The notes under the pieces are model-generated. The model was not told the origin of the DNA, searched no databases, and saw only the letters and a program-made list of their open reading frames with translations. This document shows, one piece after another, positions 1 through 32,000 of a DNA stretch of 32,000 nt (position 1 is its first letter; each line of letters opens with the position of its first letter). Where the stretch lies: positions 3,690,001 through 3,722,000 of the forward strand of contig JAIZWK010000001.1 in the NCBI GenBank assembly GCA_021498095.1, given 5' to 3'. Made by a program: the position numbers and the translations under genes. Origin of the DNA: Candidatus Harpocratesius repetitus. Lineage in GTDB: Archaea; Asgardarchaeota; Lokiarchaeia; Sigyniarchaeales; Promethearchaeaceae.

Positions 1-74
1 ATACCTATTCTGGCAGCAATTTGTGTAATTGGTAGCAAATGGGCTTCCCGAGCAATTTCAATATCCGGTTTCAT
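1..74 (-). CDS. fhs: Formate--tetrahydrofolate ligase, N-terminal fragment (runs off the left edge; not in ORF track)
   Basis: Manual translation from ATG at 74 gives MKPDIEIAREAHLLPITQIAARIG, matching the typical FTHFS N-terminus (xDIEIAxxAxLxPIxxIAxxLG). GGAGA lies just upstream, and the gene follows hutI on the same strand after 62 nt. Only 24 codons are visible. Confidence 0.75.
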   Translation of the reverse strand, partial: MKPDIEIAREAHLLPITQIAARIG

Positions 75-136
75 ATAATCTCTCCAATCGATGTGATTTT
101 GATGTAAAAAAAGAGGATTTTAGTATAAAAAGAAAA

Positions 137-1396
137 TCAGACAATTTGTTTTCCTTTTCGATATACCAAAAAGGGTTTTAAAGAACCTTGGTTATAAACA
201 ATTTCTTGATATTTATTACAATTAAACGCAATAAAATCCGCTAGTTTTCCCTGAGCGAGAACACCCCGATCATTTAATGATAAGGCATCAGCAGCCCTCT
301 TTGTAATACCTGCGAGAGTCTCTGCAATTGTAAGTTTTTGATATGCACCTAATAACGCGGCTTGAGTTAAAAGTTCACCCATAGGAGCAGAGCCGGGATT
401 CCAATCAGATGAAATTGCAACATTTAATCCAACATCTAACATTTTTCTTGCAGGTGCAAAATCAATCCCTAATCCTAAAGATGCACCAGGAAGAGCAACA
501 GCAATCACATTTGCTTCTTTTAGCATACGGAGATGGGCTTCATCTGATACTTCTAAATGTTCAGCAGATAAAGCACCAACATCGGCAGCTACTTCGGAGC
601 CACCCATTGTAAATTGATCTCCATGCACAATAACTTGAAATCCAAGTTCCTTGGCATAATTTAAATATTTACGGGCAGAATCGGGACTGAAAGCACTTTC
701 TTCAATAAATATATCTACTCGATTTGCCAAATTTTTTTCTTTTACAACCGGTAATAGTTTATCCATAATTTCTTGTAAATATTTTTCTGGATCTTGAAAT
801 TCGGGCGGACAGGTATGGGCAGCTAAACATGTTGGTATTAAATCAGGTAATAATGCACGTGAACGATTAGCTTGATTGATAACCTCTAACATTTTAAGTT
901 CTGCTTCTACAGTAAGTCCATATCCACTTTTTACTTCACATGTTGTGACACCGCGATGAAGATGGGTTAACCCTCGAATAAAGAGATTATCAAATAACTC
1001 TTTTTCTGATGCATTACGAGTTTTACGAACAGTATCAAGCATTCCTCCTCCAGATTTTGCGATATTTAGATATGTTTCACCTGATAACCTGCGAGCATAA
1101 TCTTCAGCACGTGTTCCAGCGTAGCACATATGAGTATGGCAGTCAATCATTCCAGGCATTGCCACTGCATTCTCAGTAATTTTGTGAAAAATAGTTCCTG
1201 AACCGTGGAATTTTGCATGAGATACTTCCTTTTCAAATTCATCTTTGGAAAGAATACGCTCAATTTTATCTTCAACAATTAAAATTCCCCCATTGGAGAT
1301 AATTTCCAATTTATCATCAGAAATAGGCCCAGCAGAGGGTAAATTTTGCATGGTAAGGATTTGCTTAAAAGGACCGATTAGTTTTTTATCCGACAT
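137..1396 (-). CDS. hutI: Imidazolonepropionase (amidohydrolase superfamily)
   Basis: DCHTH metal motif, GG(M)LDTVRKTR, TTCEVKSGYG, HGDQF, SAEHLE and DWNPGS are HutI signatures. Confidence 0.95.
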   Translation of the reverse strand: MSDKKLIGPFKQILTMQNLPSAGPISDDKLEIISNGGILIVEDKIERILSKDEFEKEVSHAKFHGSGTIFHKITENAVAMPGMIDCHTHMCYAGTRAEDYARRLSGETYLNIAKSGGGMLDTVRKTRNASEKELFDNLFIRGLTHLHRGVTTCEVKSGYGLTVEAELKMLEVINQANRSRALLPDLIPTCLAAHTCPPEFQDPEKYLQEIMDKLLPVVKEKNLANRVDIFIEESAFSPDSARKYLNYAKELGFQVIVHGDQFTMGGSEVAADVGALSAEHLEVSDEAHLRMLKEANVIAVALPGASLGLGIDFAPARKMLDVGLNVAISSDWNPGSAPMGELLTQAALLGAYQKLTIAETLAGITKRAADALSLNDRGVLAQGKLADFIAFNCNKYQEIVYNQGSLKPFLVYRKGKQIV

Positions 1397-1400
1397 TATT

Positions 1401-1406
1401 ACCTCC
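1401..1406 (-). promoter_or_regulatory. Shine-Dalgarno (GGAGGT) of hutI
   Basis: acctcc on + strand reads GGAGGT on the - strand, 4 nt upstream of the ATG at 1396. Confidence 0.7.
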
Positions 1407-1454
1407 CTTCTAGTGAGCCAGTGCGAAATGAATTAAATAATTTGTGCTTTAAGA

Positions 1455-1928
1455 TTGAAACTAAATTTATTAATCAGAATTTCTAATATATCATTGGTCG
1501 TTTCAATGAAAAGTAATATTTGCGAATTCTGCGGTGAACCTCTACGGATGTTAATTCAATCGAATTATGTAATCTGTCCGATTTGTGAGCGAAAAGTGTG
1601 CCTTAAATGTCAAAAACTTGGATTATGTCCAGAACATTATGAAGAAATTCCAGAAACAACTAAATCTGATCTTAAAAGACTAAGAAGATTTTTAGTAATA
1701 TCCATTATTATTATCTCAGTAATATATTTTGCTTTCACATTCTTACTTATTTATATAAATAATGACATAAGAATTATCATTTTTGCTTCAAGTGGTGTTC
1801 AAAAATTGGTTTACTTTTTATTATTTCTTCCCTATATCCCTATTTTTTTAGGGATTTTAATCTCTTATGATAAAAAAGTGAAGAAATTACTTCGATATTC
1901 AATCGAACATTGGAAAAATAAGCGATGA
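1455..1928 (+). CDS. Membrane protein with N-terminal 8-ligand (C7H) zinc finger and two TM helices; probable start ATG 1506
   Basis: CEFC-x14-CPIC-x4-CLKC-x5-CPEH followed by two hydrophobic segments. Confidence 0.7.
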   Translation: MKLNLLIRISNISLVVSMKSNICEFCGEPLRMLIQSNYVICPICERKVCLKCQKLGLCPEHYEEIPETTKSDLKRLRRFLVISIIIISVIYFAFTFLLIYINNDIRIIIFASSGVQKLVYFLLFLPYIPIFLGILISYDKKVKKLLRYSIEHWKNKR

Positions 1929-2183
1929 TAAGGGTTAACTTTTCTCGAAATTCTGCTTGAGAATCCATTTTTAATCATTTTTACGATATAAATTCTATAA
2001 GATACTTAACTTTGATGAAAGAATAATTAAAATACATTCTAAAAAGTGGCTTTATACCCTTCAGTTACATTTTTGTTTAGTTTTTTCTATTTTCTTTTTT
2101 GATATTTTTATTTATCTTCTCAACAAAATGATAGAAATTGTAGCTAAATTTTATTTTATCTAAATTTTTGATATACACAAGAA

Positions 2184-3428
2184 ATGATTAACAAGGATGA
2201 TTTGTTTGAATTAACTAAAAAGATTTTAGAAGAGACAGATCGCATCATACGCCAATTTGGACCGAGATTGACTGGAACTAAGCCTTGTAGTAATGTTGCT
2301 GATGAATTGCATAAAAAACTTAACCAATTTTGCGATGATAGTAAGATAGAAAGATTTAATACTCATCCTGCTTCTTTTACTTTTTACATTCGGTTTCTCT
2401 CGATTATGTATGCAATTAGTGTTACTTTGTTCTACTTAAGAACAAATTGGTTAATTTTACCCTTAATTGGATTATTTATTGGAATTTTCATGATGATCTC
2501 TATTTTTGCATTTTATCAGCAATTTTTTGATCGATTCTTTCCAAAAAAAATTGGTAAAAATGTCTATGGCGTGATAGAACCGAGTTCAGAGGTTAATCAG
2601 CAAATTATCCTTTCAGGTCACCATGATAGTGCTCAAAAAATCCGAATTTTGGATTCTGGATTCCAAAAATTGTATCCAGTGGTAATATTGGCACCATATT
2701 TCTTTTTTCTATATGCAATTGTGATTAGTATAATTGGGATTATTAATAAATTCGAAAATATATCGTCTCCTATAATTCTCGTGTTATTTCTATTCGGTAT
2801 TCCGTTTGTTTTATCATATTTCTTCATTGTTACCAAAGATGCTTCTCCTGGAGCGGGAGATAACTTAATTTCCTCATTGCTTTTTATTGAATTAGGAAAA
2901 TATCTAAAGATACAGATAAAAACAAAAAATTGTGCATTAAATCATACAAGAATAATAATTGTTAGTTTTGATGCTGAAGAGTGTGGATTGCGCGGTTCTG
3001 CTGCGTTTATGAAAGCCCATAAAGAAATGTTCAAGCAATTACCAACATATCATTTAAATTTTGATAGTTTATACAATTTGGATGAATTGCATGTTCTCAC
3101 AGCTGATATTAATGGCAATGTCCCCTTATCTGAAGAAATGGCAGATGAGATTGTAAAGATCGGTAGAAAAGAAGCAATTTCCATTAAAAAATTCAAAATG
3201 TTATTTGGAGGAGGGGGAACTGATGCAGCTGAAAGTGCCCGAATGGGAATTCCTTCCACAACATTAATTGCCATGCCCACAAAAGTCATCAGAGATGGAT
3301 TAGTATATCATACCAGAAGAGATACGGTGGAAAATATCGATCCTGCTGTGGTAAAATGTTGTTTAAAAATTGCATGGAATTATATATGGAATAAAGAAAG
3401 AAAAAAAGAACTTATAAACAATATTTAG
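2184..3428 (+). CDS. M28-family Zn-dependent peptidase with transmembrane insertions
   Basis: GHHDS, PGAGDN, FDAEECGLRGS, NFDSL and YHTRRDT metal/catalytic motifs; hydrophobic hairpins. Confidence 0.85.
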   Translation: MINKDDLFELTKKILEETDRIIRQFGPRLTGTKPCSNVADELHKKLNQFCDDSKIERFNTHPASFTFYIRFLSIMYAISVTLFYLRTNWLILPLIGLFIGIFMMISIFAFYQQFFDRFFPKKIGKNVYGVIEPSSEVNQQIILSGHHDSAQKIRILDSGFQKLYPVVILAPYFFFLYAIVISIIGIINKFENISSPIILVLFLFGIPFVLSYFFIVTKDASPGAGDNLISSLLFIELGKYLKIQIKTKNCALNHTRIIIVSFDAEECGLRGSAAFMKAHKEMFKQLPTYHLNFDSLYNLDELHVLTADINGNVPLSEEMADEIVKIGRKEAISIKKFKMLFGGGGTDAAESARMGIPSTTLIAMPTKVIRDGLVYHTRRDTVENIDPAVVKCCLKIAWNYIWNKERKKELINNI

Positions 3429-3561
3429 TATGAAATAGATATCTATGGAGATATTAAAGTTTCAATACTGGAAAATTAAAGATCCATATAGTGGCATAAA
3501 GGAATTCGTAAGTAAAAAATTAAAGATTACAAATTTTATTGATTACTGAAATAAAAGAAAA

Positions 3562-4551
3562 TTAAATTTGAATACTTTTAAGTCTTTTAGTTAGTATTTT
3601 AAATACTAACAAGACGAAAGCATCCTCTACATTGATATTATTTAGAGCACTGGTTTCTAAATACCCCATGTTATATTTAGACGCCAGATTATTTGCTTCT
3701 TCTGTTGAAACAACTTTAGAAAGATCAGATTTATTCCCAACCAAAAGAGATTCGTATTCACCTTCAATATAGGAATCTAATTCAGATTTCCACTGATGAA
3801 TATGGTCGAATGTTTTTCGATCGTGCAAATCAAATACGAGAATTACTGCCATAGTTCCCTTATAATAACTTCTTCTTACACGTTTGAAGAATTTTTGCGA
3901 TCCAATGTCATAAATGTTTAAGTGGACTCGGTTTTCCATAAGTGTATACGTATGGGTCATAATATTCAACCCAATTGTCGGTCGAAAATCTTTTGGAAAA
4001 ACACCATCAACAAAGCGGTTTACCAAGCTTGTTTTTCCAACACCTGAATCCCCTACTAAAGTAAACTTAAAAACCCATTGTTGAATCTCATTAGAACTCG
4101 AGTCCAACAGTTTTGAACCTAATATTTCTCCCAATTTTGGAATTTCTAGATCAACAGATTGGTTTTCTGATAAAATTCTATAAAATTTTTCTGTAGCTAA
4201 GTAAAGAAAAGGTTGAAGTTTATCAATCCATGCATCAATCGATACTATATAGATGAAAGTCCACTCATCAACAAAAATACTAATACTACGAAAGTTCTCA
4301 GCATCTATAATAGCATTAGCATAAGGTGAATCCGATTGAATTTCTTGAATTCGACGCAAAATCGGATCTAGATCAAAATTAATTGATGAATATTGATTTC
4401 TTGCATGATTAACCTTTGAACCAAATGCTTTTTGAATCTCAGACGAATATATCAGTTCCTTTCCATGTTTTAAAATATAAAGCCTTTGTAATTCAGGTAT
4501 ATTACATGCTAAGTTAGAAGAAAGAGTATTCAGTAGCAAATTTTGATTCAT
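3562..4551 (-). CDS. Rab/Ras-like small GTPase with N-terminal roadblock/longin-like domain
   Basis: G1 GDSGVGKTS, G2 FRPTIG, G3 variant DIGSQ, G4 NKSD, G5 ETSAL. The ~150-aa N-terminal extension has a helix-beta-beta-helix-beta-beta-beta-helix pattern. The GTPase call is secure; the N-domain fold is inferred. Confidence 0.9.
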   Translation of the reverse strand: MNQNLLLNTLSSNLACNIPELQRLYILKHGKELIYSSEIQKAFGSKVNHARNQYSSINFDLDPILRRIQEIQSDSPYANAIIDAENFRSISIFVDEWTFIYIVSIDAWIDKLQPFLYLATEKFYRILSENQSVDLEIPKLGEILGSKLLDSSSNEIQQWVFKFTLVGDSGVGKTSLVNRFVDGVFPKDFRPTIGLNIMTHTYTLMENRVHLNIYDIGSQKFFKRVRRSYYKGTMAVILVFDLHDRKTFDHIHQWKSELDSYIEGEYESLLVGNKSDLSKVVSTEEANNLASKYNMGYLETSALNNINVEDAFVLLVFKILTKRLKSIQI

Positions 4552-4616
4552 TATTATAAAAAAAGAAATTGATCCTAAGTAAATATTGATTGAATGATAA
4601 TAATAGAGTAAATGAG

Positions 4617-4781
4617 TTATTTAATTCTAGTGGCAGTATTGCAGTGTTTACAACGGATAACTTGCTTAAGTTTTAAAGATTGATAACGGTAAACTCCAAG
4701 AACTAGCTTTTTGCCGCATTTTGCACAACGTTCATTTAAAATTTTTTCTTGTAAGCAAATTCCGTTTTTTACAATTTCCAT
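4617..4781 (-). CDS. Small zinc-ribbon protein (about 54 aa; start revised from 4868 to ATG 4781)
   Basis: CAKC...CKHC pairs. The longer track start overlaps the divergent oxidoreductase gene. Confidence 0.55.
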   Translation of the reverse strand: MEIVKNGICLQEKILNERCAKCGKKLVLGVYRYQSLKLKQVIRCKHCNTATRIK

Positions 4782-4846
4782 TCTATTTAAAAAAAGTGAA
4801 AGATTCTTTTTAAGAATATTTGGAATAATTAGATTTTGATTAGTGA

Positions 4847-6055
4847 ATGAATAATATGCAAAAACCAACTCAACCTATTGGTAGTAAAGATAATCCTTAT
4901 GATATTGTAATTAGTGGAGCGGGTCCGGCTGGTTTGACAGCGGGTATTTTTGCCGGTCGATACAAATTAAAAGCACTTATCTGTGAAAAAGAAGAACATC
5001 CATGGTCATTTCCCAGAGGAGAAACACTACATAATGCAAAAATCTTTTCTCAAGTATTAGGTGATAATGTTCTTAATCTAATTTCTATCCATATAACCGC
5101 TGCGCGTAAATTTAACAGCCCTATGGTAAAGAACACTGTAGAGGTTTTTCGAAGAACACCTTCAATTGTTTTTGAATGGAATAATTTCATAGAATTACTA
5201 AAATCACGTTTATTAGAGACAGCAACAAAAATACGAACCAATTCAGAGGTTGAAGAATTAATTTATGAAGACAACAAGTGTTGTGGAATTCGATTGCAAA
5301 ATGGTGAAGAAATCTATGCAAAATCGATAATTGTTGCAGATGGCCACAACAGCCTTATCGGTAAAAATTTTCACATTCCCTATGAAAAAATTAATTTTCC
5401 AATTGTTAAACGAATTATTCGGAATTTTCACGGAGATTATTATGGTTTTGAGTACTTTTTTTTGGTTCCTGGGATGTTGAATTATGCACCCCGATTTCCT
5501 CCAGCAGTAATTTTTGTTTTTCCAAGAAATAAGGAAAAATGTGAAGTAGGAATGATGATCTTCGCAGATGTTGCTAAAAAACTCAAAAATTCATGTGATT
5601 TACCCGATGAAGCTGAAATAATGCGTGTTTGGAATCAATTAATTGCCACATATCCCCGGTTCTCTGATTTAATGCGCAATACGGAGATTGAATTTGAAGG
5701 ATTTACTTATATCGGTGCAGGAGAAATATATAATAATCCAATGCCTGTTCCTGGTGTCTTTCTAACCGGTGAAGCGATGGGTTTTATTGAAAAATCGGGA
5801 GCATCTGGGATTGCCTCATCGATGCAAATAGCAAAATTTGCAGTTGATTATATTGCTTCGAAAAAAAGTATTTACTGGTCCAAATCTTCAGCAAAATCTT
5901 ATTCACGCACATTAAAACGAACAGATTTTTATCATCATATTAGAAAAAATGCACAAAAAACCCAAATACAAAAATATTTTTTCTTTCAATATTTACGAAC
6001 AGAAGAGAAAATAAATAAAAAATGGAATTTGGTAAAAGCACTCTATAAAGTATGA
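4847..6055 (+). CDS. FAD-dependent oxidoreductase, geranylgeranyl reductase-like family
   Basis: GAGPAG Rossmann motif, IVADG, GEAMGFI..GASGIASS; about 400 aa. Substrate unproven. Confidence 0.75.
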   Translation: MNNMQKPTQPIGSKDNPYDIVISGAGPAGLTAGIFAGRYKLKALICEKEEHPWSFPRGETLHNAKIFSQVLGDNVLNLISIHITAARKFNSPMVKNTVEVFRRTPSIVFEWNNFIELLKSRLLETATKIRTNSEVEELIYEDNKCCGIRLQNGEEIYAKSIIVADGHNSLIGKNFHIPYEKINFPIVKRIIRNFHGDYYGFEYFFLVPGMLNYAPRFPPAVIFVFPRNKEKCEVGMMIFADVAKKLKNSCDLPDEAEIMRVWNQLIATYPRFSDLMRNTEIEFEGFTYIGAGEIYNNPMPVPGVFLTGEAMGFIEKSGASGIASSMQIAKFAVDYIASKKSIYWSKSSAKSYSRTLKRTDFYHHIRKNAQKTQIQKYFFFQYLRTEEKINKKWNLVKALYKV

Positions 6056-6063
6056 AATGTTGT

Positions 6064-7026
6064 TTATTCTAATGATTTTTTCAAATTTAGATAATCTGTA
6101 TAAGTATCAACATCTAAAAATAAAAAATTGCTACTTTTTTGATAATTCTGTGGTAGTTTTTTGAAGGTTATTTCTATAGCTTTAAATATAGTGCCTTGTC
6201 TTAATAGATTTTGGATTCCACCAAGTAATGTTGAAAATGAAGGAGATGAATTATTGAAAAGTGAATCTACTGTTTTTTTGGAAAGAATAACTACAGGTAA
6301 AAGAAGTGGTAAATTTTTACGATTAGGATTTTCACAAATAAAAGTTTTTCGTGTTAAAATTCTAGATACTATAGGAAACTTAAGTTTAAACTCATAAGAC
6401 TTATTCAACTTATTCAATTTCTTCGATTTATTTGAGGTATTTGAGTTATTTGATTTATTTAAACCCTTTGAGTTATTTGAGTTTATAATATCGTTTGAAT
6501 CTTGAGAAAATGAATCTACTATATCTAATTCAAGGCAGAAACTCCCATACATGTAATCAATAGGAAGATTTGCATAAAAAAGAAAATTATTGTTTGCCAA
6601 TTCAGAAAAATTGTTTAAAATTTGTGACAAACAATCCCAAAAAATCGGTGAAAACCATGTATCTGCTGGAAATATAAGCAGTGATTTTATTCGATTTTGA
6701 TACAAACGCATTTCTCTAAATGAAAAGAATGGCCCAGCTATAAATGAGTTTCGAGCATTAACAATGATAGGGTTTTTTTTATTGTCATTGATTTTTTGAA
6801 TCCATTTAGTGATTTCTTCATAATAATAGCCTAAAACAAGATAAATATCATTGATCGGAAGAGATCGTAAATGAGAGATAATTGCTGAAAGAGTATTTTC
6901 TTCAGTTGAATCAAGAGGCATCAAAGATTTAGGAAGTTTTGGTTCATTTTTGTCTTTTGATTCACGAAATCGTTCCCCTTTCCCAGCAGCTAAAATAACA
7001 GAATCAATCATGAGTTTTACTGCCAT
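6064..7026 (-). CDS. Nucleotidyltransferase (NTP_transf; LicC/IPCT/MobA-like) with Asn/Ser/Lys-rich insertion
   Basis: ILAAGKGERF, PKSL, VLGY, PAD and C-terminal DVDTYTDY. The start overlaps the map stop codon region. Confidence 0.75.
   Translation of the reverse strand: MAVKLMIDSVILAAGKGERFRESKDKNEPKLPKSLMPLDSTEENTLSAIISHLRSLPINDIYLVLGYYYEEITKWIQKINDNKKNPIIVNARNSFIAGPFFSFREMRLYQNRIKSLLIFPADTWFSPIFWDCLSQILNNFSELANNNFLFYANLPIDYMYGSFCLELDIVDSFSQDSNDIINSNNSKGLNKSNNSNTSNKSKKLNKLNKSYEFKLKFPIVSRILTRKTFICENPNRKNLPLLLPVVILSKKTVDSLFNNSSPSFSTLLGGIQNLLRQGTIFKAIEITFKKLPQNYQKSSNFLFLDVDTYTDYLNLKKSLE
6401..6481. repeat. Degenerate in-frame 9-bp tandem repeat (about 9 units, consensus ttatttgag) inside the nucleotidyltransferase gene
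   Basis: Units: ttattcaac/ttattcaat/ttcttcgat/ttatttgag/gtatttgag/ttatttgat/ttatttaaa/ccctttgag/ttatttgag. Confidence 0.8.
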
Positions 7027-8015
7027 AATTTATGGTAATCAAAATCTTCCCACCAAGTGGTTGGAATTGCTCCTTCTTTCGTAATTAAGAGAGTATGCTC
7101 GTGTTGAGCCACCAAACCTTGCGCACGTTCTACGAAAACGTTATAACCCTGCAGAATTCCTTGCCGATAATATTTCAAAATAACATCATTTACTTTTTCT
7201 TCTGGAATGAAATCTACCCAGCGTGGTGAAAAGGGAAAAGCACCGAATTTTTCTTTAAACTTTTTCAATCTAATTCGTTCAATTTGGGGAAGATTCTTCT
7301 TTTTATGAATATTTTTTACTTCAAAGATTGTTATTTCCTTTCCATTACGAATTGCTCCATAACCATTTGTGCTGAATGGTTCAATGGCTATTTGATCTCC
7401 TTCTTTTAAAATATAATTCTCCAAACCTGAACCGACATTAGGTATAAAGGGAGATCCATGAAGATCCCATCGAGATACACGATGTCCTCCAAGATTGGAA
7501 ACTGGAGTTAAATCTTTATATTTTTCAATTTCAACTTGAATTGCAGCACCAATTGTTCTAATATTAACACCAGGTTTTGCAAGACTAATAGCAGTATATA
7601 ATGCATCTTTTGCTGCTTTAATGAGATCTGAATAAATACCACGATCATTTCCTAAATTTATTGTAACCGCTGCATCTGCGACATACCCATCAACATGACC
7701 TCCTAAATCAATTTTCAATAAGCCATGTTCTGGAAGTACTTGCTGTTCTTTAATAACGGGAGAATAATGAGCAGCAATGTGATTAATACCTAAATTAGCT
7801 GGAAATGCAAGACCTTCAGCACCTTGAGCGAGAATATCATCTTCTAAAACTTTTGCAAGATCACCCATATTTGTCCCCGGTCGAGCAATTTGATAGGATA
7901 ATTTTAAAGCATGAGCAACTGCTTTTCCAGCCTTCATATATTTTTCAATTATATCGGAAGTAAGTTCATATTCCATTGATACGTCAATTGGATATATGGA
8001 TGCGAAGTTATTCAA
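7017..8015 (-). CDS. map: Methionine aminopeptidase, type II (archaeal/eukaryotic)
   Basis: AAHYSP, DLGGHVDGYVADAAVT, GGH, AIEPF and QHEHT, plus the type II helical insertion. Confidence 0.95.
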   Translation of the reverse strand: MNNFASIYPIDVSMEYELTSDIIEKYMKAGKAVAHALKLSYQIARPGTNMGDLAKVLEDDILAQGAEGLAFPANLGINHIAAHYSPVIKEQQVLPEHGLLKIDLGGHVDGYVADAAVTINLGNDRGIYSDLIKAAKDALYTAISLAKPGVNIRTIGAAIQVEIEKYKDLTPVSNLGGHRVSRWDLHGSPFIPNVGSGLENYILKEGDQIAIEPFSTNGYGAIRNGKEITIFEVKNIHKKKNLPQIERIRLKKFKEKFGAFPFSPRWVDFIPEEKVNDVILKYYRQGILQGYNVFVERAQGLVAQHEHTLLITKEGAIPTTWWEDFDYHKLWQ

Positions 8016-8102
8016 GGTTTTGATTTTTTTATATTTTTACCGCTAATGACTTCTTTTTTGATTTTCGAGAGAATTCTTAATCAATGAGCAATTCTCTACT
8101 TT

Positions 8103-9062
8103 GTGGAAAAATCATATATTAAAGCATATCTTTATATAATTATTGCTGTTTTTCTGTGGGCAACAATAGAAATTGTCATGAAATTAATTCAGAATAATAG
8201 CAGCCCATTTTTAATGAACTTTTTTAGATTCTTTATTGGTGGATTCACACTTTTATTCTATGCAATTACTGTAAAAAAAACAAAAAGTATCAAAAAATTC
8301 TTAATATCCCATCCAAAATATTATATTCCTGCGGCATTAATAGGATTAGCAGGTGGATTATTACTTTATTCATTTGGAACTAGTTTAACTGAAGCCTCAA
8401 TGTCTGCTGCAATTATAAGTTCTAACCCAATATTAATTTCAACTTATATGATATTTTTCAAAGGTGAATCCAAATCACCTTCTAAAATAACAGGAATTCT
8501 GCTTGGATTTATTGGAATGTTATTTATTGTAACAGAAATGCATTTTTCAGCATTTTTTAGCAACGAATATCTATTAGGAAATATGTTAGTTTTAGTAGGA
8601 ACATGTTTTTGGGTCGTTGACTTAATTCTGGGTAAATTAATTATGAATAAATCTCGACTTTCCTATCAAAATCATAAAGAAAACGAAGTTTTCTCAACAA
8701 AAGGCACAGAATCACAAAAGGTTTCAAGTCTAGATTTTAATGTATTAACATTCTTGCTTGCATCACTTTTTATGAGTCCCTATCTTCTAGTTTCAGATGA
8801 ATGGAGCGTGATTGTTTCTCAATCACTAAGTACTTGGCTAGGATTACTTTATATTGGAGTAGTCACTACAGGAATTGCCTATTTATTATTCTTTAAGGGA
8901 TTAGGATCTCTTGAAGCATCGAAAGGTTCAAATCTTTTTTATTTAAAACCAATTTTTGCTACAATTCTCGCAGTATTAGTATTGGATGAAATCCCCAGCA
9001 TATATTTCTATTTAGGAATTATTTTAGAAGTGATTGCATTAATTCTTATCTCAAAGAATTAA
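8103..9062 (+). CDS. EamA/DMT-family transporter
   Basis: About 10 TM helices in two repeats; FFRFF, AAII..NPI and YLKPIFAT motifs. Confidence 0.9.
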   Translation: MEKSYIKAYLYIIIAVFLWATIEIVMKLIQNNSSPFLMNFFRFFIGGFTLLFYAITVKKTKSIKKFLISHPKYYIPAALIGLAGGLLLYSFGTSLTEASMSAAIISSNPILISTYMIFFKGESKSPSKITGILLGFIGMLFIVTEMHFSAFFSNEYLLGNMLVLVGTCFWVVDLILGKLIMNKSRLSYQNHKENEVFSTKGTESQKVSSLDFNVLTFLLASLFMSPYLLVSDEWSVIVSQSLSTWLGLLYIGVVTTGIAYLLFFKGLGSLEASKGSNLFYLKPIFATILAVLVLDEIPSIYFYLGIILEVIALILISKN

Positions 9063-9180
9063 GATTTTCATCATATCTTTGTTTATTTTGATCATTTGTT
9101 TTTTTGTTGTTATATGAGGAAGAACTTTTTTTTGGATCCAAAGATATTTTAGCAACATCAGAAGATTATTAGTATTTTTC

Positions 9181-10869
9181 TTGAGATGTAAAGGAATGAC
9201 CAGGAACCGACTTGAACTTCAGAAAAAAATATACAATCTTAAAAATTCATTATTTTCTTCACTTCCAATTACCAGTTTGAATAATTTCAATGAATTCGAT
9301 TTAAGCATTCCATCAAAACCTAGTTTAATTCAAAAAATTTTTCCAAACAATGTTCTTTTTGTTTTATTATGTGCTCTTCTAATAAAGCTGATTTTTTTTA
9401 TTTACAGTCTATATTGTTATCAAAATGGAATATTAGTGGCATCACAGAATGTTTTTAATCAATTTGCAGCACATTGGTGGGATTTAGAAGGATTAAGTGA
9501 TTTTGCGGGGGATTATATTCCTTGGCATACTAACTGGATGAATGGGGAAAAACTTTATACAGCTGCCTTTAAAGGAAGGTATCTTTATCCACCTCTATAT
9601 TATTATTTAATTCATATTTTTGCATATTGGACCGTTTTTTCTGCCCCAATTGTTATTTTTCTCTGTAATATTCTTACAGGATACTTTGTTTTTCGTTTAG
9701 CATTAAATTTTGGCGCAACACCGAAAGCTGCAAAAATTATGATGGTTTTATGCCTTTTATCCCCATTTAATTTATTTTATAGCGATTTTGTTTGGCAGAA
9801 TACAGGGGTAGTAACAACTTTTTTAGTAGTATCTATGTTTAATATTTCACAAGAAAATTACAAATGGGGGATGTTCTGGTTAGGAGTTGCAATGAGTATT
9901 AAACAAGTTGCTTTCTTTTTCTATCCATTCCTTGTGATAGGAGTTGCATATTCACCTTCTTTTTGGAAAAGTCATTTGCAAAGAAAAGGAAAATTACGCA
10001 GAAAAGAATCAAAAATACCCCTTTTTGACTATATTAGGAATTTACCATTAAGTTCAATAATCTTTTATGGATTAATCCCAATTGAAATCTTTTTGATTGC
10101 CTCTTATCCTTACATTTTCGATGATCCTGGAAAATACATCAGCATTCTCTTTAATAATCATCGAACTTCGAATTATGAATGGGTTTATAATATTTTCTCT
10201 CAAATTGTTCCTGTCAACAGTAATTCAACTTTTATAGGATATTTTCCTGATTTAACAATAAATCCAAAAAATAGACCTTATCAAGTCAATTACAGAACAT
10301 CACTTGCTATTGCATTTGCATGGATTGGATATGTTTTAGGAATTCCTCCAAATATTACAGCAACTTTTGCTGTGATTTTCCATATGCAGTTATTTTTATA
10401 TGTAATCACAATTATTTTAGGTGCTTTTTATTGGTGGTTTTTAAACCGAACAAAATTCTCTTCAGATCAAGAATATTATTGGTTTATGTGGAATATAGGA
10501 GGACTTGCATTATTTACAGTGATTCTTTTTGCAGAAATTGGAATTTACAAGTACTACTTAGTTTCTTTAACCCCATTTTGGGCAATGTATGGAGGAATCA
10601 GCCCTTTAAATCATGAACGTTGGAAAAAAGCTCAAAAATATTCGATAAAAGAAATCATCCATGTTCCATCCAGGATACAGAATCAATTATTTGGAGGAGG
10701 ATCATACTTTCACATTATTGAACAATCAATTCTACAAATTGCAATGATCCTTTTTAACAAATGGTTAGCCGTTATCTATTTCTACTTGCCTTTATATCTT
10801 TTGGGTTTAGCTTTTTTTTTGGTACAAATGTTTCGAGAAGAATTTCTATCTATTCTGAGGAAAAAATAA
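9181..10869 (+). CDS. Polytopic GT-C-fold glycosyltransferase-like protein (GT87/DUF2029-like); probable start ATG 9196
   Basis: Luminal-loop DF..DY and YLYPPLYY motifs, WQN, SIKQVAFFFYP, more than 10 TM segments. Confidence 0.6.
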   Translation: MRCKGMTRNRLELQKKIYNLKNSLFSSLPITSLNNFNEFDLSIPSKPSLIQKIFPNNVLFVLLCALLIKLIFFIYSLYCYQNGILVASQNVFNQFAAHWWDLEGLSDFAGDYIPWHTNWMNGEKLYTAAFKGRYLYPPLYYYLIHIFAYWTVFSAPIVIFLCNILTGYFVFRLALNFGATPKAAKIMMVLCLLSPFNLFYSDFVWQNTGVVTTFLVVSMFNISQENYKWGMFWLGVAMSIKQVAFFFYPFLVIGVAYSPSFWKSHLQRKGKLRRKESKIPLFDYIRNLPLSSIIFYGLIPIEIFLIASYPYIFDDPGKYISILFNNHRTSNYEWVYNIFSQIVPVNSNSTFIGYFPDLTINPKNRPYQVNYRTSLAIAFAWIGYVLGIPPNITATFAVIFHMQLFLYVITIILGAFYWWFLNRTKFSSDQEYYWFMWNIGGLALFTVILFAEIGIYKYYLVSLTPFWAMYGGISPLNHERWKKAQKYSIKEIIHVPSRIQNQLFGGGSYFHIIEQSILQIAMILFNKWLAVIYFYLPLYLLGLAFFLVQMFREEFLSILRKK

Positions 10870-10870
10870 A

Positions 10871-11677
10871 GTGGTGGAAAGGATATACGAAAGTTCTTTA
10901 GAAAAGAGAATTTTTTATTCTTACCAGATGGATACTCCCACAAACTTTCTGAATATTATTTCGGGAAAATTTACCCGACGGCAGCTTTTACATTATATGG
11001 GTCTTTGTGCGGGATTATTTTTTGCCCTACTTTTCATTTCATGGCAATTCTATCCTAAATCGTTAAATTATTCTATTTTGACTCATACAATTTCATACTT
11101 AGGAGATTATACGCAAAATCCAAAAGGATGGTTATATTTTACATTTTCATTTATTGTGATTGGATTATCATTTATACCCTTAATCTTTTATATTCATAGT
11201 AGAGTTGTATTGATTGAGCGATGGTGGGGTCGCTTAGGTAGTTTATTCTTAATTGAGGGGAGTATTGGAATAATAATCATTGCATTTTTTCCTGATGTTC
11301 ATGGTGCCGATTTCTTTCAAGATATGACTTTAGGTAAAGCACATGTATTAATTTCTACAGTAACATTCTTGCTTTTTAGTGCAGGATTTACTATTTATGG
11401 AATTCTATTCCTTGTAAATGCTTATCCTAATATTCATCGTGGTAAACCTGATTTATATCCAAATGCCCATACTCGTTATGTCTTTATTTCTTTTGCAGTG
11501 TTTGGGATGGGCACTTTAATTACACAAATTATTTCCAATATTAGGGATTATCCATGGCCAGGACCTGGAATATATAGTTTTCCTCTCTGGGAGTGGTTAC
11601 TCTCATTTAACTTCTTTATTTCGATCTATTGGCTTGCTTTTACCCTACCTAATAAAATTCCATCAAATCAAGCGTGA
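10871..11677 (+). CDS. DUF998-like membrane protein
   Basis: YS...TISYLG...NPKG, several TM helices, C-terminal PLWEWLL; starts 1 nt after the GT-C stop. Confidence 0.65.
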   Translation: MVERIYESSLEKRIFYSYQMDTPTNFLNIISGKFTRRQLLHYMGLCAGLFFALLFISWQFYPKSLNYSILTHTISYLGDYTQNPKGWLYFTFSFIVIGLSFIPLIFYIHSRVVLIERWWGRLGSLFLIEGSIGIIIIAFFPDVHGADFFQDMTLGKAHVLISTVTFLLFSAGFTIYGILFLVNAYPNIHRGKPDLYPNAHTRYVFISFAVFGMGTLITQIISNIRDYPWPGPGIYSFPLWEWLLSFNFFISIYWLAFTLPNKIPSNQA

Positions 11678-11682
11678 AATAA

Positions 11683-12399
11683 CTATTTAATTTCTTCTTT
11701 TACATGGTTGGGAATGATAAGATATAAACTATAGATATAAAAAACATAAGAACCAAGCAAAAGCCATTCCCATAATGGAAGATACATCATAAAAAAGTAA
11801 ATTCTCCAGAAATAATATAACCAATAAAAAGTAAAGGCAGTTAAAAAGCCAATCATAATCACATCAGAAACAAGATATAAACATACAAGTTGCCAAATTT
11901 TAATCCACCCCATTTTATCTTTAATACTTTTGATAAGTGTATACATATTAAAGGAAAATGCTGTGAAAAAACCAAAAAAAGCTAATCCTGCAAAAATATA
12001 ATGGATTAAACCAGAATCTTCTGAAAAAATACCAACACCAAACACACCCAATGCGGAAAAGAGAAGGATTATAGTAAATATGTATGTAGTAATTTTAGCG
12101 ATTGGACGTAATTGGCGAAAAAGAAAGAATATATAAGGAATTAACCCTAATCCTGCAATCGACATGCTTAAACTCCAAATTGAATGACCAATCGGATTTT
12201 TTATTCTATTTCCAAGACTACTTACACTCATACGAAGAAATTGATAATGAATAGGGTATTTTAATATAGAAAATGTGTAAGAACTAAGGAGAATAACTAA
12301 AAGACAAATAAGAAGCACACCATAAGCATGCTTATGAGATTTTCCCTTTAAAAAATCAAGGATTCGTCTAAAAATAGACTTAAAATTCATATTTTTCAT
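11683..12399 (-). CDS. DUF998-like membrane protein (paralog of 10871..11677)
   Basis: SVSSLG...NPIG, GVGIFSED..IHYIFA and PLWEWLL. Confidence 0.7.
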   Translation of the reverse strand: MKNMNFKSIFRRILDFLKGKSHKHAYGVLLICLLVILLSSYTFSILKYPIHYQFLRMSVSSLGNRIKNPIGHSIWSLSMSIAGLGLIPYIFFLFRQLRPIAKITTYIFTIILLFSALGVFGVGIFSEDSGLIHYIFAGLAFFGFFTAFSFNMYTLIKSIKDKMGWIKIWQLVCLYLVSDVIMIGFLTAFTFYWLYYFWRIYFFMMYLPLWEWLLLGSYVFYIYSLYLIIPNHVKEEIK

Positions 12400-12401
12400 G
12401 A

Positions 12402-14711
12402 TTAATCATTGAATGTGGCAAGCTTACGATATAATGGAATAAAATCGCTAAATGAATTAATATCATAATATCTAAGTTTGTTAGAAATAAAATCAGAAAC
12501 TAATTCTTTAAGTGAAATATTTCCCATTCCAAAGATATTAACTTGAATCTTATCAAATTGATAGAAATTACTAAGGATTTTTTCTAGTTCAGGAAAATCA
12601 TCAGGGGTTGCATCAGTTATAATTATTAGTTTAATTGGACGAGTTGGTTCTTTTTCTCTTAGTTTTCTTATTATTTCTTCTGATTTTGGTAATATAGATT
12701 GAATATGATGAAATGTACCTGATTCTAATTCTACTTGTTCTAATAAATTGTGAATGAATGATACTAAAACAGATGTACTGTAAATATTTGAATTTAACCA
12801 ATCATCTTGATTAATTGTACTAATTATTTCTTCATGATCTTTGAAAACTACGATAGAAATATGTTCTTCAATTTTTCGTGAGATTTTTTCAATAATATAC
12901 AAAAATATGAAAAATAGAGCAGTATTAAGCCGTGAAATATGCGATCTTGCAGAAATCATCGGAAATGGAGATTCTATTGAAAGTTGTGAAAGAAAATTCT
13001 CTACTTTCCGCACTTCTTTATACTCCTTATTCACTTCAACATCACGAGCTAACATACTTCGTGTTAAATCAAAGAGAATAAGAGTATCAACTGGAACTAA
13101 GCCCTCTATTGATATTTCAATTTCTGAATTCGCAGAAATCTTTCCTATTTCTTGAGGACCTAAAGCTGGTGAACACGATTTAAATTTAAAAATCGAATCA
13201 AAATCTGGGTGCTTTACTTGCATCCGTGGAAATATAAAATAATTCAGAAAAAAGATTCTAATACTTTCTTTTCGATTTTGAATATTTGTTGTAATTTTAT
13301 TATAACTTTCTGACGAATTAGGATTGATTTTTGCTAATAAATATAATTTTTTAATATTAACAACATTTTTTGGTCGTTTTTGAATTGAGAGTAGATCTTT
13401 ATTGTTAAAATCAAACCATAGAATGTTAGGATCTATTTCAATTCTTTCATTAGATATTGTAAAATCTGTTTGAACCTTTGCATATGTCGTAAGATTAGTA
13501 TTGGATTTACTAATTCCCACAATATCGCCCAGTTTTACACCCAAGGCGTTAGCATTCCGAAAGTTTATCTTTACTTTTCCTATTAACTCATGATTAAAAA
13601 TTGGTTTAAAAGTAAGTTCTCTTACTTTAATAATCGGTGGTTCCATTGAAAAAACAACCAGTTTCGGAACTAGAACTTCAGCAATCTGATTCTCTTGGAA
13701 CATTTCTTTATCCATTATAATTGTCTCAACTTCAATTTTACTTATTTCTATAGTTGCCATTCCTTGCCTTCTTGATATTGGATCTTCCCAACCAAGAAAA
13801 GCACCCGGAAATAGAGAAAGACGATTTGCTAATTCTTGTGAGATTAAAATATTTCCATTTAAATCTCGATCAACAATTTTACATCGAACTATTTGAGAAT
13901 TAGGAATAATTAAATGCAGCTGTTCTACAGAAATTTTATTTGGATAATTTTCAAGATTTATTGAATCTTTTTCTTTATATTTAACTAATTCATTCGATTC
14001 TATTGTAAATTCTACATTTTGGTTCTTAATAGTAGATGTCGCAATAAAATCGTCAGCTAATGAGTCTGTCTTAATTTCAGATATATTACGATTCTCTTTG
14101 ATATTCTCAGAATGTATCTCTTTATTTATTCCCTTATAATATTCTTTATTTAACACTTTATCTGGAAAAGGTTGTTCTATTTTAGAATCATCAATTTGTT
14201 TGAGTTTATTCTCTTCTGTTGTATTTTTCCCTACATTACCATATTGGTTTAATTCATTATCCATATTTTTGGAAAAAAGAGATAGATTATCAAGTGCTTT
14301 CTCGACATCTGGATGTAAAACAAGATTTTGAGATTCTTGAGCCATTTTTTGCGATAATACTTCTTCAAAAAGTTGAGTTTGACTTTTTAAATCTAATTCA
14401 TCAATTTTATATTCTGAATATTCTTCCCCTGGATTGATAAATTTCGCAGCATTTTCTGCTTTAATGGTTTTATTTTGTGAAAATGGTAATGATTGAAAAA
14501 GTTTAGGTAATACAATAGTTCCTTCTGGAATCGTAGGAGATATTCTCATAGGAACATGAAAATAATTATGCCATCGTCGATTAGTAGAAAATAATCGAAT
14601 AGTTCCACCTTCGGGTAATCCTATCTTATGCGCATCTATCTCATTCATTTCACAATAAGGAAATTTATTCAATTCAAATTGAAATTTCAGACTGATCCGC
14701 ATACCCATCAC
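12402..14711 (-). CDS. Multi-domain protein: three Cdc48-N-like double-psi barrels, a Cdc48 Nc-like subdomain and a C-terminal VWA domain; no ATPase. Probable start ATG 14702 or 14708
   Basis: Barrel motifs EIDAHKIGLPEGGTIRL, ISQELANRLSLFPG and INFRNANALGVKLGDIVGI; Nc-like SCSPALG...ISANSEIEI; VWA LILFDLTRSM, IVVF, IIITD. AGGTGA SD at 14708-14713. Confidence 0.7.
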   Translation of the reverse strand: MMGMRISLKFQFELNKFPYCEMNEIDAHKIGLPEGGTIRLFSTNRRWHNYFHVPMRISPTIPEGTIVLPKLFQSLPFSQNKTIKAENAAKFINPGEEYSEYKIDELDLKSQTQLFEEVLSQKMAQESQNLVLHPDVEKALDNLSLFSKNMDNELNQYGNVGKNTTEENKLKQIDDSKIEQPFPDKVLNKEYYKGINKEIHSENIKENRNISEIKTDSLADDFIATSTIKNQNVEFTIESNELVKYKEKDSINLENYPNKISVEQLHLIIPNSQIVRCKIVDRDLNGNILISQELANRLSLFPGAFLGWEDPISRRQGMATIEISKIEVETIIMDKEMFQENQIAEVLVPKLVVFSMEPPIIKVRELTFKPIFNHELIGKVKINFRNANALGVKLGDIVGISKSNTNLTTYAKVQTDFTISNERIEIDPNILWFDFNNKDLLSIQKRPKNVVNIKKLYLLAKINPNSSESYNKITTNIQNRKESIRIFFLNYFIFPRMQVKHPDFDSIFKFKSCSPALGPQEIGKISANSEIEISIEGLVPVDTLILFDLTRSMLARDVEVNKEYKEVRKVENFLSQLSIESPFPMISARSHISRLNTALFFIFLYIIEKISRKIEEHISIVVFKDHEEIISTINQDDWLNSNIYSTSVLVSFIHNLLEQVELESGTFHHIQSILPKSEEIIRKLREKEPTRPIKLIIITDATPDDFPELEKILSNFYQFDKIQVNIFGMGNISLKELVSDFISNKLRYYDINSFSDFIPLYRKLATFND

Positions 14712-14793
14712 CTAATACTTTTATAGAAATAGAGCTAAATAATATAACTCTTTTGATAATCTTCAAGAGATCAAGAGATAAAAAAGATCTGAA

Positions 14794-15183
14794 TTATTCA
14801 GATTTAGGGTACGTTTCGCTTATTTTCTGGGCATAAAACCGAAAAACAGCAACAGTTTTACCTAAATCCCGAATAGAACGGGATGCACCAATTAGAAAAA
14901 ACCTCCCTGCTGCAGAAATAACCATAAAACTTTTTTTTCCTCGTAAAACAACTTCAATAAGCTTGTTATATCCAATTTTAACTACAGAATCATTACCGCT
15001 TTGAAGAAGAACCGCGCCCATTGCACATAAGGCATCAGGATCAATTTCATAACCAGAAACTGCAGAAAAAGCTAATCTAAGCCCTTCTTTGGTTACTAAA
15101 GCTAAAGCTTCAAGTTCAGTATTCTTAGTAATATTCGAGAGATAAGCACTTAGTTTTTGGGCATCATCTTCATTTAATGACAT
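14794..15183 (-). CDS. Roadblock/LC7 (MglB/LAMTOR-like) protein
   Basis: 129 aa; LEALALVTKEGLRLA, ALCAMGAVLL, LIEVVLRGKKSFMVISAAG and LG..VA pattern. Confidence 0.9.
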   Translation of the reverse strand: MSLNEDDAQKLSAYLSNITKNTELEALALVTKEGLRLAFSAVSGYEIDPDALCAMGAVLLQSGNDSVVKIGYNKLIEVVLRGKKSFMVISAAGRFFLIGASRSIRDLGKTVAVFRFYAQKISETYPKSE

Positions 15184-15204
15184 TTTTTTTCACAAATATT
15201 TTTT

Positions 15205-15222
15205 TTATTTATAAATTTTTCA
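15205..15222 (-). promoter_or_regulatory. Candidate archaeal BRE-TATA promoter for a leaderless roadblock transcript
   Basis: The - strand reads GAAAAA TTTATAAA TA, with the TATA 3' end about 25 nt upstream of ATG 15183; no SD present. Background is AT-rich. Confidence 0.4.
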
Positions 15223-15225
15223 AGA

Positions 15226-15981
15226 TTATTTCTTTTTTAAGAATTCAATTGCAATTACAGTTTGATCTTTTACTAAAACTCGAGGTGCATATCCATCAGC
15301 AAAAAATAATCCCTCAGGTAAAGTAGAAATAGGCTCAAGAACGCGCTCTATATTTTCTTTACCTAGAAAAGATTGCTTTTTTTCAGTTACTGAATAAGCA
15401 TGATCCCCTATTATTACCATTTCTCTTTCAAATCCTGCTGGAATTTCTTCTTCATCTAACAAATGAATAATCTCTTCCAATTTTGCTTTACTCGGAGTTT
15501 TTGTATATGTTGTAGATGAACTTGAAGTAAAGAGATGATCATTATCTCCAGTGTAAAGTGGTCCAGATTGTTCAATTTGATTATATTTAGAGTGATAAGA
15601 AGAAGGCGGGGTTTTTGGAGGAGGACTTCCACTAGGTTCACGAAATTGAATTTCATTACCTTCTTCTCGAATTTCATGAGCAAAACCTTTTGTTGGGGGT
15701 TCTTCAATTGCTTCAAGAAATTCTGGCTCTTTGTTAGTATCAACTTCTTCTAGAGAAACAGAACGATAACTTAATCCAACTTGTGATCTAATATCTTGAC
15801 TAATCCGCGCACCATTAAATTTTGATCTAACGGATGCATTTGTTCCTATCCAGAGGTAAACGACTCGTTTTTTATCATCGACTAAAACGTAACATTCTTT
15901 GCTATCTAAGAGCTTCTTTATAGGCTGTTCCTCAGTGATCTCATGTGCTTCACCATTTCCCCTTACTATGAACAGTTGCAT
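15226..15981 (-). CDS. Asgard single-domain gelsolin with C-terminal extra domain (1DGelX-like)
   Basis: LDSKECYVLVDD...VYLWIGTNAS..SKF gelsolin repeat (aa about 1-92), then a Pro/Ser linker and a C-terminal globular domain. AGGAG SD upstream. Confidence 0.85.
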   Translation of the reverse strand: MQLFIVRGNGEAHEITEEQPIKKLLDSKECYVLVDDKKRVVYLWIGTNASVRSKFNGARISQDIRSQVGLSYRSVSLEEVDTNKEPEFLEAIEEPPTKGFAHEIREEGNEIQFREPSGSPPPKTPPSSYHSKYNQIEQSGPLYTGDNDHLFTSSSSTTYTKTPSKAKLEEIIHLLDEEEIPAGFEREMVIIGDHAYSVTEKKQSFLGKENIERVLEPISTLPEGLFFADGYAPRVLVKDQTVIAIEFLKKK

Positions 15982-16044
15982 TTTCTTACTCCTATACTTA
16001 ACATAACCTTTGATTTGCTAAAAATCGTTGTTTATTAATAGTAG

Positions 16045-17649
16045 TTAATTTTTTGTGTTGATAAATTTTTTGAGAAATATTCGAATATGATAAATCAAAT
16101 CTGTCGCTGAAATTCGATCACCAATTTCTTCACAAATTTCTTCACCTAATCTTCCATTTAGATAGGCACCACTAATTGCAGAAGCAAAACCATCATTTTT
16201 CAAAGCAAGTAAACTACCAACAATACCTGCTAAGACATCACCTGTACCTCCTACAGTCATTGCAGGTGTGCCTCTTGTATTTAATCGGATATGATTATAA
16301 TCAAAATTTACAATATTTGTAGGGGTATCTTGAGAAAATGCATCGTATATAATATCATAATGCCCTTTGAAAAGAAATATTCCCCCAAATTTCTGAAGTA
16401 ACGGTGATATTTTGTTGATAAATGGTATGAATTCAGAGGGGATTTCATGTTTTGGTATTTTAAGTAATCTTTGAAGTTCTCCTTTATGAGGAGTAATAAC
16501 TACATGTTTATTTGAGAAGCGGAAATGATCATCATGAAAGAGAGAAGCGAGGCTAGTAATCGCATCTGCATCTATTACAAATGGAATTGCTTGAGAATCA
16601 AGCCAGCGTATTAAATCTTTTGAAAACAATATTGATTCGGGATTATCCCCCAAACCAGGGCCAAGAACAACAGCATCGGCCCATTTGCATAATTCTTTTG
16701 CTGCTTGAAGATCATTAAGAGTGAAAATTTCATCTTCTCCAGAAAGAACGATGAAATTTGCATTAAAACTACGAACAACGTTATCAATACTTTTAGGAAC
16801 AAAAATTTTGACTAGATCAAGTCCCATTTCGACACCAGCAAGAGCTGCAAATGTAGGTGCCCCAGAAAAAGACTTTGAACCACCAATAATAAGAAGTCGG
16901 CCATATTGACCTTTATGGGCATTATTTGGTTTGGATTTGATGCATTGAAGCAAATCTCCCTTACCTACTAACAACTCTGCTTCTCTTGGAATGCCAATAG
17001 ATGCAATATGTTTATTCTTTGAATTTTTTAAACCTGTTTTTTCTCGATGGAAAGTCACTCGAAAATCACATTTAACAGCAATATCATCAATATTACCAGT
17101 ATTTGGATCCATTCCTGAAGGAATATCCACTGAAATTTTAGGAATTGATAGAGAATTTATTAATCGAATAGCAGAAGCTGTTGGTTCACGAATTTTCCCA
17201 GAAACACCAGTTCCTAATAATGCATCGATAATTAAACTACTATTTTCCTCAATATTCTCCCTTAATGATTCAGTTAATTGACTTGAATCCCGAATTACAT
17301 GAATCTTGACGGATAATATCAATCGTTTTAATATTTTAAAATTGAGTCTTGCTTCTTCAGTTCGGATTTTTATTGGATCTCCACATAAAAACACATCAAC
17401 AATATAACCTTTAGAAGCAAAATGGCGAGAAATTACAAATCCATCGCCCCCATTATTACCATTTCCACAAAAAACAGTTATTCTTTTATCTGTTGAAGGC
17501 GAAAATTTACGAATAATGGATTCTACAGCCTGTAATCCAGCAGATTCCATTAAAAGAATTTTAGGAATTCCTATATCTTCAGCATTATTATCAAAACGAC
17601 CAATTTCTTCCCCATTCACTGCTTGAAATAAATAAAGCATAGATCTCAT
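16045..17649 (-). CDS. nnr: Bifunctional NAD(P)H-hydrate epimerase/dehydratase
   Basis: CGNGNNGGDG, DALLGTG, DIPSG (epimerase); HKGQYG, GPGLG, DADA, TPHKGE, GGTGDVLAG (dehydratase). Confidence 0.95.
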   Translation of the reverse strand: MRSMLYLFQAVNGEEIGRFDNNAEDIGIPKILLMESAGLQAVESIIRKFSPSTDKRITVFCGNGNNGGDGFVISRHFASKGYIVDVFLCGDPIKIRTEEARLNFKILKRLILSVKIHVIRDSSQLTESLRENIEENSSLIIDALLGTGVSGKIREPTASAIRLINSLSIPKISVDIPSGMDPNTGNIDDIAVKCDFRVTFHREKTGLKNSKNKHIASIGIPREAELLVGKGDLLQCIKSKPNNAHKGQYGRLLIIGGSKSFSGAPTFAALAGVEMGLDLVKIFVPKSIDNVVRSFNANFIVLSGEDEIFTLNDLQAAKELCKWADAVVLGPGLGDNPESILFSKDLIRWLDSQAIPFVIDADAITSLASLFHDDHFRFSNKHVVITPHKGELQRLLKIPKHEIPSEFIPFINKISPLLQKFGGIFLFKGHYDIIYDAFSQDTPTNIVNFDYNHIRLNTRGTPAMTVGGTGDVLAGIVGSLLALKNDGFASAISGAYLNGRLGEEICEEIGDRISATDLIYHIRIFLKKFINTKN

Positions 17650-17746
17650 CCTTAGTGAATAATATACAATTGCAATTTTTTAAAGTTCCGATAATATTTA
17701 AAATAGAATAAGCCAAAAAAAATGAATTAAGAACAATTTAATTAAA

Positions 17747-18022
17747 TCATTCTTCCGATAATTCAAATAATTCACCAAATGCTTCCCGTTCTTCTTCAGT
17801 CATTGATTTTTCTTTCTTCGTTTCTGTAATGACCATTGTTTTTAGGGCGCGTTTCTTTTCTTTTTTATAAAAGTTCCGATCTTTCAGTTTTTTTTGAACT
17901 TTTTTATCCTTATTTCCTCCAACTTTATCAATTGGAAATGATTTTTTACAGATTCTGCAGTAAAGTTCGTCAGAATGTTTTTTAGGATACAGCAGATTGC
18001 TACATATTGGGCAAAATTTCAT
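17747..18022 (-). CDS. TFS/RpoM-like N-terminal zinc ribbon protein lacking the C-terminal cleavage ribbon
   Basis: MKFCPICSNLLYP...LYCRIC. The C-terminus is Lys-rich then acidic, with no second CxxC pair and no QTRSADE motif. Confidence 0.7.
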   Translation of the reverse strand: MKFCPICSNLLYPKKHSDELYCRICKKSFPIDKVGGNKDKKVQKKLKDRNFYKKEKKRALKTMVITETKKEKSMTEEEREAFGELFELSEE

Positions 18023-18173
18023 CCGTCAGATTCACATTTTTAAAAAGCATTATTGATAATGGATCTATGAATGTATTTGAGTATTTAAAGCTATTCGTTA
18101 AAAAAAAATAAAAAAGATTCCAGAATTAATTAGTGATTTAAAAATATTTAAGGAATAAATATTAAATTAAAAT

Positions 18174-18929
18174 ATGGATCTCCCAGCAATTCGGAAAACT
18201 TTTTCCATCTCTATTCACGCTCATCGTGGGTATAGTTCAAAATATCCCGAAAACACCTTGTTAGCTTTTGAAAAAGCGATTGAATTGAAAGCAGATTATA
18301 TAGAATTAGATGTTCATTCAACTTCAGATAATAAAATAGTAGTTATTCATGATTATAAAACAGGAAGAGTGGCTTCTAAAGATTTAGTTGTATCTGAGAG
18401 CACTTTAGAGGAATTAAAAGCATTAGATTTTACTCAAGGGCAGAAAATACCTACATTACGCGAAGTTCTGGAGCTTTGTCAAGGTAAAATTGGTATTAAT
18501 ATTGAAATAAAACAAAAAGGGATTACTTCACAGGTCAATGAATTAATAAAGGAATTCAATATGGAGAAAGATATAATTATATCCAGCTTTCTTCACGAAG
18601 AACTCATTAAATTCAAAAAGATTAATCCAGACTTAGTATTTACAACTTTAGAGCCAACAGGAGGAAATATTTGGGCATACCTTTTTAGCATATTTAATAA
18701 AAAGAAGTTTTTGATTAATGCGCAGACAGTAGAAGCTCAAGGGACAAACCCATATTATAAATTTATTAATAAAAAATTTTGTACACAAGCTCATGAATTG
18801 GGATTAACCGTGAATCCGTGGACAATCGATTCTCCAAAAGATTGGGAAAAATTGATTGAAGCAGGTGTTGACAGTATTATTACCAACAATCCTGAAGAAT
18901 TAATTGCTTTTCTAAAAAATCACAATTAA
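18174..18929 (+). CDS. Glycerophosphodiester phosphodiesterase (GDPD, UgpQ/GlpQ family)
   Basis: HRG..PENT, ELDVH.T.D, VIHD, IPTL, NIEIK, WTID and ITNNP. Confidence 0.93.
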   Translation: MDLPAIRKTFSISIHAHRGYSSKYPENTLLAFEKAIELKADYIELDVHSTSDNKIVVIHDYKTGRVASKDLVVSESTLEELKALDFTQGQKIPTLREVLELCQGKIGINIEIKQKGITSQVNELIKEFNMEKDIIISSFLHEELIKFKKINPDLVFTTLEPTGGNIWAYLFSIFNKKKFLINAQTVEAQGTNPYYKFINKKFCTQAHELGLTVNPWTIDSPKDWEKLIEAGVDSIITNNPEELIAFLKNHN

Positions 18930-18995
18930 TCTTGATCACTCTTGATTTCCTCAATGCAGTAAAATATTTTAAGGAATACGCATAGTTGCTGATCA

Positions 18996-19874
18996 ATGAG
19001 CGAACATGAAGTTCAATATTACTCTGCTGAAGAATTAGCTAAAAAATGGGATGATAATCAAGTCGCTTTACCAAAAATTCCATTTTTTTTAATCAACCTT
19101 TATCAATTTATTATGCCTCTTTTTGTTGTTTTATTCTTTATCGCTGGGATTCTTTATTTATATTCTATATTTCAAGTTAGTATTTGGGTTCAAATTCTTT
19201 TAGCACCAGGAATTTTTATGGTTAGCGTTTATCTATTAATATGGTCCATGTCAAAATTCTGTCGTATTCTTAATACTTATTATGATAAAAAAAGTCCTCC
19301 AAAGGAAGGTTTATATTCTCGGGAATTTGATAAAAGAAATGTGGTAGATCCTGCAGTTCATTATTATCATTTGCGAGGATTTATGTATAAATGGCCCGTT
19401 TGGGTATCAAAAAAGTCAATATTCCCTTGGATGGTAAATTATGTCTTGAGGGATATGGCGGGAAATAAAATACATAAAAATGCATATTATGGGGACTCCT
19501 ATGTCTGCTTAGAATTTTCTGAATTAAGCGATGGTGTAGTTATTGAAAATGGAGCAGTAATCTCCAGCCATGTAGTAGATAGTATTTTTGGAAATCTTAC
19601 TGTAAAAAAAGTATTCATGAAAAAAAATGCTGTATTAAATTCAACTGCAGTGATGGCTCCTGGAACAAATATTGATGAAAATTGTGCAGTTGGTCCGCGC
19701 TCTTTTGTACCAAAAAATTGGCAGATCTCAGGAGAAAAATCAGAATTTATTTATGGTGTTCCAAGTAAGTATTTTGATTATAGGAATTTCTTAGACTTAC
19801 TCCCCGAATCATTTCAAACCCAATGGGAAGAAAAGAAAAAAGAATGGATAAATAGTGAAAAAAGCATAAAATGA
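18996..19874 (+). CDS. Membrane protein with C-terminal left-handed beta-helix (acetyltransferase-like) domain
   Basis: Two N-terminal TM helices; hexapeptide-like repeats GVVIENGAVISSH and AVMAPGTNIDENCAVGPRSFV; ends with GVP. Confidence 0.7.
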   Translation: MSEHEVQYYSAEELAKKWDDNQVALPKIPFFLINLYQFIMPLFVVLFFIAGILYLYSIFQVSIWVQILLAPGIFMVSVYLLIWSMSKFCRILNTYYDKKSPPKEGLYSREFDKRNVVDPAVHYYHLRGFMYKWPVWVSKKSIFPWMVNYVLRDMAGNKIHKNAYYGDSYVCLEFSELSDGVVIENGAVISSHVVDSIFGNLTVKKVFMKKNAVLNSTAVMAPGTNIDENCAVGPRSFVPKNWQISGEKSEFIYGVPSKYFDYRNFLDLLPESFQTQWEEKKKEWINSEKSIK

Positions 19875-19920
19875 AATTTGGTAAAAAACAAAAAATGAAT
19901 TCTAAAAGACTGCATATTCT

Positions 19921-20490
19921 TTACATCTTATTAAAATGAGGTGACAAGCGCTCCACTAAGTGTTTCTTGATTCTTTCTAATTTTTCTTTTTCTTCAAAAG
20001 TCAAATTCTGCTTTTTGTCAAATAAATCTTCAACCAATGTCTGTTGGACAATTTCTTCTGGTGACATTTCATCATAAATAGAAAAAGCAATCTTTTTATT
20101 CTCATCTTGCATCAAATCCCGGGAAGCTATAACATTTACTCCTGTTCCAAGAATATCACGAAGTAAAATTTGCCCCATCTTAACTGGAGCTTGACAATAA
20201 TGTTCATTTACTACTTTGATGGCTTTCAAGAGTAATTCTTTAGGAATGGGTTTTTCACTACGAACGGGGATAACGGGTAAAACACCACCTTCTACTCTCA
20301 TAGTTGTAATTAACATCCTTACAGGATGGGTGTACTCTGATTTACCATATACCACTCCCCGAGGGCATTTATTACCAGATACATGTACCTCACCCAATTT
20401 ATCTTCCCAAACAGTTAAGCGACATGAATTCGGACAAACCACACAAACAATTTCTTTCTCATTAATGCGTTCTTCTACAGCTTGTTGCAT
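19921..20490 (-). CDS. DUF1667-family protein (small Cys-containing partner subunit) with C-terminal extension
   Basis: CVVCPNSC, GNKCPRG, HPVRMLITT, PVRSEKPIPK and LGTGVNVIASR; GGAGG SD; 1-nt gap after the upstream gene. Confidence 0.85.
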   Translation of the reverse strand: MQQAVEERINEKEIVCVVCPNSCRLTVWEDKLGEVHVSGNKCPRGVVYGKSEYTHPVRMLITTMRVEGGVLPVIPVRSEKPIPKELLLKAIKVVNEHYCQAPVKMGQILLRDILGTGVNVIASRDLMQDENKKIAFSIYDEMSPEEIVQQTLVEDLFDKKQNLTFEEKEKLERIKKHLVERLSPHFNKM

Positions 20491-20491
20491 A

Positions 20492-21811
20492 TTATTTCTC
20501 CTCCATCATTTGTTTCTCAATTACATTAACAGTTTGTTCTTTTTCTACCACATTAATTTGAAGTTCAGAACCGATTTTATTAATATCAATCTTTGGTATC
20601 AAATGAATCATTTCTGATGGAAGTACAAATCTGTGCCTTTTTGTGTAAATTTCTTTTCCATTTGATATTAAAATTGTCCGAATGTTCGAGCGTGGATTCT
20701 TTACTCTAAAGGAAATTTTCATTTTACCAAGATTATCATAATACTCAATTCTTTCTGGTTTTACATATCCAACATTTTCACCTGGAACCACCCGTATTGG
20801 AGTAGGAAGTTTTTTCTTTCCAGGAAACTGTCCTAAAGCAAATAGACCTGCATTCTTTCCTGCATATTCTGCTTCTTCAGTAACCCAATCTACCAAATCA
20901 TGAACTTGAAGCACATTACCACATGCAAATATTCCAGGAATGGTTGTTTGGAGATATTCATCAATTTCTGGACCTCCATTACCTGAAATTACAGCACCTG
21001 CTTGAGAAGTCAATTCATTTTCTGGAATTAATCCTACACTAAAAAGAATCGTGTCGCAATCGTAGTGTTTCTCTGTTCCAGGAATTGGGCGCCACTTTTC
21101 ATCAATTTGTGCTATTGTAACTCCTTCTACACGCTCTTTTCCTCGGATATCTATAATTGTATGGCGTAAATACAATGGAATATTGTAATCATCTAAGCAC
21201 TGTACCCTATTTCTTACCAGCCCGCTGGGATATGGCAAAACTTCAGCAACAGCTAAAACTTTCATCCCTTCCATAGTACAACGCCTCGCCATAATCATAC
21301 CAATATCTCCACTTCCAAGAATAAGTACTCGATGTCCGGGCAAATAACCTTCAATATTTATGAAACGTTGAGCCTGTCCCGCAGGATATATACCGGCAGG
21401 TCTGGTTCCTGGAATATTGATGGCCCCACGTGTACGCTCCCGACATCCCATAGCAAGAATCACTGCTTTAGCATGAATATGAATTAACCCTTTTTCAGGA
21501 TTAATTACAGTCAAAATTTTCTCAGGAGATATCTGGATCACCATAGTTTTTAACCAAACTTCAATATCACTCTCTTGTACTTCATTAATGAATCGTTGTG
21601 CATATTCTGGTCCAGTAAGTTCTTCTTTAAAATGTTTTAAACCAAATCCATTATGAATACATTGCTGTAAAATTCCACCCAATTCATTATCACGCTCAAG
21701 AATAATTACTTTAGCCCCAACTCGATGAGCTTCAATCGCAGCAGCCATACCTGCAGGACCACCTCCAACTACAGCAACATCTATTTCCAGATTTTTGATT
21801 AATTGGCTCAT
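20492..21811 (-). CDS. NAD(P)/FAD-dependent oxidoreductase (pyridine nucleotide-disulfide family); start revised to ATG 21811
   Basis: GGGPAG, GGILQQCIHNGFG, GCRER, GSGDIG and FACGNVLQVHDLVD. The revised start lies 1 nt after the glpA stop. Confidence 0.9.
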   Translation of the reverse strand: MSQLIKNLEIDVAVVGGGPAGMAAAIEAHRVGAKVIILERDNELGGILQQCIHNGFGLKHFKEELTGPEYAQRFINEVQESDIEVWLKTMVIQISPEKILTVINPEKGLIHIHAKAVILAMGCRERTRGAINIPGTRPAGIYPAGQAQRFINIEGYLPGHRVLILGSGDIGMIMARRCTMEGMKVLAVAEVLPYPSGLVRNRVQCLDDYNIPLYLRHTIIDIRGKERVEGVTIAQIDEKWRPIPGTEKHYDCDTILFSVGLIPENELTSQAGAVISGNGGPEIDEYLQTTIPGIFACGNVLQVHDLVDWVTEEAEYAGKNAGLFALGQFPGKKKLPTPIRVVPGENVGYVKPERIEYYDNLGKMKISFRVKNPRSNIRTILISNGKEIYTKRHRFVLPSEMIHLIPKIDINKIGSELQINVVEKEQTVNVIEKQMMEEK

Positions 21812-21812
21812 T

Positions 21813-23291
21813 TTATAACTGGTCTCCTTGAAATACTTCCGAACATAAATTTTTAGTTCGTTTAAATACAATATGAGAATCTCTTCCAGTTTTTGTTACT
21901 TGTTCATATATCACTCCACGTTCTCTTGAAATAATTTTCATTACTTTGGGTAAGCAGAATCCACCTTGGCATCTACCCATTCCAGGACGTAATCGTCGCT
22001 TGATCATGTCTGTATTGGTTATTGGGATCAAACCATGACATGCTTCTACAATTTCTGCTTCAGTTACCAATTCACATCGACAAATCATGTTCCCCCACTG
22101 GGGATTTTCTTTGATTTTTTCAGCCAACTCTGACTCAGAAAGTTGTGCATACCTAATCTGATTTTTCCTGGTAGGAATATAATTTCTTTTCTCAATAAAT
22201 TTATAACCGCAATCATTTTGTAATATTTTTTCAACATACTCTGCAATTCCTAGAGAAGAAGTTAATCCTGGAGAATCGATTCCCGCAACGTTAACAAATT
22301 GTGATAATTTTGAAACGCCAATAATGAAATCATGGGTTATAGTAGAAGCGCGTATTCCAGCAAAATTTGTAATATGTTTGCGAATGGGCAATTTTTTAAC
22401 TAATTTTAATCCTCCTTGAAGAATTTCATTTAATCCTTGTGTTGTTGTGTTAATTCCCTCTTTAGAATCGATTTCGTTTGCATTAGGTCCAACAAAAAAG
22501 TTATTATGCATTGTTGGTGCAACTACAATTCCTTTTGAAACAACATTTGGCGTAGGAAATATAATTTTATTTAGCTGGAGTGAATTCTTATCAAACATTA
22601 TATATTCCCCTCGACGCGGGATAATATTGAATGAATCATCTCCAATCATTTTTGCAATACTATCAGAATATACACCAGCAGCATTTATTATCGTTTTTGC
22701 TTCTATTTTCTGTCCTTTCACAGAATTAATTTGAAAGATTTGCTTCTCCCGTTTAATATATGCAACCTCAAATCCCAAATGTAGTTTTAATCCATTTATA
22801 ATACTGTGTTCTACCATAGCAATTGTTAGCTCCCATGGAGTAATTATACCAGCATTGGGAAAATGTAAAACTGCTATGACTTGATCATTCAATTGTGGCT
22901 CAATTTCTTGAATTCTATCGCGATCTTGAACTAATTCAACCGCAACATTTCGTTCTCGACTCTCTTTAAATTCTCCTTCTAAAGTCTTTAATTCTTTTTC
23001 ATTTGTTGCACAAAAAATAGCCCCAATTCGCTTGAATTCTACATCTAACTGTGGACAAACCTCATCAAATAATTTATTGCTTCTTAAACTTAAAGATTCT
23101 TTAAGAGAACCTTTGGTGGTAAAATAACCTTGATGAATAATTCCAGAATTTGCCTTTGAAGTCCCCATGGCAACATCTTCCTCTTTTTCTATTAAAACAA
23201 GAGAAAGTTGATATTTTGCCAATCTCTGGGCAATTGCTGCACCAATAACACCACCACCAATTATTGCAATATCGTATGGTTGTTTACTCAT
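21813..23291 (-). CDS. glpA: FAD-dependent glycerol-3-phosphate dehydrogenase-like protein (GlpA/LhgO type) with C-terminal BFD-like [2Fe-2S] domain
   Basis: GGGVIG, TSKANSGIIH, VNVAGIDSPGLT, ICRCE and GMGRCQGGFC; the three-gene order is typical of archaeal/clostridial G3PDH operons. Confidence 0.75.
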   Translation of the reverse strand: MSKQPYDIAIIGGGVIGAAIAQRLAKYQLSLVLIEKEEDVAMGTSKANSGIIHQGYFTTKGSLKESLSLRSNKLFDEVCPQLDVEFKRIGAIFCATNEKELKTLEGEFKESRERNVAVELVQDRDRIQEIEPQLNDQVIAVLHFPNAGIITPWELTIAMVEHSIINGLKLHLGFEVAYIKREKQIFQINSVKGQKIEAKTIINAAGVYSDSIAKMIGDDSFNIIPRRGEYIMFDKNSLQLNKIIFPTPNVVSKGIVVAPTMHNNFFVGPNANEIDSKEGINTTTQGLNEILQGGLKLVKKLPIRKHITNFAGIRASTITHDFIIGVSKLSQFVNVAGIDSPGLTSSLGIAEYVEKILQNDCGYKFIEKRNYIPTRKNQIRYAQLSESELAEKIKENPQWGNMICRCELVTEAEIVEACHGLIPITNTDMIKRRLRPGMGRCQGGFCLPKVMKIISRERGVIYEQVTKTGRDSHIVFKRTKNLCSEVFQGDQL

Positions 23292-23447
23292 AATAGTAAC
23301 CCTTCAATTATTACTAAAAATCGCTAGATCTATTATATAGTTTTGATTCCAAAGAATAGTATGTAATTCACTTTTCTAAATTTTCTTAATTTTTTTTTCA
23401 TTTAGAGCAAAAAAAATGAAAAAAAATGATGAATTTGTCATAGTTAC

Positions 23448-23483
23448 CTATTGCGGAAATACTTCTATTGCGGAAATACTTCT
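23448..23483. repeat. Exact 17-bp tandem duplication (ctattgcggaaatactt x2) in the divergent glpA/malic enzyme intergenic region
   Basis: Copies at 23448-23464 and 23465-23481, plus 2 further matching nt. Confidence 0.9.
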
Positions 23484-23551
23484 TTTAATTTTTGAGAAAA
23501 TAAAAAAAAAATAGTAAAAATCTTCAAAAAGCCCGACCCCTTTTACCCTTT

Positions 23552-24901
23552 ATGGAAAAATTAACAAAAGAACAACTTATTGCCAAATCGAAAGAACCCA
23601 GTAAAAAGGCATTGTTAATGCATCCGTTTTATAAAGGAAAAATGCAAGTATTACCTCGTTGCCAAGTGCAGAATTACGAAGATTTTGGTGTTTGGTATAG
23701 CCCAGGTGTAGCAGCACCATGTTTAGATATAAAAGAGCACCCATTAAACGTATATCAACATACAAGCAAGTGGAATTATGTCGCAGTGGTTTCTGACGGA
23801 ACAAGAGTGCTTGGATTAGGAAATATTGGCCCAGAAGCAGGTCTTCCAGTTATGGAAGGAAAAGCCTTACTCTTTAAATATTTAGGAGGGGTTGATGCTT
23901 TCCCAATGTGTGTTGGACCTGATATGTCCGCAGACAATATCATTCAACTTGTTAAATGGATTCAACCTACCTTTGGAGGAATTAATTTAGAAGATATAGC
24001 AAAACCCAAATGTTTCAAAGTTCTTGATACTCTTCGAAAAGATCCCGATATAAAAATTCCAGTATGGCATGATGACCAACAAGGAACGGCTTGTGTAACT
24101 GTAGCAGGGATGTTAAATGCTATAAAAATTGTCAATAAAAAGAAGAAAGATGTAAGAATTGTATTTAACGGCGTGGGCGCCAGTAACTTCGCAATTCAAA
24201 GATTACTTCAAACTGCAGGATTTGATACTAAAAAAGCAGTGTTTGTGGATTCACGAGGAATATTATTCAAAGATCGCCCAGATTTGATGGATCCCAACAA
24301 TTACAAATTTGAAATTGCCCAAAATAGCAATCCAGAACAAATTCAAGGTACATTACCCGAGGCACTGGAAGGAGCAGATGTATTAATTTCCCTCTCTCGA
24401 CCAGGTCCTGGGATTGTTAAAAAGGATTGGATTTCTAAAATGGCAACAGATCCAATTGTATTTGCATGTGCTAATCCAGTTCCCGAAATTTTTCCATGGG
24501 ATGCAAAAGAAGCAGGTGCAAAAGTTATAGCCACAGGTAGAGCAGATTTTCCAAACCAGGTAAATAATTCAATAGGATTTCCAGGAATTTTCCGAGGAAC
24601 ATTAGATGTTAGAGCAACAACCATATCTGATGAAATGTGCATAGCTGCTGCAGAAGAACTTGCAAAATATGCCGAAGATAAAGGATTACATGAAAATTAC
24701 ATTGTTCCAACTATGGATGATATGGAAGTCTTTATTCGCGAAGCAGTAGCAGTAGGTCAGATGGCAATAAGACAGAATCTTGCAAGAATTCATCTAAGTA
24801 TCGATGAAGCCCGTGAAATCGCGGAAAAATTAATTAGAGACGCTCATAATGCAACTAAAATGTTAATGAAAGAGGGATTTATACCTTCATTCTTTCTATA
24901 G
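23552..24901 (+). CDS. NAD(P)-dependent malic enzyme
   Basis: YSPGVA, VSDGTRVLGLGNIG, MEGKALLFK, GINLEDI, HDDQQGTA, ANPVPE and NQVNN. Confidence 0.95.
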   Translation: MEKLTKEQLIAKSKEPSKKALLMHPFYKGKMQVLPRCQVQNYEDFGVWYSPGVAAPCLDIKEHPLNVYQHTSKWNYVAVVSDGTRVLGLGNIGPEAGLPVMEGKALLFKYLGGVDAFPMCVGPDMSADNIIQLVKWIQPTFGGINLEDIAKPKCFKVLDTLRKDPDIKIPVWHDDQQGTACVTVAGMLNAIKIVNKKKKDVRIVFNGVGASNFAIQRLLQTAGFDTKKAVFVDSRGILFKDRPDLMDPNNYKFEIAQNSNPEQIQGTLPEALEGADVLISLSRPGPGIVKKDWISKMATDPIVFACANPVPEIFPWDAKEAGAKVIATGRADFPNQVNNSIGFPGIFRGTLDVRATTISDEMCIAAAEELAKYAEDKGLHENYIVPTMDDMEVFIREAVAVGQMAIRQNLARIHLSIDEAREIAEKLIRDAHNATKMLMKEGFIPSFFL

Positions 24902-25117
24902 GATTTTATCTTAGAATCTATTTTGGAATAATTACAAGAGTACATTTTTTATTATTTTCAATATTATACTTTAATACTACGTCTTCACCTTTTTTCTGGA
25001 GCGTTACCAAAGATGAAAAGATTTGAAATATTTTTTAAAAATATATCAAAAGACCATCCATATAAACATGAATTATTTAAGGTTACATGAAGGATTTATT
25101 ATATTATAAAGAGAGGT

Positions 25118-25627
25118 GTGGTAGAGGCGGATCTGCAAATGGAAAAAATTAAAGAGAGAGAAATCGGAATAGCAGTATCTCATTATCATCAAAAATTAGG
25201 CCCACAATTCGCCGCTATCGCATTCGATTTCACGATTTTTGACAAACTTGCACAGTATGACATCCTTCAAGACAGTATTTCTTCTAGAACAAAAGATTTA
25301 GCTCTTTTTATCTCCACAAAAAATGGAACAAAATATACAATTAGAATTAAAAAAATAAAAATATTTGATCCTAATGCGAGAGGGAGAGTACAACGTTATG
25401 CGTTGATAATTATATATCCAAGAGAATTGAATGAAGAAAACTTCAAAATTGATGAAATTGTTGAAGACATTACAGAAAAACTAACAAATGGGTTAAGTAT
25501 TAGGCAATCATTAAATGCTTGGCATACATTACTTAATGATCAATATGGAAAAATTGAAAAAAATGATGATCTCAAGATAATTAAAAGATATCGAAGGATA
25601 ACCCATCCTCAATTAGATTTTCTTTAA
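25118..25627 (+). CDS. Stand-alone longin/uDENN-like protein; possible start ATG 25139
   Basis: N-terminal IAVSHYHQKLGP and internal DPNARGRVQRYALIII, the pattern seen in FLCN/SMCR8/NPRL-type longin domains. Confidence 0.6.
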   Translation: MVEADLQMEKIKEREIGIAVSHYHQKLGPQFAAIAFDFTIFDKLAQYDILQDSISSRTKDLALFISTKNGTKYTIRIKKIKIFDPNARGRVQRYALIIIYPRELNEENFKIDEIVEDITEKLTNGLSIRQSLNAWHTLLNDQYGKIEKNDDLKIIKRYRRITHPQLDFL

Positions 25628-25655
25628 AATTGATCCTATTTTTGCTTTTTTTAAG

Positions 25656-25913
25656 CAAAAAACAACAAGAGGAATTCTTGAAATTATTGAAAGAAATGGT
25701 AATTCAGACGATATTCAAGCATTTCTTATGGATAGAAAATTACCAGTCGATGAAATAGAACTCGATGCAATAACTGAGCAAATTTTAAGAAATCCCCCAA
25801 AATTAGGTTATTTGACGATTTCAAATGCTTTACAATGGAAATTACAATATAAAAGAGTAATTAGTATTGAAGAAAATATAGAAGGATTAGTGAAAATCTA
25901 TGATCATAAATAA
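25656..25913 (+). pseudogene. 5'-truncated type II restriction endonuclease remnant (C-terminal about 85 codons)
   Basis: The frame is open upstream of ATG 25728 back to TAG 25614 and reads ..TTRGILEIIERNGNSDDIQAFLMDRKLP..PPKLGYLTISNALQWKLQY. I recall this as the C-terminus of a MTase-linked endonuclease family. It overlaps the MTase start by 14 nt. Confidence 0.6.
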
Positions 25914-27684
25914 TCACTCAATATATAACCAATTACTTGATAAGATTAGTTATTCTAATGATATTAATATATTAAACAAGTATTTTAATCAAGAATATGG
26001 ATTCATTTCTTTTTTTTCAAGTTCAAAAAAAGTTCAAGATTTCAAAACATTTTTAAAAAAAAATCTTGATAATCAAAAGAGTATAGAGTTTGATTACCAA
26101 GATTTAGGTGATTTTCAGACACCATTTGAATTTTCAGTTGATGTGTGTAATTTTCTTTCTAAAATAACTGAAAAATCCGAAGTATTGATTGAACCAACTT
26201 GTGGAAAAGGAAATTTTGTTTTAGCAGCTCTTAAAACAATTCCATCGATTAAATATATATATTGTGTTGAAATTCAATCAAAATATGAGTGGATTTTCAA
26301 AATAAGGTTAATACTTTTTTTAAAAACTTACAGAAAAAGAGTACAAATCGAGTTTCATAATGAAAATATTTTCACTCATGAGTTTTCTCCTAAATTCCTT
26401 GATATGATGAAGGAAAAAGATTGTATTATATTAGGTAACCCCCCATGGGTGACTAATACCGAATTAGAAAATCTTGGTTCTAAAAATTTACCAAAAAAAT
26501 CGAATTTTAAAAAATTCAAAGGAATCGATTCAATTACAGGAAAAAGTAATTTTGATATTGCTGAATATATTATTTATCATCTTATTTCTAAATTTGATAA
26601 ATATAATGGATATATTTGTATGTTATGTAAAAATATCGTTATCAGAAATATAATTAAAGAAAATCCTAAACTATATTTAAATATTGGAGAAATTACACAA
26701 TTAAATTTCGATTCAAAAAAAATATTTAATATTAATGCAAATGCTTCAGTTTTTATTGCCAAATTGAATAGTCCTCCTGAATATACCTGTGTTTCCACTA
26801 ATTTCCATAACTCTTCCCATCGTTGTGAACTCGGTTGGTATCATAAAAAATTCGTTTCAGATATTGCAAAATATAAAGAAACAGAAAAATTCGATGGTAA
26901 TTTTTCTTATGAGTGGCGTCAAGGGATAAAGCATGATTTGTCAAGAATAATGGTTCTTAAAAAACACGACGATAAAGGAGAATATATTAACGGTAATAAA
27001 GAAAAAATCGCTTTAGAAGAAGATTTAATTTTTCCCTATTTAAAATCTTCAGATTTAAAGAAAATGATTGTGAATAAATCAAGATTTTTTACAATAATTA
27101 CTCAAAAAAAAGTAGGAGAAGATACAAAATATATCAAAGAGAAATTTCCTAAGACATGGAATTATTTGAATCAAAATGTTGAATTATTTAGAAGGAGAAA
27201 ATCTTCGATATATCGAAATAAACCAGATTTTTCGATTTTTGGTATTGGAAAATATTCTTTTGCAAAATTTAAGATAGGTGTTTCTGGCCTATACAAAAAG
27301 TTAAATTTCGCCTTAATATATCCTATTGGAAATAAACCAGTTATGCTTGATGATACTTGCTATTTGGTACCATTTGGAAAGAAAAAAGATGCTATAATTA
27401 CTTGGACTTATCTAAATTGTAAGGAAGTATCTCAATTCATGGAATCAATTACTTTTCAAGATACAAAAAGACCGTATACGAAAGATGTTTTAATGAGAAT
27501 AGATCTACATTCAATTGTAAAGAATATTGAATTATCAAAAATTTTAGATTTCTATAAAAAAGAATTATTTAATTTGACAAATTATGAACTTAAATTAGAA
27601 GATTTTAAGACTTATAGAAAAAATTTAGATCCTTCTAATGTAATTGAAGTTGATAAAGATAAGAAAAAATTTAGATCCTTCTAA
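25900..27684 (+). CDS. N6-adenine DNA methyltransferase (gamma class, type II R-M) with C-terminal target-recognition region
   Basis: GDFQTP, motif I IEPTCGKGNF, motif IV GNPPW. Confidence 0.9.
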   Translation: MIINNHSIYNQLLDKISYSNDINILNKYFNQEYGFISFFSSSKKVQDFKTFLKKNLDNQKSIEFDYQDLGDFQTPFEFSVDVCNFLSKITEKSEVLIEPTCGKGNFVLAALKTIPSIKYIYCVEIQSKYEWIFKIRLILFLKTYRKRVQIEFHNENIFTHEFSPKFLDMMKEKDCIILGNPPWVTNTELENLGSKNLPKKSNFKKFKGIDSITGKSNFDIAEYIIYHLISKFDKYNGYICMLCKNIVIRNIIKENPKLYLNIGEITQLNFDSKKIFNINANASVFIAKLNSPPEYTCVSTNFHNSSHRCELGWYHKKFVSDIAKYKETEKFDGNFSYEWRQGIKHDLSRIMVLKKHDDKGEYINGNKEKIALEEDLIFPYLKSSDLKKMIVNKSRFFTIITQKKVGEDTKYIKEKFPKTWNYLNQNVELFRRRKSSIYRNKPDFSIFGIGKYSFAKFKIGVSGLYKKLNFALIYPIGNKPVMLDDTCYLVPFGKKKDAIITWTYLNCKEVSQFMESITFQDTKRPYTKDVLMRIDLHSIVKNIELSKILDFYKKELFNLTNYELKLEDFKTYRKNLDPSNVIEVDKDKKKFRSF

Positions 27685-27696
27685 TGTAATTGAAGT
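27616..27696. repeat. Perfect 35-bp direct repeat (agaaaaaatttagatccttctaatgtaattgaagt) x2, 11-bp spacer, spanning the MTase stop
   Basis: Copies at 27616-27650 and 27662-27696; period 46 nt. Confidence 0.9.
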
Positions 27697-27841
27697 CAGA
27701 ACAATGTATATTTCTTTTTCATCATTTTTACTAAGAAATAACGTAATTATATTTTAACGGGATCGGAAAATACTATATTATTATATCATTAGTGATTATA
27801 ATGCATTCCCAGCAAAACTAATCAAAATAGAGGGTTTTATA

Positions 27842-29014
27842 ATGAATAATGAAAAATATGCTCAAATATCATTGGAAGATTTACGACAATTTGAATATGA
27901 CTGTTTTAGAGGAATGGGAATACCTGAAGACGATGCACAAATTTGTGCAGATGTTTTACATGAAGCAGATCGTCGCGGGATAGATTCTCATGGTGTTGGA
28001 AGATTATTCATGTACTATGCGAGAGTTCGAAGAGGACAACAAACACCTGAAACTCGTATTACAATTGAACGAGATAGTGGTGCCATTGCTCGATTAAATG
28101 CACATAATGGTATGGGTCAACCCGTATCTCATAAAGCAATGCAAATGGCAATTGATAAGGCCAAAAAATATGGAATCGGTATGGTTACTGTTGGTGAATC
28201 TAATCATTATGGAATTGCAGGTTATTATTCTTTAATGGCATCCAAACAAGGATGTATTGGGATAAATGGAACAAATGCCCGCCCTTCTATCGCACCGACT
28301 TGGAGTGTCGAACCGATGTTGGGAACCAATCCACTAACAATTGCTTTCCCCACTGATTATGCACCAACTGGAGGACATTGGTTTGCAGATCATGCAACAT
28401 CAATCACACAGCGTGGGAAAATTGAGTGGTATGCACGCTTACATAAACCAGCAGTAAAAGGATGGGTAATAAATTCAAAAGGAGAAAACCCTATAGACAC
28501 AGAACAAATTCTTAAAGATATGTTGGAAAAAAAGGCAGCACTTACCCCATTAGGAGGATCTGGAGAAGATTTGGGAGGATATAAAGGATATAATTATGCA
28601 TTATTTGTTGAAGTTATGTCAGCAGCTCTTTCATCTGCTAATTTCTTGCAGAAATGCTTAGGATTTCGAATAGAAGGAGATAAAAAGGTTTTTGAACCAT
28701 ATAGATTGGGACATTTCTTTATTGCTATTGATATTGAACATTTTGAAGATTTAGAGACATTCAAACATACAACAGGAGATATCCTACGTGCATGTGCAAA
28801 TGCAAAACTTCAACCTGGTGCAGATCACATTTTTGTTGCTGGGGAAAAAGAATATAAAACTGAAATAGAACGGATTAAAACAGGAGTCCCTCTTTCAGAA
28901 GCCACTCAACTCCAACTTCTACAGATGGTCGATGAAATGCATCTCGATTCAAGTAAATATAATATAGATTGGACAGTAGAATATAGAGGTAGTGTAGATT
29001 CTCAAGGATGGTAA
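27842..29014 (+). CDS. Ldh_2-family (malate/L-lactate/sulfolactate) dehydrogenase
   Basis: RGIDSHG, SNHYGIAGYY, GTNPLTIAFP, GGYKGY and GHFFIAID. Confidence 0.9.
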   Translation: MNNEKYAQISLEDLRQFEYDCFRGMGIPEDDAQICADVLHEADRRGIDSHGVGRLFMYYARVRRGQQTPETRITIERDSGAIARLNAHNGMGQPVSHKAMQMAIDKAKKYGIGMVTVGESNHYGIAGYYSLMASKQGCIGINGTNARPSIAPTWSVEPMLGTNPLTIAFPTDYAPTGGHWFADHATSITQRGKIEWYARLHKPAVKGWVINSKGENPIDTEQILKDMLEKKAALTPLGGSGEDLGGYKGYNYALFVEVMSAALSSANFLQKCLGFRIEGDKKVFEPYRLGHFFIAIDIEHFEDLETFKHTTGDILRACANAKLQPGADHIFVAGEKEYKTEIERIKTGVPLSEATQLQLLQMVDEMHLDSSKYNIDWTVEYRGSVDSQGW

Positions 29015-29320
29015 AAAAAATTTTTTGAAATATTTCCAATATTTTTTCTATAATTTTCCAGAACAGACGAATTAAATCTTTTCTCATACTTCTTCTTCCA
29101 TCGACTTCACTATGGAACATAGGGGATTTCTTTATAATTAATTCCAAGCAATCTTTTTTCCCGTGCTCTCTATCAGAATTGGTGAGAAAAAAGTGAAATT
29201 TTCTAGCCTAAAAATATATATGCATGAATTACCATGTAGTAGTACACAACAAATTGCTCCTTTCATGGTGCAGTCTTAAAAAAAAATACATGAAATGGAT
29301 GAAAGAGGGGTTTAAAATTT

Positions 29321-30004
29321 ATGGAAATGCTTGAAATTCAACCATCAAAAAAACTTATAGACGTTCATCAAGGAGATTTAGAAAAAGATATTATACCTGA
29401 ACAAAGGGATTTTCCTTATAAAGTAATTAATATTGTTGTTCTGGCAAAAATGAAATTTGAAAATGAAGAAACCAAAATTGATTTCGATGAACTTCAAAAA
29501 AATATTGAAGCCAAACGACTTAATCGATTTCCTTGTGTTCTCTTTAAAATTGATAATATATCAATTATTTTATTCAAAAATGGGAAGGCAATTATTACTG
29601 GATTAAAAAAGCACGAAGAAATCGATCGAATTGCCAAAAAAATGGAAAATCTACTTCGAAATCAAGGTAAATTAAATTTTATCAGTTTATCTACAGAAAT
29701 TCAAAACTTAGTTATAATGTCAAGATTAGGCAAAATTGTTAACTTAGAATTAGCTTGCATTACTTTAACAAACTGTCTTTATGAACCAGAACAGTTTCCT
29801 GCTGCAATTGTTAAGCCACCGTTAGGTGGAACATTTCTAATTTTCTCTAATAGTAAAATAATTGGATTAGGTATGCGTTCAATGGAAATGGTGCAAAAGT
29901 CATTAAAATATTTAATTTCAGAAATTTTTGAGAATGATCTTTTTATAAATGTTAATTTTGATGATACATTAGAAGATTCACTCGATGATGAATTCTTTTT
30001 TTAA
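29321..30004 (+). CDS. tbp: TATA-box-binding protein (divergent, acidic C-terminal tail)
   Basis: Two TBP repeats: INIVV..RFP..ILFKNGK.IITG and QNLV..YEPEQFP..LIFSNSK. Confidence 0.85.
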   Translation: MEMLEIQPSKKLIDVHQGDLEKDIIPEQRDFPYKVINIVVLAKMKFENEETKIDFDELQKNIEAKRLNRFPCVLFKIDNISIILFKNGKAIITGLKKHEEIDRIAKKMENLLRNQGKLNFISLSTEIQNLVIMSRLGKIVNLELACITLTNCLYEPEQFPAAIVKPPLGGTFLIFSNSKIIGLGMRSMEMVQKSLKYLISEIFENDLFINVNFDDTLEDSLDDEFFF

Positions 30005-30025
30005 TTCCTTCATTGTGATGTATAT

Positions 30026-30454
30026 ATGAAGAATGATTTTGAAAAATTAAAGCAACGTATTGAAGAACTTCAATCTAATATTGAAGATTTTTTATTCTTT
30101 ATTTGTCAAATTAATGTTATCACTCGAGAATCAATAATTTTACGTGAATATCGAAAGAATATTGAATTAAATTCACCTTGGGTCACAGAAATAGAGTTTG
30201 TTTCTGATTTTATTATGGAAAATGAATTTGATCTTAACCATCAAAAAGATTCTCATCTTCTTCATAAGAAATTTCTTGAAAGAATTAAAAAAAAACCTGA
30301 AGAAAAAGCAGAACTTATTCAAGAATTTCTTTTATCGTTTCCAGAAATAAGTCCTGCTGATGGAAATGTACTCTTAAATTTTCTCAAAGATCTTCCAATT
30401 GAAGAATTATCTGATGAATTTAAAAAAATATGCGATCTTTTTAATAAAAAATAG
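30026..30454 (+). CDS. Hypothetical helical acidic protein
   Basis: 142-aa ORF 21 nt downstream of tbp, with plausible codon usage; no motif recognised. Confidence 0.6.
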   Translation: MKNDFEKLKQRIEELQSNIEDFLFFICQINVITRESIILREYRKNIELNSPWVTEIEFVSDFIMENEFDLNHQKDSHLLHKKFLERIKKKPEEKAELIQEFLLSFPEISPADGNVLLNFLKDLPIEELSDEFKKICDLFNKK

Positions 30455-30899
30455 AATTTTAAGAGGTTCTAGCAACTTTTTTATTTTTGATTGAATTACC
30501 ATTTTTATCTTTCATTTTCCGACAATAATCAATTCTATCCAAGAATTATTTCAGTCGGCAAAAATGAACTTTAGAAAATGTAATTATGGGTCGATTTTTG
30601 ACTATTTTTAATCAAATTTTAGTAGAATTTGATAAAAAAAGTTCTAAATTTCTGTTCGACAAATTTCAAATTTGGATGGAATATTGGTAAATGCGTAAAT
30701 TATGCAAGATTTTTATTTTTTTATTAATCTATCAAATGTTGATAAAAGCTCTTAAAAAAAAGAAGAAAGATAAAATTAATTTGAAAATATAAAAAAGGTG
30801 AAATCAAACAGATCCAAATTATTTTATATTCTGTGTCGTATTTTAGATTAAGAACTGGGAATCACACGAAAATTAAGGAGCATAGGATTTGATATAAAA

Positions 30900-32000
30900 A
30901 TGGATTTTAACACATCATTGGAAAGAATGTACCAACTTTATTTAAAGATCGATCAAATGAAAAAAGTATCTCCTGGTTTTGGTGATTTTTATATAAAATA
31001 TCCGACTAAGTCGGGATTTGGCTTTTTATATATAATTCTAAGCCCACCAAATCGAAGGTATAAAGGAAAAAAAAAGGATGTTGACAAATTATTAAATAAA
31101 AGTGCCAAATCTAACAGAGTCATTGCTCCGAAAGATATTGATGAAATAATAAGATATTTATATCAAAACTTTCCAAAGATTATAAAATCTCGAAACGAAA
31201 TCCTTTCAAAAATTGAAGAAATAATTGCAGGTCTAAGATTAGAATTACATGTTTTCCATAATTTAAGGTTTCAATTTAAGGATCCAACAAAATCTGAAAT
31301 TATTGTATTTGAAAATTCTAATAACGGAGAATTTCATGCATATATCAATTTAGTTGGTATGGAAGAAAAAGGTTTAATCTTAGCTTATGAGCGCCAAATC
31401 AATTATATTCGAGAAAATTTAAAGAAAGGAATTCATCCTTTAAAACTAAAATCTCTCCCCCCATTACGTACAGGTGAAACTGATGTAGATTTTTCCAAAT
31501 CAAAATCATCTTCAAAAGCAACAAGAGAAAAACCGAAAGAAAGTGATTTAGTTCAAAAATTTAGAGAAAAAATAAAGCAAAAAAAAATTCAAGGTGAAGT
31601 TGATGAAGAACTTGCCTTTGAAACTGTAATTGATTTTAGTAATAAAGGAAGAGCGGCAATATCATTTAAAAATGAAGCAGAGATAGACAATACAAGCCAA
31701 ATTTCAGATGAAATTGCATCAAGTGATGTTATACAGAATGCTGAAACAAAAATGCTCAAAGATGCAATTAATGATGAAACTAAAATGGTAGGAAATACCA
31801 AATATTCCAATGATCAAACCGTTTCGAACCAGAATATGCATTTAAATGCAACAACACCCTCGAATATACCAATACCAACAAAACCATCACAGCCAAATCT
31901 TAGCCCAATACCTGAAAATGCCATACCAATTATTGATTCACCCCCATTTATTAATATTCCAAAACCTGCCCCACTTTCAAGAGAATCCGTAATATCAATA
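30900..32000 (+). CDS. Hypothetical protein, 3'-partial (367 codons visible; not in ORF track)
   Basis: Manual reading from ATG 30900 (MDFNTSLERMYQLYLKIDQMKKVSPGFG...) is open to the window end; in-frame TAA at 30849. Globular N-terminus, then a low-complexity Pro-rich region. Confidence 0.85.
   Translation, partial: MDFNTSLERMYQLYLKIDQMKKVSPGFGDFYIKYPTKSGFGFLYIILSPPNRRYKGKKKDVDKLLNKSAKSNRVIAPKDIDEIIRYLYQNFPKIIKSRNEILSKIEEIIAGLRLELHVFHNLRFQFKDPTKSEIIVFENSNNGEFHAYINLVGMEEKGLILAYERQINYIRENLKKGIHPLKLKSLPPLRTGETDVDFSKSKSSSKATREKPKESDLVQKFREKIKQKKIQGEVDEELAFETVIDFSNKGRAAISFKNEAEIDNTSQISDEIASSDVIQNAETKMLKDAINDETKMVGNTKYSNDQTVSNQNMHLNATTPSNIPIPTKPSQPNLSPIPENAIPIIDSPPFINIPKPAPLSRESVISI

Follow-up and report, generated by a model that had tools for sequence, protein, structure and literature searches.

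A locus in a 32,000-nucleotide stretch of DNA from Candidatus Harpocratesius repetitus (the window) raises the question of whether DEPDC5/Iml1 (Sea1), the scaffold of GATOR1, has an archaeal relative. The domain pair that opens DEPDC5, a Cdc48/NSF-type N domain followed by a VWA-like domain, is widespread in Asgard archaea and lies beside a roadblock gene in one order; thus, the origin of the GATOR1 scaffold becomes directly testable. A sequence-only reading of the window had pointed to one such protein, here called the target, as a candidate DEPDC5-like precursor. We analyzed its domains, family, gene neighborhood, and structural relatives.

Reading frame and domains of the target protein

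The target open reading frame occupies positions 12402 to 14711 of the minus strand and encodes 769 aa from a GTG start (stop codon at 12402 to 12404). An ATG at 14702, three codons inside the GTG, yields 766 aa and is the start of the database copies and of all orthologues, which begin with MRI; this sequence comparison makes it the likely true start. The frame proposed by the sequence-only reading is real, with the start probably shifted by three codons. Residue numbers below refer to the 766-aa form (P0002) and equal those of the GTG form minus 3. A single-sequence search against PDB sequences gave nothing useful, and neither NCBIfam nor PADLOC returned a match for the target or its three neighbors. 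Databases label members of the family merely as "VWA domain-containing protein."

The protein begins with a double-psi beta-barrel (unit 1, aa 3 to 84; 14451 to 14696, minus strand), assigned by Pfam, hhalign, and an AF2 model with a pLDDT of 81 to 94. Unit 1 matched the Pfam family Molydop_binding, which has the double-psi barrel fold, at 32.8 bits (cutoff, 26.8), and hhalign revealed its homology to unit 3 (94.7%; E, 5.8e-8). A direct hhalign comparison of units 1 and 2 was not significant, and the alignments of unit 1 with the N termini of the relatives P0097 and P0015 were weak but at the right position. Two helices and an acidic disordered linker follow (aa 85 to 258; 13929 to 14450, minus strand), as delimited by AF2, composition, and the orthologue alignment. 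The linker is 32% charged with a net charge of -14, displays a pLDDT below 50 at aa 147 to 231, and is poorly conserved among orthologues. Unit 2 (aa 259 to 352; 13647 to 13928, minus strand; pLDDT, 92 to 96) carries a conserved WEDPxTR motif and is common to the target and a group of "unit2-extended" relatives. Its profile gave no significant match to PDB sequences or Pfam; it is called a second double-psi barrel because of its hhalign homology to unit 3 (98.2%; E, 6e-14) and because of the AF2 model.

Unit 3 (aa 357 to 445; 13368 to 13634, minus strand) is the Nn double-psi barrel of a complete Cdc48/p97-type N domain (CDC48_N plus CDC48_2), and the Nc beta-clam subdomain comes directly after it (aa 446 to 533; 13104 to 13367, minus strand). 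The latter was assigned by structural alignment with p97 N, which covered 161 of the 166 chain residues at model residues 17 to 189 with an rmsd of 2.6 Å. All three units display the same strand/helix pattern in the AF2 model (pLDDT, 82.2). Pfam, hhalign, AF2, and the p97 N alignment bear out the three barrel-like units and the Nc-like subdomain of the sequence-only reading, and its charged low-complexity linker is disordered in the AF2 model. Its remark that Walker A/B motifs are absent also held: a motif and composition scan of the protein detected no Walker A, GK[ST], or hhhhDE motif and no transmembrane segment, and no AAA family was among its Pfam matches.

The protein ends with a VWA domain (PF00092; aa 537 to 766; 12405 to 13094, minus strand), which has the three-layer alpha/beta fold; no UIM or other ubiquitin-binding motif follows. 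The MIDAS consensus of the family is canonical (DxSxS...T...D), whereas the target has D545-x-T547-x-S549, H665, and a retained D697. The variant D-L-T-R-S with the retained TD (Asp codon at 13068 to 13070) had been recognized before, and the exchange of Thr, which is present in 52 of 58 family members, for His is an additional change. By these residues, the metal site of the target is probably weakened relative to that of the family. The sequence motif of the domain resembles that of BatA/B VWAs.

The N+VWA family and its gene contexts

The core of N domain and VWA (about 420 aa) is the hallmark of a previously uncharacterized, mainly Asgard protein family, and three Cdc48-type barrels plus a VWA without an ATPase constitute a new domain architecture. 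The family falls into 80 representative clusters; the names sampled among them come from Loki, Hel, Sigyn, Thor, Heimdall, Odin, and Asgardarchaeia, together with two from Thermoplasmatota. Of 121 Asgard genomes, 51 contained matches at an E value of ≤1e-10, and a single genome had as many as six. A fusion widespread in bacteria had been named beforehand as evidence against a DEPDC5 link; such a distribution was not found in the searches made. A single bacterial cluster, a 603-aa VWA protein from Actinomycetota, came up at 0.92 in an ESM Atlas feature search. A word-indexed homologue search with the family profile (A2) mostly recovered orthologues already known and added little.

Compared to the rest of the family, the Promethearchaeales branch, which includes the target, added two barrels and the long acidic disordered linker. 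A maximum-likelihood tree separated the target clade from the unit2-extended clade; this placement is unreliable because of the stem branch of the target clade (2.19 substitutions per site), a skewed composition, and the homologous unit 2 in both clades. The target is also the most divergent gene of its neighborhood (49% and 37% identity versus 55 to 91% for the neighbors). This fast evolution and the weakened MIDAS, the positions of which vary among the orthologues, could signal relaxed constraint and would fit a decaying or functionless remnant. We regard a remnant as very improbable, since the open reading frame is intact, an alignment of seven orthologues retains about 140 invariant columns, the folded domains are predicted with confidence, and the frame is open across the genomes checked, except for a single terminal-looking stop in two matches.

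Upstream of the target lies a co-oriented roadblock/LC7-like gene (129 aa; 14794 to 15183, minus strand; PDB 7f8m, E of 0.012). The roadblock neighbor of the sequence-only reading is real, though weak in Pfam (Robl_LC7, 22.9 versus 23 bits). It is the slowest-evolving gene of the neighborhood, with 90 to 91% identity where the target has 37 to 49%. At least 13 genomes of Promethearchaeales have the gene beside the target orthologue, and this adjacency is confined to that order; an orthologous roadblock gene adjoins the related 828-aa protein P0097, but in divergent orientation. A co-oriented gene for a gelsolin-domain protein is located at 15226 to 15981 (251 aa, minus strand; Lokiarchaeota gelsolin 2DGel 7whg_G, E of 7.6e-6). 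Two bases downstream of the target stop codon is the start codon of a multi-pass membrane protein (238 aa; 11683 to 12399, minus strand), which is weakly Frag1/DRAM/Sfk1-like (Pfam Frag1, 20.5 bits, below the cutoff). Both genes are syntenic in the relatives L001 and L002, the membrane-protein gene not always being adjacent. Gene order is conserved through the whole region of about 14 kb in these relatives, and therefore the roadblock gene may lie next to the target through general synteny and not for a functional reason. Modeling of the full-length target and the roadblock protein as a complex gave a score of 0.00, below the mark, which counts neither way. The co-oriented cluster with roadblock, gelsolin, and membrane genes, without a GCS2-like/amidohydrolase context, was seen in the Promethearchaeales branch.

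Outside this order, the commonest context of the family consists of GCS2-like and Amidohydro_2-like genes, which lie beside most paralogues. A large GCS2-like protein is encoded next to N+VWA genes at 13 loci in nine genomes, and Amidohydro_2-like genes are adjacent or fused. The target could accordingly be imagined, like most paralogues, as the VWA subunit of a GCS2-like amide-ligase and amidohydrolase system. For the target, we consider this highly unlikely: neither gene is present at its locus, the GCS2-like partner was not found with the query used in its own single-contig genome (93.6% complete), and its clade sits on a very long branch with an altered MIDAS. Further family neighbors include a ubiquitin/E1/E2/JAB cluster and an Rce1-like/HEAT set. 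The variety of neighbors indicates that the N+VWA module has no single conserved partner class. The ubiquitin cluster recalls a ubiquitin-like, Cdc48, or proteasome adaptor, in which the N domains would bind beta-grasp ligands in the manner of p97 N and the VWA would attach to a degradation machine in the manner of Rpn10. However, the ubiquitin context was seen at one locus only, the target locus contains no ubiquitin-system or proteasome gene, and the VWA is not followed by a UIM-type motif, which makes such an adaptor distinctly unlikely here.

Relationship to DEPDC5/Iml1

The NTD at the start of DEPDC5 is NSF/Sec18-N-like, and the SABA domain that comes after it is like the Sec23 trunk (PMC8534245), in agreement with the layout from which the sequence-only reading had argued. 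DEPDC5 and Sea1 chains were the top Foldseek PDB matches for two independent models, core and full-length (E of 4.5e-11 and 2.2e-10; 430 to 486 aligned columns). The predicted top match was thus obtained, but these matches gave no clear sign of the predicted shared packing: the superposition was poor (TMq, 0.17 to 0.30; rmsd, about 14 Å), with the AF2 interdomain geometry itself being uncertain (pTM, 0.62 to 0.69). The E values of p97 N-D1 overlapped those of DEPDC5, lying within 1 to 2 orders of magnitude. Since DEPDC5/Sea1 is the sole match type with both an N-like and a VWA-like domain, the other two-domain matches being AAA ATPases, DEPDC5 would rank first for any N+VWA fusion.

Rigid-body Z and sequence comparison place the domains nearer to Cdc48/PEX1 N and to MIDAS VWAs of the generic kind (p44, Rpn10, BatB, and ArnB). 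DEPDC5 was absent from the top 50 of both VIA rigid-body Z lists, which include Cdc48 N, p44, and Rpn10; single-domain VWA matches take up these lists, and its absence therefore does not exclude similarity. The Iml1 sequence link that had been sought did not emerge either. Pfam IML1 (PF12257) gave no match at an E value of ≤10 in the target's own genome and none above the cutoff in 201 Asgard genomes, where the weak matches lie away from the located N+VWA loci. SHEN, DEP, and CTD domains are absent from the target, and no DEP family was among its Pfam matches.

These results bear on the possibility that the target is a true precursor or homologue of DEPDC5/Iml1, that is, a GATOR1-like GAP scaffold whose VWA would dock roadblock or longin proteins as SABA docks NPRL2 and which would regulate Rag- or Arf-like GTPases. 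The shared domain order and folds, the best matches to human DEPDC5 and yeast Sea1 with both models, the Asgard-wide distribution including Heimdall, and the conserved roadblock neighbor argue for homology. In addition, Asgard NPRL2-like longins and Rag GTPases are known, whereas for DEPDC5, the third GATOR1 subunit, our literature search yielded neither a reported Asgard counterpart nor any description of an Asgard DEPDC5-like protein, consistent with the earlier remark that no description of this architecture in archaea was known. Set against these points are the poor superposition with p97 N-D1 nearly as good, the rigid-body ranking, IML1 matches at noise level, the missing DEPDC5 domains, the first rank expected for any such fusion, and the location of most family members beside GCS2/amidohydrolase genes rather than GTPase regulators. 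On this evidence, we consider a homologous GAP scaffold unlikely. Of the proposed precursor, the N-then-VWA order and the lack of an ATPase stand, while homology was not demonstrated. In its architecture, the target is an analogue of the front NTD-SABA half of DEPDC5/Sea1, and DEPDC5 ancestry is a minor possibility. It is doubtful that DEPDC5/Iml1 took its NTD-SABA from the Asgard N+VWA family as prokaryotic source and that the Promethearchaeales branch of this family already scaffolds a roadblock/longin-based GTPase-regulatory complex; if so, this would provide the one GATOR1 subunit that had no Asgard counterpart in the literature searched.

A candidate scaffold compared with known systems

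We favor, as reasonably probable, the reading of the target as a cytoplasmic, non-catalytic scaffold or adaptor with three barrels and an N domain fused to a VWA; a protein-interaction adaptor is its most likely role. Peptide or beta-grasp ligands would attach to the cleft of the N domain and to the extra barrels, and a further partner would attach to the face of the VWA. The complex so assembled would most plausibly include the co-encoded roadblock protein, as a GTPase-regulatory platform, and the gelsolin protein. These putative binding roles are drawn by analogy with adaptor binding by p97 N, with VWA docking in p44, Rpn10, and Ku, and with the SABA-NPRL2 contact (SABA binds NPRL2 [PMC9646525]). 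Apart from the DEPDC5 question, the locus reveals an uncharacterized, mainly Asgard family in which the Cdc48 N domain is put to an unusual use, without an ATPase, and whose genes recur in several contexts.

In contrast to Cdc48/p97/VAT and PEX1, the target has no AAA+ D1/D2 rings or Walker motifs, and a VWA follows its N domain instead. Pex1, with its tandem N1-N2, resembles the target in carrying repeated N-type barrels in one chain and ranked 5th by Foldseek for the full-length model (879 aligned columns; rmsd, 25.7 Å), but it runs on into two AAA+ domains. None of the VWAs of TFIIH p44/Ssl1, Rpn10, BatB, ArnB, and the Sec24 trunk has an N-terminal Cdc48-type N domain, and relative to MIDAS-type VWAs the target replaces the first Ser of the motif with Thr and the Thr with His. 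Rpn10-type receptors continue from the VWA into ubiquitin-interacting motifs, unlike the target, and Sec23/24 unite within a single polypeptide a Zn finger, a trunk, a beta-barrel, a helical domain, and a gelsolin domain, a set that the target does not have. MoxR-associated/BatA-type VWAs adjoin a MoxR-type AAA+ gene, a family to which no open reading frame in the window gave a match. DEPDC5/Iml1 (Sea1), the GATOR1/SEACIT scaffold, is a protein of roughly 1,600 aa with the IML1 signal, SHEN, DEP, and CTD that the target lacks, whereas the target, at 766 aa, carries two additional barrels and a motif of the MIDAS type; the likeness between them is an NSF/Cdc48-N-like domain followed directly by a VWA-like domain, which in DEPDC5 is SABA.

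Architecture of the target protein and its gene cluster

The target gene (positions 12402 to 14711, minus strand) lies in a window that sits within a single 4.36-Mb contig of Candidatus Harpocratesius, which is placed in the Promethearchaeales (Lokiarchaeia) of the Asgard archaea. It forms a single frame of 769 codons starting with GTG; an ATG at 14702, three codons in, is the start of the identical database protein and of all orthologues, giving 766 amino acids (aa). Residue numbers follow this form and are lower by 3 than those of the sequence-only reading. Its nearest named relative, 78% identical, is a hypothetical protein from Candidatus Harpocratesius. In a full-length AlphaFold2 model (pLDDT 82.2), the pattern strand-strand-helix-strand-strand-strand-helix-strand occurred three times (units 1 to 3; aa 3-84, 259-352, and 357-445). 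Unit 1 matched the Pfam model Molydop_binding (32.8 bits; cut-off, 26.8), a family with a double-psi barrel fold. Profile-profile comparison with unit 3 gave 98.2% (E 6e-14) for unit 2 and 94.7% (E 5.8e-8) for unit 1. In the stretch ~90-260, 32% of residues are charged (net -14); it is disordered in the model and shows little conservation among orthologues. Neither a Walker A/B motif nor a hydrophobic segment was found in the target sequence. The protein is soluble and has no catalytic motifs. Thus, three units, a charged linker, and the lack of Walker motifs, as proposed from the sequence alone, were correct in all essentials.

The target belongs to a row of five minus-strand genes encoding a YjeF-type NAD(P)HX repair enzyme, a gelsolin-domain protein (15226-15981; closest to Lokiarchaeota 2DGel, E 7.6e-6), a roadblock protein (14794-15183), the target, and a multi-pass membrane protein (11683-12399; weak Frag1/DRAM/Sfk1 match of 20.5 bits, below the cut-off). 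The intergenic gaps are, in that order, 63, 42, 82, and 2 nt, the start codon of the membrane protein lying two bases downstream of the stop codon of the target. The adjoining roadblock gene, postulated earlier, was borne out, with a borderline match in Pfam and a weak one to PDB 7f8m. The gelsolin domain of the 15226-15981 protein is followed by a Pro/Ser-rich linker and an unassigned C-terminal domain of ~70 aa. Several kilobases from the cluster, we observed a Ras/Rab-like GTPase extended by ~160 aa at its N-terminus (3562-4551, minus strand) and a 169-aa protein (25118-25627, plus strand) with a weak Folliculin (longin) match (E 0.0047).

Two metagenomic relatives retain this gene order, and in at least 13 genomes within the Promethearchaeales the coordinates place a roadblock orthologue beside that of the target. 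The gene of P0097, an 828-aa relative that includes unit 2, likewise has an orthologous roadblock gene (E 2e-65) next to it, in divergent orientation. Since synteny in these relatives extends over the entire ~14-kb region, roadblock adjacency by itself provides little evidence of function. The adjacent roadblock and target genes have evolved at strongly unequal rates: compared with the metagenomic loci L001 and L002, the roadblock protein is 91% and 90% identical and the target 49% and 37%, while its other neighbors are 55-83% identical. The stem of the target clade in the family tree measures 2.19 substitutions per site. That the target is a decaying gene we regard as highly improbable.

The N+VWA family and its metal site

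The family core is the N domain (unit 3 and Nc) followed by the VWA domain. When 1.84 billion representative proteins were searched exhaustively with a profile, 80 clusters matched, of which 49 fell below 1e-10. Many are proteins of ~410-450 aa, in which the match is limited to the N domain and VWA region, and for all sampled members the annotation goes no further than VWA domain-containing protein. The names sampled included Promethearchaeota, Hel-, Sigyn-, Thor-, Heimdall-, and Odinarchaeota and Asgardarchaeia; two matches (P0040 and P0088) came from Thermoplasmatota and Methanomassiliicoccales MAGs, and the family is therefore not strictly confined to Asgard archaea. Matches at E<=1e-10 were present in 51 of 121 sampled Asgard genomes (at most six per genome; one in the genome of the target), and most of the strongest spanned the whole model. 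The nearest ESM Atlas cluster covering both domains was 96% archaeal, whereas the bacterial clusters among those listed covered the VWA alone or were AAA ATPases. The fusion is thus not widespread in bacteria, within reach of the profile and ESM Atlas searches; wide bacterial occurrence had been named beforehand as an argument against a DEPDC5-like precursor. The N domain and VWA are each familiar. In the literature searched, we found no description of a direct fusion of the two lacking an ATPase, of the triple-barrel form, or of a family spanning the Asgard archaea; the sequence-only reading likewise named no archaeal description of this architecture.

Unit 2 occurs with the same WEDPxTR motif in six relatives (P0012-P0017; Loki, Hel, and Sigyn lineages), while unit 1 and the linker were demonstrated only in the orthologue group of the target. 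Longer N+VWA matches of ~870-960 aa (L008:8840-11461, L009:2543-5224, L039:4510-7209, and L046:3999-6875; E 1e-19 to 1e-40) carry ~450 extra residues and are encoded a few kilobases from ~440-aa paralogues. The N-terminal half of the L009 protein gave a sub-threshold Amidohydro_2 match (E 5e-4); the L008 protein had no Pfam match.

Among 58 members, the MIDAS follows the canonical motif (D, 58/58; S, 53/58; S, 56/58; Thr in TNM, 52/58; D in TDG, 56/58), with a conserved Met and downstream Asp as in BatA/B-type VWAs. The corresponding residues of the target are D545, T547, S549, H665, and D697, and in its orthologues the Thr position is occupied by H, T, S, or M. Compared with the family motif, the MIDAS of the target branch therefore appears weakened and drifting, yet not erased.

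Gene contexts elsewhere in the family

Using A7, a profile of roadblock orthologues, we detected a roadblock gene only at P0097 among 27 loci from 19 genomes. The commonest neighbor (13 loci, 9 genomes) is a large protein of 1,060-1,400 aa with a GCS2-type carboxylate-amine ligase signature, often accompanied by an Amidohydro_2-like protein (~480-540 aa), adjacent or even fused. Recurring sets, in other Asgard lineages, of a ~430-aa N+VWA paralogue with both (L004:3507-9718, L006:4980-11232, L029:2609-9289, L034-L037, and L041-L045) may constitute an uncharacterised modification system. That the target is likewise a subunit of a ligase/amidohydrolase system is very unlikely, however; a GCS2-like partner was not found in its genome with the query used. 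At L029, two tandem N+VWA paralogues belong to a co-oriented operon, at least eight genes long, whose first gene is BrxL-like (BREX Lon-type ATPase; 417-1859).

A Sigynarchaeota member (565 aa; weak CDC48_N and VWA matches) adjoins a cluster of ubiquitin, ThiF E1, UQ_con E2, and JAB genes and a coiled-coil protein (L028:360-6698). For the target, we consider an adaptor of the ubiquitin/Cdc48 pathway an unlikely reading, if less so than a ligase subunit. In another lineage, an Rce1-like protease is encoded in a cluster together with a HEAT-repeat protein and additional VWA proteins. Given these contexts and the missing GCS2-like partner, the N+VWA module serves in several settings, of which the commonest has been abandoned in the target branch.

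Comparison with DEPDC5/Sea1 and a proposed role

According to a review (PMC8534245), the NTD of DEPDC5 is similar to the Sec18/NSF N domain and SABA to a domain of Sec23, so the premise behind a DEPDC5-like precursor was sound. Foldseek searches of the PDB placed DEPDC5 and yeast Sea1 chains first, both for a core model (aa 345-766; 58-row alignment, pLDDT 88.6, pTM 0.69; top five, E 4.5e-11 to 3.3e-10) and for an independent full-length model (top four, E 2.2e-10 to 6.2e-10). This ranking is reproducible and notable, but weaker than it appears. With TMq values of 0.17-0.30 and an rmsd of about 14 A, the N and VWA domains of the models do not superpose together on DEPDC5/Sea1; p97 N-D1 chains, with an AAA alpha/beta domain in place of the VWA, came only one to two orders of magnitude behind. 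Ranked by rigid-body Z, the domains taken singly were closer to Cdc48/PEX1 N domains and ordinary VWAs, with DEPDC5 outside the top 50. Moreover, DEPDC5/Sea1 was the only type with N-like and VWA-like domains among the structures matched, so any N+VWA fusion would rank it first, related or not. The Pfam IML1 model had no match in the genome of the target and, across 201 Asgard genomes, gave only sub-threshold noise away from the located N+VWA loci. SHEN, DEP, and CTD are also absent from the target. Target and DEPDC5 thus share domain order and folds; homology may exist, and a DEPDC5 precursor is a possible but improbable reading. With the N+VWA family, the origin of the GATOR1 scaffold becomes open to test.

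We infer that the target would act as an adaptor. The Nn-Nc cleft and extra barrels may bind peptides or beta-grasp domains, the VWA face, with its metal site weakened, may bind another partner, and the first barrel would be held by the acidic linker as a flexible tether. As partners, the roadblock and gelsolin proteins encoded alongside are the most plausible. Modules of these types serve protein docking in p97, PEX1, p44, Rpn10, Ku, and DEPDC5. The reading with roadblock and gelsolin partners is parallel to the docking of NPRL2 by SABA in GATOR1/SEACIT.

Follow-up and report, generated by a model that had tools for sequence, protein, structure and literature searches.

A small stand-alone longin protein of the folliculin/NPRL2/SMCR8 kind, with a candidate arginine finger, in a Lokiarchaeial genome

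Could a longin domain of 169 amino acids, standing alone in an archaeal genome, already be a GAP of the type known from folliculin (FLCN), GATOR1 and C9orf72-SMCR8? TORC1 nutrient signalling is under the control of these eukaryotic enzymes, in which mutations are found in Birt-Hogg-Dube syndrome, epilepsy and ALS/FTD. The question is raised by one gene in a 32,000-nucleotide stretch of the Candidatus Harpocratesius repetitus genome (the window, throughout this text), which the first-pass annotation had read both as a minimal longin GAP that keeps the catalytic arginine and as a candidate ancestor of FLCN/SMCR8/GATOR1-type GAPs. The genome that holds the window is closed, a single 4.36-Mb contig of 31% G+C. 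From sequence comparison and structural modelling, we read the product of the gene, P0001, as a stand-alone longin of the folliculin/Lst7-NPRL2-SMCR8 ('GAP-type') kind and as a putative GAP. The features on which the argument turns are the following, in window coordinates:

25094..25110, + strand: A/T-rich, TATA-like stretch upstream of the gene, read from the sequence
25118..25627, + strand: longin gene, product P0001; open reading frame of 169 aa from GTG 25118, with the TAA stop at 25625-25627
25139, + strand: alternative ATG start, seven codons in, as plausible as GTG 25118
25199..25204, + strand: codons of G28-P29, the 'GP motif' that opens strand 2; invariant, and aligned with FLCN G15-P16 and NPRL2 G20-P21
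25256..25312, + strand: residues 47-65 (C-terminal half of helix 1, and strand 3), through which two copies are predicted to pair symmetrically
25271..25273, + strand: codon of D52, in helix 1; invariant over three subfamilies and within the predicted homodimer interface
25376..25384, + strand: codons of A87-R88-G89, the candidate arginine finger; invariant, and aligned with FLCN A163-R164-G165
25379-25381, + strand: AGA codon of R88, inside DPNARGRVQRYALIII, in the loop that joins predicted strand 4 (72-83) to predicted strand 5 (91-101)

The TATA-like stretch may possibly be an archaeal promoter. At the other end of the gene, both the translation and the structural model show that P0001 ends after the longin helices, at residue 169, with no C-terminal DENN domain. 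The first ~13 residues differ from homolog to homolog, and the model is poor there.

The AlphaFold2 (AF2) model, which was computed from a 25-sequence alignment (pLDDT 81, pTM 0.73), consists of strands at residues 17-24 and 28-35, a helix at 43-55, strands at 60-66, 72-83 and 91-101, and helices at 111-123 and 128-142. This strand-strand-helix-strand-strand-strand-helix-helix succession, with its five-stranded sheet, is the element order of a longin. A VIA-align run on Foldseek candidates placed highest the GATOR1 chains that agree with NPRL2 in length and numbering (Z 12.7, rmsd 2.9, 126 aligned), the SEA-complex chains (Z 12.2-12.6), the Lokiarchaeal longin 8yqg (Z 11.4) and folliculin 8dhb_J (Z 11.2, rmsd 2.9, 124 aligned); below these came 6ces_N, confirmed as NPRL2, and Lst4 (Z 10.7 each), folliculin 6nzd_H (Z 10.3), Sec22b (Z 10.2), Ykt6 (Z 10.1), DENND1 (Z 9.1), the C9orf72-SMCR8 chains (Z 8.3-8.9) and MglB (Z 7.6-7.8). 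On the strength of the model topology and of this ranking, the predicted fold of P0001 is a longin beyond reasonable doubt, and the structure search bore out the longin assignment of the first-pass annotation, with NPRL2, FLCN and Lst4 among the closest solved structures. The lead of the GAP-type longins over the SNARE longins amounts to just ~1-2.5 Z units. A shape search of the ESM Atlas gave longin matches at TM 0.60-0.64 and NPR2/NPRL2 clusters at 0.61-0.63, together with Avl9/uDENN clusters and archaeal longin-GTPase fusions. In a feature search, the nearest named cluster was from Promethearchaeota (score 0.91, with NPR2 on 19% of its members), and eukaryotic C9orf72/NPR2 (0.76) and LST7/Folliculin (0.75) clusters also appeared, which we treat as leads only. 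LOV/PAS matches from Foldseek, with rmsd 13-20 A and TM ~0.3, were set aside as topology noise.

Both of the strings to which attention had been drawn are present in the reading frame: SHYHQKLGP, with the HQKLGP that had been taken as the ending of the first strand (in the model, Q-K-L-G28-P29 comes right after the first predicted strand, residues 17-24), and DPNARGRVQRYALIII, which carries Arg88. Their conservation is pronounced. P0001 has 24 homolog clusters of 159-191 aa, at E 1e-39 to 1e-93 and 51-90% identity, the closest of which (90%) is from Candidatus Harpocratesius sp., the remainder being labelled Promethearchaeota; in the family alignment (25 sequences), E-I-G-x-A-x-S-H-Y-H-x-K-L-G-P, A87-R88-G89, R93 and Y94 are invariant. 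A wider alignment (n=26) was composed of 16 family members, 8 relatives from a sister family and the N-terminal domains of 2 paralogs encoded in the same genome, and across these three archaeal subfamilies, whose identity is 14-19%, the only invariant columns are G28, P29, D52, A87, R88 and G89. The finger arginine is accordingly conserved not only in homologs but also in distant paralogs. We regard this six-column invariance as the strongest internal evidence that the motifs are probably functional rather than incidental. To our knowledge, D52 has no counterpart in the literature on eukaryotic GAP longins.

The same data dispose of the thought that the reading frame or its motifs arose by chance in an AT-rich genome. 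At 31% G+C, short motifs are bound to be frequent, though long spurious reading frames are uncommon; the conserved length and the 51-90% identity of the 24 homologs, the confidently predicted fold and the invariant motifs speak against it, and we consider it already refuted because of the conservation data. A loose GP...[AS]RG pattern fits 13 of the 4487 reading frames of at least 80 aa in the genome, and 4 of these 13 are longin proteins that HMM searches picked out independently.

The comparison with the eukaryotic proteins was made on motif sequences taken from the PDB by short probes. FLCN reads H9-F-C-E-L-H-G15-P16 within residues 1-26 and, within residues 154-178, contains DSLARGFQRWYSII, with D160-S-L-A-R164-G; NPRL2 reads F15-H-P-T-L-G20-P21 and Y-S-R78-N-A; and SMCR8, within residues 140-161, contains DLEARGFVRPFCMAYI, with D143-L-E-A-R147-G. 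The finger motifs named in the first-pass annotation for FLCN (R164) and SMCR8 (R147) match these sequences, as does the F/H-x-x-x-x-GP start named there, in FLCN and NPRL2. P0001 and FLCN share a first-strand ending of the form H-[YF]-x-x-x-x-G-P and a D-x-x-A-R-G followed by a hydrophobic strand, and SMCR8 (of C9orf72-SMCR8-WDR41, an ARF/RAB GAP; PDB 6LT0, 7MGE) has D-x-x-A-R-G-x-V as in P0001; the sequence of NPRL2 at R78 (K-Y-S-R-N-A), in contrast, is unlike the ARG loop of P0001.

A gapless local alignment of P0001 residues 82-99 with FLCN residues 158-175 sets D84, A87, R88 and G89 on D160, A163, R164 and G165. With a custom Smith-Waterman procedure, the score of this ARG-stretch alignment was reached by 88 of 2000 shuffles, and the scores of the first-strand/GP region by 41 of 2000 for FLCN and by 15 of 2000 for NPRL2. 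The three-subfamily profile, when run against the PDB, returned folliculin as the second of only two matches (E 1.8, not significant alone), in two collinear stretches that place GP on GP and ARG on ARG. The Pfam family Folliculin (PF11704) reaches 17.2 bits on P0001, below its cut-off of 23.3 (E 0.0047), over residues 63-119, which include the ARG loop; this sub-cut-off match recurs in 24 of the 25 family members, with a best E of 3e-4. The Pfam search reported no match of P0001 to PF06218 (NPR2), NCBIfam yielded no family match, sequence searches of the PDB with P0001, with the family profile and with fragment 58-125 gave no longin match, and BLASTP produced no alignment of P0001 with the FLCN 25-mer; none of the sequence matches to FLCN, NPRL2 or SMCR8 is significant on its own.

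Structure adds the register. VIA-align sets residue 13 of P0001 against residue 5 of NPRL2 and, for FLCN, residue 15 against residue 2, which, if the first strand is free of indels, puts G28-P29 on NPRL2 G20-P21 and on FLCN G15-P16. From the GP motif to the arginine there are 59 residues in P0001 and 57 in NPRL2, whereas FLCN, with 148, has a long insert between the GP turn and the finger that P0001 does not have. In the AF2 model, predicted strands 4 and 5 form a hairpin that holds R88; in SMCR8, R147 occupies the strand 4-5 loop of the longin and is the counterpart of FLCN R164 (bioRxiv 10.1101/2020.04.16.045708). The GP motif, which SMCR8 also has, is described for GAP-type longins at the junction of strands 1 and 2, next to the finger, in Asgard longins as in all three of the eukaryotic ones (PMC12290439). 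We infer from sequence and topology, with the superposition itself a deduction from these, that R88 is probably equivalent to FLCN R164; the proposal of an FLCN/SMCR8-type 'ARG' motif at this position is upheld by the strand 4-5 loop and by the sequence alignments that put R88 on R164.

Two copies of P0001, folded together with controls, gave a score of 0.61 (best control 0.00), which may reflect likeness rather than independent evidence, since dimeric longins (e.g. 8yqg) have already been solved. The three runs agree in 100% of contacts, with a partner pLDDT of at least 78. Of proteins whose solved structure is a pair of one chain, 20 of 30 attain the dimer score mark, against 1 of 23 whose solved structure is a single chain; for P0001 these counts are only rough, because a custom alignment was used. 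Contacts fall at residues 47-49, 51-52, 55-58 and 60-65, with residue 62 pairing with residue 62, so that the predicted seam is formed by the end of helix 1, including D52, and by strand 3, in the usual longin/roadblock dimer mode. Because the interface lies within residues 47-65, R88 and the GP turn would stay free.

P0001 could be a non-catalytic platform, with a scaffold, GEF-like or localisation role, in which the ARG and GP motifs serve the structure of the hairpin or the binding of a partner; we hold this to be rather unlikely. It accords with the sequence similarity to FLCN, all of which falls below significance thresholds, with the SNARE, DENN and Mon1-Ccz1 longins that match P0001 as well (Z 7-10), and with the fact that longin/roadblock dimers are mostly platforms or GEFs and only occasionally GAPs (PMC10933270). 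It also accords with 8YQG, the longin of a Lokiarchaeota roadblock-longin protein, which is dimeric and has a GP turn like that of P0001 but no arginine at the finger position, so that GP alone is no mark of a GAP. The invariant columns, however, take in precisely the two motifs by which eukaryotic GAP longins are defined (PMC12290439), the D-x-x-A-R-G with its ensuing hydrophobic strand is common to P0001, FLCN and SMCR8, and the predicted dimer interface leaves the GP and ARG residues unused.

We favour, at a probability of roughly 0.55, a catalytic reading by analogy with the eukaryotic enzymes, in which P0001 would be a platform made of two longins, bind a GTPase of the Rag-like or Arf-like kind and reach into it with R88 as an arginine finger. 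It would proceed in three steps. Two longins would first associate along helix 1 and strand 3, so that their sheets run on into one; the prediction is of a homodimer, and the partner may possibly be another longin. By homology, the dimer would then bind the nucleotide face of one of the archaeon's Rag-like or Arf-like small GTPases. Finally, and again by homology, R88, on the strand 4-5 hairpin beside the G28-P29 turn, would enter the nucleotide pocket and speed GTP hydrolysis, in the same role as FLCN R164, NPRL2 R78 and SMCR8 R147.

Whether such a platform would act with a partner, and on which GTPase, can be approached from the gene neighbourhood and from the in-genome relatives. The neighbours of the P0001 gene are a malic enzyme, a GlpA-like dehydrogenase set, a methyltransferase-like gene, an Ldh_2 dehydrogenase and TBP. 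Elsewhere in the window, a 769-aa protein at 12402-14711 has a double-psi barrel as its sole Pfam match. Neither at the locus nor in the neighbourhoods of relatives was there an operon partner or a GTPase gene in operon with the longin gene; Lokiarchaeial GTPase and longin genes lie mostly outside operons (PMC10933270). The relatives' neighbourhoods keep only parts of the metabolic synteny, and their genes vary (Ldh_2, malic enzyme, GlpA-like, UbiA, MFS). The uncharacterised neighbours of 263-266 aa were considered as a conserved partner and rejected, as they are not homologous to each other.

The genome also encodes several proteins that join a longin to a Rag-like GTPase. One, of 469 aa (G000:C1:3013450-3014859), carries E-G-P and D-E-S-A-R-G in its longin, which is joined to a GTPase of the Gtr1/RagA type (Pfam E 2.4e-20) and to a further domain at the C terminus; it belongs to a fusion family that is widespread in Promethearchaeota, both cultured Lokiarchaeia included, and is found under Hodarchaeota and Sigynarchaeota labels as well, and within this family R95-G96 is invariant. 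MAFFT and hhalign place the GP and ARG of the fusion in the same columns as those of P0001, the hhalign match being weak (E 0.039, probability 1.3%). A 505-aa longin-Rag protein has the GP but no arginine, and P0098, a 428-aa longin-Rag-roadblock protein encoded ~7 kb downstream of the P0001 gene, is likewise without the arginine, its longin opening with W-D...G. This opening may resemble the W-D motif of C9orf72. Two further proteins, of 390 and 292 aa, carry both the GP and the arginine motifs. The genome's small GTPases also include Rag-roadblock proteins of roughly 300 aa and proteins like Arf and Rab.

These arginine-less fusions, P0098 and the 505-aa protein, lend some substance to a stricter version of partnership, one compatible with catalysis, in which P0001 acts only as a heterodimer: it would pair with an arginine-less longin, a candidate being the N-terminal one of P0098 or another longin-Rag-roadblock protein, and give its finger in trans to the partner's GTPase domain, in parallel to SMCR8-C9orf72 or FLCN-FNIP. 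The eukaryotic GAP longins are all heterodimers, the SMCR8 longin being inactive alone (bioRxiv 10.1101/2020.04.16.045708), and their second longin (FNIP/Lst4, NPRL3 or C9orf72) is non-catalytic; the W-D motif of C9orf72 is described as essential (PMC12290439), and on the contigs of two relatives the P0001 ortholog likewise has a Rag-like gene downstream, about as far away. Yet the P0098 gene, the nearest Rag-like GTPase gene, is on the opposite strand, with metabolic genes and TBP in the ~7 kb between, another relative's contig has no Rag gene within 6 kb of the ortholog, and the homodimer of P0001 is predicted with a clear margin over controls. An obligatory heterodimer appears to us distinctly improbable.

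The favoured reading, a dimeric longin that would supply R88 to a Rag- or Arf-like GTPase, can also be carried further in the opposite direction. P0001 would then be a self-sufficient, symmetric homodimeric GAP with two fingers, acting on dimeric Lokiarchaeia Rag-like GTPases and representing a living pre-duplication state, with D52 as a third functional residue. We offer this as an unlikely extension. If it were true, the asymmetric pairs FLCN-FNIP, NPRL2-NPRL3 and SMCR8-C9orf72 would have arisen from such a symmetric homodimer, and D52, at the dimer seam, would be a functional residue so far undescribed in the eukaryotic enzymes.

Ancestry in the plain sense, as proposed in the first-pass annotation, is not supported by the survey of relatives. 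In a sample of 151 genomes across the phylum, P0001 orthologs are confined to the organism's own family (2 of 2 genomes), a single sister family contains more distant relatives, ~210-230 aa long (E 1e-4 to 1e-7, in 10 of 25 genomes), and no relatives at E 0.001 or better were found in the 25 other families searched. A phmmer search over 1.8 billion representatives returned 15 matches, every one from the close family, and with them no sequence bridge from P0001 to eukaryotic proteins; among 962 candidates there were no longer or fused homologs, which is weak evidence. A family so narrow is a poor candidate ancestor. Better candidates are the Heimdall-group proteins of the literature and the 390-aa NPRL2-like paralog, whose type, rich in paralogs, is present in all 41 genomes that were sampled within the order. 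Its model consists of a longin and two winged helices and matches NPRL2 at Z 14.4 over 192 residues, more of its length than P0001 does, and folliculin at Z 14.1; Liu et al. (bioRxiv 10.1101/2020.10.19.343400) have described this architecture as 'NPRL2-like'.

Among known systems, NPRL2/Npr2 (catalytic subunit of GATOR1/SEACIT, a RagA/B GAP; PDB 6CES, 7T3B, 9O5D; PF06218) is the best structural match of P0001, which differs from it in being without the C-terminal domains and without the NPRL3 and DEPDC5 partners. FLCN/Lst7 (catalytic subunit of FLCN-FNIP / Lst4-Lst7, a GAP for RagC/D / Gtr2; PDB 8DHB, 6NZD, 6ULG; PF11704) has the longin fold in common with P0001, and yeast Lst7, like P0001, is a longin without a DENN domain (bioRxiv 10.1101/2020.04.16.045708); no counterpart of the FNIP/Lst4-like partner of FLCN/Lst7 was identified for P0001, for which a homodimer is predicted instead. 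SMCR8, to which the structural match is weaker, is a 937-aa longin-DENN protein that needs C9orf72. MglB (PDB 6H5B, 6HJM) is a homodimeric platform with GAP action (PMC10933270), of roadblock fold and without an FLCN-type finger.

The class to which P0001 belongs is already published and computationally described, and the locus brings no new idea in this respect. NPRL2-like longins, FLCN-like proteins and longin-Rag fusions in Asgard archaea were reported by Liu et al. (bioRxiv 10.1101/2020.10.19.343400), longin-GTPase-roadblock architectures were catalogued by Tran et al. (PMC10933270), and 15 Asgard proteins of the FLCN/SMCR8 type, in which GP motif and arginine finger are both retained and for which GAP activity on ArfR or Rag-like GTPases has been proposed, have been published (PMC12290439, Traffic 2025). 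The published Asgard 'FLCN/SMCR8-type' reference protein is heimdallarchaeial, whereas P0001 is from a Lokiarchaeial family of 160-170 aa. What is new here is the six-column invariance including D52, the predicted homodimer and the paralog inventory of a closed genome. Since the idea of a GAP longin in Asgard archaea is already in print, the locus adds a tractable candidate from a closed genome, one that is small and predicted to be homodimeric, with G28, P29, D52 and R88 as targets for mutation, and the longin-Rag fusion paralogs in the same genome hint at which GTPases might be its clients. If P0001 were active, an archaeal longin of 169 aa would be a very small model of GAPs of the folliculin, GATOR1 and C9orf72-SMCR8 type, and the Rag "off switch" would be older than eukaryotes.

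Several paralogs of the 169-aa stand-alone longin protein in the same genome carry the GP turn and the putative arginine finger in several domain contexts, of which the first to be described are an NPRL2-like protein and two further proteins with both motifs:

L010:2001-3170 (G000:C1:624217-625389), + strand: NPRL2-like protein, 390 aa, a longin followed by two winged-helix domains
L001:1255-2664 (G000:C1:3013450-3014859), + strand: longin-Gtr1/RagA-type GTPase fusion, 469 aa, a longin, a GTPase and a C-terminal domain
L011:2001-2879, - strand: further paralog, 292 aa, both motifs present (GP; W-A-R-G)

In the longin of the 390-aa protein, GP occupies residues 15-16 and the finger motif reads W-A-R70-G; its VIA matches include NPRL2 (Z 14.4, 192 aligned) and folliculin (Z 14.1), and all 41 genomes that were sampled within the order have the type, each of them in several paralogs. 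The longin domain of the 469-aa fusion contains both an E-G-P turn and a D-E-S-A-R-G loop, and R95-G96 is invariant across this family, which is widespread in Promethearchaeota; its putative arginine finger may act in cis.

The GP turn also occurs in the absence of the arginine, as in a second fusion:

L012:2001-3515, + strand: 505-aa longin-Rag GTPase fusion, GP kept in the longin, arginine absent

The solved longin of a Lokiarchaeota roadblock-longin protein (PDB 8yqg) likewise has an A-G-P-E-P turn and, in alignment A3, no arginine at the finger position, so that the two motifs can be uncoupled among Asgard longins.

With respect to the N-terminus of the stand-alone family, the match to the same-genus ortholog (L015, G089:C4:33750-34244) runs across a single TAG codon close to its N-terminal end, and the open frame there, of 162 aa, begins M-N-N-T-D-H-E-I-G, which supports a shorter N-terminus.

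The surroundings of the longin gene comprise the following:

window 25728-27684, + strand: 61-aa ORF overlapping the start of a 594-aa protein gene
window 11683-15981, - strand: gene cluster (Frag1/DRAM-like membrane protein; 769-aa protein; roadblock/LC7 protein; gelsolin-like protein)
L009:3790-7246, - strand: three successive genes, 0.8-4.2 kb past the window end

The 61-aa/594-aa pair, located between the longin and Ldh_2 genes, looks like a local insertion, because the corresponding place in relatives is either empty or occupied by a UbiA gene; the 594-aa protein gave a faint MmeI-methyltransferase match and nothing else. The 769-aa protein has an N-terminal double-psi barrel, its sole Pfam match being Molydop_binding, with none to DEPDC5. 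The L009 genes encode a 428-aa longin-Rag-roadblock protein, whose longin begins ...T-E-W-D-S-T-M-G-T, a Ras/Rab-like GTPase (168 aa) and a KaiC/GvpD-like ATPase (498 aa), and two relatives' contigs carrying the ortholog (L004 and L005) have a Rag-like gene at a similar position.
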